Assembly (NCBI GenBank): GCA_049969975.1
Contig: JBMFNW010000001.1
Location: forward strand, 232-64,231
DNA: 64,000 nt
Source: Candidatus Nanoarchaeia archaeon
GTDB lineage: Archaea; Nanobdellota; Nanobdellia; UBA10117
Direction: 5' to 3'
Shown here one piece after another: positions 1 to 64,000 of the stretch (its first letter is position 1; each line of letters starts with the position of its first letter). The notes beneath the pieces are model-generated. The model saw nothing but the letters and a program-made list of their open reading frames with translations, did no database searches and had not been told where the DNA came from. The position numbers were made by a program, and so were the translations under genes.

Positions 1-484
1 TTATCGAAATTGTGAGCTCGGTTGTTAGGCCGAGATTAGCTAAAATTTGTTTAGAAAGATTGTTGGGATTATCACTACAATTTGCATTGGTTGCATTTAT
101 GCGTATGTTTTTCATAGACCCAGGTGGGAGCTTGCCCGTGCAATCTGCACAATTTGAACTATTTATTTGAGTAATACAAGACGATCCTTTGGCGTTTAAA
201 AATAATTCAATACGCTCATTATCAAAATCAATCTCTCTATAGCCACAATTTTTAATAGTTACTTCTAAAAAATCGTCTGCAGTATATTTGACAGACATTA
301 TTTTCAAGCAACTTGCCAATTTCACTAAATATTCTGAACTTGCTTTTGTCCCAACTTCTTGAGTGGTTTTTTGGCTTCTTGTTATAAATACAAAAGCAGA
401 CACGCCTAATGAAAGTGTAATTAAAACAAAAAGCAAAATGGCAACAATTTCTGTTACACCTTTTCTTTGAAAATTTTTATACAT
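1..484 (-). CDS. Type IV pilin-like protein with class III signal peptide (5'-partial; continues beyond window start)
   Basis: Minus-strand ATG at 484..482 gives MYKNFQRKG|VTEIVAILLFVLITLSLGV... The N-terminus is basic, then Gly, then a hydrophobic helix, as in archaeal prepilins. It is Cys-rich (secreted) and has no in-frame stop before position 1. It lies in tandem with the 526..1056 pilin. Confidence 0.5.
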   Translation of the reverse strand, partial: MYKNFQRKGVTEIVAILLFVLITLSLGVSAFVFITRSQKTTQEVGTKASSEYLVKLASCLKIMSVKYTADDFLEVTIKNCGYREIDFDNERIELFLNAKGSSCITQINSSNCADCTGKLPPGSMKNIRINATNANCSDNPNNLSKQILANLGLTTELTISI

Positions 485-525
485 TTTTAATTCATTTTTA
501 GATTGGCAAATGCGATTAGCAAATA

Positions 526-1056
526 CTAATAAACAAAGCTTCCCGAAGTCGTTGTTTTACCACTAAAGTCTATTGTAAAAGAGTAAAGTCTTCCGCTTGC
601 CTCGCCTAACCAACACGGGCTTTGGTTTGATATGTTTAGCACAACTTTCTTAATTTGGCCTACATCTATTAATATATTTGATCCACAACCTTCTGTACAA
701 TTAACACCAGCCGCACCACTCCAATCGCTAGAACATTTAGCAACGCCATTTTCATCTTTTAATATCCATGTTGTTGTTGGATATGTAGAAGAATTTGGCA
801 GAGGTATTTTTGTATTGCCTGTGTTTTGTAAAAAGATTGTTAAATTGGCATAGCTCGCACTTTTTACATAATCTGCATCTAATACTTCTACTCTAGAAGC
901 CATTTGCGTTAGAGAAGTACTTTGAAAAGATTCAACTCCACCTTGGAGTTGATTTTGAATTCGTGTTAGCCAAAAAAAAGCTGCGCCAGCCACTGCTACA
1001 GTCATCATCAAAAGCAAAATTATTGCAATTATTGGGGTTATACCTTTGTTATTCAT
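526..1056 (-). CDS. Type IV pilin-like protein (class III signal peptide)
   Basis: N-terminus MNNKG|ITPIIAIILLLMMTVAVAGAAFF has the same KG-then-hydrophobic-helix prepilin motif. There are several N-x-S/T sites and Cys residues. The stop of the upstream ORF overlaps this start by 4 nt. Confidence 0.55.
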   Translation of the reverse strand: MNNKGITPIIAIILLLMMTVAVAGAAFFWLTRIQNQLQGGVESFQSTSLTQMASRVEVLDADYVKSASYANLTIFLQNTGNTKIPLPNSSTYPTTTWILKDENGVAKCSSDWSGAAGVNCTEGCGSNILIDVGQIKKVVLNISNQSPCWLGEASGRLYSFTIDFSGKTTTSGSFVY

Positions 1057-1364
1057 AGTCTTCTTACCTCTCCAAATTTCTTAAACATGTTGGCCAGTTC
1101 GCCAAGAGCTTTCAACAATTGCGCATTTTGTTCTATTATTTTATCCAATTTGGCCGAAAGCTCTTTTTCTGAATTTTCACTTTCAGTTTTTAAAGCTTTT
1201 TCACTTTCAATTTTTTCTTCCTCAGGAGATTCTGCAGGAAGTTCTGCAGCCTCGCGTAAAGTTTTAGTTAGCTCTCGGATTGATTCTATAATTTCAGCAA
1301 CAGCTTCTTGCGTTTTAATATTGCTTTCTATGAGTTTTTTAAGCAAATCTTTGCTTTCCTGCAT
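1053..1364 (-). CDS. Acidic coiled-coil protein, first gene of the pilin operon
   Basis: 103 aa, E/K-rich with heptad-like pattern. It overlaps the pilin start by 4 nt. Function unknown. Confidence 0.4.
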   Translation of the reverse strand: MQESKDLLKKLIESNIKTQEAVAEIIESIRELTKTLREAAELPAESPEEEKIESEKALKTESENSEKELSAKLDKIIEQNAQLLKALGELANMFKKFGEVRRL

Positions 1365-1468
1365 ATATTATTGTAAATTGAGCCATTATTTTAAAGCGTT
1401 CGTTGCCACTTCAAAATTGTTATTTTAGGAATTCTACAAATCTAAAATAAAAATTTTAAGAAAAAAAT

Positions 1469-3091
1469 TTAGTACTCTTCTTCCATACTAGGACCTTTAG
1501 GCCCTTTTTCTACAGATTTCCCTGCAGCAATTACATCATCAATTCTTAATGTCATCATAGCAACTTCTGTCGCAGATTTTATTGCTTGTGTTTTAATTTT
1601 TAGTGGTTCTATAACTCCTTTTTCAAACATATCCGCAGCTTTTCCTGTGAATACATCTAAGCCAGTATCAATTTTTCCTTTATCGTGCCAAGCTTTCAGT
1701 TCTGTGAGTACGTCGATTGGATCGAGACCAGCATTTTCAGCCAATGTTCGCGGCACAATTTCAAGTGAGTTTGCAAAAGCCTGAACTGCTAATTGCTCTC
1801 TACCACTTAATGTTTCGGCATAAGCTCTGAGCCTCTTTGCTAACTCTACTTCGATTGCTCCACCACCGCATACAAACTTGCCAACAGTCAATGCAGCAGC
1901 TAGATCACCAATTGCATCTGTCATAGCACGCTCAACTTCAGCCACAACATGCTCAGTTCCACCTCTTAGCAAAATTGTTACAGCTTTTGGATTTTCACAA
2001 CCTTCTACAAAAATCATCGATTCTTTGTGTACCTTTCGCTCTTCAACCAAACCTGCTTTGCCAAGATCTTCTGGCTTTAAATCATCAAGATTTGCAACAA
2101 TTTTTGCACCAGTGGCTTTTGCAAGTGCTTGTATGTCAGATTCTTTTATTCGTCTAGCAGCCAAAATTTTTTTCTTGGCCAAGTAATGCTGGACTAAATC
2201 ATCAATGCCTTTTTGGCAGAAAACTACATTTGCACCAGCAGCAACAATTTTATCAACCATTTCTTTAAGCATTTTTTGTTCTTGTTCTATGAATGCTTGC
2301 AATTGTTTTGGATCTGCAACTTGTATTTTTGCTTCGGTTTCTGTTTCTTTTATTTCAAGAGGACATTCTAAAACAGCAATTTTTGCATTTTTGATACTCG
2401 TTGGCATATCTGCATGTACTTTTTCTTTATCTAAAACTATGCCATTGATTAAAGCAGAATCGTCTATACCTCCACCCTCTTTCTTTTCTATTTTAATGTT
2501 AGAAGTGTCAATTTCTAAGCCACCATTTTTTGTTTCAGCAATTCGGAGTATTGCATCGATTGCAATTTGAGCCAAATTTTCTCGTGCAATTTCTACATTT
2601 TTACCAGTCATTGCAGTCATAGCAATTTTTTTGAGAAGCTCTTTGTCTGTTGGTTTTATTGGCTTGGCAATTTCTTCAAGAATTTTTTGAGCTCGTTCAG
2701 CAGCAAGCTGATATCCTTTTGCAATAACTGTTGGATGAACATTTTTATCTAGTAATTCTTCAGCATTTTTTAAGAGCTCACCAGCAAGTATTACGGCTGT
2801 TGTTGTACCGTCTCCAACTTCTGCCTCTTGTACTTTTGCTACTTCAATCATGATTTTAGCAGCAGGATGTTCAACTTCAAGCTCTTCTAGTATTGTAACC
2901 CCATCATTTGTAATTGTTATATCGCCCATTGTATCGACAAGCATTTTATCCATGCCTTTTGGGCCTAGTGTAGTTCTAACCGTGTCTGCAACGGCCTTTG
3001 CAGCAGCAATATTTGCTTTTTGCGCCATTTTGCCAGTGTTTCGAAGCGTGCTTTCTGGTAGAATGAGGATTGGTTGTACTTGTTTTGTCAT
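1469..3091 (-). CDS. ths: Thermosome subunit (group II chaperonin, CCT/TCP-1 family)
   Basis: GDGTTT ATP-binding motif, LGPKGMDKM and the chaperonin equatorial, apical and helical-protrusion layout. The likely true start is [11 protein letters not shown] at 3091, preceded by GGAGGTGAACAA. The track ORF is extended to 3130. Confidence 0.9.
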
Positions 3092-3190
3092 TTGTTCACC
3101 TCCAAATGAATATAAATTAACTAGAGCCAAAACTTAAAAAATAAAAAGTTTTCGCTATAGTTTTCTTCATACTTTCTTTTTCTATTCTTT

Positions 3191-3427
3191 CTAATAAATT
3201 TTTTTAATCTCTTTTCTTATGTCTGCAATCAAAATTGCAATTATGAGCAAACTTATAGAAATAAATGCTGTGAAAAACATTGCCAAAGCATCTATAGTCA
3301 ATTGGGATATGCTTGCTGTTGCTTGCTTTATGAGAAATACTATTAATATAGACCAAATGGCCAAAATTAAAGTTAAACTAAATTCAACAAGATCTGGTTT
3401 TGTTATTTTTGTTTTTGCAAGTACCAT
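3191..3427 (-). CDS. Small two-TM membrane protein (hypothetical)
   Basis: 78 aa with two clear hydrophobic helices. The competing plus-strand ORF 3219..3512 looks less protein-like. Confidence 0.3.
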   Translation of the reverse strand: MVLAKTKITKPDLVEFSLTLILAIWSILIVFLIKQATASISQLTIDALAMFFTAFISISLLIIAILIADIRKEIKKIY

Positions 3428-3533
3428 TTTTAACTTAGCAATTTTTCAATTTTTAAATCTTATGTATTTAAATAAAGTTACAAAAATAAAACTTCAAAAA
3501 CTTTTTATTTGAGCCATTTTATTTTAAACTATA

Positions 3534-4040
3534 ATGTCTAATATTATAACTTTGCTAGACAATGAAAAGATAAGATATAAAGGTACCTTTGATTTAAAAG
3601 CACTTTATGAACATGCATTAAACTGGCTTCTTTGGAGGAATTTTGAAGTTAGTGAAAAACGCTATATTCTTAGGAAAAAACCTTCAGGAAATGAGCTTTT
3701 CATAGACTGGGAAGCTGTGAAAAATGTTGATGAGTATTCGCAAATAAAAATAAGTGTAAGATATATGATTATTGGTCTGAAAGATGTTGAAGCAAAAGTT
3801 GCCGGCAAACCAAAGACAATGCAAAATGGAGATCTATTTCTTTTTGTTTCAGCCTCTCTTGTAACAGATAGGCAAGAATTTTGGGCGCAAAATGTGTTTT
3901 ATAGTTTTTTACGCGCTTTTTACGACCGCTTTATTTATAGAACAACAATTGAGAGATTGAAATCTGAAATTTCTAACTTGGGTTGGACATTCTTTAATGA
4001 ACTGAAAGCATTTTTACAAACCTTTAGATATGTTAGTTAG
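3534..4040 (+). CDS. Hypothetical protein, tandem paralog A
   Basis: 168 aa, collinear similarity to the next ORF along its whole length, including a shared C-terminal FFNELK(A/S)FLQ block. Confidence 0.55.
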   Translation: MSNIITLLDNEKIRYKGTFDLKALYEHALNWLLWRNFEVSEKRYILRKKPSGNELFIDWEAVKNVDEYSQIKISVRYMIIGLKDVEAKVAGKPKTMQNGDLFLFVSASLVTDRQEFWAQNVFYSFLRAFYDRFIYRTTIERLKSEISNLGWTFFNELKAFLQTFRYVS

Positions 4041-4087
4041 CAAAAGTTTTGCAAAAAAGTTTTTAACCTACATCACATTTTACTAGT

Positions 4088-4591
4088 ATGGCCAATGTTA
4101 TAAAGCTCCTTGATCGCGAGAATTTGCAATACTCTGGCGTTTTTAATTTTGAAGAATTTTTAGAACATGCACGATCTTGGCTAAGTTGGAGAAAATTTGA
4201 TATCGAAGAGAAACGTTTTGAAGAAAAAGTAAAACTTGGGCGAGAGTACAAAATTTGGTGGTATGCTGTAAAATGTATAGATGAATACTCTGCAATTCGT
4301 ATTGTTTTTGAATTATCTATTACAGATGTAATTGATGTTGAAGTTCAAATTGATAAGAAAAAAAAGAAAATGCAAAAAGGAGATATTAATATATATATAA
4401 CTTCTGAATTGATTACGGATAGACAAGATTATTGGACGCAAAATGCTTTTTTTAGCTTTTTGAGAGGCTTTTATGATAGATACATTTATGCGAGCACAAT
4501 TGACAAATTAAAAGGGGAGGCTTGGAATTTGGGCTGGGGTTTTTTTAATGAATTAAAATCTTTTTTACAACTTTATAAATACTCAGAATAA
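4088..4591 (+). CDS. Hypothetical protein, tandem paralog B
   Basis: 167 aa, collinear with 3534..4040. Immediately followed by the Hsp20 gene, which has a strong RBS (AAAGGAGGTGAGAAAATG). Confidence 0.55.
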   Translation: MANVIKLLDRENLQYSGVFNFEEFLEHARSWLSWRKFDIEEKRFEEKVKLGREYKIWWYAVKCIDEYSAIRIVFELSITDVIDVEVQIDKKKKKMQKGDINIYITSELITDRQDYWTQNAFFSFLRGFYDRYIYASTIDKLKGEAWNLGWGFFNELKSFLQLYKYSE

Positions 4592-4615
4592 AAGAAAGTA
4601 AAAGGAGGTGAGAAA

Positions 4616-5047
4616 ATGTTGTGGGACGAAACTTTTTGGGAAGATTTTGAAAGAACAATGCGCGAACTACGAAAACAAATAGCTTTGATGACTACACCAA
4701 TTGCAACGAAAGAGCTTTTTGAACCTTTTGCAGATGTAGTAGAAGAAGATGGCAAGCTACGAATTGATATCGATTTGCCGGGCATACAAAAAGAAGATAT
4801 ACAAATATTAGCAACAGAAACTTCATTAGAAGTACGTGCAGCCAGGAAAGAAGAAAAAGCTGAGCGCGGGAAAACTTTCTATAGACACGAAAGGTTTGCT
4901 AAGTCTTTCTATAAAGCCATGACTTTGCCAGCAAAAATAGACCCAACAAAAATTTCTGCAGAGTATAAAGATGGAGTATTGAGAATAGAAGCGCCTTTAA
5001 AAGAGAAAGAAAAGGAAGAGAAAAAGATAAAAGTAAAAGTTAAGTAA
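4616..5047 (+). CDS. hsp20: Small heat-shock protein, Hsp20/alpha-crystallin family
   Basis: 143 aa with an alpha-crystallin domain pattern (..DGVLRIEAPL..) and a Lys/Glu-rich C-terminal tail. Confidence 0.75.
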   Translation: MLWDETFWEDFERTMRELRKQIALMTTPIATKELFEPFADVVEEDGKLRIDIDLPGIQKEDIQILATETSLEVRAARKEEKAERGKTFYRHERFAKSFYKAMTLPAKIDPTKISAEYKDGVLRIEAPLKEKEKEEKKIKVKVK

Positions 5048-5088
5048 ATTGGAACTAACAAAATCAAATACAAAATTAAATTGTACTT

Positions 5089-6099
5089 TCAAATTGTACT
5101 TATTTTGTTTTTTTCTATTTTAAATTTTTTGCCAAAAAATTGCTCGCAAACCCAAATATTTGTTTTTGTGTGCTGAGTTATCTCTGAAGTAACAAACTGA
5201 CCTCCAAATAGAGCTAAAAAAGGAATGAGCTGGTCTGCAAGGTGCTTATCCACTGTAGCACCAGATTTTATTTCTTTTTCAAGCTCAAATGCAACTTCTT
5301 GCCCTATTTGTTCCGCAGGCTTTCCCGGCTCGCCGAGTGCTGATGCAGCGAGCTTGCAATTGCTGAAAAGCGCATGGGCATAAAGCGAACTTCCTGGTGA
5401 TTTTGTTTTGCAGTACTCTGAAAAGGTTTTAATTTTATAGCCGTGTAAACTTGAGCAGAAAGCAGAAAGTTGCCTTTCAGCAACATTTTTCTGTTTCAAA
5501 TTTTCTGATGCAACCGAAAATGCTTTGATATCAAAAAGCTCTCCTTGCTCAAGCAAATCAAGCCTTTTTGGATTTTTAATTGGTAATGTTTTGACTTTAA
5601 CATGGCCACCTCCTAAAGGATAAAATCCTCTTGCAAGAGTTTGGCATGTTATGAGAAAACCAAACTTTTCTGCATAATCACAAAAAACATTTTCAAAAAA
5701 TTCGATTGGGGGGCTCCATGCAACATTTGTACCGCCAATTAGCTCTAGCTCTATTGGACCAGGTGCAAAAGCAGCAATTGGCGCAAGTGTTTGGAGAACA
5801 AGCGTTATTGCGCCAGCAGTGCCTATATCAAATTTAAATTTGCCAAAACGAATTTTTTTAGGCCTAAATTCTAGCTCTCTTGAGCCAAGCTCAGCGCCCT
5901 TTACATCTGCAGCACAAAGCTTTGCAGCAGCAAAAACGCTTGTCAAGTGCTGAGCTTTTAGGCCGGGCTCTGGCCTGCCAGCCCTTATGTTAAAAACTTT
6001 TATTGGAACTCCTTTAATCGCTGACAAAGAAATTGCGGTGCGAAGTATTTGTCCGCCAGATTCGCCATAGCTGCCATCAATTTCAATAAAGTCGAGCAT
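5089..6099 (-). CDS. rtcA: RNA 3'-terminal phosphate cyclase
   Basis: 336 aa. The N-terminus MLDFIEIDGSYGESGGQILRTAISLSAIKGVPIKVFNIRAGRPEPGLKAQHL is characteristic of RtcA, including the His that gets adenylylated. Confidence 0.8.
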   Translation of the reverse strand: MLDFIEIDGSYGESGGQILRTAISLSAIKGVPIKVFNIRAGRPEPGLKAQHLTSVFAAAKLCAADVKGAELGSRELEFRPKKIRFGKFKFDIGTAGAITLVLQTLAPIAAFAPGPIELELIGGTNVAWSPPIEFFENVFCDYAEKFGFLITCQTLARGFYPLGGGHVKVKTLPIKNPKRLDLLEQGELFDIKAFSVASENLKQKNVAERQLSAFCSSLHGYKIKTFSEYCKTKSPGSSLYAHALFSNCKLAASALGEPGKPAEQIGQEVAFELEKEIKSGATVDKHLADQLIPFLALFGGQFVTSEITQHTKTNIWVCEQFFGKKFKIEKNKISTI

Positions 6100-6131
6100 A
6101 AATTTTTAAAGTCGTGCTAAAATAAAAAGCT

Positions 6132-7415
6132 ATGCTTGATATTTCATTGCTTCGCGAGCGGCCGGATATTATTAAAAAATCTTTGCTTGCTCGTGGGCTT
6201 CCAACAGACATAGTAGATTGGGCAGCAGATTTAGATAGTCATTGGCGTACAACGCAGCAAAAGTTGGATGAGCTTAGACATGTAAGAAATCTTCTTTCTG
6301 AAAAAATAAACCAACTTAAAAAAGAAGGCAAGTCGGTACAAGCAGAACTTGCTAAAGCAAAAGAAATAGCAAAGCAAATAGAAAATTTAGAAATCGAAGC
6401 CAAGAACCTAAAAGATAAAAGAGATCAACTTCTTTTTGAAATGCCCAATATATTAGATCCTGATGTTCCTTTTGGCAAAGATGAAAGCGAAAATAAAGAA
6501 ATAAAGCGTGTTGGCAAGCCAAAACATTTTACATTTACACCCCTTCACCATCAAGACCTTTTAGCATCTTTAGATTGTTTAGACATCGAACAAGCAGCCA
6601 AGGTGGCTGGAGCAAGATTTTATTATTTGAAAAATGAGCTTGTTAAACTTAATCTTGCACTAATTTTATTTTCTTTCAATTTTTTAGTACAAAAAGGCAT
6701 GAAGCCGATTCAGCCGCCTTATATGTTAAACAAAGCAGCACTGTCAGGCGCAATACACATATCTACTTTTGAAGATGCAATTTATAAAATAGAAAATGAG
6801 GATCTTTATTTAATTGCAACTGCAGAGCACCCAGTTGTGGCTTACTTGGCCCACAAAATTGTTCCAAAAGAAGAATTGCCACTTAGATTTGTTGGTATTA
6901 GTCCTTGTTTTAGAAAAGAAGCGGGTGCGCATGGTAAAGATACAAAGGGAATATTTAGAGTGCACCAATTCGAAAAAGTTGAACAAGTTTCTTTTTGCGA
7001 ACCAAGCAAAGTTAAAGAAGAATTTGAATTTTTACTTAAAAATTCTGAACAAATGCTAAAAGCACTTAAAATACCTTATAGGCTTGTTTTTCTTTGTTCA
7101 GGCGATACGGGAAAAGCTGCAGCAAAAACAATTGATTTTGAAGGTTGGTTTCCAGCACAACAAAAGTATAGAGAATTAGGCTCTTGTTCAAATTTGAACG
7201 ACTATCAAGCAAGACGACTTGATATAAAATACTTTGATGGTAAAAAAACCGCATACTTGGCAACTTTAAATAATACGGGCATTGCAATGGAAAGAACACT
7301 AGCTTGTATAGTTGAAAATAACCAGCAAAAAGATGGCAGTATTAAAATACCAAAAGTTCTTTGGCCGTACACAAAATTTAAAGTAATCGAGGCCAAGGCA
7401 AAAAAATTAAATTAA
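6132..7415 (+). CDS. serS: Seryl-tRNA synthetase
   Basis: 427 aa with an N-terminal coiled-coil arm and class II motifs (FRKEAGAHGKDTKGIFRVHQFEKVEQ; GSCSNLNDYQARRL). Confidence 0.85.
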   Translation: MLDISLLRERPDIIKKSLLARGLPTDIVDWAADLDSHWRTTQQKLDELRHVRNLLSEKINQLKKEGKSVQAELAKAKEIAKQIENLEIEAKNLKDKRDQLLFEMPNILDPDVPFGKDESENKEIKRVGKPKHFTFTPLHHQDLLASLDCLDIEQAAKVAGARFYYLKNELVKLNLALILFSFNFLVQKGMKPIQPPYMLNKAALSGAIHISTFEDAIYKIENEDLYLIATAEHPVVAYLAHKIVPKEELPLRFVGISPCFRKEAGAHGKDTKGIFRVHQFEKVEQVSFCEPSKVKEEFEFLLKNSEQMLKALKIPYRLVFLCSGDTGKAAAKTIDFEGWFPAQQKYRELGSCSNLNDYQARRLDIKYFDGKKTAYLATLNNTGIAMERTLACIVENNQQKDGSIKIPKVLWPYTKFKVIEAKAKKLN

Positions 7416-7464
7416 AGAAAGTAAAAGGCAAAAGTTTAAAAATTATTTACTCGAGTATATAAAT

Positions 7465-8058
7465 ATGAAAATATTGGCTGTAGGAGATTTGCACGGCGAT
7501 TTACGCCAGGCAACGCGCATAGCAGAAAAAGCAAAGAAAGAAAAAGCAGACCTAATTATCATAAATGGAGATTTCACTCTTGGTGATAGGCACACACAAG
7601 GTCTATTTGCAGTGTTAAAAAATACAAAAATACCAATTCTTGCACTGCCTGGAAATCACGAAAGCATGGCAACATTCGAAGCGCTTGCAAAAAAATACGA
7701 TTTCATGAGCATACACGGCTATGCTGCAAAATTTGGAGATGTTGGTATTTTTGGGTGTGGCGCGGCCGATGTGGGATTGTTTCAATTGTCAGAAAAAGAA
7801 ATTTATTCTCTTTTAAAAAAGAGTTTTAATTATGTAAAAGATTGTAAGAAAAAAATAATGGTTACGCACATGCATCCAGATGGAGTGAAGTTTAGTAAAA
7901 TTTTTGCTGGCAGTAAAGCAATTAAAAATGCTATTAAAACATTCAAGCCAGATTTAGCTCTTTGCAGCCACATTCACGAAGCTTCTGGTCTTGAAGATGT
8001 AATTGGTCAAACAAAACTTCTCGTTGTTGGAAAAGAGGGGCACGTTATAAACATTTGA
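7465..8058 (+). CDS. Calcineurin-like metallophosphoesterase
   Basis: GDLHGD, INGDF and GNHE motifs in a 197-aa protein. Confidence 0.75.
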   Translation: MKILAVGDLHGDLRQATRIAEKAKKEKADLIIINGDFTLGDRHTQGLFAVLKNTKIPILALPGNHESMATFEALAKKYDFMSIHGYAAKFGDVGIFGCGAADVGLFQLSEKEIYSLLKKSFNYVKDCKKKIMVTHMHPDGVKFSKIFAGSKAIKNAIKTFKPDLALCSHIHEASGLEDVIGQTKLLVVGKEGHVINI

Positions 8059-8059
8059 T

Positions 8060-10105
8060 ATGGCGAATATTTTGATAATTGCAGAAAAGCCAGCTGCAGC
8101 CCAAAAAATCGCTTTTGCTCTTGGCAAAACAAAAATTGAAAGAAAAGGAAAAGTGCGTTACTTCGTATCCGAATCGAACAGCGATAAGCTAATAGTTGTA
8201 TCTGCAGTAGGCCATCTTTTTACTTTAGCCCCAAAAAATAAAACAGAATTTCCGATTTTTGATTTGGAATGGAAACCTATTTGGCTGGTCTCGAAAAAGA
8301 GCTCTTTTGCTAAACAGTACGCAGAATTAATCGAATCGTTAGCTAAAGAAGCAGACAAATTTATTTTAGCTTGCGATTATGATGTCGAAGGTGAAGTCAT
8401 CGGGCTAAATGTGCTGCGCTTTCTTTGTCACAGAAGCGATGCACAGCGAATGCGCTTTTCGACGCTAACACCAATAGATTTGCGAAGTGCGTATGAAAAT
8501 GTTTTGCCAACACTAGATTGGGGACAAGCGGATGCTGGTGAGACAAGACATTATTTAGATTGGCTTTGGGGAATTAATCTTTCGAGAGCCATAATGCGTG
8601 CGCTCGAAAGCGCTAAAAAAAGAAGTATTTTATCTATAGGAAGAGTTCAAGGTCCTGCCTTAGCCATTTTAGTAAACCGCGAACTTGAAATAAGGCATTT
8701 TGTACCAAAACCCTTTTGGCAAATCTCAATTTCATTAAAAACAAAACCTCCAATAGAGGCGCTGCATCATAAAAATGTTTTTTGGGATGAGTGCGAAGCT
8801 AAAGCAATTTATGAAAAAGTGGCTAACAAGCCAGCCAAAGTGAGCTCAATAAATGTTGCCGAACAGGAAATACAACCGCCAACACCTTTTGATTTAACAA
8901 CTTTACAAACAGAAGCTTGGCGATGTTTTAAATTTTCACCATCTAAAACACAGCAGCTAGCTCAAGATCTTTACACAGAAGCACTTATAAGCTATCCAAG
9001 AACATCTAGCCAAAAGCTTCCTCCAAGTATAAACTACAAACGTATTCTTACTGCCTTGTCAAGACAAAAAGTATATTGTGAAGCAGTATCAGAACTTTTG
9101 ACACAATCTAACTTAAAGCCTAGACAAGGTTCTAAGACAGATCCTGCACACCCAGCAATTTATCCAACTGGAGAAAAGCCAGCAAAATTAGATTCGCAGC
9201 ACGAAGCTCTTTATGATTTAATTGTAAGAAGATTTTTGGCTTGTTTTGGCAAGCCAGCAAAAAAAGAAGTTGTAAAAATTATTTTCGATGTCAATGGTGA
9301 AGATTTTCATTACAGTGGAACTTCTATAACAGAGGAAGGCTGGAGAGTTTTTTACAAACCATATCTCGAAACTGAGAAGAAAAAGATACCTGCGCTCAAA
9401 GTTTCAGATATTCTAGAACAAAAAACAAATTTACTTAGCAAAAAAACAGAACCACCAAAACGTTTCTCACCAGCCACAATAATAAAAGAGTTAGAAAAAA
9501 GAGGACTTGGTACAAAAGCTACACGTGCACAAATAATCGATACTTTGTATAAGAGAGGATATATTAAAGGCCACTCTTCGATAGAAGTTACGGCCCTTGG
9601 ATTAAAGCTCACCGAAGTTCTAAAAATGCATGCGCCAGATATTCTTTCAGAAGCACTTACAAGGCGGTTTGAAAAAGATATGGAAGAAGTGCGAGAAAGG
9701 CGTAAGAAAAAAGAAGATGTATTTTATGAAGCTAAAAATACTTTGATTCGTTTGCTTAATCAAATTAATTTACATCAAAAAGAAATAGGAGATGGTTTGC
9801 TGTTGGCTCTTGAGCAAACAAAAAAAGAAGATATTTTTGCACCATGCCCAAAGTGTAAAAAAGGAAACTTAAGAATTATTGTTTCAAAAAAAACAAAAAA
9901 GAAGTTTTTGGCTTGTGATAAATATCCTGAATGCAAAACGACATGGCCATTGCCTCAACATGGCATGCTCAAAATTTTAAAAGAAAAACATTCTTGTGGC
10001 ATTCCGTTTATACAAATTATTTCAAAAGGTAAAAAACCTTGGACTTTTTGCCCAAATCCGGAGTGCAAAAGCAATCAAAACAACAATCAAACAAATCAAA
10101 GTTAA
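8060..10105 (+). CDS. topA: DNA topoisomerase, type IA (Topo I/III-like)
   Basis: 681 aa with an N-terminal TOPRIM (ILIIAEKP; DYDVEGE) and a topo IA core. C-terminal CPKC and C..C zinc ribbons. No helicase domain, so not reverse gyrase. Confidence 0.8.
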   Translation: MANILIIAEKPAAAQKIAFALGKTKIERKGKVRYFVSESNSDKLIVVSAVGHLFTLAPKNKTEFPIFDLEWKPIWLVSKKSSFAKQYAELIESLAKEADKFILACDYDVEGEVIGLNVLRFLCHRSDAQRMRFSTLTPIDLRSAYENVLPTLDWGQADAGETRHYLDWLWGINLSRAIMRALESAKKRSILSIGRVQGPALAILVNRELEIRHFVPKPFWQISISLKTKPPIEALHHKNVFWDECEAKAIYEKVANKPAKVSSINVAEQEIQPPTPFDLTTLQTEAWRCFKFSPSKTQQLAQDLYTEALISYPRTSSQKLPPSINYKRILTALSRQKVYCEAVSELLTQSNLKPRQGSKTDPAHPAIYPTGEKPAKLDSQHEALYDLIVRRFLACFGKPAKKEVVKIIFDVNGEDFHYSGTSITEEGWRVFYKPYLETEKKKIPALKVSDILEQKTNLLSKKTEPPKRFSPATIIKELEKRGLGTKATRAQIIDTLYKRGYIKGHSSIEVTALGLKLTEVLKMHAPDILSEALTRRFEKDMEEVRERRKKKEDVFYEAKNTLIRLLNQINLHQKEIGDGLLLALEQTKKEDIFAPCPKCKKGNLRIIVSKKTKKKFLACDKYPECKTTWPLPQHGMLKILKEKHSCGIPFIQIISKGKKPWTFCPNPECKSNQNNNQTNQS

Positions 10106-10812
10106 CAAAATAAGCCAAATCTTTTCTTTTCTACTTTGAAAATTCCATTTTGTCTTATTTCAAAATAAACTTCACGCCCTTCTTTAATCGACCTATGTTT
10201 ATAGATATATGCGCGTCTAAGATTATTTTTTATATCAAGTCCAATAAGGCATTTGGATATGTATTTTAACACATCTCCGCCAACAATGAATGTTTCTTTT
10301 GTTTCAAAATCTGTATAAATATGATCTGTTAGCAAAACAGGAATTTGATGTTTTTTAGCAATTCTTGCAAGTACAGCCAATTGTTCTGCAAGTAGCGCAT
10401 TTGCAATTGTTGCTTCGGTTTCATAACCTCTTTCGAGTCTATAAAGTGCGGCAATCGAGTCGATAATGATTGCTCCTGGCTTTTCTTTTTGAACCAGTTT
10501 GGGCAACTCAGAAATGACTTCACCTTGTTCTTTAAATGAAGTTGGAGTCAAAATTATGATTTTAGAAATTAAATGCTCGTAATTTGACTTCAATTGCTTT
10601 ATTCTTTCGAAAGAAATGCTGTTTTCTGTATCTATAAATATTGTTTTTTTACCCTTTTCGGCTAAGTGCAGTGCAAAAAGTTGCGTAATGTTTGATTTTC
10701 CACTTCCAGGCGGGCCAAATATTGTAGTTACAATGTCGCTTTCAAAGCCGCCATCGAGTAGCCAATCGATGGCTTCAGAGCCCGTACTTACTTTTTCAAC
10801 TGATTTTTCCAT
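10102..10812 (-). CDS. radB: RadB-like recombinase paralog (RecA/KaiC superfamily)
   Basis: 236 aa with Walker A GPPGSGKS and the RecA-fold layout, without the N-terminal HhH domain seen in RadA. Confidence 0.65.
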   Translation of the reverse strand: MEKSVEKVSTGSEAIDWLLDGGFESDIVTTIFGPPGSGKSNITQLFALHLAEKGKKTIFIDTENSISFERIKQLKSNYEHLISKIIILTPTSFKEQGEVISELPKLVQKEKPGAIIIDSIAALYRLERGYETEATIANALLAEQLAVLARIAKKHQIPVLLTDHIYTDFETKETFIVGGDVLKYISKCLIGLDIKNNLRRAYIYKHRSIKEGREVYFEIRQNGIFKVEKKRFGLFC

Positions 10813-10884
10813 TAAATTTATAAAGCAAATAAGCCTTAAAATATAATATATACTAAAGTATATAATTAAAAGTATATAATTAAA

Positions 10885-11127
10885 ATGGTCAGCGCTAAGA
10901 AAAAAGCTTATATGAAAGAGTATAATTCAAGGCCCGAAGTTAAGGCTAGAAAAGCCGCATACATGCGAGCTTTACGCGCTCAGAGGGCCAAACAAGCAGC
11001 AGCAGAAATAGTCAAAACTTTCTTAAATTTTGGTTATGAAAACTTGGCCTTTGAGTATGCAAAAGAGTGTTGCCCAGAACTTTTGCTTACTGTGAAAGCA
11101 AGCACGGCAAAGAAAAAGAACGTTTAA
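10885..11127 (+). CDS. Small basic protein (hypothetical)
   Basis: 80 aa with a K/R/A-rich N-terminus. No recognisable family. Confidence 0.3.
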   Translation: MVSAKKKAYMKEYNSRPEVKARKAAYMRALRAQRAKQAAAEIVKTFLNFGYENLAFEYAKECCPELLLTVKASTAKKKNV

Positions 11128-11187
11128 AAAAGAATTTTTAGGGCATCCACGCGAAAGTTATTTTAAATCTTTGGCTAAATTAAAATT

Positions 11188-13476
11188 ATGGCAAGTATAA
11201 AAAATAAAAAAGAAGTTAAACTAAAAGTTGCTGAAGCTCAACAAGATGATGTTAACAAAGGTATTGTAAGAATAGACAGCCAAATCATGCATAGCTTAGG
11301 AATTTCTCAAGGCGCAATAGTTGAGATTGAAGGTGCTAGGAAAACTGTTGCTGTAGCTGGCAGGGCATTTCCATCAGACATGGGCCTTTCGATTATTAGA
11401 ATGGATGGCCTAACGAGGAAAAATGCAGGGACTTCGATTGGCGAGTATGTAATTGTAAGACCTATAGAAGTTAAAGAAGCAACAATGGTTAAAATCGCAC
11501 CGGTTCAAAGAAATATAATTATACACGGTGCACCCGAACTTTTCAAACGAGCACTTTTGGGAAGAGCGGTGGTTAAAGGCGATATAATTTCACTTGGCGG
11601 AACAAGAAGACGAAGAGTTACAATGTCTGGTACTCCATTTGATGAAATATTTAGAATTGTTGAAGAGGATTTTAATTTTGGCTTTTTTGGAGGGCTTGAC
11701 TTAAAATACTTGGTTGTTTCAACCACACCAAAAGAGCCAGTACTTATTACAACAAATACCGAGCTAGAGATTTTGTCAGAACCAGCTGAGCTAAAAGAAG
11801 AAAAAGTACCCGAAGTTACATACGAAGATATTGGTGGTTTGCAAGAAGAAGTTAGAAAAGTTAGAGAAATGATTGAACTTCCTCTAAAACACCCAGAACT
11901 TTTTGAGACATTAGGAGTTCAGCCACCAAAAGGAGTACTTCTTTATGGACCGCCCGGCACTGGTAAAACACTTATAGCAAAAGCAGTTGCTAACGAAGCT
12001 TCAGCACATTTTATTTCTGTTGCTGGGCCAGAAATTATGAACAAATTTGTTGGAGAAGCAGAGAAAAAACTTAGAGATATATTTGAAGAAGCAGAACGAA
12101 ATGCACCAGCAATTATATTTATTGATGAAATAGATGCAATTGCTCCAAAAAGAGAAGAAAGTTATGGCGAAGTTGAAAGAAGAGTTGTTGCACAATTACT
12201 GGCATTAATGGATGGCCTGAAGGCTAGAGGAAAAGTAATTGTGATCGCAGCAACTAATAGGCCAGATGCACTAGATCCTGCATTAAGGCGTGGCGGACGT
12301 TTTGATAGAGAAATTGAAATTGGCGTTCCAAACAAAGATGGCAGGCTAGAGATATTAAAAATACATACAAGAAATATGCCTTTAGCTAAAGATGTAAATT
12401 TAGAGGAGTTGGCAGAAGCAACACACGGTTTTGTTGGTGCAGATTTAGAAACACTATGCAAAGAAGCTGCGATGGCGGCTCTTCGTAGAATGCTTCCTCA
12501 ATTTAGTTTGAATTTAAAAGAAAATGAAAGAGTGCCGCAAGAAATATTAGAAAAGCTTCATGTTACAAAGGCAGATTTCAAAGATGCACTAAGGCTCGTA
12601 AGACCTTCTGCAATGCGAGAAGTTCTCATAGAAGTTCCTAAAGTAAAGTGGTCTGATATTGGTGGTTTAGAAAAAGTAAAACAAGAAACAAGAGAAGCAA
12701 TAGAGTGGCCTCTGAAAAAGCCAGAAGTATTTAAAAGAATGGGCATTAGACCTCCTAGAGGAATTTTACTTTATGGCCCTCCTGGTTGTGGTAAAACACT
12801 AATAGCAAAAGCGGTTGCAGCAGAGTCGCAAGCCAACTTTATTTATGTCAAAGGTCCAGAAATTTTATCAAAATGGGTTGGAGAGTCTGAAAGAGCTATA
12901 AGAGAAATATTCAAAAGAGCAAGGCAAGTCGCACCGTGTATTATTTTCTTTGACGAACTTGATGCAATTGCTGGACGCAGAGGCGCACTTACGGATACAA
13001 AGGTGACTGAAAGAGTTGTAGACCAGCTTTTGACAGAAATGGATGGCTTAGAAGAACTTTCTGATGTAGTTGTGCTTGGCGCAACAAACAGACCAGAATT
13101 GTTAGATTCCGCTCTTTTGAGACCAGGAAGGTTTGACAGATTTTTACTAGTTCCGCCACCAGATGAAGCTACAAGGCTAGAAATATTTAAAATACACACA
13201 AAAGCAATGCCTTTGGATAAGACAGTTTCACTTTCTGAGTTGGCAAAACGAACAGAAGGTTATTCTGGTGCAGACATAGAGGCAATTTGTAGAGAAGCAG
13301 CTTTTTTTGCATTACGAGAAAACATAGATGCTAAGGTTGTAGCTATAGAACATTTTGAAAAAGCTTTGGAAAAAGTAAAGCCTTCCTTAACAAAAAGAGA
13401 TTTTATAAAATATGCGGAATTAATGGAAGCTGCTAAAAAAGGTGTTTCAGAAAGCACACCTTCATATATGAGCTAA
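11188..13476 (+). CDS. cdc48: Cdc48/VCP-like AAA+ ATPase
   Basis: 762 aa with an N-domain followed by two AAA modules, each with Walker A GPPGTGKT / GPPGCGKT and second-region-of-homology motifs. Confidence 0.9.
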
Positions 13477-13529
13477 ACTTTAAACAATAAGTAAGATAGT
13501 CTTAAAAAGCTTCAATTTTAAAAATTAGC

Positions 13530-13973
13530 ATGGCAGACGAAGAAAAAGCAGCTGAAAAAGCAGAAGTTAGTGATGCTATAGAAGCAGAAGAAGAGGCTAA
13601 AGAGGATGAAATTAAAGAAGACGAAGAACTACCATTTCCAAGAGCAAGAGTTGTTAAGTTGCTTCGAGAAGAAATAAAAGATAAAATAATTCGCTCCGAA
13701 GTAAAGGATGCTTTAAACATTTGGCTTGGCGAGCTAACTAAAAAACTAGCTCGCGAGATGGCAGCCACACAATATGCATCAGTTTCTTTGGTTGATTTTC
13801 AAAGAGCCACAAAGCCGTATGATATGATTGAGGATATATTAAAAGATGAGCAGAGATTGCTTACTTCTATCCAGAAACTTAAAGAAGATGCAGATTATAT
13901 CCAAAGAGAATTGGCAAGATTTTTTTCTGTCATAAGAGGAAAGAGGCCGGAAGAGCAAAGCCCCAATGCTTGA
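13530..13973 (+). CDS. Histone-fold protein with acidic N-terminal tail and C-terminal extension
   Basis: The central segment LPFPRARVVKLLREE...LGELTKKLAREMAATQYASVSLVDFQRA matches the histone-fold N-terminal helix pattern (compare H2A LQFPVGRVHRLLR or archaeal HMf PIAPIGRIIK). About 37 aa of D/E-rich N-terminus and about 50 aa of C-terminal extension. Confidence 0.6.
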   Translation: MADEEKAAEKAEVSDAIEAEEEAKEDEIKEDEELPFPRARVVKLLREEIKDKIIRSEVKDALNIWLGELTKKLAREMAATQYASVSLVDFQRATKPYDMIEDILKDEQRLLTSIQKLKEDADYIQRELARFFSVIRGKRPEEQSPNA

Positions 13974-16293
13974 ATGCTTGTTTAGACCTTGCGATGCCCG
14001 TATAAGTTCTGAAGGCATTGTGCTTTTAGGTTTAACAACAGAAGGCAAACGAATTGCCATTTTAGATAAACATTATTTGCCGTGGCTTTTAATAGAAGAG
14101 CAGTTTAAGGATGATTTTTTTAAAAAATGTCAGCAAACAAACATAGCACCAGAACATATTCAAGTTGAAGGAAAATATGTAAAGTGCTATTTTAAACCAA
14201 GGGCTTTTTTAAAAGCAGCACAAATTTGCAAAAACGCTGGCTTAAAAGCTTATAATTTTGACATTTCTTTAAGGCGAAGATATTTTGTTGAAGGCCCTGT
14301 TAAATATTTTGCAATAAATAAAGTTTCTGGGACTCCATGGCTCCAAAACACTTTCAAAACAGATATATCTGTAATTTCTGATGAACTTGTTTCTTTGGAA
14401 AGTTATGCCAAACCAAAAATTCTTGCTTTCGACATCGAAACTGCTTCATCTGGAATAGTGCCAAATCCAAAAAAAGATCCAATAATTTCTATTTCTTTAT
14501 ATTCAGATACAACAAAATTGGTTTTAATGTGGAAGCCATTTCCAAAAGCACCTTCCTTTGTTCAATTTTGTAACAGCGAAGCAGAGCTATTAAAGAAATT
14601 TTTTGATTTCGTAAACGAAGCAAATCCAGATCTACTCGTTGGCTATGGCACAGATAACTTCGATTTGGCATATTTGCGCACGCGCGCAAAAAAATATGGT
14701 ATGAGTTTTGATTTTGGTTGGGCTCCAAGCAAAAAAGAAAGAGATTTTGTTGGCTTGCAGTATGCAGACATTTCACGATTTATACGCAGTATTTTAGACT
14801 TAGATGTTAATAGATATGGACTTGATTTGGTTGCCAAAGTTCTTTTAGGTAGCGATAAAGGTAAATTAGCAAATCTTAATCCGGCAAAAATCAATGAGAT
14901 TTGGTCCGTCGGACTTGCAGAAGAATTATGTCTTTTGGCTGAATATAATTTACGAGATTCTCAACTAGTTTATGAAATTACAGAAAGCCTTTTGCCAACT
15001 TGTATAGAACTTAGTAGATTAACTAAGCTTTCACTCAAAGAGGTTCTTTATTCAAGCTATAGCTCTTTAGTCGAATGGTACATAATTGCTAATACAAACA
15101 TACCAATACCACCAAAGCCAACTCAAAAAGAAATATTTGAGAGGTCGAAGAAAACTTTTGAAGGAGGATTTGTTGTTGAGCCTAAAACAGGCCTTCATGA
15201 GAATTTATTCTATTTTGATTTTAGAAGTCTATACCCATCAATTATAGCCACACACAATATAAGCCCAGAAACAATAAATTGCTCTTGTTGCGAACCACAA
15301 AAAGCATATAGTGCAGGTGAAGTTTGGTTTTGTGCAAAAAAAAGCGGTTTTCTGCCCGAATTGGTGAAAGATTTAATAGTGCGAAGAAAGAGGATTAATG
15401 AAATTCTTGCCAAAACACCAAAAAGCTCACAAGAGTATCCTGTGCTTTTTGCAAGACAGCATGCACTGAAGTATATTGCAGCAGCAATTTTTGGCTATTT
15501 AGGATTTGCAGGTTCGAGATTTTATTGTTATGACTGTGCTCGGGCGATTACTTATTTAGGCAGAAAAGTCATCGATTTAACTATTGGAGAGGCTACTAAG
15601 TATGGCTACAGCGTTTTGTATGGTGATACGGATGGCTTTTTTGCACAAGGTCAAAAAGATCCAGTTAAGTTTTTACAAATTATAAATTCAGTGTTGCCAA
15701 AACCAATGGAACTTGAGCTTAAAGCAAAATATTTGGCCGGCTTATTTTTTGGTCGGAAAGCAGGCCAAGGTGGAGCAAAAAAGAGATATGTTTTATTAAA
15801 AGAAGATGGCGAGCTTATATTGCGAGGTGTGGAAGCTGTTAGATCTGATTGGTCAAAATTAGCCAAAGAAACTCAAATAGCAATTTTGCGGGCAATTTTA
15901 ATTGACAAAGATGTAAATAGCGCACTTAAGTATTTGCGCAAAGTTATACAAAATCTAAAAGAAAGAAAAGTTAATTTAGACGATTTAGCACTTACAGCAC
16001 ACTTATCCAAAAAACTTTCAGCATATGCAGCACGCACACCCTATGTTGCAGCGGCAGAACTTGCAAGAGCAAAAGGAATTCCTCTACGAGCGAATTCTGT
16101 TATTAAATATATAGTCACAGAAAGTAAAAGTAAAATTAAGGTTAAATTGCTAGAAGATGCTTCGCTTAGCGATTATGATGTCGATTATTATATAAATCAC
16201 CAAGTTATCAAAGCAGTATACAAAATATTTGAAATATTTGGAATAAGTACTGCAGAATTCAGTGGGCAACAAACGCTTGAAGGCTATGGTTGA
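13966..16293 (+). CDS. polB: DNA polymerase, family B
   Basis: Exonuclease motif FDIET, polymerase motif C YGDTDG and KKRY. 775 aa with no intein-length insertion. Start uncertain, because the ORF overlaps the histone gene's end. Confidence 0.9.
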   Translation: MLECLFRPCDARISSEGIVLLGLTTEGKRIAILDKHYLPWLLIEEQFKDDFFKKCQQTNIAPEHIQVEGKYVKCYFKPRAFLKAAQICKNAGLKAYNFDISLRRRYFVEGPVKYFAINKVSGTPWLQNTFKTDISVISDELVSLESYAKPKILAFDIETASSGIVPNPKKDPIISISLYSDTTKLVLMWKPFPKAPSFVQFCNSEAELLKKFFDFVNEANPDLLVGYGTDNFDLAYLRTRAKKYGMSFDFGWAPSKKERDFVGLQYADISRFIRSILDLDVNRYGLDLVAKVLLGSDKGKLANLNPAKINEIWSVGLAEELCLLAEYNLRDSQLVYEITESLLPTCIELSRLTKLSLKEVLYSSYSSLVEWYIIANTNIPIPPKPTQKEIFERSKKTFEGGFVVEPKTGLHENLFYFDFRSLYPSIIATHNISPETINCSCCEPQKAYSAGEVWFCAKKSGFLPELVKDLIVRRKRINEILAKTPKSSQEYPVLFARQHALKYIAAAIFGYLGFAGSRFYCYDCARAITYLGRKVIDLTIGEATKYGYSVLYGDTDGFFAQGQKDPVKFLQIINSVLPKPMELELKAKYLAGLFFGRKAGQGGAKKRYVLLKEDGELILRGVEAVRSDWSKLAKETQIAILRAILIDKDVNSALKYLRKVIQNLKERKVNLDDLALTAHLSKKLSAYAARTPYVAAAELARAKGIPLRANSVIKYIVTESKSKIKVKLLEDASLSDYDVDYYINHQVIKAVYKIFEIFGISTAEFSGQQTLEGYG

Positions 16294-17167
16294 TTGGCAA
16301 GAAGTTGGGCTATTAACAGCAAAAGTGGCAGAATTTATTAAACCGCATATCAAAGAAGGAGCAAGTGCGTTGGAAATTGCACAAGCTATTGAGGAAAAAA
16401 TATTTGCACTTGGTGCAAAGCCCGCCTTTCCTCCCAACATTTCTATTAATTCGATAGCTGCGCACTACACTCCTGTTTGGAAAGATTCGACAAAATTTGT
16501 AGCAGAAGACCTTGTAAAAATAGATTTTGGTTTGCGTAAAGGGCTTTTTTGCTCGGATATGGCTTTTTCTGTTTCTATCGGCAAAAATCAGCAAAATGAA
16601 GCCTTAATCGATGCTGCGAATACAGCTCTTACAAAAGCAATAACTAAGGCAAAATCAGGTATAATGGTTTGTGAAATTGGAAAAGTTATCGAAACTGTTG
16701 CAAAAGAAAGAGGTTTTTCAGTAATACGAAATTTAACTGGGCATGGTCTGCAAGAAGGCAGCCTTCATGCAGAGCCAACGATACCAAATTTTGATAATGG
16801 GGATAAGACAAAACTTTGCGAAGGTCAAATCATTGCTATTGAGCCTTTTTTAACGACTGGAAAAGGTTTTGTTTCAGAAACAGAGCAATATGAAATTTTT
16901 AGTTTTATAAAAGAAAAACCTATTCGACAAAAAGAAATTCTATCTTTTGTTAAAGCAGAGTATGGGCCTTTCCCATTTGCAAGACGCTGGCTAATAGATA
17001 AATTTGGGCTATTAAAAACAAACATTTTTATCAAAGAAGCTTTGGCTTTAAATGTTATTAAACCTTACAAAGTGTTAAAAGAAGTTAGTGGAGCAAAAGT
17101 AGCTCAAGCAGAACATACAATAAGAATAAATAAAAACAAAACAGAAATTCTTACGAGCCTGCTTTAG
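16262..17167 (+). CDS. map: Methionine aminopeptidase (type 2, archaeal/eukaryotic-like)
   Basis: 301 aa with a pita-bread fold pattern and metal-ligand context (FCSDMAFSV; TGHGLQEGSLHAEP; IAIEPF). Confidence 0.8.
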   Translation: MGNKRLKAMVDWQEVGLLTAKVAEFIKPHIKEGASALEIAQAIEEKIFALGAKPAFPPNISINSIAAHYTPVWKDSTKFVAEDLVKIDFGLRKGLFCSDMAFSVSIGKNQQNEALIDAANTALTKAITKAKSGIMVCEIGKVIETVAKERGFSVIRNLTGHGLQEGSLHAEPTIPNFDNGDKTKLCEGQIIAIEPFLTTGKGFVSETEQYEIFSFIKEKPIRQKEILSFVKAEYGPFPFARRWLIDKFGLLKTNIFIKEALALNVIKPYKVLKEVSGAKVAQAEHTIRINKNKTEILTSLL

Positions 17168-17366
17168 TTTTTAGTATTCGTCTTCTTCTCCTTCTTCTTC
17201 ATCAGGCTCTTCTTCATCAGGCTCTTCTTCATATTCTTCTTCAGGAAACTCTTCTTCTTCATCGAAATCTGGTACCATGGTGTCAAAAAGAGTATTTCTG
17301 GGCTTTTTAAATTTTTCTTTTTTGAATTTCAAAACACTTTTAAAACAGGATAAAAATCTTTTAAAT

Positions 17367-17437
17367 GCGGGGATGGCAGAGCAGCTATGCGCTCGCCTGC
17401 AGAGCGAGATAGGAGGGTGCGACTCCCTCTCCCCGCT
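17367..17437 (+). tRNA. tRNA-Cys (GCA)
   Basis: Acceptor GCGGGGA/TCCCCGC. Anticodon stem CTCGC/GCGAG with loop CTGCAGA. T-stem GAGGG/CCCTC with an atypical T-loop TGCGACT (G at position 55). Short D-arm, no encoded CCA. Lies 26 nt upstream of cysS. Confidence 0.6.
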
Positions 17438-17463
17438 TTAACAGAATTAAACTGACTAGGTGA

Positions 17464-18864
17464 ATGTTGATGGTGAATGTTTATAATACTTTGAGTCGGG
17501 CTAAAGAGCCGCTTGTTGCAATAAATAAAGAGCTTAAACTTTTTGTTTGCGGTCCAACCGTTTATGATTTTGCACATATCGGACATGCTCGCTCATATAC
17601 CGTATATGATGTAATTGTTAAGTATTTAAGATATAAAGGTTTCAAAGTAAAATACATTCAAAATATAACAGACATTGATGATAAAATAATTAATAGAGCA
17701 AAAGAGCTTGGAAAAGAGCCAGCAGATTTAGCAAAACAATTTGAACAAGCCTATTATGAAGATATGGCTTCATTAGGTATAAATTCTGTTGATGCTTATC
17801 TGCCAGCATCAAAACATATTCCCGAAATAATATCTCAAATACAGAGGTTGCTTGAGAAAGGATATGCGTATGTTGCGCCCGATGGAGTTTGGTTTGATGT
17901 ACAAAAATTCAAAGATTATGGTAAACTTTCAAAACAAAATATAGAGGAGTTAAAAAAGCACAGAATTGAGCCGTCTCAATATAAGAAATTTTTTGCAGAT
18001 TTTAGTCTTTGGAAAGCACAAAAACCTGGCGAGCCTGCATGGGATTCGCCGTGGGGAAAAGGAAGACCTGGCTGGCACATAGAAGATACAGCAATTGCAG
18101 AGAAATACTTTGGTCCACAATATGACATGCATGGGGGCGGACAAGATCTTATTTTTCCGCACCATGAAGCTGAAATTGCCCAAATGGAAGCGCTCTCTGG
18201 CAAATCTCCAATGGTTAGGTATTGGCTTCATAATGGTTTTTTGCTAGTAAATGGTGAAAAAATGTCTAAATCTTTGGGCAATTTTGTAACCATAAGAGAT
18301 GCTCTCAAAGAATGGTCTGCAGAAGTTCTTAGGCTATTTTTCTTAAGCACACATTACAGAGCACCAATAAATTACTCAAAAGAAGCTTTACTTAATGCAA
18401 AAAGAAATTATGCCAAATTGCAAGCTTTTGTTCACCGTTTAAACAGCTATCGTACTGAAGCTGTAGAAGTAAAAGAGCAAGCAGATGTTTGGATTAAAGA
18501 TTTTACCGAACATTTTGAAGCTGCAATGGATGACGATTTTAATACTCCACTCGCACTTTCCACACTCCACGCTTTTATGACAAAAGTTAATGCTGCGCTA
18601 GATAAAAAAAGTCTTGATAAGAAAAGTGTTACTAAAATTAAGAGAGTTTTAGGAAAAATAGATAGTATTTTTGGTTTGGGCTTGAAAAAGCTGAAATTGC
18701 CAAAACTTGCAAAGGCCGATTTAGAATTAATAAAGAAAAGAGAGCTTGCAAGAGCACAAAAAGATTGGAAAACCGCAGATGAAATAAGAGCACAACTTAA
18801 ATCTAAAGGCATTATTTTAGAAGACACAGAATTTGGCGTGCTTTGGCGAATTGAAAAGATGTAG
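17464..18864 (+). CDS. cysS: Cysteinyl-tRNA synthetase
   Basis: HIGH motif (FAHIGHARSY), KMSKS (KMSKSLGN) and a Zn-binding Cys context. 466 aa. Confidence 0.9.
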   Translation: MLMVNVYNTLSRAKEPLVAINKELKLFVCGPTVYDFAHIGHARSYTVYDVIVKYLRYKGFKVKYIQNITDIDDKIINRAKELGKEPADLAKQFEQAYYEDMASLGINSVDAYLPASKHIPEIISQIQRLLEKGYAYVAPDGVWFDVQKFKDYGKLSKQNIEELKKHRIEPSQYKKFFADFSLWKAQKPGEPAWDSPWGKGRPGWHIEDTAIAEKYFGPQYDMHGGGQDLIFPHHEAEIAQMEALSGKSPMVRYWLHNGFLLVNGEKMSKSLGNFVTIRDALKEWSAEVLRLFFLSTHYRAPINYSKEALLNAKRNYAKLQAFVHRLNSYRTEAVEVKEQADVWIKDFTEHFEAAMDDDFNTPLALSTLHAFMTKVNAALDKKSLDKKSVTKIKRVLGKIDSIFGLGLKKLKLPKLAKADLELIKKRELARAQKDWKTADEIRAQLKSKGIILEDTEFGVLWRIEKM

Positions 18865-18898
18865 AAAAATATATAAGTTTTAAAAAAAGTTTGAAAAT

Positions 18899-19057
18899 AT
18901 GACTGGGCCACATTCTGGAAAAGCTGGAACTTGCGTTTATTGCGGTGCGCCAGCAACAGATCAATGCCAATTTTGTGGTGCACTGGTTTGCAGAGCTCAC
19001 TTTCATCCTGCAACAGGTGCTTGTACAGCTTGTTTAACTGGAAAAAAAGCAACATAA
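18899..19057 (+). CDS. Small zinc-ribbon protein (52 aa)
   Basis: MTGPHSGKAGTCVYCGAPATDQCQFCGALVCRAHFHPATGACTACLTGKKAT has CxxC...CxxC...C..C. It is below the ORF-track length cutoff and was found by manual translation. Confidence 0.4.
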   Translation: MTGPHSGKAGTCVYCGAPATDQCQFCGALVCRAHFHPATGACTACLTGKKAT

Positions 19058-19095
19058 ATATGTTGCAACAATAGACAATTAATAGCAAGCTGGAA

Positions 19096-20457
19096 TTAGC
19101 CCGTTGGTTTTGTTATGTTAAGATCTTTAACTAATACATGCGGGCACCATGTCGGCTTGCTAACTTCCCAACTCAATATTTGTTTTTGGTCGTTTGCAAT
19201 TGCCGCAATGTTTTTTAGCAAATTTTGCATATTGTCCGAAAGCCTTATTCCTTTAATAGGTTTTAAATGTCCTCTTTCTACTAAAAAGGCAGCATCACGC
19301 GGTATTGTAGAAAAGTCGCCCGTTGCATAATTTTGAAATCTCGTATACCAAAGATTTGTTATGTAAATTCCTTTTTTAATATCTTTTAAAAGAGCATTTG
19401 GCTCTTGGCTGCCAGCTTCCAGAATTATGTTTGTTGGCTCTGGGGCAAAAAGACCTGCATTTGCAGTTGTTTTAGTTTTGTATTTCCTAGCATAAGAGGT
19501 GTTGTAAAGGAAAGTTTTTAGCACACCTTTTTCAATTACTGCAGTTCTTTGTGTTGGCACGCCTTCATCGTCGTATGGGCAAGAGCCAAGGCCGCCAGGC
19601 AGCCTGCCATCATCGTAAATGTTTACAAATTCTGGAGCTATTTTTTGCCCAATTTTATCACTAAACCAAGAAGTGCCTGCTTCAACCGAAAAAATCGATG
19701 TTGCTTGGCCAATACACTCTAGTAACACAGCAAAAGCAAGCGGACTAAATAAAACATCATATTTTCCAGGCACAGCATCACTTGGATTGGCCATAGCTTT
19801 TGCAAACTCTCCAGCTTGTTGACCAGCAGCACTTAGATTGAATTTTTTGAGGCTACACTCCGCAAGCGTTGCATGCCCAGATGAACTTTTGTCTAAAAGT
19901 GCTCTAATTGAGAAATATGCTGCTGTTCCTTTTGTCGAAGTCTTGACATTGCCAGAAGTTAAGAGTACATTTTCTGTCTCTTCAAATTCTAAAATTCCAC
20001 TTGCTCGTTTTGCACCACTTTTAAGTGCAGCATCTATTCCTAAATCTGCAAGCTCAAGAATTTCTTTTTCAGTTATGTTCGAAATTTTTTTATCCCATCT
20101 TTCTGGAATTTCTGAATATTTAAAAGGACCTTCCGCAATTCCAAAATAGTCTGTTTTTGGCTCAAGATGTTGCGCAAAAGTTTCAATGTTTGCAACACAC
20201 GCCGAAATGCTTTTCTCATCGGTAGAATTCAAAGTTGTTGTAAATAATTTTTTGTTAATGTTTACAAAAATATCTATGCTTTCAGATTCGCCTTCTGATA
20301 ATTTTATATTTGCATTGTTTACAAACTTTAACTCATGTTTTTTTCCTCTATTATACATTAGAACTATATCTTGTGCACCCTTTGCACGTAACTTTTGTTC
20401 GATTTTGTCTAAAATGTTTAAAATTTCAGTTTTTTTAATTTCATTTTGCATGCTCAT
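19096..20457 (-). CDS. pmbA: PmbA/TldE-family peptidase partner
   Basis: TldD/PmbA fold signature (GSCPYDDEGVPTQRT). The likely start MSMQNEIKK at 20457 overlaps the upstream tldD stop as ATGA. The track ORF is extended to 20535. Confidence 0.75.
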   Translation of the reverse strand: MSMQNEIKKTEILNILDKIEQKLRAKGAQDIVLMYNRGKKHELKFVNNANIKLSEGESESIDIFVNINKKLFTTTLNSTDEKSISACVANIETFAQHLEPKTDYFGIAEGPFKYSEIPERWDKKISNITEKEILELADLGIDAALKSGAKRASGILEFEETENVLLTSGNVKTSTKGTAAYFSIRALLDKSSSGHATLAECSLKKFNLSAAGQQAGEFAKAMANPSDAVPGKYDVLFSPLAFAVLLECIGQATSIFSVEAGTSWFSDKIGQKIAPEFVNIYDDGRLPGGLGSCPYDDEGVPTQRTAVIEKGVLKTFLYNTSYARKYKTKTTANAGLFAPEPTNIILEAGSQEPNALLKDIKKGIYITNLWYTRFQNYATGDFSTIPRDAAFLVERGHLKPIKGIRLSDNMQNLLKNIAAIANDQKQILSWEVSKPTWCPHVLVKDLNITKPTG

Positions 20458-21839
20458 ATTTTGACACCCCTTAGCCTTAGCGAACCGCCACCATGTGAAA
20501 CAGGTATTCCTTGCATCGGCTCGCCCTTTCCACACGTGGCCGAGTGGAGCTCAAAATTACTGCCGACAGCATCGATTGCAGCATAAAGGGCAGGAGTTGT
20601 AATTTCTAAAGAAACAGGCTTAATTGCTTTTGTAATTTTTCCATTTTCAATTAAATATGCAATTGCGCTTGTGTATTTGTTATTATATCTTTTATCATCT
20701 ATGTTCCATTCCATGAAATTTTTAAAATAAATTCCTTTTTTTACATCTTCAATTAATTCTTCTTCTGTTTGTTCGCCAGGCTTGAAAAATGTATTAGACA
20801 TGCGCACTAATGGCTCTACAGCATAAGATGCTGCGCGTGCAGAACCATTGTTTTTTTGATTGAGAGCAGCAGAACTTTCTCTATTGTGTAGAAAACAATT
20901 TATTTTGCCTTCTTTTATTAAGTACTTCGGCTCAGCAGGAATCCCTTCATCATCATAAAGGTAAAAGCCATTACCATCTTTTATTGTTGGATCGTCTACA
21001 ACATTTACAAAATCTTTTGCTAATTGCATACCTAACATTTTTGGTTCGATCCAAGACTCTCCTGCTTGCGCAGCTTCGCGACCAAGAATGCGGTCAGCTT
21101 CGAATGGATGGCCGCAACTTTCATGTGCAATTATGCCAGAAACTTCTGGCCCAACAACTAGATCATATTTCCCAGGCGGTATTTTGTCGCCATTTATTAC
21201 TTTAAATAGTTCATTAGATTCTTCAGCCAGAACTTTGTTTAAATTTCTTTGTTCTAGAATTTCAAATCCGCCCGTTTTGCCATACTCCCACATTCGTTGC
21301 GCTAAGCCATTTCCTTTAAGTGTAAACAAATAAAAAACAGAAGCGCGCGGAATTCTAGATTTTATTTGCGAGCCTTCTGTGTTCAGAAAAAACCTTTCGT
21401 CTACGCAATCTGAATAAGAAATATATTTTTGCGCTGCATTTACTATGCTGCTGTCAAGCTGTTTTAAATAATCTATTTTTTCTTTTACACTCGTATCTAA
21501 AATTGGTTTGATTTCTTTTACAAAAAATTCAGCTTTGATCGGCTTTGCTGGCGTTAGCTTAATACTTGCCAATTTTTTATTTAATTTAGCAAAAGTATAC
21601 GCGAATTCAACAGCTTTTCTAATACTTTGCTCATCTAGTTTGTCTGTGTGTGCAAAGCCGAAAGTATTATTGACTAAAAGGCGAATACTTAAGCCTGTTT
21701 TTTCTTCAAAAGAGCTGCCTTGTAAAATTCCATTGACGAGCACAAAAGAACTGCCACAAATGTGTTGCATTCTGGCTTCAGCATATTCAACACCAAGTTT
21801 TTTAGTATGCTCAAGCACACGATCTAATAAAGCCTCCAT
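20454..21839 (-). CDS. tldD: TldD-family metallopeptidase
   Basis: HESCGH (HExxxH) motif and the YLYDDEGIPAEPK signature. The likely start MEALLDRVLEHTKK is at 21839. The track ORF is extended to 22004. Confidence 0.75.
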   Translation of the reverse strand: MEALLDRVLEHTKKLGVEYAEARMQHICGSSFVLVNGILQGSSFEEKTGLSIRLLVNNTFGFAHTDKLDEQSIRKAVEFAYTFAKLNKKLASIKLTPAKPIKAEFFVKEIKPILDTSVKEKIDYLKQLDSSIVNAAQKYISYSDCVDERFFLNTEGSQIKSRIPRASVFYLFTLKGNGLAQRMWEYGKTGGFEILEQRNLNKVLAEESNELFKVINGDKIPPGKYDLVVGPEVSGIIAHESCGHPFEADRILGREAAQAGESWIEPKMLGMQLAKDFVNVVDDPTIKDGNGFYLYDDEGIPAEPKYLIKEGKINCFLHNRESSAALNQKNNGSARAASYAVEPLVRMSNTFFKPGEQTEEELIEDVKKGIYFKNFMEWNIDDKRYNNKYTSAIAYLIENGKITKAIKPVSLEITTPALYAAIDAVGSNFELHSATCGKGEPMQGIPVSHGGGSLRLRGVKI

Positions 21840-21929
21840 TTTAAAACTTTGAAAAAACTTATTTATTAAATTTTTTGTAATTAGCAAACCTTTATATAAT
21901 AATATGCGCGAAAGGTAAAAGGTGGCGAA

Positions 21930-23186
21930 ATGGAAAAAGATGCGTGGCAATCTGCACAACAACAATTGCAAAATTTGGCAAAAGTTATGAAAATTGAAGA
22001 GCAATTTTACAATTCTCTGCGCGAGCCAGAAAAAATTTTGACTAAAAAATTAAAAATTAAACTCGATTCTGGCAAAGAGCAAGAATTTGAAGCTTGGCGA
22101 GTTCAATATAATTCTGCGCTTGGGCCATATAAAGGAGGAATTCGTTTTCACCCAGAAGAGAGCCTTAATACAATCAAAGCACTTGCTTTTTGGATGACTT
22201 GGAAATGTGCTGTTGCCGGACTTCCTTTTGGAGGTGCTAAAGGAGGAATAAAGTGCGATCCAAAAAATCTTAGTACAAATGAGCTGGAGAGACTAAGCAG
22301 AGCTTATGTACGAGCTTTTTGGAAAGAACTTGGTCAAGATAAAGATATTCCTGCACCAGATGTTGGTACATCTAGCCGAGAAATGGCTTGGATGCTTGAC
22401 GAATATGAAAAGCTTAAAGGAGTACATGAACCAGGATTTATAACAGGAAAGCCAATTTCTTTAGGCGGATCTAAAGGCAGAGAATCTGCAACAGGGCGAG
22501 GTGTTGCATATTCAATTGCCGAAGCAGCAAAGTTTCTGAAATTCGATTTAAGTAATGCAACGGCAGCAGTGCAAGGTTTTGGAAATGTTGGCTTTTGGTC
22601 TGCTAAATTGCTAAAAGATCTTTACAATGTTAAAATAATTGCGGTTTCAGATTCAAAAGGCGGAATTTATAACGAAGAAGGTCTTGATGTAGAAGCAGTG
22701 GCAAAATGGAAAGCTAAAAACGGCACTGTTTTGGGATTTCAAAATGCAAAACAAATCAGCAACGAAGAAATTTTGACTTTAAAATGCGATATTTTAGTAC
22801 CAGCTGCTCTCGAAGGCCAAATAAACGCAAAAATTGCAGAAAATTTGAAATGTAAGATACTTGCAGAAGCAGCAAACGGTCCAACTTTACCTGAAGCAGA
22901 TCCAATAATAGAAAAGAAGAATATTTTCTTAATTCCAGACATACTTTGCAATTCTGGCGGTGTTACGGTAAGTTATTTAGAATGGGTACAAAATAGAACA
23001 GGCTATTATTGGGAAGAGGAAGAAGTTTGCCAAAAACTTCAAAAAGTTATGTCTGGAGCTTTTGCAGAAGTGTTGAAAGAGCATTTAGAAAGAAAAATTT
23101 CTATGAGATTAGCAGCATTTGTCTCAGCCACACACAGATTGTTAGATGCCGTGCTTGCACGAGGCTTTGGAGGGAAAAATGCCTGA
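21930..23186 (+). CDS. gdhA: Glutamate dehydrogenase
   Basis: GDH signature KGGIRFHP, GGAKGG and the dinucleotide-binding GFGNVG. 418 aa. Confidence 0.9.
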   Translation: MEKDAWQSAQQQLQNLAKVMKIEEQFYNSLREPEKILTKKLKIKLDSGKEQEFEAWRVQYNSALGPYKGGIRFHPEESLNTIKALAFWMTWKCAVAGLPFGGAKGGIKCDPKNLSTNELERLSRAYVRAFWKELGQDKDIPAPDVGTSSREMAWMLDEYEKLKGVHEPGFITGKPISLGGSKGRESATGRGVAYSIAEAAKFLKFDLSNATAAVQGFGNVGFWSAKLLKDLYNVKIIAVSDSKGGIYNEEGLDVEAVAKWKAKNGTVLGFQNAKQISNEEILTLKCDILVPAALEGQINAKIAENLKCKILAEAANGPTLPEADPIIEKKNIFLIPDILCNSGGVTVSYLEWVQNRTGYYWEEEEVCQKLQKVMSGAFAEVLKEHLERKISMRLAAFVSATHRLLDAVLARGFGGKNA

Positions 23187-23712
23187 GTGTGTTTTTTGCA
23201 AAATTGCAAATGGTGAAATTCCGACGAGAATGATTTATAGCAGCAAAGACCTCTTAGCTTTTCTAGACATAAAACCTGCAAATCTTGGTCATGTGCTTGT
23301 TATTCCAAGGCAGCACTATACTTATTTGCCCCAAATACCGCAAGAGCTTAATGCAAGCCTTTTAGAACTAATAAAAGTTCTAATTAGTGCAGAAGTTGAG
23401 GCTTTGGGAGCAGAAGGAGTAAATGTGCTTCAAAATAATGGCTCAGCAGCTGGCCAAATAGTTCCACACGTTCATTTTCACATAATTCCAAGATTTAAAG
23501 ATGATAAAGTAGTTTTGGACTGGCAGCCGCTACAGTTCAAAGAAGAGCAATTCGAAGAGGTGCAAAAAAAGCTTATTGAAGGTGCAAAGGCTGCATTTGC
23601 AAAAACACAAATTCAAACATCTGAGCAAAGACCAGAAGAAGTAAAGACAGAAGTAGAAAAACGAGAAGAGACAAAAGGAAAAATAATTAAACTAAAACCA
23701 AAACATGCTTAG
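23179..23712 (+). CDS. HIT-family nucleotide hydrolase with K/E-rich C-terminal tail
   Basis: HVHFHIIPR histidine-triad motif. Start MPECVFCKIANGE at 23179, preceded by GGAGGG. Confidence 0.8.
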   Translation: MPECVFCKIANGEIPTRMIYSSKDLLAFLDIKPANLGHVLVIPRQHYTYLPQIPQELNASLLELIKVLISAEVEALGAEGVNVLQNNGSAAGQIVPHVHFHIIPRFKDDKVVLDWQPLQFKEEQFEEVQKKLIEGAKAAFAKTQIQTSEQRPEEVKTEVEKREETKGKIIKLKPKHA

Positions 23713-24540
23713 GAAAGCATAAAAAAGATCTACTTTTAGCAAAGACATTAGTAATGCAGCAAATAGTGCTGGTACATAAGGAATGCCATCTTTAACTTTT
23801 ACTTCTTTTAATTTGCCCGCTTTTTCAAGCTCTATGAGAGCGCGAATATCTTGTGCCTCTACACCAATTTTCTTTGGTTTATAAACAAAATTATCAAGGA
23901 CAATTTCATCTACAATCCAATCACCCTCAACAAGTTGGCTAGGTTTTAATTTTTTAAAGAAGCACTCTTCTTCAAAAGTTTTGAACAGAAAAACAGAAAA
24001 TATAAGAAATGCAACGAATAAAATAAATAAAATTTGACTAATTAGCATACTAAAAATGCTTAATATTATAAGAGAAGATGTGCCAAAAGCTAGTATGATT
24101 TTTATTTTTTTATTTTTTTGAATTTTTGATACAATTGCTTTTCTATTTCGCCAAAGAAGCAGAACCATTCCTGCAATACCAAATATTGCACCAAATATGA
24201 GCGCATTTAGCCAAAAAGAAAAAAGAGCAGGCCAAATTGCAATAGGCTCTGCTGGGCCAAGCACTGCGCCAAGACCACTAACGAGTTTAACATCGCCACC
24301 TCCCCAAGCACCAATGCGATAAAGAAAATAGCCTGCACCGAAAAAAATGGCTGCACCTAACAAAGCTTTTACAAAAGGCCAAGGGCTCGTTTGATTTATT
24401 GATACAGCCGCATTTCCCAGTAAACCAATTGCAAGAAGAGCATATGAAGACCAATCAGGTATTAATTTTGTTTTAAGATCGGATATTGTTGCAATTGCTG
24501 TTAAAATTATTGCCACACAAATTAGTGCAAAGCTAAGCAT
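23692..24540 (-). CDS. A24-family prepilin/preflagellin peptidase (PibD/FlaK-like) with extra C-terminal domain
   Basis: Polytopic membrane N-terminal half with GAWGGGDVKLVSGLG (the conserved GGGDxK catalytic Asp motif of A24 peptidases) and an earlier Asp (LIPDW). About 90 aa of additional soluble C-terminus. Confidence 0.7.
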   Translation of the reverse strand: MLSFALICVAIILTAIATISDLKTKLIPDWSSYALLAIGLLGNAAVSINQTSPWPFVKALLGAAIFFGAGYFLYRIGAWGGGDVKLVSGLGAVLGPAEPIAIWPALFSFWLNALIFGAIFGIAGMVLLLWRNRKAIVSKIQKNKKIKIILAFGTSSLIILSIFSMLISQILFILFVAFLIFSVFLFKTFEEECFFKKLKPSQLVEGDWIVDEIVLDNFVYKPKKIGVEAQDIRALIELEKAGKLKEVKVKDGIPYVPALFAALLMSLLKVDLFYAFLSMFWF

Positions 24541-24546
24541 TTTAAC

Positions 24547-25026
24547 CTACTTTTCACCCTGCCAATGGCCATTATAAAGCATTTTTGCTCGTTCTTTATT
24601 GTCTATAAAAATAAGTTGCACCCAAGCTTCATCAACGTGTATTTTAGCTGTTTTGACAGCAACAAATATTGTTTGTGTACCAAAACCACGATAGCCAGAA
24701 TCCCAAACAGCACTTTCTGCTTTTATTATGCCAAGCCTATTGAATGTGGATCGCGGAAAAGTCAAACCAGTGGCTTCCGGCGGTATTGTTATTTCATTTG
24801 CAAGTCTTATTTCATAAATTCCTCTTTTGAGTTCCCAAAAACCATCTTTTGGTTCGACTTTTATTTTTGGCGGACTAATCATCCTATTTTGCCCATGCAC
24901 TAGTACTTCTGCATTTTCTGGAATGCGCCAAATTTCTGAAATTTTTATATCAACTCCATTGGGATTTATTTTAATTGGTTGGCCTTTTACATATTTAGCA
25001 ACATCTTCGCCTAGCCAGACAGCCAT
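24547..25026 (-). CDS. dCTP deaminase/dUTPase-family protein
   Basis: 159 aa with the VWDSGYRG (G..D.GY.G) motif typical of the dUTPase/dCD superfamily. Confidence 0.65.
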   Translation of the reverse strand: MAVWLGEDVAKYVKGQPIKINPNGVDIKISEIWRIPENAEVLVHGQNRMISPPKIKVEPKDGFWELKRGIYEIRLANEITIPPEATGLTFPRSTFNRLGIIKAESAVWDSGYRGFGTQTIFVAVKTAKIHVDEAWVQLIFIDNKERAKMLYNGHWQGEK

Positions 25027-25027
25027 T

Positions 25028-26038
25028 TTAGCTTTCGTCTTTAATACCTTCAGCTGTTAGCATAAATACTACTTCGCCTTCTGGTAAATGCGGGCTATCG
25101 ATTAAACGAGCAATTCTTTTTTCTCCTTTTGCTTTTCTTAAATAAATTCGATACGTTGAGCCGTGGCCCACAATATTGCCTCCTATCGCTTGTGTTGGGT
25201 TGCCAAAAAAGATTGCAGGATTTGCCATGACTTGATTTGTGACAAACACAGCCAAATTATGCGTATCAGCAAGTTTTTGCAGCGTGTGTATGTGACGATT
25301 TAGCCTCTGCTGCCTGTCTGCCAAATTTCCTCTACCCGCATATTCAGAACGGAATAATGCTGTGAGCGAATCTACAACAATTAATCTAATGTTTAAATTT
25401 TCTTTCCTAATTGCTTCATCAATTTTTTCAGCAAGAAGCATTTGATGGTCTGAACTATATGCTCGCGCCACTTTTATGTTTTGTAAAGTCTTAATTGGGT
25501 CTAGATTTTGTGCAAGTGCAAGCTGCCTTATTCTTTCAGGTCTAAATGTTCCCTCAGTATCAATAAATGCTACTTGGCCTTCTAAACCTCCTCGTTCTTT
25601 AGGAAGTTGAACGTTTACCGAAAGTTGAAATGCTAGTTGTGTTTTTGAACTTCCAAACTCTCCAAATGCTTCGGTAATTGCTCTAGTTTCTATGCCGCCA
25701 CCCAAAAGACCGTCAAGCACTTTACTTCCAGTTGTAATTCTTTCTGTTTTTTCACGCTCTTTTAAAACTTCATCGCCTGTTTTGAAACCTATTTTAATAG
25801 CTGAGCGAGCAATTTGAATGGCTTTTAAAGCAGTTTCTTTTGAAAGTTCTGCAGCCTCTGCTAATAGCTGTGGCGATGCTACTGCTAGCGACACAAGATC
25901 TGTTATTCCTGCAGCATAAAGCTTTTCTGCAGTTGCTTTGCTTATGCCCGGCAAATCTTCTATTTTTTTAATTTCGCTTTCTTCAACAATTTCATTTTTT
26001 TCATCATTTTCATCAGTTTTTTTCACCATTTTACTCAT
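25028..26038 (-). CDS. radA: DNA repair and recombination protein RadA
   Basis: N-terminal HhH ([20 protein letters not shown]), Walker [10 protein letters not shown] and a RecA/Rad51 core. 336 aa. Confidence 0.85.
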
Positions 26039-27020
26039 TTTGTTTTATTTGCCCATTTAATTTACTCATTAATTCTACTATAATATCTTTTGGATTTGGA
26101 TTTGGCTGTATTTCAAATATTGCAAATTCAAGTCTGTCTGAAATTTTACTTTTGCGAACAGTACCTTTAGCAAGAATTGTTTTTCCTAAAAGAGCATGTT
26201 GTAAGTTTTCCAAAATTTCCAAATCAGGCTTACATTCGATTCCAGTGCAGGACCATAGCAGCTCAGCGTTTTTACCAAATGCGCTGGCTCTGATCACTCC
26301 AGTGCCATCGTCTAAGTAAAAACTTATTAAAAGTCTTTTTTGTGGATCTATTACTTTATGTATTGGACAAACAAAACCTTCTGGTGCAAGGACTGCTTTT
26401 TTGCCACAAGTTGGACAAATAGGGAACCATTTTGGCGGGAATATTTTTACTATTTCAGCAAGAATTTCTGCTTTTTGACCTAAAGCCAAGTCCGAAATTG
26501 TTTTTTTTGGAATAAGGCATTCTGCAGAGCTGTCTAAAAAGGATATAATAGTACGATTTCCTGCGTGAAGTTCGTTCATACCAGCAGCATTTTGTTTAAC
26601 TTGTGCATATTTTATTTTTATTTTGCCTTTTATTTTACCTTCTTTTAGCAAATTTACTTTATCATCCCACAAAACAACTCGTATTTCACCACTTTCATCA
26701 CGAAGTAAAAAAGAGCCAACTTCTTTAGCTTCGTTTCCTTTTGTGTAAGGAATAATGCGGAATGTTCTATCAACATAGCCTTCAACATCTACGAGGCCTA
26801 TGCCAGGAACAAGATCAGAAATTTTCCAAGTTTTGCTTTGTGGTTGATTTAATAAGTTTATTCCAAGTTCTGATGCTACTATAAATGCAGCACCTTCTTC
26901 AGAAACAAGCCCTTTGAGTTCAGATATTTTTGCTTGTATTTTTTCTTTTATTTCGCTTTCTGGCAAGCCGGATTCTTCTCTTATTTTTTCAATTATTTTG
27001 CTTATTGGTATTTTAAGCAT
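26031..27020 (-). CDS. OB-fold ssDNA-binding protein (RPA-like) with C-terminal zinc ribbon
   Basis: OB-fold-like beta-rich middle region and CPTCGKK...CPIHK zinc ribbon. Adjacent to radA. Identity tentative. Confidence 0.4.
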
Positions 27021-27095
27021 TAGTTTTAAGTTTTGAGTAAGAAATATAAGTTTTTGTTTAGTGAACAAAGCATTTGTAAAAATAAAGCGTAAAAA

Positions 27096-28436
27096 TTAAA
27101 GTGCTAACCCATAAGCTCGAAGCGTTTCTCTTATTGCTGTTGGATCCTCACCACCATGCCAAGACATTTTTGGCCTGACCCGCATTGGAAATATTCTCTC
27201 TAATTTGTCATCTATGAGGACCGCAGTGCCTTTGTCTGGTGGAAGCTCGTCTATGTATTTTTGAATTGCGTATGGCAAATATGTTGCAGCTATTAAATTT
27301 AGAGCTTCTATATCTATTTTTGCGGTTAGTCTATGAGATATTACAATATCTGCTTGGGTCATTACATCTGTATGAATTTTGCCTGGCTGTTGTGTTGCTA
27401 AAACAAGCGAAATTCCTGGCTGCCTGCCTTCTCTTAAGATTTTTATGAGCGGTTCTGAAGCCAAAGTTTGTTTTTCAGTTTCTTTTGGTAAAAATTCGTG
27501 TGCTTCGTCAATGAAAATCCAAACAAGTGGAGCTTTGGCTTCTGTAACTGCTGCTTCTTCGCCAAATATAAAACCGCCTTCGGAAATTAATTTAATTTCT
27601 TCAGCTTTTCTTGCAGCCATTCTTTGCTCAAGTATTTTTTTGCATACCAATCCAATTACAAGCGCTTTAATACGATCTCCACCTTCAAGTTGTGCATACG
27701 CCGAAAGATCTAAAATTGTCGTCGTACCGCCCCTAAATAGTTCTGTAATTGGTGTACCTTCTTTCTTAAATAAACCCCATCTTTTAGCTGCTTGAAATCT
27801 ATTTTCAACAATATTTTTTTCTTCAGTGCTCGATCTAGAATCTTGTTTAGCACACTCAATAAGTTCATCGATATCAAAATCTTCTCCATATTTTTCTCGA
27901 GCAGCCTCTAATGCGCGATCGATGAGAGTTCCAGGACCAGATATTAAATCAAGGTCAAAAATTTCACACCAACTATCTGCACTTACTTCTGAAGGTTTTA
28001 TTGCAAACGGAAAATCTACAGGCACGCCTTGGCTTTGATAATTTTCATAAAGGCCGAAAGGAACATATACTAAAGGTGAATAGTTTTTCGGTCTTAAACC
28101 CCATTCTCGAAGCAATGCATCATCTCTGTAATTAGGGTATTTCATTGTCCAAAAAATACCCATCGTATCAAAAATTAAGCCCGCAATGTTTGTAGAAATA
28201 TTTGGAGGCAAGTCAACAATACCTTCAGCAATAACTGAAAGCGTGTAGCTTTTACCACTCCCTCGCTTGCCACAAACCAAAATAACGTGCGGATTTGCAA
28301 CATCTAAATAAATTGGATTTGCAAGGCTTACTGTGCTGTCAAAGCTTACATAGTTTTTACCTAAGAAAATTGTACCTGCAAGGCCAAGCTTTTCTAGTTG
28401 TTTTGGTGTCCTGCCAGCAACAATCTCATAAGCCAT
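27096..28436 (-). CDS. HerA/FtsK-superfamily P-loop ATPase (DUF87-like)
   Basis: Walker A VCGKRGSGKS and a late LATQQP block. The likely start MAYEIVAG is at 28436. The track ORF runs on to 28688, across a plus-strand tRNA-Ser, which cannot be real. Confidence 0.55.
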   Translation of the reverse strand: MAYEIVAGRTPKQLEKLGLAGTIFLGKNYVSFDSTVSLANPIYLDVANPHVILVCGKRGSGKSYTLSVIAEGIVDLPPNISTNIAGLIFDTMGIFWTMKYPNYRDDALLREWGLRPKNYSPLVYVPFGLYENYQSQGVPVDFPFAIKPSEVSADSWCEIFDLDLISGPGTLIDRALEAAREKYGEDFDIDELIECAKQDSRSSTEEKNIVENRFQAAKRWGLFKKEGTPITELFRGGTTTILDLSAYAQLEGGDRIKALVIGLVCKKILEQRMAARKAEEIKLISEGGFIFGEEAAVTEAKAPLVWIFIDEAHEFLPKETEKQTLASEPLIKILREGRQPGISLVLATQQPGKIHTDVMTQADIVISHRLTAKIDIEALNLIAATYLPYAIQKYIDELPPDKGTAVLIDDKLERIFPMRVRPKMSWHGGEDPTAIRETLRAYGLAL

Positions 28437-28496
28437 GTGTAAAGCAAACAAGTCCAAAATAAAAGGCTTTTTAAGATCAATTTTAATTAAAATTCT

Positions 28497-28580
28497 GCCG
28501 GCGTGGCAGAACCAGGTAATGCGTACGCCTCGAGAGCGTATGCCCGCAAGGGCTTCCAGGTTCAAATCCTGGCGCCGGCG
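28497..28580 (+). tRNA. tRNA-Ser (CGA), type II
   Basis: Acceptor GCCGGCG/CGCCGGC with discriminator G. Anticodon stem TACGC/GCGTA with loop CTCGAGA. Long variable arm GCCCGCAAGGGC. Canonical T-arm CCAGG-TTCAAAT-CCTGG. Confidence 0.7.
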
Positions 28581-28643
28581 CTTCAGCACAATGGTTTTAA
28601 AGAAAAGAGCAAAGATTTTAAATAAAGATTTTCTATAATTAAT

Positions 28644-28859
28644 ATGGCCAAAGAAGTTGTTGAAAAAAAAGTTAAGTTTTTTGGGCACGAAATTGTGCTG
28701 ACTTTTGTTGGTTCTTTAGTAATAACTTTCGGTATGTTGCTAATGTCTTTCGAGATTCAGCCCATGCTTTTGACTTGGCTTTTAGCTACAATGTTTGTTT
28801 GGCTAGGCCTTTTGGTATTTCTGTTCCCAATAATTAGAAAAATAGAAAAACTGCTTTAG
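28644..28859 (+). CDS. Small membrane protein (hypothetical)
   Basis: 71 aa with two hydrophobic helices. Confidence 0.35.
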   Translation: MAKEVVEKKVKFFGHEIVLTFVGSLVITFGMLLMSFEIQPMLLTWLLATMFVWLGLLVFLFPIIRKIEKLL

Positions 28860-28863
28860 TAGC

Positions 28864-29238
28864 TTAACTTTCAACTAATTTTATTTTTAGTACTTTTTCA
28901 ATTTTTTTTGCAAAAGGTATTTCAAGCCTTTTGCCAGCTTCAGCTAACTTTAGCACATTTAAAGGAATGCTCAATTTAGCCGCAAATTCTTCTTGATTTA
29001 AGCCAGCGGCTGAGCGCGCTTGTTTTATGAGCTGTGCATAATTTGGTACCAAAGATTCTTGTTGATTTTCTAAATGCTCAACTATTTTAAAGCTTGGTTG
29101 GCTAGATTGTGTTTGTACTTTAGGCATTTCGATAAGTACTCCAAATTGAGCACAGCTTTCGCACACAGAAAGAATTGTGCTATTTATTTTAACTTTTGCT
29201 TTTGCTGGATTTTCTCCACAAACTTCACACATTCGCAT
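28864..29238 (-). CDS. MBF1-like transcription cofactor (Zn ribbon plus cro/C1-type HTH)
   Basis: N-terminal CEVCG...CESC zinc ribbon. C-terminal LIKQARSAAGLNQEEFAAKLSIPLNVLKLAEAG XRE-type HTH. This is the architecture of archaeal MBF1. Confidence 0.6.
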   Translation of the reverse strand: MRMCEVCGENPAKAKVKINSTILSVCESCAQFGVLIEMPKVQTQSSQPSFKIVEHLENQQESLVPNYAQLIKQARSAAGLNQEEFAAKLSIPLNVLKLAEAGKRLEIPFAKKIEKVLKIKLVES

Positions 29239-29271
29239 AAATATTATTAAGGCACAGAGATTTAAAATATT

Positions 29272-29949
29272 ATGGGTATTAAAACAAAGTTTTGTGCTAT
29301 GTGTGGGATTGAAAGCGAGATTTTGCTCAATTCTCTTTGTCCTGAATGTTTTTTTAAGAAAATAAAAATTGCTTTACCAAAAGAAATAGTACTTTATGCT
29401 TGTCCTCTATGCGATGCTGTTTTGTACAAAGGTATATGGTATGAAAGTTACTCACAACATGAAGAGTTTTTTATAAAAGAAATTTTAGACAGGCTAAAAT
29501 TGCCAGCAGGCGTAGAGCTGGACGATATTAAAATTTTACAAGAAGGTGAAGAAGGAAAAGTAGAGTTAGACTTATCAATTGCTGGAAAACGTTTTACAAC
29601 AATAATTCCAATTGGACTTTATATAACAGATAAGCTTTGCGCGCGAGATGCGGCAAAAGGAAGAAAGAGCTATGAAGGAATTTTACAACTCAGAGGGGAT
29701 TTAAGAAAAATAGATGAAATTATTGGGATGCTTAGTTCGGATAAAATTTTAGACGAGATTTTAGAAATAAAACAATCCAAACATGGTGCAGACATTTATT
29801 TTATAACAACAGAAGCGCTTAGAAGTTCTGTAGCTTTGTTAAAACGCAAATATAAATTTAGAACAAAAGAAAGTTCAAAAGCTTATAGCTGGGATAGAAG
29901 TAAAAACAGGCCAAAATATAAAATAACTATTTTGGCTATGTTAGAATAA
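29272..29949 (+). CDS. NMD3-family-like zinc-ribbon protein
   Basis: The N-terminal CAMCG...LCPECF...CPLCD arrangement resembles the NMD3 N-terminal domain. 225 aa. Confidence 0.4.
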   Translation: MGIKTKFCAMCGIESEILLNSLCPECFFKKIKIALPKEIVLYACPLCDAVLYKGIWYESYSQHEEFFIKEILDRLKLPAGVELDDIKILQEGEEGKVELDLSIAGKRFTTIIPIGLYITDKLCARDAAKGRKSYEGILQLRGDLRKIDEIIGMLSSDKILDEILEIKQSKHGADIYFITTEALRSSVALLKRKYKFRTKESSKAYSWDRSKNRPKYKITILAMLE

Positions 29950-29958
29950 AATTTAGAA

Positions 29959-30348
29959 ATGAAATATTTGCGAGCACAAGATGTTGAGCAAAGAATTGCA
30001 GATATAGTTAGAGTATTAAATATGCAACATTTAGACACGAAAAGAATATTTTGCTTTAGAAGCTATGGTACAAGTTCTAAAGCAATTGCGAGATGTTATG
30101 GCTTGAGTAAAATATGGCAAGCAGCATTGCAAGCAAAACCAGCATATATCATTGAAGTTATAGCAGAACGATTTGACAATTTACCTATCGAAGAGCAAAC
30201 CAAAGTTTTAATACATGAGCTTTTGCACATACCTAAAGCTTTTGGTGGCGGCTTTAGGCATCACGATTTTGTTTGCCAGCGCAACGTCGAACATTTTTAT
30301 ATGTTATATATGCAATTGCGAAAGTCTTGCGAAAGTCTTTTTAAATAA
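29959..30348 (+). CDS. Putative zinc metallopeptidase-like protein (HExxH)
   Basis: 129 aa with a single IHELLHIP motif. Family unclear. Confidence 0.35.
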   Translation: MKYLRAQDVEQRIADIVRVLNMQHLDTKRIFCFRSYGTSSKAIARCYGLSKIWQAALQAKPAYIIEVIAERFDNLPIEEQTKVLIHELLHIPKAFGGGFRHHDFVCQRNVEHFYMLYMQLRKSCESLFK

Positions 30349-30365
30349 AATTTAAGCATTTTTTC

Positions 30366-30680
30366 ATGAATAAAGAAATTGAGCAAGCAGAGACCAAAGT
30401 TAGGCTGCCAAAGGAAAAAGAAGTTTTGGGAATAGTAGAAACTAGACTTGGTTTTGGAAAATCTAGAGTTGTTTGTTCAGATGGTAAAGTCAGAATTTGT
30501 AGAGTACCCGGGCATCTTCAACGCACTTTATATGTTCGACCAGATAATATTGTAATAGTAAAACCTTGGGAATTTGAAGGCGATAAAAAAGGCGATATTC
30601 TTTATGTTTATACAAGTAATCAAGTTGCTTGGCTAAAGCGAAACAACTATCTTAAAACTTTGCTCAAGGAAGAATTCTAA
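30366..30680 (+). CDS. eif1a: Translation initiation factor 1A (aIF-1A)
   Basis: S1-like OB fold (GKSRVVCSDGKVRICRVPGHL...LYVRPDNIVIVKPWEF) and typical length. Its stop overlaps the next start as TAATG. Confidence 0.8.
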   Translation: MNKEIEQAETKVRLPKEKEVLGIVETRLGFGKSRVVCSDGKVRICRVPGHLQRTLYVRPDNIVIVKPWEFEGDKKGDILYVYTSNQVAWLKRNNYLKTLLKEEF

Positions 30681-31192
30681 TGGCTTTCAAAGAAGAGATA
30701 TTAATACCAAAAGCGAGAATTGCTGTTTTAATAGGCCAAAAAGGTGCAACTAAAAAAATGTTAGAAAAACTTTGCAAAGTAAAAATTAATGTGGACAGCT
30801 CTGAAGGGCTTATAGCAATTTCTGGCCAAGACATAAACTCTATTTTCATTGCCAAAGATATCGTACAAGCAATTGGGCGAGGCTTTAGTCCTGATGTAGC
30901 TAAAGAGCTTTTAAAAGAGGGCAATGTTTTGGATTTAATAAATATTGAGGAGTATGTACGCAGAAACAAAAACAATTTACGTCGCATTAGGGGTGTTTTG
31001 ATTGGAACGAAAGGCAAAACTAGAAGATTTATAGAAGAACACACTAACACATACATTTCTATTTATGGCAAAACTGTAGCCATTATTGGTCCTTCAGAAA
31101 ATGTTTTATTAGCACATAAAGCAATAGAAATGTTTTTATTAGGCGCATCTCATCGCTCTGTGTATAAGTTCCTTGAAAGCCATGGCAAATGA
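30680..31192 (+). CDS. KH-domain RNA-binding protein
   Basis: Two KH-like GxxG blocks (LIGQKGATKK; LIGTKGKTRR). Confidence 0.7.
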   Translation: MAFKEEILIPKARIAVLIGQKGATKKMLEKLCKVKINVDSSEGLIAISGQDINSIFIAKDIVQAIGRGFSPDVAKELLKEGNVLDLINIEEYVRRNKNNLRRIRGVLIGTKGKTRRFIEEHTNTYISIYGKTVAIIGPSENVLLAHKAIEMFLLGASHRSVYKFLESHGK

Positions 31193-32807
31193 AGTACTTA
31201 AAGGAATATCTGTAGCAGAATTTTTCGAGAAAAATAGACATCTCCTCGGTTTTGATAATCCAATAAGGGCTCTTCTCACAACAGTTAAAGAATTTGTAGA
31301 TAATAGTTTAGATTCAGCAGAAAAAGGCAGAATTTTACCAGAAATTTTTGTTCAAATACAAAAAGTTTCAGATACGAGATATAAAGTAATTGTTGAGGAT
31401 AATGGTATTGGTATACCTAAAGAGCATGTTGCAAATGCTTTTGGTAAGCTTTTGTATGGTTCTAAGTTTAGAGTCTTTGGCGGCATACAAAGCCGCGGTC
31501 AACAAGGTATTGGTGCTTCGGCAGCGATTTTGTACGCACAGCTAACAACTGGAAAGCCTGCAAGAATTATTTCTAAAACAGAAAAAGATAAACTTGCAAC
31601 TGTTTTAGAGCTTAAAATTGATGTTAAAACAAACTCGCCAGAAATCATAACTCAAACAGAGCTTGATTGGAAAAAAGAGCATGGAGTGAGAGTTGAAGTA
31701 GAACTCGAGGCTAAATATGTAGAAAAAAGAGCTTCTGTGATAGAATATTTAAAAGAAACAGCGATAGTTAATCCACACGCGACAATAATTTATATCGATC
31801 CACTTGGGCAAAAATTCGAATTTCAGCGAGTAACAGATATTTTACCGAAAGAACCAGTTGAAATTAAGCCACACCCACACGGTATCGAACTTGGCCTTTT
31901 GCTCAGAATGCTCAAAGAAACTTCTGCTCGAACATTAAAATCTTTCTTAACATCTGAATTTGATCGTGTTGGCGAGGGAACTGCAGAAGAAATTTTAAAA
32001 ACAGCAGGTTTAGACCCGAAGTTAGGTCCAAAATTTCTTTCTTTAGAGCAAGCAGATAAATTGATAAAAGCAATGCATGGTGCAAAAATAATGAGTCCTA
32101 CAACAACATGTTTAGTCCCGATTGGTGCGGAGCTCTTAAAAAAGAGTTTAGAGGAAGAGTATAATGCCGAATTTGTGCACGCTGTTACACGAGCACCTGC
32201 AGTTTATAGAGGAAATCCTTTTTTAATCGAAGCAGCCATTTTACTTTCGCCCGATTTACCAGCCGACCAACCCGTCAAGCTTTTTAGATTTGCAAACAGG
32301 GTACCTTTGCTTTACCAACAAGGAGCTTGTGCACTTACAGAAGCAGTTATGTCTGTCGATTGGAAAAACTACGGCTTGCAGCAATCTGGCAAAAATCTTC
32401 CAATAGGTCCAGCAATTATTTTGCTTCACATGGCTTCTGTTTGGGCACCCTTTACATCCGAATCTAAAGAAGCCATTGCACACTATCCTGAAATAATTAA
32501 AGAAGCTAAGCTGGCCTTACAAGAGTTAGGTAGAGCTTTGCAAGCACATCTTAGTAAAAAACACAAAGTTGAAGCAGCAAAACAAAGAGCAAATATATTT
32601 AAGAGTTATTCGGAAGAGCTCGCAGCTTCTTTGGCAGCCTTGGCAAACTTGCCAAAAGAAGATTTGATAAAGAAAATTGTAAGCATATCAGAAGAAGTTG
32701 CTGCAACTATTAAAGAAACAGAAGAAGAAAAAGTTGAAGAAAAAGTTCCTACTAAACGAGCTAGAAAAATCGGAGCATTCCGTGTAGAGGAGGAAGAAAA
32801 TGAATGA
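31173..32807 (+). CDS. top6B: DNA topoisomerase VI subunit B
   Basis: GHKL ATPase (Bergerat fold) N-terminus and transducer domain. Overlaps top6A by 8 nt. Confidence 0.85.
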   Translation: MKAMANEVLKGISVAEFFEKNRHLLGFDNPIRALLTTVKEFVDNSLDSAEKGRILPEIFVQIQKVSDTRYKVIVEDNGIGIPKEHVANAFGKLLYGSKFRVFGGIQSRGQQGIGASAAILYAQLTTGKPARIISKTEKDKLATVLELKIDVKTNSPEIITQTELDWKKEHGVRVEVELEAKYVEKRASVIEYLKETAIVNPHATIIYIDPLGQKFEFQRVTDILPKEPVEIKPHPHGIELGLLLRMLKETSARTLKSFLTSEFDRVGEGTAEEILKTAGLDPKLGPKFLSLEQADKLIKAMHGAKIMSPTTTCLVPIGAELLKKSLEEEYNAEFVHAVTRAPAVYRGNPFLIEAAILLSPDLPADQPVKLFRFANRVPLLYQQGACALTEAVMSVDWKNYGLQQSGKNLPIGPAIILLHMASVWAPFTSESKEAIAHYPEIIKEAKLALQELGRALQAHLSKKHKVEAAKQRANIFKSYSEELAASLAALANLPKEDLIKKIVSISEEVAATIKETEEEKVEEKVPTKRARKIGAFRVEEEENE

Positions 32808-33906
32808 AGTTAGAAAATCAAAAGATGAAGAAATTATTCAAAAGTTTAAGGAAAAGGCAGAAGAAGTTATAAAATTTTTGGAACAAAAACAAAATCCAAA
32901 AATTAAAATTCCTCTTAGAACTTTGGCAAACGTCTATTTTGATGAACAAAGCCGTATGATAAAACTAGGTGATAAAAAACAAACACGAAGTTTTTTCAAC
33001 ATCGCTCAAGCAAAAAAATTTGTACAAACATTTTTAATTGCGGCAGCTATTAAAGAACTCATTGAGTCTGGCAAAACGACATCTATAAGAGATTTGTATT
33101 ATAGGACTAAGCACACAATCCCCGGCCTAAATGAAGTAACATTTGAAGAGCAATATGAGAGTGATCCAATAATAGAAGATATAGAAGTTGGTTTTGATGC
33201 GCTACGCGAAGAGTTGCATCTTTTTGCTATGACTAGAGGTGCAATGGTTGGTAATTTAACAATTGTTGATTCTGGTGATGCAATTGATTTAAGAAAAATG
33301 GGTTCTGGTGGTTGGGCAGTACCTTCTATAGTTGGGCCTGAAATTATACAATTTAAAGACTGCGATGCAGATTTTGTTTTGTTTATTGAAAAAGATGCAG
33401 TTTGGAGAAGATTTAATGAAGATAAGTTTTGGAAAAAACACAAGTGTCTGATTATTCATGGCCAAGGAGTTCCTACAAGAGGGGTTAGGATGTTAATGCG
33501 AAGAATGCATGATGAATTAAAATTACCTATTTATGTTCTTGTTGATGCAGATCCTTATGGATTTTATATATATTCGGTGATAAAACAAGGTTCAATCAAT
33601 CTTGCTTATGAATCAACACGCATGGCAATTCCAGAAGCAAGATTTATTGGGCTGAGTATTTTTGATTATGAGAAATATAAACTTCCTAAAGAAGTTGTAA
33701 TCTCATTAAAAGATGTTGACAAAAAGCGAATTTCTGAAATTTTAAGGTATCCTTGGTTCCAAAAGAAAGAGTGGCAAGCCGAATTGAAAAAAATGTTAGA
33801 GCTTAATTTTAAGCTAGAGCTAGAATCGCTATCTTCTAAATACATTTCTTTTATAACAGAAAAATATGTTCCTGAAAAATTAGCAAAGAATGAGTGGTTG
33901 GTTTAA
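32800..33906 (+). CDS. top6A: DNA topoisomerase VI subunit A (Spo11-like)
   Basis: Winged-helix catalytic Tyr region and TOPRIM with an acidic cluster (VLVDADPYGFYI). Confidence 0.85.
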   Translation: MNEVRKSKDEEIIQKFKEKAEEVIKFLEQKQNPKIKIPLRTLANVYFDEQSRMIKLGDKKQTRSFFNIAQAKKFVQTFLIAAAIKELIESGKTTSIRDLYYRTKHTIPGLNEVTFEEQYESDPIIEDIEVGFDALREELHLFAMTRGAMVGNLTIVDSGDAIDLRKMGSGGWAVPSIVGPEIIQFKDCDADFVLFIEKDAVWRRFNEDKFWKKHKCLIIHGQGVPTRGVRMLMRRMHDELKLPIYVLVDADPYGFYIYSVIKQGSINLAYESTRMAIPEARFIGLSIFDYEKYKLPKEVVISLKDVDKKRISEILRYPWFQKKEWQAELKKMLELNFKLELESLSSKYISFITEKYVPEKLAKNEWLV

Positions 33907-33960
33907 TTGCATTTTTTATTTTTTTGTGCTTTTTTGTTTGATAAGTAAAATGAATTTTAG

Positions 33961-34035
33961 TGCCCCCGACGGGATTTGAACCCATGCCGACGGCTCGAAA
34001 GGCCGCCATCCTTGACCGGGCTAGACGACGGGGGC
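33961..34035 (-). tRNA. tRNA-Glu (UUC)
   Basis: Reverse complement gives acceptor GCCCCCG/CGGGGGC. Anticodon stem GCGGC/GCCGU with loop CUUUCGA. T-arm with TTCAAAT loop. No encoded CCA. Confidence 0.75.
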
Positions 34036-34036
34036 A

Positions 34037-34141
34037 TGGGCCGGGGCGGATTCGAACCGCCGACCTGCCGCTGGCTTAGACAGAAGCTTGCGCTTCTGCG
34101 TCATATAAGACGGCCGCTCCACCAGGCTAAGCTACCGGCCC
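34037..34141 (-). tRNA. tRNA-Ile (UAU) with 31-nt canonical intron (intron 34073..34103)
   Basis: Acceptor GGGCCGG/CCGGCCC. T-arm GGCGG-TTCGAAT-CCGCC. Variable loop AGGTC. Anticodon stem GCCGU/GCGGC. Exon loop CUUAUA|..|A. Between positions 37 and 38 lies a 31-nt insert that folds into an hBHBh' motif, with a central 4-bp helix CUUA/UAAG and two 3-nt bulges with splice sites after the 2nd bulge nucleotide, plus an internal 6-7 bp hairpin (AGAAGC...GCUUCU). Confidence 0.6.
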
Positions 34142-34185
34142 ACCAAAAATATTGTCAAAATGCTTTTTAAGTCTTATTTTTACTT

Positions 34186-35283
34186 TTGCCAATGTTTGAT
34201 TTACTCGAAAACGCTGCAAAATGGATTAAAGAAAGCAGGCCAGAAAGTACAGTAATACTTTATCACGCAGGCTGTGGAGACGGTATTGCCTCGGCAGCAA
34301 TTCTTCTCAAAACTTATTTAGAGCTATTCGGGGAAAGACCTAAAGTAATTGAGGCAAGTCCAAACAGATTAAATAAAATAAATGTGAATAAAATAAATGT
34401 GCACAAATATATAATATTTGCAGACATTTCTGCCGATGCTTGGAAAGATCAAACTTTAAAATTAGCAGAGCAATCCAAAATTTTAGTTCTCGATCATCAT
34501 GCTTTAACCGAAGATTTAAATCGGTATGGTATTTTACATGTCCACCCACAATTTTTTTCAAAATTACCAGGCACACGTTATCCGGGTGCAAAGTTAGTAT
34601 ATGATGTTTGTTCTAAAATATTTGACTGCTCTGGGTTTGCTTGGCTCGCAGCAGTTGGTATTGTTAACGATTTGGCAGGAGAGGCTTGGAAAGAGTTTTT
34701 AGATTTTGTATTTGAAAAATGGCCAGAACTTGGACAAAAAAGTTATGGTTTCGAATCAAAGTTAGGTTTTATTGCTTCGGTGTTGAATGCAGGCCAAGAT
34801 GTCAAACAAGGGGATAAAAAAGCCTTAGAACTTTGTATTAAAGCTGAAAGACCTGCAGATATTTTAGAAAAAAAATATTCTGAAGCAAAACTTTTGACTA
34901 AAATTCGAGAGGAAAGAAGGGCGGAAATAGATTATTATGTGCAAAATTGGAAAAGAATTGCTGTTTTGCATCCCAAAGAAAAATTAGTTTGGCTTTACTT
35001 AAAACCAAAGCACAAAATAGCTTTTTCTGTGGCAACAATTTTAGCTCAACAAAGACCAGATCTTCTTTTTATTGTTTTAAATGAAGAAGCAAATAGGATT
35101 AAAATAAGTTTTAGACAAGCAAAGGGGCTTATAGATTGCAGCAAGTTGGCTAAAGCTGCAACAGAACCTTTTGGCGGACGTGGCGGCGGACACCCAGAAG
35201 CAGCGGGTGGCACCGTTAGACCGAAAGACTTAGATGCATTTAAGCAAAAAGTGCTCGAACTTTTAAGGCAAAATAATTTTTAG
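34186..35283 (+). CDS. DHH/DHHA1-family phosphoesterase (RecJ/NrnA/GAN-like)
   Basis: DHH motif (LVLDHHAL) and DHHA1 GGGHPEAAG. 365 aa. Contains an in-frame 15-bp tandem duplication. Confidence 0.7.
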   Translation: MPMFDLLENAAKWIKESRPESTVILYHAGCGDGIASAAILLKTYLELFGERPKVIEASPNRLNKINVNKINVHKYIIFADISADAWKDQTLKLAEQSKILVLDHHALTEDLNRYGILHVHPQFFSKLPGTRYPGAKLVYDVCSKIFDCSGFAWLAAVGIVNDLAGEAWKEFLDFVFEKWPELGQKSYGFESKLGFIASVLNAGQDVKQGDKKALELCIKAERPADILEKKYSEAKLLTKIREERRAEIDYYVQNWKRIAVLHPKEKLVWLYLKPKHKIAFSVATILAQQRPDLLFIVLNEEANRIKISFRQAKGLIDCSKLAKAATEPFGGRGGGHPEAAGGTVRPKDLDAFKQKVLELLRQNNF

Positions 35284-35970
35284 AAACTCTTCTATTTTTT
35301 GAATATCTTCCGGCCTGCTTAAGTCTAGCCAATAATCTTCTAAAAATATTGTTTTAACTTTCTTTTCTGCACAAAGCAAAGTAATGGCATCAGTAAGTTC
35401 TAGCTCTCCTCTCGGAGAAGGTTTTATTTTTTCAAGTGCAAAAAATATTTCGGGTGTAAATTTATAAATGCCAGCATTAATAAAATCGCTAACTTTGGTT
35501 TTGGGCTTTTCTACAATTTCTTTTAAAAAATTTCCATTAAATAGCAAATTGCCGTAGCGTTCTGGATTTTGATGCCGAATCGCACCAACATAAATGTAAT
35601 TATCATTTATAGCAAATTTGGAAAGATCTTTTGGAGAAAAAAGATTATCAGACATAGCTACAATAAAGTTTTCATTTACTAATTTCTTTACAGATAAGAC
35701 TGCATGTCCTGTGCCGGCATTTGGGCTGCCTTGATCTATAATTTCTATTTTACAGCCCGTTTCTGCTTTGTAATTTTTGACGAATGCAGAAATTTTATCA
35801 ATCATATAATGCGCAACAATGATAAAATCATTGAACTTGGCAGTACGAAAATTTTCTAAGCAATACCAGAGGAAAGGTTTGCCGAGAATAGGTATTAATG
35901 GTTTAGGTGTTTGATATGTTATTGGGCGAAGTCTTGTCCCAAGCCCCGCAGCTAAAATTACAACTTTCAT
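35263..35970 (-). CDS. Sugar-phosphate nucleotidyltransferase
   Basis: N-terminal ILAAGLGTRLRPITYQTPKPL signature of NTP-transferases such as RmlA/GlmU-N. Confidence 0.75.
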   Translation of the reverse strand: MKVVILAAGLGTRLRPITYQTPKPLIPILGKPFLWYCLENFRTAKFNDFIIVAHYMIDKISAFVKNYKAETGCKIEIIDQGSPNAGTGHAVLSVKKLVNENFIVAMSDNLFSPKDLSKFAINDNYIYVGAIRHQNPERYGNLLFNGNFLKEIVEKPKTKVSDFINAGIYKFTPEIFFALEKIKPSPRGELELTDAITLLCAEKKVKTIFLEDYWLDLSRPEDIQKIEEFLKIILP

Positions 35971-36007
35971 AATAAAAGTTTAAATTTATATTTTTTTAAA
36001 TTTATTT

Positions 36008-36622
36008 ATGTCTAGGACGTTTATCCTTTACTCCCACGCCACAACAAATCCAAACTTCGATATAGACGAGCTTTATAAGGCAGGTCGGCTAGATTTAGTT
36101 TGTAGATGCGTTATAACCGCACTTTGGCTTTCTGATAGAATTAGGAAAGATACTCAAATTTTAATTAGTCTCAATGGCGGACCAAGTCCACCGGTAGCAA
36201 TTAGGTTTGATGGTGCAAAACTCAGCGGCGTTGAGCCATCTGAAAAAAGCATTGCAGCTTTAATTAAGAAATGTTTGCGAAGAGTGATTTTGCATAACAT
36301 AGAACAAAAAAGAGAATGTAAAGAATTGTTATGTAAAGAATGGTTATTTATTCATGAAGGCGTTTTTGTTTCTAAAAAATCATTTCAAGATCTTGTTAAA
36401 GATTCTGCAAATGTGCTTGTATTAGATCCTAAAGGCGAGCAAATAGAAAAAACTAAATTAGTAAGCCCAACTTTTGTTTTAGGCGATCAAAAAGGCTTGC
36501 CAAAGGCAGAATTTAAATTTTGCTTGAGAAAAGGTAAAGCACTATCTCTTGGCTCACAAATTTACTTAGCTTCAACAGTTATTGCAGTAGTAAATTGGGT
36601 GCTCGACAAATGTCAAAAGTAA
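36008..36622 (+). CDS. SPOUT-like tRNA methyltransferase, TrmY-like (tentative)
   Basis: About 200 aa with the GRLDLVCRCV motif reminiscent of TrmY (DUF358). Confidence 0.4.
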   Translation: MSRTFILYSHATTNPNFDIDELYKAGRLDLVCRCVITALWLSDRIRKDTQILISLNGGPSPPVAIRFDGAKLSGVEPSEKSIAALIKKCLRRVILHNIEQKRECKELLCKEWLFIHEGVFVSKKSFQDLVKDSANVLVLDPKGEQIEKTKLVSPTFVLGDQKGLPKAEFKFCLRKGKALSLGSQIYLASTVIAVVNWVLDKCQK

Positions 36623-37539
36623 TAATTCCAAAAGCTTTTAGAGAGAAATATAATAAAATTGCACCTAGACCAAAGGAATTTTTTAGAATTTTAGAAGAGC
36701 CCCTTGAGCCATCATTTAGAATTTGTACAAATAAAATTTCTAGAAACTTTTTAATAGAAAGGCTCAGAGCCCAAGGCTGGGAAATTGAAGCAGTACCTTT
36801 TTACAAAGATGGGTTTGTGCTAAAATCAGAACTAAGACCTGGGCTATCTGTTGAGCATTTTATGGGTTACATTTATATGCAAGAAGTTGTTTCGATGATA
36901 CCGCCAGTTGTTTTAGAACCAAAGCCTGGAGAACTTATTTTAGATATGTGTGCAGCGCCAGGCTCAAAAACAACCCAAATTTCACAAATGATGCAAAATA
37001 AGCCATTGATTTTAGCAAACGATGTTGATTGGAGAAGATTGAAACCATTAAAACATAATTTAGAAAAATGTGGCTGTTTAAATGTTGCAATTTCTTTAAT
37101 GGATGGCAGGGCAATTTCTAAAAAGCAAAAATTTGATAAAATTTTACTAGATGTGCCGTGCAGTTCTGAAGGCCAAATTAGGAAAGATTGGTCTGTTTTA
37201 TCTAGGTGGAGTTTTGATTATGTAAAAAAATTTTCTAGTTTGCAAAAAGCATTGATAGATTCTGCATTTCAATTGCTAAAGAATGGAGGTTGTTTGGTTT
37301 ATTCGACATGTACTTTTGCTCCAGAAGAAAATGAAGAGGTTATAGATTTTTTACTAAGAAAATACCAAACAGCAAAATTGGAAAAAATATGTTTAAAAGG
37401 CTTTAAAATTGCTCCAGGCATTGAAGAATTTGATGGCAAACGTTATGTTGGAGAAGTCAAATTTTGTGCACGAATTTGGCCTCATTTAAATAATAGTGGA
37501 GGTTTTTTTGTAGCAAAAATAAGAAAAAATGATGTTTGA
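36595..37539 (+). CDS. NOL1/NOP2/Sun-family RNA cytosine-C5 methyltransferase
   Basis: SAM-binding DMCAAPGSKT and catalytic Cys motifs (DVPCSSEG; VYSTCT). Confidence 0.8.
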   Translation: MGARQMSKVIIPKAFREKYNKIAPRPKEFFRILEEPLEPSFRICTNKISRNFLIERLRAQGWEIEAVPFYKDGFVLKSELRPGLSVEHFMGYIYMQEVVSMIPPVVLEPKPGELILDMCAAPGSKTTQISQMMQNKPLILANDVDWRRLKPLKHNLEKCGCLNVAISLMDGRAISKKQKFDKILLDVPCSSEGQIRKDWSVLSRWSFDYVKKFSSLQKALIDSAFQLLKNGGCLVYSTCTFAPEENEEVIDFLLRKYQTAKLEKICLKGFKIAPGIEEFDGKRYVGEVKFCARIWPHLNNSGGFFVAKIRKNDV

Positions 37540-38017
37540 ATTTCTCTCAAGCAATGAGCGAGATTCTGCTTTGAATTACTTAGTAGAGCGTTTTGGCTTT
37601 TCAAAAGCAGTTTTTGACAATTATGATTTTTATCGAACAAAAGCAGAAATAAGAATTTGTGCCAAAGGTTGTAAAGAGTACTTGCAAAAAATTCTAAATG
37701 TTTGTGATTTAGGCTACGCAGCACTCAGATACGGCAAAGTAACAAAACCAACGACAACTTTTATACAACAATTTGGCAAGTATGCAACAAAAAACATAGT
37801 TCAACTCGATGAAGCACAAGCAAAAGCATTTATAAGTGGAAAAGATTTGCGTTTAGAAAAAGAAGTTGAAAAATCAAAAGCTTCTGATGGCTATGTTATT
37901 GTAAAATACAGATCAGATTGTTTGGGTTTGGGCATTTTGAGAGGCAAACTTTTGCTTAATCAAATACCTAAAAGAAAGCGTTTGAATTTGATAGAAGAAT
38001 TTAAGCAGAAGGATTAA
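37529..38017 (+). CDS. Hypothetical protein, possible detached C-terminal PUA-like domain of the NSUN methyltransferase
   Basis: 162 aa, overlaps the upstream gene by 11 nt in another frame. Confidence 0.35.
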   Translation: MMFEFLSSNERDSALNYLVERFGFSKAVFDNYDFYRTKAEIRICAKGCKEYLQKILNVCDLGYAALRYGKVTKPTTTFIQQFGKYATKNIVQLDEAQAKAFISGKDLRLEKEVEKSKASDGYVIVKYRSDCLGLGILRGKLLLNQIPKRKRLNLIEEFKQKD

Positions 38018-38041
38018 AAATCCAGACTGCCAATCAAAACC

Positions 38042-39748
38042 ATGCTTGAGGAGGTTAAAAAAGAACTTTCTGTAGCTCTTGCTGCAGCAGCAAAACGTAC
38101 AGCACACGAAATTGCAGCTCTGCTAGAAGTTCCAAAAAATCCTTCATTTGGTGATCTGACATTACCTTGCTATAAATTAAAAAGTGAGCTCATATCAAAT
38201 CCAGAACAGATTGCTAAAGATATTATTTTAAATTTTAAAAAACCAAAAAGTATTTCTAAAGTAGAACTTAAGGGAGCATATATTAATTTCTTTTTAGACA
38301 AAAATTATTTAGCATCTGCTGGGCTAGCAAAAATTTTGCGAGAAAAAGAAAATTTTGGTGCTGGGGAGAAAAAAAATATTCGACTTATGATCGAAGGCTT
38401 TGGCCAACCGAATACACACAAAGCATTTCACATAGGACATTTTAGAAATATTTGTATAAGTGATAGTTTGGCGCGCATGGCACGCTTTTATGGCTATGAT
38501 GTGATAACTGCAAATTACATCGGCGATATTGGAATGCATGTAGCAAAATGGTTGTGGTTTTTTACAAAATTTTACAAAGGAGATCTACCTAAAAAAGATG
38601 TGGCAAAATGGCTAGCAGAGATTTATGTAAATGCTTGCAAAAAATTTGAAAAGCACGAAGAATATCACGAAGAAGTTTCAAAAATTTTACGTGCACTTGA
38701 AGATGGTAAAGATAAAAAATTACTTGCTATTTGGAAAAAAACGAGAAAGCTCAGTTTGTCCGAATTTGAAAATATTTATAAAAAAATTGGTATAAAAACA
38801 GATGTTACTTTTTATGAATCAAAATTGAGTAAACTTGGAAAAGCTCTTGTTACAAAACTTCTAAAAAAAGGTGTAGCTAAATTAGATCATGGTGCAGTTA
38901 TTGTTGATTTATCAAAATATGGCTTAGGTATTTTTGTTCTATTAAAATCTGATGGTACAGCACTTTATTCAACACGAGATCTCGCATTAGCAGTGCAGAA
39001 ATTTGAAAAGTTTAAAATTGATAAATCACTATATGTTGTTGCAGCAGAGCAAAGTCATTATTTCAAACAACTTTTTAAAACGCTTGAACTAATGGGTGTT
39101 GCTAAAGCTAAAGCTTGCCAACATTTGGGATACGGACTTGTGCTGATTCGCGGCAAAAAAATGGCCTCTAGAGCTGGAGAGATTGAAGCTTTTGAAGAAG
39201 TTTGGACTAAAGCAAAAGAAAAAGCAACTAGTGAAGTTAAAAGAAGAAATCCAACTTTATCGATGCAAAAAATTGAGTCTGTTGCTGAAAAAGTTGCGCT
39301 TGCAGCCCTCAAAATTGCAATGTTAAAACAATCTTTAGATAAAACAATTGATTTCGATGTCGAAAGTGTAACTTCTTTCGAAGGCGAAACAGGGCCTTAT
39401 TTACTTTACGCACTTGTTCGAGCAAAAAACATTTTAAAAAAAGTTAAGAAAAAAATAAACTTTAAAGGAACTTTTATTTTAGAACATCCTTCGGAAAGTG
39501 CTCTTCTTAAAAAATTACTCGAATTCAAAGATTTATTTGCTAAAGCAATGGAACAGTATGCACCAAACATAATTGCAAACTATGCTTTTGATTTAGCAAA
39601 AGTTTTCAGCGAATTTTATGAAAATTGTCCAGTGGCAAAAGCAAAAGGTGCTGTTTTGCAAACAAGGTTAGCGTTAGTATGCGCATTCATTTATGTTTTG
39701 AGAAGAGTATTTAATTTGTTAGGTATAGAGGAAGTTGAACAAATGTAA
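38042..39748 (+). CDS. argS: Arginyl-tRNA synthetase
   Basis: Class I HIGH (KAFHIGHFRN) and a DALR-type anticodon-binding C-terminus. 568 aa. Confidence 0.85.
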   Translation: MLEEVKKELSVALAAAAKRTAHEIAALLEVPKNPSFGDLTLPCYKLKSELISNPEQIAKDIILNFKKPKSISKVELKGAYINFFLDKNYLASAGLAKILREKENFGAGEKKNIRLMIEGFGQPNTHKAFHIGHFRNICISDSLARMARFYGYDVITANYIGDIGMHVAKWLWFFTKFYKGDLPKKDVAKWLAEIYVNACKKFEKHEEYHEEVSKILRALEDGKDKKLLAIWKKTRKLSLSEFENIYKKIGIKTDVTFYESKLSKLGKALVTKLLKKGVAKLDHGAVIVDLSKYGLGIFVLLKSDGTALYSTRDLALAVQKFEKFKIDKSLYVVAAEQSHYFKQLFKTLELMGVAKAKACQHLGYGLVLIRGKKMASRAGEIEAFEEVWTKAKEKATSEVKRRNPTLSMQKIESVAEKVALAALKIAMLKQSLDKTIDFDVESVTSFEGETGPYLLYALVRAKNILKKVKKKINFKGTFILEHPSESALLKKLLEFKDLFAKAMEQYAPNIIANYAFDLAKVFSEFYENCPVAKAKGAVLQTRLALVCAFIYVLRRVFNLLGIEEVEQM

Positions 39749-39781
39749 AACTTTTTAAAACAAATTTGCACAAACTAACAT

Positions 39782-39919
39782 ATGAAGCGCTCATCTCGAA
39801 AGTGGAAAAAGAAAAACAAATCAGGTTATAGAGGACGTTGGAAGTGGTATAGAAAGAAGCTTAAAGAACGAAAAAGACTTAGAAAGTTGAAAAGATTAGG
39901 TATCCTTGGGCAGTCTTAA
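39782..39919 (+). CDS. Small highly basic protein (45 aa), possible ribosomal or RNA-binding micro-protein
   Basis: MKRSSRKWKKKNKSGYRGRWKWYRKKLKERKRLRKLKRLGILGQS. Found manually, below the ORF cutoff. Confidence 0.35.
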   Translation: MKRSSRKWKKKNKSGYRGRWKWYRKKLKERKRLRKLKRLGILGQS

Positions 39920-40254
39920 TTTTAATTTTTAAAATTTTAAATGCAAAATTCTTACAAAACTTTTCTAGCACAAATATTTTTTGTAATGGTGTTTTTATAC
40001 CCAACAAATAAAGGCGTAATCATTAAGAAATTGGAGTCTGAGAAAAGTGTCAAGTAATAGCATCTTTCCCTTTAGATACTTGGAACCTTCCACAGCTTAA
40101 GCTTTGCTCGACTATTCAGCTCATTTAAATCTCAGAACTAGATTTCCCAATTCGCTTACAAAAAGTCAAGTCTTCAACACTTGAATTCTATCTTTATTAT
40201 TAGGAAGAACGTTAGGTAATAGTCTCATTTAAAGAAGTCTCTACTAATAACTTT

Positions 40255-41262
40255 TCAAGCAAGATTTAAATAATCCTTGGCTTGTAAGGAACTTCTTATT
40301 GGATCTAGTAACTTGTTAAGATACTCTATTACACTCTCTTTTAGTTCAAAGGGGTGAATTTTACCTTCTACAAAATTTCTTTCTAACTCTCTAATTTCCT
40401 TATACTCAACCCTTCCTTTTGACTTTGTTTCAATCTCTATTTTTTCAAAAATAGGAATTAATAAATATTTAACTATATCCATTACAGGATTTTCGGTTGA
40501 ATTTCTTTCCGGACAATACGCCTTTAAAATTTTTTCTCTAATTTTTTCTCTATTATCAACTACAGAAATTGAAGATTCGGGTATGCTAGCAGACATTTTA
40601 ATTTTTGGATTTGTAAGTGATTTGAGTAGGGGAGTAAAAATAGAAACATATTTCCCCCCACCAATTTCATCCATATTTTCTCTTCCAAGCATATAAACAT
40701 GTCTTTGGTCTATACCTCCTACTACAACTTCCGCTTCCATATATTTTACATCAACTATCTGCATTAATGGATACAATAATTCAGAAACATGTGGGTTGTC
40801 TTTTCTTCTTACTATGCTCGAAGCCGCTCGCATAGCTCTGGGTATGGAAACTTTAACTGCAAGCTTAAATACATCTTCGATATATTCTTTTTTAGTTTGA
40901 AATTCTGATCCTCTAATAAATTCAATTTTAGGCAAATATCTTTTACAAGCGTACTCTAAAAGAGATCTAAGAACTACCTCATAATACTTAGATCTTAATC
41001 TTAGTTGTTCCCAAGGCGTTTTTTGATCGTCTAAAAATCCATGATAGTCGGCTATAAGAATTTTTCCTTTTCCACCAGCTCTAAGGAGATCAAAGATTTT
41101 CATTATGGGAACGAAATAACCTATATGTATAGAACCTGTTGGTGCAATCCCCCAGTAAAAGTGGAATTCATTTTTTTCTTCTAAAAGTCTTTTTAATTCT
41201 TCTTCGGTTACTATTTCTTGAGTGTTTCGAGTGGCGTAATAAATTTTTTCCTCATTTTCCAT
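40255..41262 (-). CDS. tyrS: Tyrosyl-tRNA synthetase (archaeal type; TrpRS not fully excluded)
   Basis: Class Ic HIGH-like (SIHIGYF) and KMSAS (KIKMSASIP) motifs. 335 aa. Confidence 0.7.
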   Translation of the reverse strand: MENEEKIYYATRNTQEIVTEEELKRLLEEKNEFHFYWGIAPTGSIHIGYFVPIMKIFDLLRAGGKGKILIADYHGFLDDQKTPWEQLRLRSKYYEVVLRSLLEYACKRYLPKIEFIRGSEFQTKKEYIEDVFKLAVKVSIPRAMRAASSIVRRKDNPHVSELLYPLMQIVDVKYMEAEVVVGGIDQRHVYMLGRENMDEIGGGKYVSIFTPLLKSLTNPKIKMSASIPESSISVVDNREKIREKILKAYCPERNSTENPVMDIVKYLLIPIFEKIEIETKSKGRVEYKEIRELERNFVEGKIHPFELKESVIEYLNKLLDPIRSSLQAKDYLNLA

Positions 41263-41477
41263 GTTTTCCCGATTAAAGTTACTTTGATAATTTAAGTTCG
41301 ACGATCACCTTCTTTTTTAAAAATCTTTCTCCTCCTCTTAGTTTTCTAAAAATGCTTGATAAGAGCATCGAGGGCTTTTCACAGCTCCTGCGTAGCTCGG
41401 ATCAAAAAATAAGAAAAACATAAAAATCCAAAGTAAGTAACAATCAATAAATGTTCGACCTTAGAACTTTTAAAATT

Positions 41478-41561
41478 GCGGGGGTGCCCGAGCGGTCTAA
41501 GGGGATGGTCTCAAGAACCATTGGCTTAGTGCCTTCGGAGGTTCGAATCCTCCCCCCCGCA
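41478..41561 (+). tRNA. tRNA-Leu (CAA), type II
   Basis: Acceptor GCGGGGG/CCCCCGC. D-arm GCCCGAGCGGTCTAAGGGG. Anticodon stem ATGGT/ACCAT with loop CTCAAGA. Long variable arm. T-arm GGAGG-TTCGAAT-CCTCC. Confidence 0.8.
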
Positions 41562-41871
41562 TTTTTAAGTATGTGTGAAATTCAAGTAAACGAAATATTT
41601 ATAAATTAAATTTTAATACATTTCTTTGGGCGAATTTTGATGAGCCCTATGCTAAGATTAGTGAAGGGCATTTGAAAAGCAAATGCTCTGATTGTTTACT
41701 CGCAACGGCAATTGCGAGGCTCTGACACCCGGGCAAAAATCCGTGTCAGAGTGCATTGCGTGAGTTCCAATTCATACTCGAATTGGGACAATGGAGAAGA
41801 TAAGAGTATAAAGCACATTTTAGTTGCGGCCGAAATTCTGAGCAAATCAAGTAATGATTTGCTATGAGGAA

Positions 41872-43351
41872 GTTCCCGTTGATCCTGCGGGAGAGTACCG
41901 CTAGTTGGGTCCGATTAAGACATGCAAGTCTACTGGGGAGATTACATCAAACCGGTGGCGTAAGGCTGCGTAACACGTTGAGAACCTACCCTTGGGAAGG
42001 GAATAACCTCGCGAAAGTGAGGCTAATTCCCTATAGAAGACGGACCTTGGAAGAGCCCGTCTTTGAAATCCTTCGGGGCCCAAGGATGGCTCAGCGGCAG
42101 ATTAGGCAGTTGGTGGTGTAATGGACCACCAAACCTGTGATCTGTAGGGGCCATGAGAGTGGGAGCCTCCAGAGGCACACTGAGAAAAGGGTGCCAGCCC
42201 TACGGGGTGCAGCAGTCGCGAAACCTTCGCAATGCGCGAAAGCGTGACGAGGGGACCCAACGTGCCAGCTCTTTGAGTTGGCTTTTGCCATGTTTTAAAA
42301 GCATGGCGAATAAGTGAGTGGGTAAGACCGGTGCCAGCCGCCGCGGTAATCCCGGCGCCACAAGTGGTACTCACGTTTATTGGGTCTAAAGCATCCGTAG
42401 CCGTCTTGCAAAGTTTCCTGTGAAATCCGGCAGCTTGACTGTCGGGCGGGCAGGAAATACTTGCAAGATAGAGAGCGGGAGAAGTGGAGGGAATGCCCCG
42501 GGGAGCGGTAAAATGTTTTAATCCGGGGTGGACCACCGATGGCGAAGGCACTCCACTAGAACGCGTCTGACGGTGAGGGATGAAAGCTAGGGGAGCAAAA
42601 GGGATTAGATACCCCTGTAGTCCTAGCCGTAAACGCTGCCCGTTTGATGTGTGGTATTGTATAAATACCATGCGTCGTAGCGAAGGCGTTGAACGGGCCA
42701 CCTGGGGAGTACGGCCGCAAGACTGAAACTTAAAGGAATAGGCGGGGGAACACACAAGGGGTGTATGCTGCGGCTCAATTGGATTCAACGCCCGGAACCT
42801 TACCAGCAGCGACTGCAGAATGAAGGTCCTCCTGAATGGGGCACTCGACACGCAGAGAGGTGGTGCATGGCCGTCGTCAGCTCGTGCCGTGAGGTGTTCT
42901 GTTAAGTCAGAGAACGAGCGAGACCTGCGTCCTTAATTGCTATCCTTTTCTTGCGAAAGCTTGAAAAGGAGCACAATAAGGAGACTGCCGGCGTAAGCCG
43001 GAGGAAGGTGCAGGCAACGATAGGTCTGTATGCCCCGAATCTGCTGGGCTGCACGCGGCATCCATTGGTTGAGAGAACGAGCTGCAACCCCGAAAGGGGA
43101 AGCCAATCTCTTAATCTCAACCATGTTCGGATCGAGGACTGCAACTCGTCCTCGTGAAGGCGAAATCCCTAGTACACGTGTTTTAGCATAGCACGTGGAA
43201 TACGTCCCTGTTCCTTGCACTCACTGCCTGTCAACTCAACCGAGTCGGGTCAAAGTGAGGTTTTCGCTGAGGAAATCGAACTTTGGCTCGGCAAGGCGGG
43301 GTAAGTCAACACAAGGTATCTGTAGGGGAACCTGCAGATGGATCACCTCCT
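41872..43351 (+). rRNA. rrs: 16S rRNA
   Basis: 5' TTCCCGTTGATCCTGCGGGAG and 3' GGATCACCTCCT. Internal GTGCCAGCCGCCGCGGTAA. Flanked by an 18-bp perfect inverted repeat (41793..41810 vs 43351..43368), which is the processing stem. Confidence 0.9.
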
Positions 43352-43420
43352 ATACTCTTATCTTCTCCAATTGGACCGATTAAGCATAACTCTTTTAAAC
43401 GCCTGTCAAAAGAAAAAATC

Positions 43421-43504
43421 GGGCCGGTAGATCAATAGTAGATCGCCGCCCTTGCAATTTCACAAGACAGGCGGAGGCTTCGGGTGCGAATCCCGACCGG
43501 TCCA
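43421..43504 (+). tRNA. tRNA-Ala (UGC) with 12-nt intron (43457..43468) in the 16S-23S spacer
   Basis: Acceptor GGGCCGG/CCGGTCC including the G3:U70 Ala identity pair. Anticodon stem CCGCC/GGCGG. Loop CTTGCA[ATTTCACAAGAC]A, where the intron 3' part CAAG pairs with exon CTTG to give a relaxed BHB. T-loop TGCGAAT (G at position 55). Confidence 0.7.
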
Positions 43505-43575
43505 TTTACTGTATTGAGGTTCCCAATCGAATGATGGGGACTGAGCAGTTTTCATGTTTGAAAACTGTGCATAGT

Positions 43576-46483
43576 TGGCCTGTTGAAGAGAATAGATGCC
43601 TTTTGGTGGATAGCTTGGCTTGAGAAGCCGAGGAAGGCCGTGGCAAGCTGCGATAAGCACGAGGTAGGCGCATGCAGCCTTTGAACTCGTGATTGCCGAA
43701 TGGGTCTTCCTTCTTTCTTCGGAAAGAGATCCGTAAGGATCGGGAACCCGCTGAATTGAAACATCTTAGTAAGCGGAGGAAAAGAAACCAAATGGGATGC
43801 CGTTAGTAGGGGCGACCGAAAGCGGCAAAGGGCGTACCGAATTCCTTTTGGTAACAAAAGGAAGATGTGGGCTGTCCAACAACCAGTTTAGACTTGCGAA
43901 GTGCTTTGGAAAAAGCCGCCGAAGAGGGTGATAGCCCCGTAGCAACATCTAAGCTGGTTGGGGCAGCAAAGAGTAGCACAAGTTGGGATTCTTGTGCGAA
44001 GATGGGTGTCAACAACATCCAACCCTAAATACTTCTCAAGACCGATAGCGCACTAGTACCGTGAGGGAATGCTGAAAAGCTCCCATGGCAGGGAGTGAAA
44101 AGAGCTTGAAACCAAAAGGCGATAGTACGACGCGGCCCCAAGGGGTTGCGTCATCCGTTTTGAAAAACGGGCCGGCGAGTTTAGCTTTGTGGCGAGCTTA
44201 ACCTGACAAAGGGGAAGCGTAGCGAAAGCAAGAGGCCCGCAGCGTTGAGCGAGGGGCGGCGTGTGCTCGCGCTATAGTCACAAGGCTAAGACCTGAAGCC
44301 TGACGAGCTAAGCCAGGCCATGCTGAAGCTCGGGTAAAACCGAGTGGAGGGCAGAAGAGGTTCTGCACATACGCGTTCTTCTGAGCCTGGTTTAGGAGTG
44401 ATATGCTCATCGAGTCAGGCGCTAGCTGGTTCCCACAGAAACAAGCCAAAGTTTGGCCTCGACAGAGCCGTCGCAAGGGGTAGAGTACAGATTGCGGAAG
44501 CAGGGGCTTCGGCTTCGTTCCGCTGTCTAACTCCGAATCCTTGCGAGGCGTAGAAGTCGGGAGTAAGTAGGCGCGGTTAAGCTGCGCAGGCGAAAGGGAA
44601 ACAACCCCGCGAATGGTTAAGGCCCTAAAGAGCTAGCTGAGTGCAAAGAAGGATTCTTCTGTCGTAGACAGCTGGGACGTAGGCTTAGAAGCAGCCATCG
44701 TCTAAGCAACGCGTAACAGCGGACCAGTTGAGACAGAAGGGTCTGAAAATGGACGGGGCTAAGCTAGCCGCCGATACCATTCTCTCCCAAAAGGGAAGAG
44801 GTATGTGGGCGCAGCCATAGAGCAGAAGCATGCTCGTGAGAGTGTGTGGATCTATGGCTGATGTGAATGCCGGTGTAAGTAGAAGCTAAGTATGGTGAAA
44901 AACCATACCAGCGAAAGGGCCAGGTTTTCTCGGCACTGCTCGTCAACCGAGAGTTAGCCGGTCCTAAGTTTGGTGCCTAAGCGTGCCAAACGAAAGGGAA
45001 GTCCGTTAATATTCGGACGCTATCAAGCCACATGCGGCGACGCAAGGTTGCTTGCCGACGCTTTGGGATAGGCTAAGGCGTACCGTCGTGCGCTTTAAGC
45101 ACCGAAGTCTGGGGAATTCTGTAATGGATAGAACCAGATGAAAGTGCGAATAGCACTCGCAAGAGTGTTTAGCTGATTCCTGGAGCCGGTGAAAAGGCAA
45201 GCAATCGTGGCTTGATAACCGTACTCAGAACCGACACAGGTGACCCTGGCCGAGTAAGCCGAGCTGTGACGGGTTGACCCCTCCCAAGGGAACTCGGCAA
45301 ATTAGCCGCGTATCTTCGGTAGAAGCGGTCTCTGCGGCATTGCTGTGAAATATCGGTGGTGCTGCAGGGTGCAATGACAAGGGGGATCCGACTGTTTAAC
45401 AAAAACGTAGCTAAGCGCAAAGTCTAAACGGCTTTGTACGCTTGGTGATTCCTGCCCAGTACGGTTGCCTGAAACTCCGGTCCAACGGAGCTAAGGGCCC
45501 GTAAACGGCGGAGGTAACTCTGACCTTCTTAAGGTAGCGAAATGCCTTGTCACTTAATTGGTGACGTGCATGAAGGGCTAACGAGATCCCCACTGTCCCT
45601 GGGAGGAACCCGACGAATTTTCTCTTCTGGCGAACAGGCCAGAGACCTCCAGCGGGAAATGAAGACCCCGTAGACCTTTACTGCAGCCTGTTGCTGCGGT
45701 TTGTTTGGCGCTGCATAGAGTAGCTGGGACCCGTTTGCAGTTGCTTCTTTCGGGAAGCAATGAGGGGAAAGTGTAACACCAGCCTTCTCTAAGCAGATCG
45801 CTTACCCTTATGGGGACACCTTCAGGTGGGCAGTTTTGCTGGGGCGGCAACCTTCCGAAAAGATATCGGAAGGATCTAATGATCGGCTCACCAGGCTTGG
45901 AAACCCTGGGTAGAGGAAAAGGCTAAAAGCCGGTCTGACTCGGTCCTAAACAGCGAGGGTCCGAGACGCGAAAGCGAGGCCTAGCGAACATAGGTGTCAC
46001 TTTTGTTGAGCGCCCTATCTGATAGAAAAGGTACCTCGGGGATAACTGAGTCGTGCCGAGCAAGAGTACACATCGACCTCGGCGCTTGCTTCTTCGCTGT
46101 CGGCTTTGCCTAGCTTGGCTGTGTACAAGCAGCCAAGAGTGCAGGTGTTCACTGATTAAAAGGCATCATGAGCTGGGTTCACAACGTCGTGAGACAGTTG
46201 GTGTACAATCTGCTGGAGGTGCATAGGGTCTGAGGAGAAGGCAGTTTAAGTACGAAAGGAACAAACTGTCCGCGCCTCTGGTGTACGGGCTATCTGATAA
46301 GGTAGGCCCGGCAGCTACGCGCGTCGGGATAAGCTCTGAAGGCATCTAAGAGCGAAGCCCGCCCCAAAAAGAGACCCTAGGAGCTACCCTAGATGAGGGT
46401 GTTGATAGGACTGGGGTGTACGAGCCAAGGTAACGAGGCTTTCAGCCCGCAGTTACTAATCGCTCCGCTTCTCTAAACAGGCC
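43576..46483 (+). rRNA. rrl: 23S rRNA
   Basis: 5' region GGTGGATAGCTTGGC...GAAGGCCGTGGCAAGCTGCGATAAGC. The 3' region ends ...AGTTACTAATCGCTCCGCTTCTCTAAACAGGCC, which pairs with the 5' GGCCTGTTGAAGAGAA (helix 1). Boundaries about +/-15 nt. Confidence 0.85.
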
Positions 46484-46639
46484 AATTATGCATAGTTTTC
46501 ACTTTTCTCATTATTTTCTCATAATTTTTTTCTTAATTTTATTCTCAACAATTAAAATTCCCAAAACAAGTTTGTCTAAAGCAAATTTCTTTAAAGCACA
46601 AAAGCAAATTTTTTAAATTATGTTTTTAATTCTAAATTT

Positions 46640-46900
46640 GGAGACAAAGCCAGCAAACTTTCGCAGCAAAAGCTGTGAGGAAAGTCTGCCCATCCAAAAG
46701 CTCAAAAGGTCTTGGAAAGGACCAGGCAAACACAGAAATACACAAACTGCGTCGCAGGATGATATATTGACTTTGGCGCAGATTTGGTGAAAATGTTTGC
46801 CAGAGCGGATGCAAGTCTAAAAGACGCTAAGTAGAATGTTTGCACAACCTTCCTTCAATTGAAGGGGTTGCAACAGAAGGCAGCTTATGGCTTTGTCTCC
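46640..46900 (+). ncRNA. rnpB: RNase P RNA (reduced, about 261 nt)
   Basis: Perfect 12-bp terminal helix (GGAGACAAAGCC ... GGCTTTGTCTCC). P4 halves GAGGAAAGTCTGCCC and ACAGAAGGCAGCTTATGGC match universal RNase P CR-I and CR-V. Lies 157 nt downstream of the 23S. Confidence 0.75.
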
Positions 46901-46935
46901 ACTAACTTTTTAAATTGTGTTCTTTATCTAAATTT

Positions 46936-47091
46936 ATGGCTCAAGAAAAAATAAGGCTGCCAACATCCGAAGCAGGCCTAGTTAGATATTTTGAAGAAGC
47001 AAAATCGAAATTCCAACTTAGCCCGGTAACTGTTGTATCTTTTGTGATTGGAATGATAATTATACTATTAATTTTTAATAAAATATTTTAA
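46936..47091 (+). CDS. secG: Preprotein translocase subunit Sec61beta (SecG, archaeal)
   Basis: 51 aa MAQEKIRLPTSEAGLVRYFEE...PVTVVSFVIGMIIILLIF with the conserved P.S.AGL.RY motif and a C-terminal TM. Manual call below the ORF cutoff. Confidence 0.65.
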   Translation: MAQEKIRLPTSEAGLVRYFEEAKSKFQLSPVTVVSFVIGMIIILLIFNKIF

Positions 47092-47121
47092 ATATTAAAT
47101 AAAATTAAATATTCAAATAAA

Positions 47122-47541
47122 ATGGTACTGCCCTCTTACGAAGAAATGTTGGATGCACTTTATGCAGCATTACCTAAAACAGGAGAAAAAGAAGTAATTA
47201 GACTTGAAATACCTGAAATTAAAAGTAGCATTTCTGGCAACAGAACAATTGTTTATAATTTAGAATCTATAGCTAAAGCAGTACGGCGAGATGTTTCACA
47301 CATTTTTAAATTTTTATTAAGGGAGCTTGCAACAACAGGGGCTTACAAGTCAGGGGAAACAGTGTTTGTTGGGAAATTTAAAAGTGATTTTCTAGCTGAA
47401 AAAATTAAAAAATATGTAAATGAATTTGTACTTTGCAAGCAGTGCGGCAAGCCAGACACGCATTTGGAAAAAGTAGCAGCAGCAACTCTTTTAATATGTG
47501 AAGCCTGTGGCGCACAAGAATCCGTTCGAACGCTTAAATAG
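47122..47541 (+). CDS. eif2b: Translation initiation factor 2 beta subunit (aIF-2beta)
   Basis: 139 aa with the conserved central region and a C-terminal C4 zinc ribbon (CKQCGKPDT...CEACG). Confidence 0.75.
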   Translation: MVLPSYEEMLDALYAALPKTGEKEVIRLEIPEIKSSISGNRTIVYNLESIAKAVRRDVSHIFKFLLRELATTGAYKSGETVFVGKFKSDFLAEKIKKYVNEFVLCKQCGKPDTHLEKVAAATLLICEACGAQESVRTLK

Positions 47542-47588
47542 AATGCTTAGATAATAATATTTTTAAAGCACAATTTTATTTTTAATTC

Positions 47589-47918
47589 ATGGCCGACAAA
47601 ACTTCATTGGGCTTAGATGAAAACATTGAAGGTTTGCTTTGTTATGCATTAACTTGGCTAACTGGTATTGTCTTTTTAGTTGTAGAAAAGAAAAGCGATT
47701 TTGTAAAATTCCATGCGGCACAATCTATCGTAGTCTTTTTACCATTATCAATACTTGGTATAATCTTTTCTTTAATTCCTTTTGGCTGGCTATTTTCAGC
47801 ATTATTAACGATACTTGTGTTAATACTTTGGTTAATTTTGATGTTAAAGGCATACCAAGGCGAGCGATATAAATTGCCTATTGCAGGCGATTTTGCAGAA
47901 AAACTGCTTAAAAAATAA
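47589..47918 (+). CDS. Small membrane protein (hypothetical)
   Basis: 109 aa with 2-3 hydrophobic helices. Confidence 0.4.
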   Translation: MADKTSLGLDENIEGLLCYALTWLTGIVFLVVEKKSDFVKFHAAQSIVVFLPLSILGIIFSLIPFGWLFSALLTILVLILWLILMLKAYQGERYKLPIAGDFAEKLLKK

Positions 47919-47982
47919 AAATTTCAAATCAAATGAACAATTTAAATTAAATGTTAAAAATGTTAAAATTAGTGGAAAAATA

Positions 47983-48285
47983 ATGCTTTGCTACAAAATT
48001 CACAAGTCAAAATTTGGAAATATTTTAGCAGTTGCAGATGCAGCTCTTGTTGGTAAAAAATTTAAGTTTAATAATTTAACTATTTGGGTTAATCCACGTT
48101 TTTATGGCGAGACAAAAGTTAGTAAAGAGTGGTTGTTGGGACAAGTCAAAAATAAACTTTTTTTATCTGTTAATTTCATTGGCGCGGAAGCTGTTGCTTT
48201 TGGTCGAGAGGTTGGCTTAATAGATGAAGAAAATATATTAATGTTAGGGAAAATACCGCACGCACATTGTGTTTTAATTTTTTAG
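47983..48285 (+). CDS. Hypothetical protein (about 100 aa)
   Basis: The ORF 47881..48285 probably starts at the internal MLCYKIHK. No family recognised. Confidence 0.3.
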   Translation: MLCYKIHKSKFGNILAVADAALVGKKFKFNNLTIWVNPRFYGETKVSKEWLLGQVKNKLFLSVNFIGAEAVAFGREVGLIDEENILMLGKIPHAHCVLIF

Positions 48286-48305
48286 TTTTATTTTTTTGAC
48301 GGAAA

Positions 48306-48737
48306 TTAAAGCGATAGAACTAAAGCAGAAACCCCAAGTCCTAATAGAAAGCCGAATATTAAATCTTCTATTTTATGTTTGCCCAAGGCATAGCGAGAAA
48401 GTGCAACAAGTAAAACCATTATGTAAAAAAACGCACCTATTGCCACGCTGCTGAAATATGTGCTGAGTATGGTAGCAATAACTGTTGCTCGTGCAGTATG
48501 TATTGAAATTAAAGAATTTGCACAAAATTTTTCTAAAAAATTACTCCATTGCATTGGATTTGGTCGAGGTTTAAACTTCAAAGCTCTTATTGGTATGACG
48601 ATGGCATAAATAAGAATAAATGCTAAAATGATTTGTATAGCTTCTTTAATATGTGCAGTCAGAGCCAAAAATAAAACTAAAAATAGCAAAAATACTTTTC
48701 CTCCAAAAAAAGAAAGTTCTTCTATTGCTTCTTTCAT
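48306..48737 (-). CDS. PAP2-family membrane phosphatase
   Basis: SIHTARA and SRYALGKHKIEDLIFG (the PAP2 SxH / SRxxxxxHxxxD motifs). The likely start MKEAIEEL is at 48737. The track ORF runs across tRNA-Gln. Confidence 0.6.
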   Translation of the reverse strand: MKEAIEELSFFGGKVFLLFLVLFLALTAHIKEAIQIILAFILIYAIVIPIRALKFKPRPNPMQWSNFLEKFCANSLISIHTARATVIATILSTYFSSVAIGAFFYIMVLLVALSRYALGKHKIEDLIFGFLLGLGVSALVLSL

Positions 48738-48773
48738 GTAACCCTCTGCATACTCAACGTTTGAAGCTTTGGA

Positions 48774-48846
48774 TAGCCCCACTCGGATTCGAACCGAGGT
48801 CTGCGGGGCCAGAGCCCGCCATCCTTGACCGCTAGACGATGGGGCT
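48774..48846 (-). tRNA. tRNA-Gln (CUG)
   Basis: Reverse complement AGCCCCA...UGGGGCU with an A1:U72 pair. Anticodon stem GCGGG/CCCGC with loop CUCUGGC. T-arm CTCGG-TTCGAAT-CCGAG. Confidence 0.75.
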
Positions 48847-48888
48847 AGCAAACTTTTTAATTTGTTCAATTTAAATCTTTTTCATTAA

Positions 48889-48962
48889 GGGCCCGTCATC
48901 TAGCCTGGATAGGATACAAGCTTGCGGAGCTTGGTACGGGGGTTCGAATCCTCCCGGGCCCG
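48889..48962 (+). tRNA. tRNA-Arg (GCG)
   Basis: Acceptor GGGCCCG/CGGGCCC. Anticodon stem CAAGC/GCTTG with loop TTGCGGA. T-arm GGGGG-TTCGAAT-CCTCC. Confidence 0.75.
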
Positions 48963-49032
48963 CATATACTTCTAAAATTCTTCAAGCTAAATAGCCATAA
49001 AAGTTATATAGCCTTTTGAAGAATTTGTTTGT

Positions 49033-49494
49033 ATGGGAGTAATACTTGGTGATCAAATAACAAAAATAGTGGCTGAAAACAAAGGCGTAACGAAAAAGAT
49101 GACTATTGCAAATAACATTGTTATTAAAGATGTTAAAAAACAAGAGTTTGTTCTCGAAGGCGAACGTAAACCTGTGTTAGCCATAGAATTTAGTTTTGGC
49201 AGTACTTATGGCGAATCTGGTAGTAAGATAGAGTTGGATGGCAAAATTTTCTATTCATCTGATAAAAAGGAGTTGGAAAATTTAGAAAAGGCTTGGCGAG
49301 AAAGAAAAACTTTACAAAATGAAGCAGTTGAGCTTGCAATAAGAAACAGAGCCCTTGAAGTTGGTTTGCTTCAAGCAGTAGCACTAGCAAATCAACTTCA
49401 TTTACCGGCGCCAATACAACTCCCGCGGTTTGTGCCTGCGGGCAAACAAGAAGCCAAACAAAAAGAAACAGAAGAAACTGAGAAATCCAACTAA
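49033..49494 (+). CDS. Hypothetical protein
   Basis: 153 aa, no recognisable motif. Sits in an AT-rich islet. Confidence 0.4.
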   Translation: MGVILGDQITKIVAENKGVTKKMTIANNIVIKDVKKQEFVLEGERKPVLAIEFSFGSTYGESGSKIELDGKIFYSSDKKELENLEKAWRERKTLQNEAVELAIRNRALEVGLLQAVALANQLHLPAPIQLPRFVPAGKQEAKQKETEETEKSN

Positions 49495-49516
49495 ATTTTT
49501 AACTTATTATTTTAAC

Positions 49517-50122
49517 TTAATAACCTATTTTTTTAACAAATTCTTCAAAATTAATTACTTTCATTTTTGGCAAATTTTCAACTTGACCAAATTTTGTAGC
49601 AATTTTTATAATATTTTTAAAAGTATCATCTGTTTCGTCAAAGATTTTTGGTTTTGGCATAAGGCCGGAAAGAATTAGCCATTTTGCAATTTCTTTGTAA
49701 TTTTTAGCAGTTATGAGTTGTTTGAGCGAATATTCTCCTAAAAAGCCATCATTAATTTTTAAAAACACATTTTTATTATTTTGAAATAATTTTTTGTTTT
49801 TAAGATCTACTATTAGTTTACCTTTAACAAATCTAAAATCTTTTTGTTTAAAATTCAATTTTTTTAAGTATTGCTTAATTAGCTCTTCAACAACTTTTTC
49901 TTTTGTATCGCATCGCTCGATTATATCTGCAATTACTGCATTAAAATCATTAAAGTTTATTGTAGAATTGATGTTTAATTTTATTAATTTGCCTAAAAAC
50001 TTGATTGTTTTTTGTTTAATTTTTTTACCATCTCTATAATTTTCAACTTCATAAACATAATTATATTTGCGCGTTTTTGACCCGTGCTTTTTTTGTATGG
50101 TTTTTACTCTTAAGAAAGCCAT
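49517..50122 (-). CDS. Hypothetical protein (ORFan)
   Basis: 201 aa, K/N-rich, in a very AT-rich stretch. No family recognised. Confidence 0.4.
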   Translation of the reverse strand: MAFLRVKTIQKKHGSKTRKYNYVYEVENYRDGKKIKQKTIKFLGKLIKLNINSTINFNDFNAVIADIIERCDTKEKVVEELIKQYLKKLNFKQKDFRFVKGKLIVDLKNKKLFQNNKNVFLKINDGFLGEYSLKQLITAKNYKEIAKWLILSGLMPKPKIFDETDDTFKNIIKIATKFGQVENLPKMKVINFEEFVKKIGY

Positions 50123-50181
50123 TATTTTTGCTTAAAAAATAAAAAAAAGTAGTGCCTAACTTATTAGCCAATAATTTTAAT

Positions 50182-50409
50182 TTATTTAGCCACAATTGCA
50201 GTGGCAGAAAGGCTCACTTCTGGCATCTTTCTTATTTTGTCGAGCATGAACTCGTTTAGTGCTTGTGTATTTGGTATTTCTACTTGTGCTATTACGTCCC
50301 AAGAACCAAATAAGAGATTTACTTGTCTCACTTCTTTCATTTTTTTGAGTTTTTGGTATACTTTTTCCTCTGTATTTGGCTTGACACCCAGCAAAATGTA
50401 TGCTTGCAT
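50182..50409 (-). CDS. Stand-alone RAM-domain protein (Lrp/AsnC ligand-binding domain)
   Basis: 75 aa with the beta-alpha-beta-beta-alpha-beta pattern (YILLGVKPNTEEKVYQKLKKMKEVRQVNLLFGSWDVIAQVE). Confidence 0.65.
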   Translation of the reverse strand: MQAYILLGVKPNTEEKVYQKLKKMKEVRQVNLLFGSWDVIAQVEIPNTQALNEFMLDKIRKMPEVSLSATAIVAK

Positions 50410-50760
50410 GGTTTCACCTCATTAAACTATTGTTTTTTTCAGAATATAAATTTTGCTATTCACTCTCACTTTTGTTTTTTGGCTTATTGAAAATATTCAA
50501 TCGCTTTTGGTTTTTGTTTTTAATCTATTTAGAAAACTCTCACTTTTTGATTTTTTGCAATATTTTGTGTTTTAGTTTTAGTTTCTTTTAGATTTTTTAA
50601 AGTTTTTAAAAAAATTTTTAACAAAGTTTTTTGCAAATTTTAACAAAAAATAATCTCTCACTTTTTGATCTTTTTTTAAAGATTTTTTAGATAGTTTCTA
50701 ATTTTTTTCTAAATTATTTCTAAAAAAACGAAATCTTTATATATTCTGAAGTGTTTAATT

Positions 50761-50810
50761 GTGTTTAACAGTTAAACACGTTTAAACAAAATGTTTAACA
50801 CGTTTAAACA
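50761..50810. promoter_or_regulatory. Cluster of nested palindromes (GTGTTTAAC-A-GTTAAACAC; GTTTAAAC x2) immediately upstream of the regulator gene start
   Basis: A perfect 9-bp inverted repeat lies at 50761..50779, with further GTTTAAAC palindromes at 50781..50788 and 50803..50810. A TATA-like TTTATATATT lies at 50736..50745. Confidence 0.5.
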
Positions 50811-50815
50811 CAAAA

Positions 50816-51355
50816 ATGGGTTTGTTTGATAGCTTGAAACGTATTCTTAAAAAGCAGCCAGCAGAGCCCCAACGACAAAAACCGGAGGTCAAACGTGCAA
50901 GGGTAGTTGTTAAACAGATCAAAAAAAGAAAAAAGCAGAAACTACCAGAGCACCAAATCTTGCGTGAGTGGCGGCAAGAACTTAAGCGCCTACAAGAACA
51001 CCCACTCACGCAAGCAAAAATAATCAATGAGCAGCTACTTGCCACTATTATGGATCTTTTAAACGAGATAAATGCAAAACTTGATGAGTTGAGTAGAAGG
51101 CTCGAAAAACTTGAATTGCAAAAAGTGAAAGAATCCAAAGCGACACAAGCGACACCAACAATCAAATTAAACAGTAGCGAGCAAAGCGTATTGGATTTTG
51201 TAAAAAAAGCAAAGGAGGCGCGAGCACAAGAAGTTGCAGAATCTTTAGGTATTTCGAGATCGAATGCAGCATTAAAATTAAATAAGTTGTTTTCTATGGG
51301 CTTCTTAGATAAAAGACAAGATGGAAAAGATGTTTTTTATTTTCTGAAAGGGTAA
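50816..51355 (+). CDS. Coiled-coil protein with C-terminal winged-HTH (MarR/ArsR/TrmB-like) domain
   Basis: The C-terminus SEQSVLDFVKKAKEARAQEVAESLGISRSNAALKLNKLFSMGFLDKRQDGKDVFYFL is a wHTH. The N-terminal 110 aa is K/E/Q-rich coiled coil. Confidence 0.6.
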   Translation: MGLFDSLKRILKKQPAEPQRQKPEVKRARVVVKQIKKRKKQKLPEHQILREWRQELKRLQEHPLTQAKIINEQLLATIMDLLNEINAKLDELSRRLEKLELQKVKESKATQATPTIKLNSSEQSVLDFVKKAKEARAQEVAESLGISRSNAALKLNKLFSMGFLDKRQDGKDVFYFLKG

Positions 51356-51491
51356 AAAACAATTTTGGATTAAAATATTTAATTTTTAATTAAAAATTTT
51401 AACTTAAGAAAACTTTATAAATACTTGCTTTTCTTTAATAAACAGAGCAGTTTAGAATTCTTTGAATTTCTAAATTGCTAGTAGGTGTAAA

Positions 51492-51623
51492 GATGGATTT
51501 CGAGAGAAAGTTATTTGACGCAGTTTGTTCCCAGTGTGGAAAACCTTGTAAAGTACCTTTCGAACCAAAAGAAGGTAGACCAGTTTATTGCCAAGACTGC
51601 TGGAAAGCGCGTCAAAGAACTAA
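51492..51623 (+). CDS. Small zinc-ribbon protein (43 aa)
   Basis: MDFERKLFDAVCSQCGKPCKVPFEPKEGRPVYCQDCLESASKN has two CxxC pairs. Manual call below the ORF cutoff. Confidence 0.4.
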
Positions 51624-51841
51624 AAGATAAAACAAAAACTGTTAACAAAAACTGTTTAATTTTTTGATTACTTTTTGATTATTTTTTGTTAGATCAAATA
51701 ATTTAATCTTTAATTAAATAATTCGATCTTTTATTAGAAAAGTTGCGTATAATATATGTTATATGAAATTGTGAACTTCGGGCGTAAAAAATAAAATATA
51801 AAAAGGTCGAAATCTATAACTAAATAAAGGGAGGTTAAAAG

Positions 51842-52426
51842 ATGAAAAATACAATTGAAGCTCTAACCAAGGCTTTCATTGGTGAAAGCCAAGCAAGGAA
51901 TAGATACACTTTTTATTCCAAAGTTGCCAAAAAAGAAGGGTTTGAACAGATTGCCGAGATTTTTCTCATCACGGCAGAAAACGAGAGAGAGCATGCAAGT
52001 TGGCTGTTCAAATTAATTAACGAATTGAAAAAGAAAAGCAATGAAAATCTTGACGAGATAAAGGTTGAAGCGATAGCTCCAACAATACTTGGTACAACAG
52101 TTGAAAATTTAAAAGCCGCGATTGCTGGCGAAAATTATGAATACACAAAAATGTATCCAGAATTTGCTGATATTGCTGAAAAAGAAGGACTTCCTGAGAT
52201 TGCCAAAAGGCTAAGAGCGATTGCAATAGCAGAAAAACATCACGAAGAGCGATACAAGAAACTTTTGAAAGAAGTTGAAGCAGGAACGGTATTTAAAAAA
52301 GAAAAAGAGGTTTGGTGGGTTTGCCGTGAATGCGGTTATGTTTATTTTGGAAAACAGCCACCAGAAAAATGTCCATCTTGTGACCACGAAAGAAGCTTCT
52401 ATCAAATCAAATGCGAGAAATATTAA
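51842..52426 (+). CDS. rbr: Rubrerythrin
   Basis: Ferritin-like diiron ExxH motifs (ENEREHA; AEKHHEE) plus a C-terminal rubredoxin-like CRECG...CPSC. RBS AAGGGAGGTTAAAAGATG. Confidence 0.85.
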
Positions 52427-52635
52427 AGTAAGAGATATTTCTCATGGGCTAAAAAGTTAAATGGTACTTCGAGATGTTGACTGAAAATTCTCTAGTTGTT
52501 GCCTTCGTTAAAATTCACAAAAAATGAGAAATCCGAAATTGCTTCGCAAATAATCTAACAAAATTTAACAAATTTTTTCTTATCTTTTAATAAGAGTTGC
52601 CGTTGTTGGAGTAACAAATTTCATAGGAGGTAAAA

Positions 52636-53106
52636 ATGGCCGGTGAAGATAAAACAGGAATTTTGATTGTCGCCATTGTGGCTATAGCAACTGTGGCGGT
52701 TGTTGGGCTAATTGGAATGCAGCTGACAGGATTTGCTGCGAAAGCAGTAAAGGAGGCAAAGGCATTAGAAGAGGTAAAGGCAGTAGAGCCAAAAGAAGAG
52801 CAACCATACTGGCATCCACAAGGTGTTTGCTCGATAGCTCAGCAAATGGGTTGTGCACTACAGGAGCTAACACCATCGAGCTGCGTTGATCTATGTAAAG
52901 AAAAAGCAGAAAGTTACCCAGGCGAAAAAGAGCACTGTTTAATGTGTTGTGGCTTAAGTTACGCATGCCTTAAATCGATAGAGGCGGGGAAGTCGCCGGA
53001 AGGAAGGCCGAACCCAGCGCCGGCGGGGAAGCAGCAGCCAGCGACACAAGAAAAGCAGCCAGCGCCGACAGAGGAAGCGCTGCAGCCAGTGCAGACAAAA
53101 GGCTGA
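52636..53106 (+). CDS. Membrane-anchored Cys-rich protein with P/Q/A-rich C-terminal tail
   Basis: N-terminal hydrophobic anchor, 8 Cys in the middle, low-complexity PNPAPAGKQQPATQEKQPAPTEE tail. Confidence 0.4.
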   Translation: MAGEDKTGILIVAIVAIATVAVVGLIGMQLTGFAAKAVKEAKALEEVKAVEPKEEQPYWHPQGVCSIAQQMGCALQELTPSSCVDLCKEKAESYPGEKEHCLMCCGLSYACLKSIEAGKSPEGRPNPAPAGKQQPATQEKQPAPTEEALQPVQTKG

Positions 53107-53266
53107 ACGTATTAAATTTTTTATTTTTTTAATTTTCTCGAGCTTTTTAATCTAATTGCGCACAAACTTTGTTTAGCTCCTTTATTTCATTTTAAATGTT
53201 TAAAAGAAAATAATTTTACTAATTTCTAGAAGCCATAATTGGCCGATCCAAAAATTTCTTAGTTTT

Positions 53267-53479
53267 TTATTTTATTATTTCAATTATTTTTTCTCTTGAG
53301 CAGAGCCCTTTTATTATTCTTACTTGAGAACTCGAAACTTTATAGTATTTTGCCAAAGTTTTGATCAGTTCAATGTTTGCTTTGTTCTTTTCAGCAGCAG
53401 CTTTTACATAAACAAGATTCTCGCTTTCAATAAATTTATTACATGAAGAATTTTGTTTCACTTTTATTTTTAGTAGCAT
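53267..53479 (-). CDS. YggU/DUF167-family small protein
   Basis: VYVKAAAEKNKANIELIKTLAKYYKVSSSQVRIIKGLCSREKIIEI matches the YggU pattern. The start is probably the internal MLLKIKV. Confidence 0.45.
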   Translation of the reverse strand: MLLKIKVKQNSSCNKFIESENLVYVKAAAEKNKANIELIKTLAKYYKVSSSQVRIIKGLCSREKIIEIIK

Positions 53480-53579
53480 ATCTAAGAAAAAGAAACAAAT
53501 TTTATAAAATTGTTTATGCTTAAAAAGCAAGAGAAAAAAAGAAGAGTAAGGTTTATATAGTCTGAATTTGAAACTTTAA

Positions 53580-53891
53580 GTGGAGGTGCCTATGGTTGCG
53601 AGATATTTTGTTTTGATGCAAAATAATAGAGATACAAACCACATTTTTACGGGAAGTTCTCCGAGAAGAGCCGCACTAAAAGCAGCTACGAGAGGTTTTA
53701 CAAACATTGTATTGAGGGAAAGAGGAACAGATAGAATACATGTTTTCAAAGGTGCTAGAAAAAGAGTTGCGGCGCCAGAGAACAGACCGGAGTGGTTGCC
53801 ATCGCAAATTTGGAAGCCCGTCGTAAAGAAAGTAAAGTTGGAGCACCTAGAAAAGAAGAGCGCAAAGAAAGGAAAAGCTAAAAAGAGATAA
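53580..53891 (+). CDS. Chromosomal protein MC1-family nucleoid protein
   Basis: RYFVLMQNNRDTNHIFTGSSPRRAALKAATRGFTNIVLRERGTDRIHVFKGARKRVAAPENRPEWLPSQIWKPVVKKVKLEHLE closely follows the MC1 consensus (FVLRD..G.EHGVFTG..PRQAALKAA.RG..IRLRERGT.KVHVFKG....AP.NRP.WMP..IWKP.VKK..IEHL). The start codon is ambiguous, GTG at 53580 or ATG at 53592. Confidence 0.75.
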   Translation: MEVPMVARYFVLMQNNRDTNHIFTGSSPRRAALKAATRGFTNIVLRERGTDRIHVFKGARKRVAAPENRPEWLPSQIWKPVVKKVKLEHLEKKSAKKGKAKKR

Positions 53892-54007
53892 ATTTTTTTG
53901 TTATTTTTTAATATAATTTTTTAGATTTTTTAAATGTAATTTTTAAATGTAATATTTCTTAAGTTGTAACATTATTTTAAAATACCTATTAATAATTAAT
54001 AAGGTAT

Positions 54008-55267
54008 ATGTATTTGGAGAAAAAATTAGAAAGAAAATTAGCCATATTTACAGGCGTATTTAAAGCAACGATTATTTCAGCTTTAGTCATATTTGCTTTA
54101 GGAATTTATGATTTCATTCTTCCTATTTTTACAGAAAGTCAATCTGAAAACTATTTGTTTGTTGGTTTGGTCGTCTCGCTAGTTTATGTTGCTTCTTTTC
54201 TCGCAGAAATACCGGTCGGTCTTAGCGTAGATAAGTTTGGTAGAGTTAAAATCCTTTTAATTTCTATTTTTTCTCTCTCCATACTTACCCTTGCTTATTT
54301 TTTCTTTTCTGAGAATATAATAATATTAGCAATCCTTTCGCTTATTTTTGGTGCTCTTTCGGTGGCTTTTTGGGTTCCTTCAGCAGTTTTAATAAGGGAT
54401 TTTAGTCCTAGAAAAATGCTTGCTCAGGCTGAAGGAATATATTTGACTGCAAGTCAATTGGGGTGGATTTTTGGACCAATTTTAGGCGGCATTGTAGCAG
54501 CACAAATTTCTGAAAAATTTAACTTTTTAATTATGTTCATCTTTTTAATCGCAGCAGCTTTGTTTACTTTGTTTCTTTTCGGCCGCAGCGAGAAAGTCAA
54601 AGCCATAAGGGCAGAAGAAAAAGGACATAAACATAAACCTCGATTACTTTTACTTTTTACGATTTTTAAAGAATTTGTTCAATTGCATAGGCACACAAAG
54701 CATATTTACTTGCTTTGTTTTCTAACACATTTTTGGCTTGCAATCGAATGGGCTTTCGTGCCTTTAGCTTCGATGGAATTGTGGCACTTTAATGAAACTG
54801 GCGCAGGTATTTTGCTTGGTACTATGATGGTTGGAGAAGGGCTGCTTTATTACTCTTCTAGCTATATCATGGATAAAATTGGGAAAAAATACATCGTAAC
54901 ATCCGGATTTTTGCTTTTATTCGCCGCTGCATACTTTATGTTTTTGGCAAATTCGTGGAAAATGTTTGTTTTCTTCGCAATACTTGCCGGAGCTGCTGTA
55001 GCATGGATTTTACCAGGTATAGAAGCGATGCTAACTGAAATCTTGCCAGAGAATATTTATGGCGAAATGTCGGGTGTTTTTGATACATCTAAAGATTTTG
55101 GCTTACTTACTGGGCCTCTGATTGGGGGGCTTTTTGCGAACAAATTTGGTGTTTCAAGCACACTTTTACTTGTAACATTTTTAGCAGGCTTTGGAGCACT
55201 TTGGGCAGGTCTTGTTTTTTGGCCTGGAAAAAAGCAAGCCAAAATTATGCAGAAGTCAAAAGCATAG
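54008..55267 (+). CDS. MFS transporter
   Basis: 419 aa with about 12 TM segments and an MFS loop motif (DKFGRVK). Confidence 0.8.
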   Translation: MYLEKKLERKLAIFTGVFKATIISALVIFALGIYDFILPIFTESQSENYLFVGLVVSLVYVASFLAEIPVGLSVDKFGRVKILLISIFSLSILTLAYFFFSENIIILAILSLIFGALSVAFWVPSAVLIRDFSPRKMLAQAEGIYLTASQLGWIFGPILGGIVAAQISEKFNFLIMFIFLIAAALFTLFLFGRSEKVKAIRAEEKGHKHKPRLLLLFTIFKEFVQLHRHTKHIYLLCFLTHFWLAIEWAFVPLASMELWHFNETGAGILLGTMMVGEGLLYYSSSYIMDKIGKKYIVTSGFLLLFAAAYFMFLANSWKMFVFFAILAGAAVAWILPGIEAMLTEILPENIYGEMSGVFDTSKDFGLLTGPLIGGLFANKFGVSSTLLLVTFLAGFGALWAGLVFWPGKKQAKIMQKSKA

Positions 55268-55321
55268 TTTTGTTTCAAATAGTATTTTTAAATTTTAGTA
55301 AAAATCAATTTCTAATTAAAA

Positions 55322-56605
55322 TTAATTTCTAATTAATTTTCCAATCAAATATTTAGATTTTGCTTCAATAATTTTGCACTTCACAAACATCCCAGGCTTA
55401 ACATCAGAACAATTTAGTACAATGGGCTTGTATGCATAGTTTCGTGCAATAAAACCGCCTTTCGGTCCAATTTCATCTATCAAAACTTTTCCTTTCCAAC
55501 CTAACCAAGCTTTATTTCTTTCGAGAGCAATTTTATCATATAGTTTTGTAAGCTCTCGGGAACGAGCTTTTTTAATTTCTCCAGGTAGTTGTGGAAGTTT
55601 TGCCGCAAGTGTTCCTTGACGTGGCCAAAATTGAGATATGTTAATGACATCTGGCTTTAGCCATTTTATTAATTTAATTGTGCTTTTCCAATCCCGCTCT
55701 GTTTCCGTAGGATAACCACAAATTATGTCTGTGCTTATTGTTATGTTTGGAATTTCTTTTTTAAATGCAGAAATTATTTCTTTAAAATCAGAAACTTTAT
55801 AACCTCGTAACATTGCCTTTAGCACAGAATTTGAGCCAGATTGTACTGGTATGTGCAAGAATTTGAAAATTTTTTCTTTTTTAAAACATTCAATTAATTC
55901 TTTTTTATATTTTTTAATCCATTGTGGGTTTGCCATGCCAACTCTAACAAAGAATTCACCTTTAAGATTGCTTATTTCTTGCAAGAGTTCTGGCAAGTTT
56001 GTTCCACAATCTAAGCCGTAAGCACCACAATCTTGCGCAGTTAGCCAAATTTCTTTACAGCCTTCTGCAAGAGCACTTTTAATTTGAGAAAGAATTTTTT
56101 CTTTTGAGAAGCTAAACAAATTGCCTTTTGCAAATTTTGTTGCGCAAAAAGAACAATTTGATAAGCAGCCAGTTGCAATTTGGCAAATTTCAATTGTTTT
56201 GTTTTTTCTTATTTTCAGCGAACAAAGCTTTTCATAAGGTTTTTTTGAAATCCACACAACTCTTTTTCCAGATTTAACACTTTCAACAGCACGAGCTATT
56301 TCGCTTTGATCCCAAATACCCAACAAAGAAACATTTTGTAAATATTTTTTATATGTTTGAATTATTTGAGTTGCTTGAGCCATACACCCAGTAACAATGA
56401 TTGGTTTTATTCTTTCAAATTTTTTAACTTCTTTAATTTCGTCGACTTCTACTCTATTTTTAACAATGCAAGTATTTAGAATAATTATATCTGCTTTTTC
56501 TGGTTTTGAAACGATGCTGTGACCTGCAGCTTTCAAAGTACCGGCTAGCATTTCCGAATCAGATTGGTTTGCAGAACAACCCCATGTTTTAATACAAATT
56601 TTCAT
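55322..56605 (-). CDS. Radical-SAM methylthiotransferase (MiaB/RimO/MtaB family, archaeal e-MtaB/CDKAL1-like)
   Basis: N-terminal MTTase domain Cys triad, radical SAM CLSNCSFC and a C-terminal TRAM domain. 427 aa. Confidence 0.85.
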   Translation of the reverse strand: MKICIKTWGCSANQSDSEMLAGTLKAAGHSIVSKPEKADIIILNTCIVKNRVEVDEIKEVKKFERIKPIIVTGCMAQATQIIQTYKKYLQNVSLLGIWDQSEIARAVESVKSGKRVVWISKKPYEKLCSLKIRKNKTIEICQIATGCLSNCSFCATKFAKGNLFSFSKEKILSQIKSALAEGCKEIWLTAQDCGAYGLDCGTNLPELLQEISNLKGEFFVRVGMANPQWIKKYKKELIECFKKEKIFKFLHIPVQSGSNSVLKAMLRGYKVSDFKEIISAFKKEIPNITISTDIICGYPTETERDWKSTIKLIKWLKPDVINISQFWPRQGTLAAKLPQLPGEIKKARSRELTKLYDKIALERNKAWLGWKGKVLIDEIGPKGGFIARNYAYKPIVLNCSDVKPGMFVKCKIIEAKSKYLIGKLIRN

Positions 56606-56632
56606 TTTCTAAATTAAATTTTTAGTTGCTTT

Positions 56633-57592
56633 TTATTTTTGTTCAAGTTCTGAAAGAACTTTTATGCGCTTTAGCATATTTGGATGTGTTGACATCAATT
56701 CTAAAAGCTTATCTAAAGTGCTTAATTTTACAGTTTTTTCTCTAAGAATCGCAAGTTCTTCTGGTTCGAGGACACCAGATTTATCAACATCCAGCTGAGA
56801 AAGTTCAACAATTTCATCGTGTGCTTTGCTTACATCATTTAGGAAAAAAGCTTTTGCACCTTCTGCTTGTTTTAGTATTGGTTTTGGTAATTTTGCACTG
56901 CTTTTGACAAGTTTGAATAATGCAGACGCCAAGCTGTGCGGAGCATTACCAAGCTCAACCGAGCCAAAGTCTGCATAATACTCTCTAATTCTTGAAATGT
57001 AAAGAACTAGAAGATTTGTTATAAAATATATTAAAAAAGCCAGCACACCAACCAATACAGTATTTCCCTTTCTATCTCTAGCCCAAATCATGCTTTGAGC
57101 AACGTACCAAGCAAGCATTGGAACTAAAGAAAGCAAAGTAATTATTGCTACATCTCTATGTTTTAAATGTGAAATTTCATGTCCCAAAACCGCTTCTAGT
57201 TCTTTTTTGTCTAAAAGATTTAAAATACCTTCGGTAACGCAAACTCTACCATCTGATTTCCAACGCCCAAATGCAAATGCATTTGGTATTTTCAAGGCAG
57301 AAATTCCTATTTTTGGCTTAGGTATGCCTGCTTTTTTAGCAAGTCTTTCAACTATTTTGTGAAGTTCTGGTTCTTGCTTTTCATCAACATACTTCACTTG
57401 CATAGTTAGCTCAATAATTTTTGGACCAGCAAGGTATTGTAAGCCAATAATTGCAATGGCAAGGATTCCATAAAACAAAAAGTTTGTAATGCCCAATAAA
57501 TAGCTAATTGCCGATACAAAAGCATAAACAATTGCAAAAAATAGCGCTACTATTAAATACATTCTAATTTTAAGCCAAATTACTGATGGCAT
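56633..57592 (-). CDS. htpX: M48-family zinc metalloprotease (HtpX-like)
   Basis: HEISHLKHRD (HExxH) between TM helices. 319 aa. Confidence 0.8.
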   Translation of the reverse strand: MPSVIWLKIRMYLIVALFFAIVYAFVSAISYLLGITNFLFYGILAIAIIGLQYLAGPKIIELTMQVKYVDEKQEPELHKIVERLAKKAGIPKPKIGISALKIPNAFAFGRWKSDGRVCVTEGILNLLDKKELEAVLGHEISHLKHRDVAIITLLSLVPMLAWYVAQSMIWARDRKGNTVLVGVLAFLIYFITNLLVLYISRIREYYADFGSVELGNAPHSLASALFKLVKSSAKLPKPILKQAEGAKAFFLNDVSKAHDEIVELSQLDVDKSGVLEPEELAILREKTVKLSTLDKLLELMSTHPNMLKRIKVLSELEQK

Positions 57593-57657
57593 ACTATTTC
57601 TAAAATTTATTGTTTTAAAAAACTTTACTCGAATTTTTGAGTCAGCTTTTTAAATTT

Positions 57658-58308
57658 TTATCCACAATATTTTTGATACCTGCAAGGTGTGCATTTTTCA
57701 GAATACAAAGGTTTTGGTTCTTTTCCACGCAAAATTTCTTCGATACTCGTGACAGTGTTTTCAACTAAATTTTTAGCATCGTCTGTATACTTTTCCTGCC
57801 AAAATATTTGTTTACTGTTAATATCTCTGATTGAACCTACTAAAGGTTTATTTGGTTCTAGTTTTTTATTTTCAAAAATATCTTTTGTAAAAGCATAGCA
57901 ATAGCCCCAAACTTGTAATTTTTGGCCAGGCCAAATTTGATTTTTAATTGGCTTATCCTCAACAATTAAAATTTCATTTGGAGAAATTTGTATTTCATCA
58001 ATTTTTCCTTTTAACTTTTTACTTTCAACTTCTAAATCCCTTATAATCACTGTGCGGCTTTGAGCTAGTTCAAAAGCTTCTTCTAAAGACATCGGTATTG
58101 CTTGAGCATAATGTTCTAAATCTAAAGCTTTATGAGCTGCTTGGCCAGCCAAAATTTCTGTTGTTGGTTTTGCTTTTATACCACGTACAAATTTCAAATA
58201 AATTTGTCTTTTACAATACTCGTGCTCAGAAAGTGCACTGATAGGGATTTTATACTCGCCATCTAATATTTTTTGTGCATATGTTTTAAGCATTAATTTT
58301 TTTCGCAA
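57658..58308 (-). CDS. Cas4-like/RecB-family PD-(D/E)xK nuclease with Fe-S Cys cluster (DUF83)
   Basis: N-terminal SALSEHEYCKRQIYLKF (first cluster Cys in a Cas4-like context). A D...IVEDKP core. C-terminal CTPCRYQKYC (Cx2Cx5C). 216 aa. No cas genes or CRISPR nearby. Confidence 0.55.
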   Translation of the reverse strand: MRKKLMLKTYAQKILDGEYKIPISALSEHEYCKRQIYLKFVRGIKAKPTTEILAGQAAHKALDLEHYAQAIPMSLEEAFELAQSRTVIIRDLEVESKKLKGKIDEIQISPNEILIVEDKPIKNQIWPGQKLQVWGYCYAFTKDIFENKKLEPNKPLVGSIRDINSKQIFWQEKYTDDAKNLVENTVTSIEEILRGKEPKPLYSEKCTPCRYQKYCG

Positions 58309-58882
58309 GAAAATCTAAAATAGTTTTCGGTATGTATTTCAAAGTTATAAACAGCGGAGTTTCTGGATAAATAACAACTTTCTTTTCTTTTACAGCATAA
58401 AATAAATATAATTTATTTTGTTCGAAGAGAATTATAATTACTTTTGCAAAAACCACGCTTCTGATTTCTGTTGTATCTTGAATAAAAAAATTCGAAGTAG
58501 GTATGCCTGAAATGTTTGTATATGCTTGGACGGGATTTTGAGAATTAAAAACGGCAAGCTCGTTTAGCTGAGTTGCATTTGGTAAATCTTCAAAAATTTT
58601 AGTATCAAATATTATGATTTTATAATATTTTTTTGTCAAATCTTTTGACTTCCAATTTTCAACTTCAGCCAGCTCTGTGCTGTTGAGAAAATTTGGTGAA
58701 GCATTAAAAATAAATTCAAAGCCAGCCACAACTTTGCTTTTATTGCTTAGCAAAAAAAGATTTTTTTCTGTTTGAATTTTTTCTTTAAATTCCATTAAAT
58801 CTTTATATACTAAGCCCACCCAAAGTCCTGCCAAAGCAAAGATTAGGAGAGCAGATATTACTAGAGCAGTTCCGAGTTTCAT
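58286..58882 (-). CDS. Secreted or membrane-anchored hypothetical protein
   Basis: N-terminal signal-anchor helix MKLGTALVISALLIFALAGLWV. 198 aa. Confidence 0.4.
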   Translation of the reverse strand: MKLGTALVISALLIFALAGLWVGLVYKDLMEFKEKIQTEKNLFLLSNKSKVVAGFEFIFNASPNFLNSTELAEVENWKSKDLTKKYYKIIIFDTKIFEDLPNATQLNELAVFNSQNPVQAYTNISGIPTSNFFIQDTTEIRSVVFAKVIIILFEQNKLYLFYAVKEKKVVIYPETPLFITLKYIPKTILDFLAKKINA

Positions 58883-58988
58883 ATTTTATTTTTATTTGAT
58901 TTATTTAATAAATATTTATTTAATAAATATTATGATAAACAATAATTGTTTCGATAGTTTTAAAAGTTCCTTTTTTACTAAAAGAAAT

Positions 58989-59453
58989 ATGAAAGCAGTT
59001 CTTATACCAGGTGCAAATCCTGCAGCAGCAAAAAAGCTTTTTGACATGATAAAAAAACAAATTCCTGAGCTTGAATATATTGAACTAAGTTCTGCTTCGG
59101 AACCAGAGTTGCTGAGAGCAAGGCCAGCAGGAGATTTTATAATTATTGGAAAATCAATGGGCGGCAAGCTCGCACTCGAGTATGAGTGCAAAGAAAAAGA
59201 CAGCCGAGCACTCATTTTGCTTTCGCCAGCAGTTTACTACACTGAAAAATATGCAAGCATAAAAGCAAAAACACTAATTGTTCATGGAACTGCCGATGAT
59301 GTTGTTCCGATAGAAAATTCAGAAAAGCTAGCAAAAACAATTGAAGGTGCAACTTTAATCAAAATTGAAGGTGGAGATCATAGCTACAGAGGACAAGAAA
59401 ATAAAGTAGTGGATATTATAAAAAACTGGCTTCGTGAGCAAGGTATTTTTTAG
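58989..59453 (+). CDS. Alpha/beta-hydrolase-fold protein (small esterase-like)
   Basis: GKSMGG nucleophile-elbow (GxSxG). A late His (GGDHSY). Start MKAVLIPG at 58989. The track ORF is extended upstream. Confidence 0.55.
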   Translation: MKAVLIPGANPAAAKKLFDMIKKQIPELEYIELSSASEPELLRARPAGDFIIIGKSMGGKLALEYECKEKDSRALILLSPAVYYTEKYASIKAKTLIVHGTADDVVPIENSEKLAKTIEGATLIKIEGGDHSYRGQENKVVDIIKNWLREQGIF

Positions 59454-59487
59454 AAAACCTTAAAAACAATTTTTATACCATCAAGTT

Positions 59488-61269
59488 ATGCCACGCATCA
59501 AAAAAGCCAAATTTGAGACAAAAGAAGAAAAACAAACTTTTTGGCACTCAAGTGCTCATGTTTTAGCAGATGCTGTGAAAAGACTTTGGCCAAATGTAAA
59601 ACTCTGCATCGGACCAGCCATAGATGAGGGCTTCTATTATGATTTTGATAAAAAAGAGCCTTTCACACAAGAAGATTTAAAAAAGATAGAAGAAGAAATG
59701 ACTAAAATTATTACAGCAAATTTGGAATTTAAACAAGTTTTACTTTCTAAAAAAGAAGCAGAGGCTCTATTAAAAGACGAGCCGTATAAGCTAGAGCTTT
59801 TGAAAGAAATACCAGAAGAAAAAGTTTCTTTTTACCAACATGGAAAATTTATAGATTTGTGTAAAGGCCCACACATTCAATCAACAGGGCAAATTGGAGC
59901 AATAAAGCTCTTAAATACTGCATCAGCATATTGGCGAGGAGATCCAAAAAAGCCAATCCTACAAAGAATTTATGGAATTAGTTTTCCAACTAAAGAAGAG
60001 CTGGAACAATTCTTAAAGAAAAGAGAGGAAGCTGCCGCTCGTGATCACGCAAAGCTTGGTCCACAACTCGAACTTTTTCAAATATTTCCAGAATCAATTG
60101 GTTCGGGCTTACCAATATTTTTACCCAAAGGTGCGCTATTGAGAAGAATAATTGAAGATTATTGGAAAGCAGAGCATGAAAAGCGGGGCTATTTGCCTCT
60201 TTGGACCCCACATATTGGCAAAAAAACTTTATGGATTAAATCCGGACATTGGGCAATGTATTCTGATTCGATGTATGCACCCATTAAAATAGATGAAGAT
60301 GAATATTTACTTAAACCAATGAACTGCCCGTTTCATATTCATGCGTATTTATCAAAGCCAAGAAGCTATAAAGAATTACCAATAAAATATTATGAGCTTG
60401 CAACAGTATACCGAGCAGAAGCAAGTGGTGCATTACACGGTTTGACAAGAGTTCGAGGCATAACACAAGATGACCATCACATATTTTGCAGCCCAGATCA
60501 AATTAAAGATGTTTTTACAGAATTAATTGATTTCGGGCTGAGTATTTTACACGCATTTGGGTTTGAAAAAAAAGAAATGAAAGTACGACTTTCACTAAAA
60601 GATCCAAAAAGTGAAAAATACTTGGGCGATGCAGTCATTTGGGATAAAGCAGAAAATGCTCTGCGCGAAATTTTAAAAGAAAGAAATATGAATTATTACG
60701 AGGGTATTGGAGAAGCAGCATTTTACGGGCCTAAAATTGATGTTCTTTTTGAAGATGCTCTTGGTAGAGAGTGGCAATGTTTCACTGCTCAGCTCGATTT
60801 TAATTTACCACAACGCTTTGACTTAACATATACTGGTGCAGATAATGCACCCCATAGACCTGTTATAATTCACAGCGCTTTCTTTGGCTCAATAGAGAGG
60901 TTTATGAGTTTGCTAATAGAGAAGTATGTGGGTGCTTTTCCAGTTTGGCTCGCTCCAGTACAAGTAAAAATTCTTAGTTTTACAGATAGAAATGTAAATT
61001 ATGCTAAGTCTGTTGAGAAATGTTTGCGGGAAGCAGGATTGAGAGTAGAAGTAAATTACGAGCCGGAAACAGTAGAGTATAAAGTTAGAGAAGCAGAACT
61101 ACAAAAAATTCCAGCAATAATTGTTTGTGGAGATAAAGAAGAAAAAAATCAAACAATTGCTGTTCGCTGGAGAGGTACAAATAAAGTGCAATTCGGTGTT
61201 AAAGTTGAAGATTTTATTAAAAAAATGAAACTTTTGGAGAGCAGCAAAGCCATTTCACTCGAGGTATAA
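59488..61269 (+). CDS. thrS: Threonyl-tRNA synthetase (bacterial-type core, no TGS domain)
   Basis: HSSAH editing/second-additional-domain motif, class II catalytic motifs and a C-terminal anticodon-binding domain. 593 aa. Confidence 0.85.
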   Translation: MPRIKKAKFETKEEKQTFWHSSAHVLADAVKRLWPNVKLCIGPAIDEGFYYDFDKKEPFTQEDLKKIEEEMTKIITANLEFKQVLLSKKEAEALLKDEPYKLELLKEIPEEKVSFYQHGKFIDLCKGPHIQSTGQIGAIKLLNTASAYWRGDPKKPILQRIYGISFPTKEELEQFLKKREEAAARDHAKLGPQLELFQIFPESIGSGLPIFLPKGALLRRIIEDYWKAEHEKRGYLPLWTPHIGKKTLWIKSGHWAMYSDSMYAPIKIDEDEYLLKPMNCPFHIHAYLSKPRSYKELPIKYYELATVYRAEASGALHGLTRVRGITQDDHHIFCSPDQIKDVFTELIDFGLSILHAFGFEKKEMKVRLSLKDPKSEKYLGDAVIWDKAENALREILKERNMNYYEGIGEAAFYGPKIDVLFEDALGREWQCFTAQLDFNLPQRFDLTYTGADNAPHRPVIIHSAFFGSIERFMSLLIEKYVGAFPVWLAPVQVKILSFTDRNVNYAKSVEKCLREAGLRVEVNYEPETVEYKVREAELQKIPAIIVCGDKEEKNQTIAVRWRGTNKVQFGVKVEDFIKKMKLLESSKAISLEV

Positions 61270-61310
61270 ATCAAAGTGTAAAATATAAATGTAATAAAAA
61301 AGTATAAAAT

Positions 61311-62159
61311 ATGGATTTTTTGAGAAAAAAAGCACTCATTTTTTTGCTACTAATGTTTATTTTATTTATTTTTATAATTGTTTTAATTCCTGAAAAAGAA
61401 AAAAGTTGTGATGAGCTTATTTCTGAAATTCCTAAATTAATTGAACAAGCGAAAGCAGCAAGGGCATTTTATGTTAGTAATGTTATTGATGGCGATACAA
61501 TTGTTTTGGATAATGGTAAAAAAGTTAGGTTGCTTGGAATTAATGCGCCAGAAAAAGACATGCCTTTTTATGATTCTGCCAAAAATTTCACCAAAAATTT
61601 AACATTAGGTAAAAAAGTCTATTTGGTAAGAGATTCTTCTGACAAAGATCTCTATGGACGATCTTTAAGATATGTTTTTACAGAAGATGTTTTTGTAAAT
61701 GCAGAATTACTAAAGCAAGGTTTGGCAACACTTTTCATTGTTGAGCCAAATACAAAATATGCTAAGTTATTTTCTTGTTTGGAAGAGTATGCTAGGCAAA
61801 ACAAACTTTCTATTTGGTCTAAAACAAAACATTACTCTTTAAATATCACAGTAAATTTTGATGCCCCTGGCAGCGATTCTGAAAATTTGAATGGCGAATT
61901 TGTTCAAATTTGGAATTTTGGAACAGAACCAATAAATCTTACAGGTTGGATTATAAAAGATGCAGCCAAACATATTTACAAGTTTGAAAATTTTGTTTTG
62001 CTTCCAAATAAAAAAGTAACCATTTATACTGGTTTTGGAAATGATTCTGATGAAGAATTATATTGGAATTCAGAAGCGCCTATTTGGAACAATGATGGTG
62101 ACACTGCATATTTATTTGATAATGAAGGTAATTTAGTTGCTTGGTTAACTTTTCCCTAA
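61311..62159 (+). CDS. Membrane-anchored staphylococcal-nuclease (SNase/thermonuclease)-like protein with C-terminal lamin-tail domain
   Basis: N-terminal TM. SNase motifs (VIDGDTIVL; RLLGINAPE; YGRSLRYVF). C-terminal LTD (NLNGEFVQIWNFGTEPINLTGWIIKD...TIYTG). Confidence 0.7.
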   Translation: MDFLRKKALIFLLLMFILFIFIIVLIPEKEKSCDELISEIPKLIEQAKAARAFYVSNVIDGDTIVLDNGKKVRLLGINAPEKDMPFYDSAKNFTKNLTLGKKVYLVRDSSDKDLYGRSLRYVFTEDVFVNAELLKQGLATLFIVEPNTKYAKLFSCLEEYARQNKLSIWSKTKHYSLNITVNFDAPGSDSENLNGEFVQIWNFGTEPINLTGWIIKDAAKHIYKFENFVLLPNKKVTIYTGFGNDSDEELYWNSEAPIWNNDGDTAYLFDNEGNLVAWLTFP

Positions 62160-62471
62160 CCTTTTTTCTTTGATGTATGGATACCTATTGATGTGACCAC
62201 AAGCCTTGCATATGTATTCTACTGCTTTGAGTTTTGGATTCAATTTAATTTGTACATTTTTACCTGGTTGGAGCCAAGTATAGCATTTGTGACAAAACTT
62301 TCTTCTTTGTTCTCTCGAGAATCTTAAATTAAATTTCATCGCGAGTTTTCTTGCTAAAAAAAGGTATCTTGTTGCACGATCGATATTCCCAGTTTTAGCT
62401 GCAGCTTCAGCCTCTTTAAAAAGTATGTCAATACGTTCAGAAGCAATTTTTTTCCAATCAGATTTTAGCAT
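62145..62471 (-). CDS. rpr2: RNase P protein subunit Rpr2/Rpp21
   Basis: 108 aa with N-terminal helices and a zinc ribbon (CHKCYTWL...CKACGH). Confidence 0.7.
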   Translation of the reverse strand: MLKSDWKKIASERIDILFKEAEAAAKTGNIDRATRYLFLARKLAMKFNLRFSREQRRKFCHKCYTWLQPGKNVQIKLNPKLKAVEYICKACGHINRYPYIKEKRLGKS

Positions 62472-62476
62472 AACAA

Positions 62477-62593
62477 TGCTAGCAGCTTTCCACCCTTCCC
62501 GCCTGTTCGGCAGTACAAAGTGGAACGTTGCTGGGATTCACTTCCGTGTTCGGAATGGGTACGGGTCTTGCCCCAGCACTTTGACCGCTAGCA
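62477..62593 (-). rRNA. rrf: 5S rRNA
   Basis: Reverse complement contains CCCATTCCGAACACGGAAGTGAA (loop C/helix III signature). The 5' UGCUAGC pairs with the 3' GCUAGCA (helix I). TATA-like ATATTTAAAAAT lies about 25 nt upstream on the minus strand. Ends +/-3 nt. Confidence 0.8.
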
Positions 62594-62767
62594 TTTTCTT
62601 TTTTATGTTTGGATTTTTAAATATTGCGCTTCGTTTACAAACGTTTACAAATTTATTCGCAGAAGCTCCAATTTTTAGGGTGGGTCCAAAACCCCAAAAG
62701 CTTTGGCAAGGAGAACATATTGGAATGCCATAATAAAATTTTAAAATTTAACGAATGCCATAATAAG

Positions 62768-63601
62768 ATGGCTAATGCGTGTGCAGAGCTTTGGTTATTC
62801 GGCGATGAGATAGAACCATCATCTTTGATTGAGGCTGTATATGGGACTGATAAACGCTTAAGAAGTTATAGAATTGACAAAGATACTGGAAAGCTTGAAT
62901 TACTTGAAGATAAAAGTTACAATTGCAGCAACGATAATTTAACACCTTCTGTATTATTAACTAAAGCGTTTATTGATTATATAAAAGCTAAAGTCAATGA
63001 TGAGCGTCTTGCGATATTTGATTTTTATGGTAAGGGGCAGTATGGTGATTTAGTGGAGGAGACTAAGTTTTACGAACAGCGTCTGAACAATGCAATATTT
63101 AAAGTATTTGAGACAGCACCATATTCAAACAGACCGCTTGAGCGAATAGTGATTGATACGATAATGAATTTCAAGGACGAGCGTGGGAAAGAGTGTAAGG
63201 ATATCACTCGGAATATGATGCTTAGAGCTCCGCCAGTGTATCTTTGTCTTAATAGTTATATTGAAGATGGCAAGGTAATACGCAGAGATAGTAAAGATAC
63301 TTTAGGTTCGATAGAATTAATAGAATACTATAAAAATAGTAAAATACTTGAGGAAAAACGTAAATTATATAGAATTGGAAAAATAGATGAAAATGAGTTT
63401 ATGAACTATTTTGTTAATATGTTGTTTTCCTGGAATAAATGTATGATGTATAATTTGAATCATCTTGAATGTGTGTTGAATGAATTATTGAAGCGTAAAG
63501 ATGAATCGATTAATAGAGATGTATCTATTGATGTATCTTATGTGTATGTTAGCATGGAAAAAGGTGATGAATATAAGTTTCCACCACCAGGTTATTTGTG
63601 A
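62768..63601 (+). CDS. Hypothetical protein (ORFan)
   Basis: 278 aa from MANACAELW. The track ORF is extended upstream through the 5S promoter region. No recognisable motif. Confidence 0.4.
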   Translation: MANACAELWLFGDEIEPSSLIEAVYGTDKRLRSYRIDKDTGKLELLEDKSYNCSNDNLTPSVLLTKAFIDYIKAKVNDERLAIFDFYGKGQYGDLVEETKFYEQRLNNAIFKVFETAPYSNRPLERIVIDTIMNFKDERGKECKDITRNMMLRAPPVYLCLNSYIEDGKVIRRDSKDTLGSIELIEYYKNSKILEEKRKLYRIGKIDENEFMNYFVNMLFSWNKCMMYNLNHLECVLNELLKRKDESINRDVSIDVSYVYVSMEKGDEYKFPPPGYL

Positions 63602-63694
63602 CTAATTTCTTCTTTTGCATCCAACAGAAAACAACAAAACGTTGTATTGATGGTATGCAAAAGACATAAAAAGCACAAATATAATTATTAAAGC

Positions 63695-64000
63695 ATGGCC
63701 GTTAAAATTCCAGAATTTGAACCAAAAATAAGAGCTAAGCCAAATGCTGAACTGCAAATCTCAGAAGACATTTTAACACCTTTAGTTCCTCAATTTAGGA
63801 AAACTGCAGGGTCTAAAGAAATAGAACTTAAATTACTAGTAAAACCAAAAAAAGGCGCCACAGTTATAGTTGGCTTCCCCGGTTTTGGCTACGTTGCAAC
63901 AATCGCCACAGAATATCTTATAGATCATTTGAAAACACACCCACTTGGTGAGATTTGGTCTTCTCAACTAACATCAGCAGCATTCATACATGAAGGAAGA
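63695..64000 (+). CDS. PAC2-family proteasome assembly chaperone-like protein (3'-partial)
   Basis: MAVKIPEFEP...ATVIVGFPGFGYVATIATEYLIDHL has the PAC2 GFPGxG motif. It is open to the window end. Confidence 0.55.
   Translation, partial: MAVKIPEFEPKIRAKPNAELQISEDILTPLVPQFRKTAGSKEIELKLLVKPKKGATVIVGFPGFGYVATIATEYLIDHLKTHPLGEIWSSQLTSAAFIHEGR

Follow-up and report, generated by a model that had tools for sequence, protein, structure and literature searches.

Our analysis revealed a gene for an RNase P protein (rpr2) that follows a 5S rRNA gene on the same strand, apparently without any promoter or terminator signal between the two. The stretch of DNA that was analysed, here called the window, is 64,000 nt long and comes from a DPANN archaeon. 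The 5-nt TTGTT spacer at this junction contains neither a TATA box nor a Shine-Dalgarno sequence nor a T-tract, yet the downstream gene is under purifying selection, and we therefore regard read-through as the best explanation for this combination. With moderate confidence we propose that transcription of rpr2 in the window most likely starts at the 5S promoter and reaches the gene by read-through. The features concerned are listed in Table 1.

Table 1. Features of the window that are discussed in the text, with the basis of their assignment.
Feature	Position	Strand	Basis	Remarks
16S - tRNA - 23S operon	41872..46479	plus	Rfam	without 5S gene
RNase P RNA gene	46642-46898	plus	Rfam RNaseP_arch RF00373, 107.1 bits	
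Sec61beta gene	46936-47091		Pfam	downstream of RNase P RNA
aIF2beta gene	47122-47541		Pfam	downstream of Sec61beta
SNase-LTD gene	61311..62159	plus	ORF and Pfam	convergent; 15-nt overlap with rpr2 3′ end
rpr2 (Rpp21, RNase P protein component 4)	62471-62145	minus	Pfam, PDB, homologues	108 aa
5S-rpr2 spacer	62476-62472	minus	sequence	TTGTT, 5 nt
5S rRNA gene	62593-62477	minus	Rfam RF00001, own clade-specific covariance model R1, covariation	
5S promoter	62613..62631	minus	sequence and relatives	BRE-like AAGCGCAA and TATA box TTTAAAAA

The 5S rRNA gene was recognised by two models. Rfam RF00001 matched positions 62592-62477 of the minus strand with 66.6 bits (gathering score 38) over model positions 1-120, and our clade-specific covariance model R1 had its single match in the window at 62593-62477 with 130.8 bits, so that no second 5S gene was found by this search in the 64,000 nt. 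U62593 is able to pair with A62477, and the limits given in Table 1 for this gene of 117 nt are therefore acceptable. In an alignment of 32 relatives, compensatory changes on both sides occurred at 18 of 31 base pairs and 97.4% of cells were paired, as compared to 33-53% in slid controls, and these values were reached by none of 500 shuffles. The three-way-junction fold is thus maintained among the relatives via compensatory changes. The gene is unlinked to the 16S-23S operon of the window and is preceded by a TATA box at 62621-62614, which starts 28 nt before the 5S 5′ end and leaves 20 nt between the box and U62593. Related loci show the same spacing, 37 of 44 distinct ones having their TATA start at -30 to -27 relative to the 5S 5′ end, with a mode at -28. 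The 19-nt promoter block AAGCGCAATATTTAAAAAT is identical in a sister lineage (L032/L033), while flanks and synonymous sites have diverged.

The downstream gene encodes a complete Rpr2 protein. Its product covers positions 1-90 of the 90 positions of the Pfam profile Rpr2 (PF04032; E=2.1e-14, 54 bits with a cut-off of 29.3), residues 2-104 align to residues 5-108 of archaeal RNase P protein component 4 (6K0A_G, E=2e-23), and alignments to the solved structures 1X0T and 2K3R were also obtained. The C-terminal zinc ribbon (CxxC...CxxC) is intact, and its cysteines C60, C63, C88 and C91 are invariant in 18 homologous sequences; the full-length homology to solved archaeal Rpp21 takes in the N-terminal helical region as well. 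Three observations support the ATG at 62471: no start codon lies between it and the preceding in-frame stop, 17 homologues have N-termini that line up with it, and the alignment to the PDB entry starts from residue 2. An alternative start was rejected, since the next in-frame methionine is residue 45, within the conserved domain, and the alignments to homologues and PDB entries start at residues 1-3. Comparison with L032 yielded a pN of 0.12 and a pS of 0.80 (saturated), i.e. a pN/pS of about 0.15, and rpr2 is under purifying selection. This selection, the zinc ribbon and the full-length homology all point to a functional gene. The RNA partner for the holoenzyme is encoded in the window too (Table 1).

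The junction between the two genes was identical in five independent assemblies and is therefore not an assembly artefact. TATA-like 8-mers start at -30 to -26 from the ATG in 18 cases in the window, with a sharp mode at -29, whereas positions -30 to -23 from the rpr2 ATG read CGGGAAGG, a G-rich stretch inside the 5S gene. The sequence directly before the ATG, GCTAGCATTGTT, contains no Shine-Dalgarno sequence; leadered genes of the window carry GGAGGT. In the 20 nt after the 5S the longest T-run is 2, as compared to runs of at least 4 in 31 of 43 distinct relatives. A scan for hairpin-type terminators found none at the junction, but it was of the bacterial type (sigma-70 promoter and hairpin), unsuited to an archaeon, and its result counts for little. 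In a permissive Rfam search of 62100-62800 the 5S was the only match apart from one chance-level snoRNA, and neither this search nor ARAGORN detected a tRNA, a tRNA-like or another processing element at the junction. When the 5S was folded together with the first 72 nt of rpr2, a non-canonical 5S was obtained along with a hairpin of 6 bp (UAGCAU-UGUU-AUGCUA) in which the AUG would be masked. Since L032 does not share this hairpin, and since it has to compete with 5S helix I, which is stronger, it is probably a coincidence. The original prediction of an unlinked 5S gene with its own TATA-like element, ending 5 nt before rpr2, is in agreement with these data, the element being located at the modal position of the 44 related loci. 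Its further claim that no room is left for a separate rpr2 promoter holds for promoters of the canonical archaeal type.

We found the arrangement to be kept in related genomes, a point on which the original prediction had sought comparison. Among relatives with at least 50% identical Rpr2, a 5S gene is located within 2.4 kb upstream of rpr2 in 30 of 33 informative loci, and on the same strand in 29 of 33. Two complete genomes, CP061211.1 and CP070803.1, are partly covered by this comparison. The spacer is 8 nt long in L032/L033; about 17 other distinct loci have 18-75 nt, and about 25 loci 0.2-2.4 kb. Unrelated genes, e.g. toxin-antitoxin pairs and small membrane proteins, lie between 5S and rpr2 in about 25 loci, and such insertions occurred many times without moving the two further apart. 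In 35 further loci, including those of Thermoplasmatales, Methanosarcinales, Lokiarchaeum and Aenigmatarchaeota, model R1 detected no 5S near rpr2 even at E <= 5, and the linkage is thus restricted to a Woese/Pacearchaeales-like clade. The linkage is old. However, two neighbours that cannot be co-transcribed with rpr2, the convergent genes for SNase-LTD (26 loci) and ThrRS (21 loci), are kept about as widely as the 5S, and conservation alone is therefore no demonstration of functional coupling. We downgraded it as a proof of such coupling after this control; the conserved feature appears to be adjacency, not co-transcription.

Comparison of the same loci indicates where an rpr2 promoter was kept and where it was lost. 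A TATA box at -31 to -27 from the rpr2 ATG occurs in 40 of 95 distinct related loci, with a sharp mode at -29. Considering adjacent relatives with spacers of at least 28 nt, 13 of 15 have an own rpr2 TATA box at about -29 (11 by search pattern, L003 and L039 by eye), which predicts a leaderless rpr2 mRNA there; in L049 and L102 (28-29-nt spacers) nothing separates this box from the end of the 5S gene. Where the spacer is at most 24 nt long, no rpr2 TATA box was found; these loci are the window, L032/33, L030, L031 and L097. The sister lineage L032/L033 shows the same promoter-less junction, with a spacer of 8 nt (CTTTTACA), and this was comparable in two samples. Positions -30 to -23 of L032 read GAAGAGCG, and 2-3 of the 8 positions are A/T in both the window and L032. 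Only the window and L032/33 lack an rpr2 promoter outright. Since most relatives keep their own rpr2 TATA box or have genes in between, co-transcription of 5S and rpr2 does not appear to be a general rule among them. Three tracts of T4-T5 lie within the 23-nt spacer that separates the 5S from rpr2 at locus L031, and a short spacer is thus not always paired with a missing terminator.

From this anatomy we infer that 5S and rpr2 in the window would form one compact transcription unit driven by the BRE/TATA element at 62631-62613. In crenarchaea the primary 5S transcript begins at the mature 5′ end. In the window, RNA polymerase might start at or beside G62592, the mature 5′ end of the 5S, with U62593 just before it, and transcribe the 117-nt 5S gene, and since the TTGTT junction offers no U-tract terminator, a fraction of the polymerases would continue into rpr2. 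Terminators of Methanococcus maripaludis have a median efficiency of 30% without a U4 tract and of 43% with one U4 tract (PMC8716108). A T5 run within codons 16-18 of rpr2 might end part of the read-through transcripts. Weak read-through from a very strong rRNA promoter could suffice for an RNase P subunit of low abundance. The convergent SNase-LTD gene would mark the end of this putative transcription unit of about 450 nt; the next gene upstream of the 5S (62768-63601) is divergent, and no other co-directional gene is located upstream of rpr2. The ancestral state, which most relatives would still represent, was probably an rpr2 gene directly behind the 5S with its own TATA box about 29 nt before the ATG and a leaderless mRNA, and a deletion of roughly 30 nt would have removed this promoter in the lineage of the window and in the sister lineage.

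On a read-through transcript only 5 nt would separate the AUG from a stable rRNA helix. Such a transcript offers neither a Shine-Dalgarno sequence nor an ORF further upstream to which translation could be coupled, and translation would thus need an extra step, which could be either processing or Shine-Dalgarno-independent internal initiation. With less certainty we infer that a cut at the 5S 3′ end might free an rpr2 mRNA with a leader of at most 5 nt, which would then be translated by the leaderless pathway that is used by most genes of this genome. This would account for the missing Shine-Dalgarno sequence of rpr2. On such a transcript, an rpr2 mRNA 5′ end near the AUG could arise solely by processing at the 5S 3′ end. 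To our knowledge no nuclease has been described that cuts precisely at the 3′ end of archaeal 5S while sparing the downstream RNA.

Other explanations were weighed against read-through. A weak cryptic promoter, TATA-less or degenerate, might reside in the 3′ half of the 5S gene and give rise to a separate leaderless rpr2 transcript, in which case the signals would overlap and the transcripts would not. Archaeal promoters can be weak and non-canonical, so that the absence of a motif alone does not exclude one; weak promoters escape motif scans, low expression would be enough for Rpp21, and the rpr2 TATA box directly abuts the 5S 3′ end in L049 and L102. Still, we consider such a promoter rather unlikely, since the stretch at -30 to -23 is poor in A/T in both the window and L032, is part of 5S helices IV/V, where the rRNA structure limits change, and the last 45 nt of the 5S gene contain no A/T-rich 8-mer.

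Slightly less probable still, in our view, is inherited synteny combined with genome compaction and without functional coupling. In that case 5S, rpr2 and ThrRS would just be a block that small DPANN genomes rearrange slowly, the deletion that left 5 nt of spacer would be neutral, and pervasive transcription would supply rpr2 at trace level. This reading concerns the reason for the arrangement and can in part be combined with read-through. It fits both the wide conservation of SNase-LTD and ThrRS and the repeated insertions that have not separated the pair further. It is less easily reconciled with a promoter-less state that is old enough for synonymous sites to be saturated while rpr2 is still under purifying selection; such persistence indicates that rpr2 is adequately expressed, and the sole recognisable upstream promoter is that of the 5S. 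That the junction is due to an assembly error, or to a recent deletion which turned rpr2 into a pseudogene in the making, appears highly improbable. Nothing specific speaks for it except that the source is a metagenome-assembled genome of an uncultured organism, and it is largely refuted by the five independent assemblies and the low pN/pS, in line with the intact ORF, the invariant zinc-ribbon cysteines and the comparable junction in both samples of the sister lineage.

The second RNase P component of the window, the RNase P RNA, starts 163 nt after the 23S end (46479). A TATA box of its own, TTTTTAAA, lies at 46610-46617, and between this gene and the 23S there is also a T7 tract (46525-46531). 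The gene order 23S - RNase P RNA - Sec61beta - aIF2beta was also found in the relatives L113, L112 and L115. The original prediction regarded both RNase P components as tied to rRNA transcription units. For the RNA, the position behind the 23S stands and is shared by three relatives, but the own TATA box and the intervening T7 tract weaken the claim of a tie; the gene is adjacent to the rRNA unit, with no sign of belonging to it.

A related logic is known from bacteria, where in the widely conserved rpmH-rnpA operon the RNase P protein gene is located directly behind the L34 gene and uses its promoter (PMC10941002). As in the window, the RNase P protein gene comes directly after one that encodes part of the ribosome, and in bacteria this order ties RNase P supply to ribosome synthesis. 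However, the upstream gene is protein-coding in that operon, which makes translational coupling possible, whereas it is an rRNA gene in the window, RnpA is unrelated to Rpp21/Rpr2 of the archaeal/eukaryal family PF04032, and most members of the clade of the window keep a separate rpr2 promoter. With a PF04032 protein and an upstream rRNA, the pair is not an operon of the rpmH-rnpA type, and the analogy is one of logic only.

Unlinked 5S units of archaea have been described as monocistronic or, in Thermococcales, as a 5S-tRNAAsp dicistron (bioRxiv 10.64898/2026.03.23.713588). They resemble the 5S of the window in being apart from the 16S-23S operon, and in having their own promoter, and a downstream gene can be co-transcribed with them, as is proposed here for rpr2. 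The tRNA partner of Thermococcales is freed by standard tRNA-processing enzymes, whereas the partner in the window is protein-coding and has no recognisable processing signal. Leaky termination is described for E. coli rrn-encoded sRNAs, behind rRNA-operon terminators, and as partial internal termination in archaeal operons (PMC8144298; PMC10450193; PMC8716108). In both settings a strong promoter also serves genes further along, at reduced level, because termination ahead of them is incomplete, similar to what is proposed for rpr2, but those cases are sRNAs or ordinary mRNA operons and the window would have an mRNA behind a stand-alone 5S. In the literature searched we found no report of an mRNA appended to a stand-alone 5S rRNA.

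In mitochondria, polycistronic transcripts of rRNA, tRNA and mRNA are cut beside structured RNAs, which yields leaderless mRNAs that have no promoter of their own and are translated. RNase P and RNase Z cut at tRNAs, which serve as the marks of this ‘punctuation’. The process might serve as a model for the processing step of a 5S-rpr2 transcript, with the difference that the structured RNA in the window is a 5S rRNA with no tRNA-like element and that its processing is hypothetical. Archaeal Rpp29 is encoded in a ribosomal-protein operon, and Pop5 and Rpp30 in the exosome superoperon. An Rpp30 operon is mentioned for Pyrococcus abyssi (PMC2872656). RNase P subunit genes are commonly linked to genes of the translation apparatus, but these are protein-protein operons and the linkage in the window is to rRNA. 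An earlier report of an Rpp21-5S or an RNase P RNA-23S linkage was not found in the literature searched and might exist elsewhere.

More speculatively, and with clearly lower confidence than for read-through itself, Woesearchaeales-/Pacearchaeales-like DPANN archaea might have hard-wired both the 23S-RNase P RNA and the 5S-rpr2 pair. Promoter-less lineages would then make the rpr2 mRNA as a 3′ extension of the 5S, i.e. from a bifunctional rRNA-mRNA precursor that is cut at the 5S 3′ end to give a leaderless mRNA, with the 5S as the ‘punctuation’ and RNase P synthesis stoichiometrically coupled to ribosome synthesis. Such lineages would comprise the window (5 nt) and L032/33 (8 nt), and possibly also the Pacearchaeota L030/L031 (spacers of 18-23 nt) and L097 (24 nt). 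If confirmed on RNA, rpr2 would be a clear prokaryotic case of a promoter-less protein gene that is expressed as the tail of a stand-alone 5S transcript, in which extreme genome compaction of DPANN archaea reuses an rRNA promoter. RNase P supply would be linked to ribosome output, as with rpmH-rnpA in bacteria, and the junction would provide a natural system for the making of archaeal 5S 3′ ends and for the translation of mRNAs with neither a Shine-Dalgarno sequence nor a 5′ end of their own.

Irrespective of RNA, the comparison of genomes shows that both linkages, 5S-rpr2 and 23S-RNase P RNA, have been kept over divergence at the level of orders. Due to this conservation they can serve as anchors for finding divergent 5S and RNase P RNA genes in metagenome-assembled DPANN genomes. 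The linkage also exposes gene-calling errors, e.g. ‘Rpr2’ proteins that are extended through the 5S gene.

Our analysis revealed a genuine 5S rRNA gene directly in front of rpr2, the gene for the RNase P protein Rpp21/Rpr2, in the window, which belongs to a low-GC (~35%) DPANN archaeon. Model scores (table) and compensatory changes at 18 of 31 base pairs among 32 relatives show that the 5S gene is under selection; across these relatives 97.4% of cells were paired, versus 33-53% when the pairing partners were slid. Neither Rfam, which reported one gene, nor our own covariance model, which was trained on 32 related 5S genes and gave a single match, found a second 5S copy in the window. Residues 2-104 of the rpr2 product align with a solved archaeal RNase P protein component 4 (6K0A_G, E=2e-23), and all four zinc-ribbon cysteines, invariant in 18 homologues, are kept. 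A public protein identical to this product is annotated as 'Candidatus Nanoarchaeia archaeon'. The start codon at 62471 is secure; it is the first start downstream of an in-frame stop, and the N-termini of Rpr2 homologues line up with it. A later start was rejected, the next methionine being residue 45, within the conserved domain. With both 5S models, a secure ATG and a junction sequence identical across five independent assemblies, the noted distance of 5 nt between the two genes is confirmed.

Coordinates of the 5S-rpr2 and RNase P RNA features in the window and in related loci (L112, L113, L115)
Feature	Source	Position	Strand	Details
5S rRNA gene	window	62592-62477 (Rfam); 62593-62477 (own model)	minus	66.6 bits (gathering score 38); 130.8 bits
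5S-rpr2 spacer	window	62476-62472	minus	TTGTT, 5 nt
rpr2 ORF	window	62471-62145	minus	108 aa; Pfam Rpr2 match E=2.1e-14
RNase P RNA gene	window	46642-46898	+	163-nt gap after 23S; Sec61beta then aIF2beta downstream
Same 23S - RNase P RNA - Sec61beta - aIF2beta order	window	46480-47541
RNase P RNA after 23S	L113	4486-5423 (region)		64-nt gap; 106.5 bits
RNase P RNA after 23S	L112	4338-5420 (region)		E=2e-10
RNase P RNA after 23S	L115	2878-5420 (region)		E=4e-17; ORF inserted

Upstream of 66 window ORFs, the starts of TATA-like 8-mers cluster sharply at -30 to -26 from the ATG (mode -29), a pattern that suggests leaderless transcription for most window genes. Genes inside operons, or without such a box before the ATG, often have a strong Shine-Dalgarno sequence, GGAGGT, which can pair with the 16S 3' end (...GGATCACCTCCT). 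The 5S gene does have the TATA-like element ascribed to it (TTTAAAAA, 62621-62614), beginning 28 nt upstream of the 5S 5' end. Among 44 distinct related 5S loci this start position is the commonest, and in 37 the box starts within -32 to -26, so that transcription would probably start at, or within one base of, the mature 5S 5' end. For rpr2, sequence inspection found neither a TATA box nor a Shine-Dalgarno sequence at the expected upstream positions, in agreement with the original prediction that there is no separate promoter before the ATG; positions -30 to -23 (CGGGAAGG) fall within 5S helices IV/V, and the 12 nt preceding the ATG are GCTAGCATTGTT. The next gene upstream of the 5S (62768-63601) is divergent, which leaves the 5S promoter as the only co-directional promoter upstream of rpr2.

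Termination in archaea relies on U-tracts; its median efficiency in M. maripaludis is 30% without a U4 tract and 43% with one (PMC8716108). A T-run of at least four within 20 nt past the 5S is present in 31 of 43 distinct relatives; the longest in the window is two, and inspection of T-runs found nothing recognisable at the junction to stop the polymerase. Because there is no such signal and the only co-directional upstream promoter is that of the 5S, read-through from it is the best-supported route for rpr2 transcription in the window, and we place its probability a little above even. As upstream member, the rRNA gene would then share its promoter with rpr2 in a read-through transcription unit, an interpretation that is partly supported.

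The arrangement is conserved in related genomes. We retrieved 111 loci that encode Rpr2 relatives, 80 of them from metagenomes and 31 from GTDB species genomes; in 49 our model placed a 5S upstream of rpr2, and in 48 the two share a strand. After duplicate removal, 33 loci with at least 50% Rpr2 identity were informative; 30 had a 5S within 2.4 kb upstream, 29 on the same strand and 9 adjacent (<=80 nt). The corresponding numbers were 28, 15, 15 and 10 at 43-50% identity, and 10, 1, 1 and 1 below 43%. The 35 loci without a 5S match, which include Thermoplasmatales, Methanosarcinales, Lokiarchaeum and Aenigmatarchaeota, were still negative at E <= 5. This census and the negative loci elsewhere show that the linkage is an old trait of the Woesearchaeales/Pacearchaeales-like clade. 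Linkage conservation alone is no proof of selection for coupling, since the convergent downstream genes, for which co-transcription with rpr2 is impossible, adjoin it as well (SNase-LTD in 26 loci, ThrRS in 21), also in relatives with only 44-47% Rpr2 identity; the 5S-rpr2-ThrRS block is syntenic as a whole. In the window, the last 15 nt of rpr2 (62145-62159) overlap the 3' end of the convergent SNase-Lamin-tail-domain gene (61311-62159), and no T-tract terminator is evident for either gene.

In the closest relatives, the sister-lineage loci L032 and L033 (80% amino-acid identity), 8 nt separate 5S and rpr2. The distance is 18-75 nt in about 17 further distinct loci and 0.2-2.4 kb in about 25, where the genes in between are of mixed kinds, among them toxin-antitoxin pairs and a recurrent 86-aa membrane protein. 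Thirteen of the 15 adjacent relatives with a spacer of at least 28 nt have an rpr2 TATA box starting 28-30 nt before the ATG (e.g. L001 TTTTTATA, L003 TTTATAAG, L047 TTTTATAA, L106 TTTATATA); 11 boxes fitted the search pattern and those of L003 and L039 were read by eye. The box starts at -31 to -27 in 40 of 95 distinct loci, and this pile-up at a mode of -29 argues that the normal state is a leaderless rpr2 mRNA with its own promoter squeezed right behind the 5S. Co-transcription with the 5S is thus not the conserved feature, and the predicted read-through, consistent with the lack of an own promoter and T-tract in the window, does not extend to most relatives, which have an rpr2 TATA box or inserted genes. 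The rpr2 promoter appears to have been lost in the window and in L032/L033 (CTTTTACA); a box at the canonical position is also missing in Pacearchaeota L030 (18 nt) and L031 (23 nt) and in L097 (24 nt). Between the window and L032, rpr2 has a pS of 0.80 (synonymous sites saturated) and a pN of 0.12. The two share the 19-nt 5S promoter block (AAGCGCAATATTTAAAAAT) without a difference, and compensatory changes are seen in the 5S gene. Saturated pS, low pN and the kept promoter block show that the promoter-less arrangement is long-lasting and that rpr2 is under purifying selection, and hence must be expressed in such a configuration.

Translation is the weak point of the read-through reading. On the putative transcript the AUG lies 5 nt past 5S helix I, with no Shine-Dalgarno sequence before it and no ORF further upstream that would allow coupling by termination-reinitiation. 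Cleavage at the 5S 3' end would yield an rpr2 mRNA with a leader of at most 5 nt, which might then be translated as a leaderless mRNA. This would be the most economical idea, because rpr2 seems ancestrally leaderless and leaderless initiation is apparently the norm in the window genome. A permissive Rfam scan (62100-62800) found no processing signal at the junction, and no nuclease is known to make such a cut. Instead of cleavage, ribosomes might initiate internally in the A/U-rich rpr2 start region, independently of a Shine-Dalgarno sequence. A 6-bp hairpin (UAGCAU/AUGCUA) across the junction is not conserved in L032 and was regarded as coincidence.

The further claim that both RNase P components are tied to rRNA transcription units holds as physical linkage but not as co-transcription for the RNase P RNA. 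Its gene occupies the place of the 5S in a classical operon. Of five relatives sampled by way of aIF2beta, three have the same gene order and two have no rRNA at the matching position. The gene's position next to the rRNA operon is genuine and conserved. About 30 nt upstream of the RNase P RNA, in the window as in L113, there is a TATA box that ends 22 nt before the RNA's 5' end, and T5-T7 tracts lie between the 23S and this box, which points to a separate promoter. LAGLIDADG homing-endonuclease ORFs in the 23S genes of L112 (1101-3896) and L115 (1824-2366) suggest rRNA introns; the window 23S (43582-46479) matches the model without LAGLIDADG-type insertions.

We found no earlier report of an Rpp21-5S or RNase P RNA-23S linkage in the literature searched. 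The bacterial rpmH-rnpA operon follows a like logic, with an RNase P protein gene behind a ribosome-component gene (PMC10941002), and a stand-alone 5S unit carrying a passenger gene has a precedent in the 5S-tRNAAsp dicistron of Thermococcales (bioRxiv 10.64898/2026.03.23.713588). Another parallel is leaky termination that sets downstream-gene expression (PMC8144298, PMC10450193). Unlike in these systems, the passenger here is a protein-coding gene without promoter, leader or recognisable processing signal.

Several window tRNA genes (tRNA-Cys, the tRNA at 34141 and tRNA-Gln; positions including 17367, 34141 and 48847) have a TATA box beginning 28-30 nt before the mature 5' end, and their transcripts would have a very short 5' leader or none, as in the RNase P-free Nanoarchaeum. 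We take Nanoarchaeum equitans to belong to the same broad class as the window organism. It lacks RNase P altogether (PMC10100707), whereas the window genome retains both the RNase P RNA and the Rpp21 subunit. Two window tRNAs lie 1 nt apart (34037-34141, 33960-34035) and must be cut apart. Rfam finds tRNAs missed by ARAGORN, of 84 nt in the 16S-23S spacer (43421-43504) and of 105 nt (34037-34141), which probably contain introns.

Some related 5S genes carry extra sequence in the helix III hairpin loop (loop C), 44-46 nt in L001 (2795-2957), L012 (355-514) and L017 (1592-1751), whose 5S genes total 160-163 nt, and about 16 nt in L106 (1680-1813) and L107 (232-365), with 134 nt each, which looks like expansion segments or small insertions. 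The 184-nt 5S-rpr2 spacer of L009 (2802-2985) closes, directly ahead of a TATA box, with the 5S 3' end repeated (CAGCTGCTGACA); part of the 5S may have been duplicated, or our model may have split a 5S gene that has a large insertion. The membrane protein recurring between 5S and rpr2 (86-93 aa; MAKGFLAVVLVL...GLGDDL..ITGNAVK) is conserved and lies directly 3' of the 5S in most of its nine loci (L012, e.g. 553-813, L013, L014, L016, L017, L018, L056, L057 and L072); toxin-antitoxin-like pairs occupy the same insertion place in L036, L056 and L069. Two public 'Rpr2' proteins, P0007 (154 aa) and P0012 (135 aa), have N-terminal extensions, and that of P0007 resembles translation through the upstream 5S (...NPFPLRSRKLS...), probably a gene-calling artefact of the tight junction.

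Between the 5S TATA box and the 5S start (window 62594-62613), two of the five same-organism assemblies (L118, L120) read A7 where the others read A6, which lengthens the distance from 20 to 21 nt. Just upstream of the 5S BRE/TATA (62632-62650, minus strand) lies a tandem direct repeat TTGTAAACG (two copies, period 10), absent in L032, and a similar GTTTAAAC-type repeat cluster precedes the ORF at 50816; these repeats may be transcription-factor binding sites. The divergent plus-strand ORF upstream of the 5S has no Pfam match and is called as 277 aa in other assemblies, ATG 62768 being a likelier start than TTG 62624. A 14-nt direct repeat (GAATGCCATAATAA) lies on either side of its TATA box, the two copies being 30 nt apart (62723-62766).
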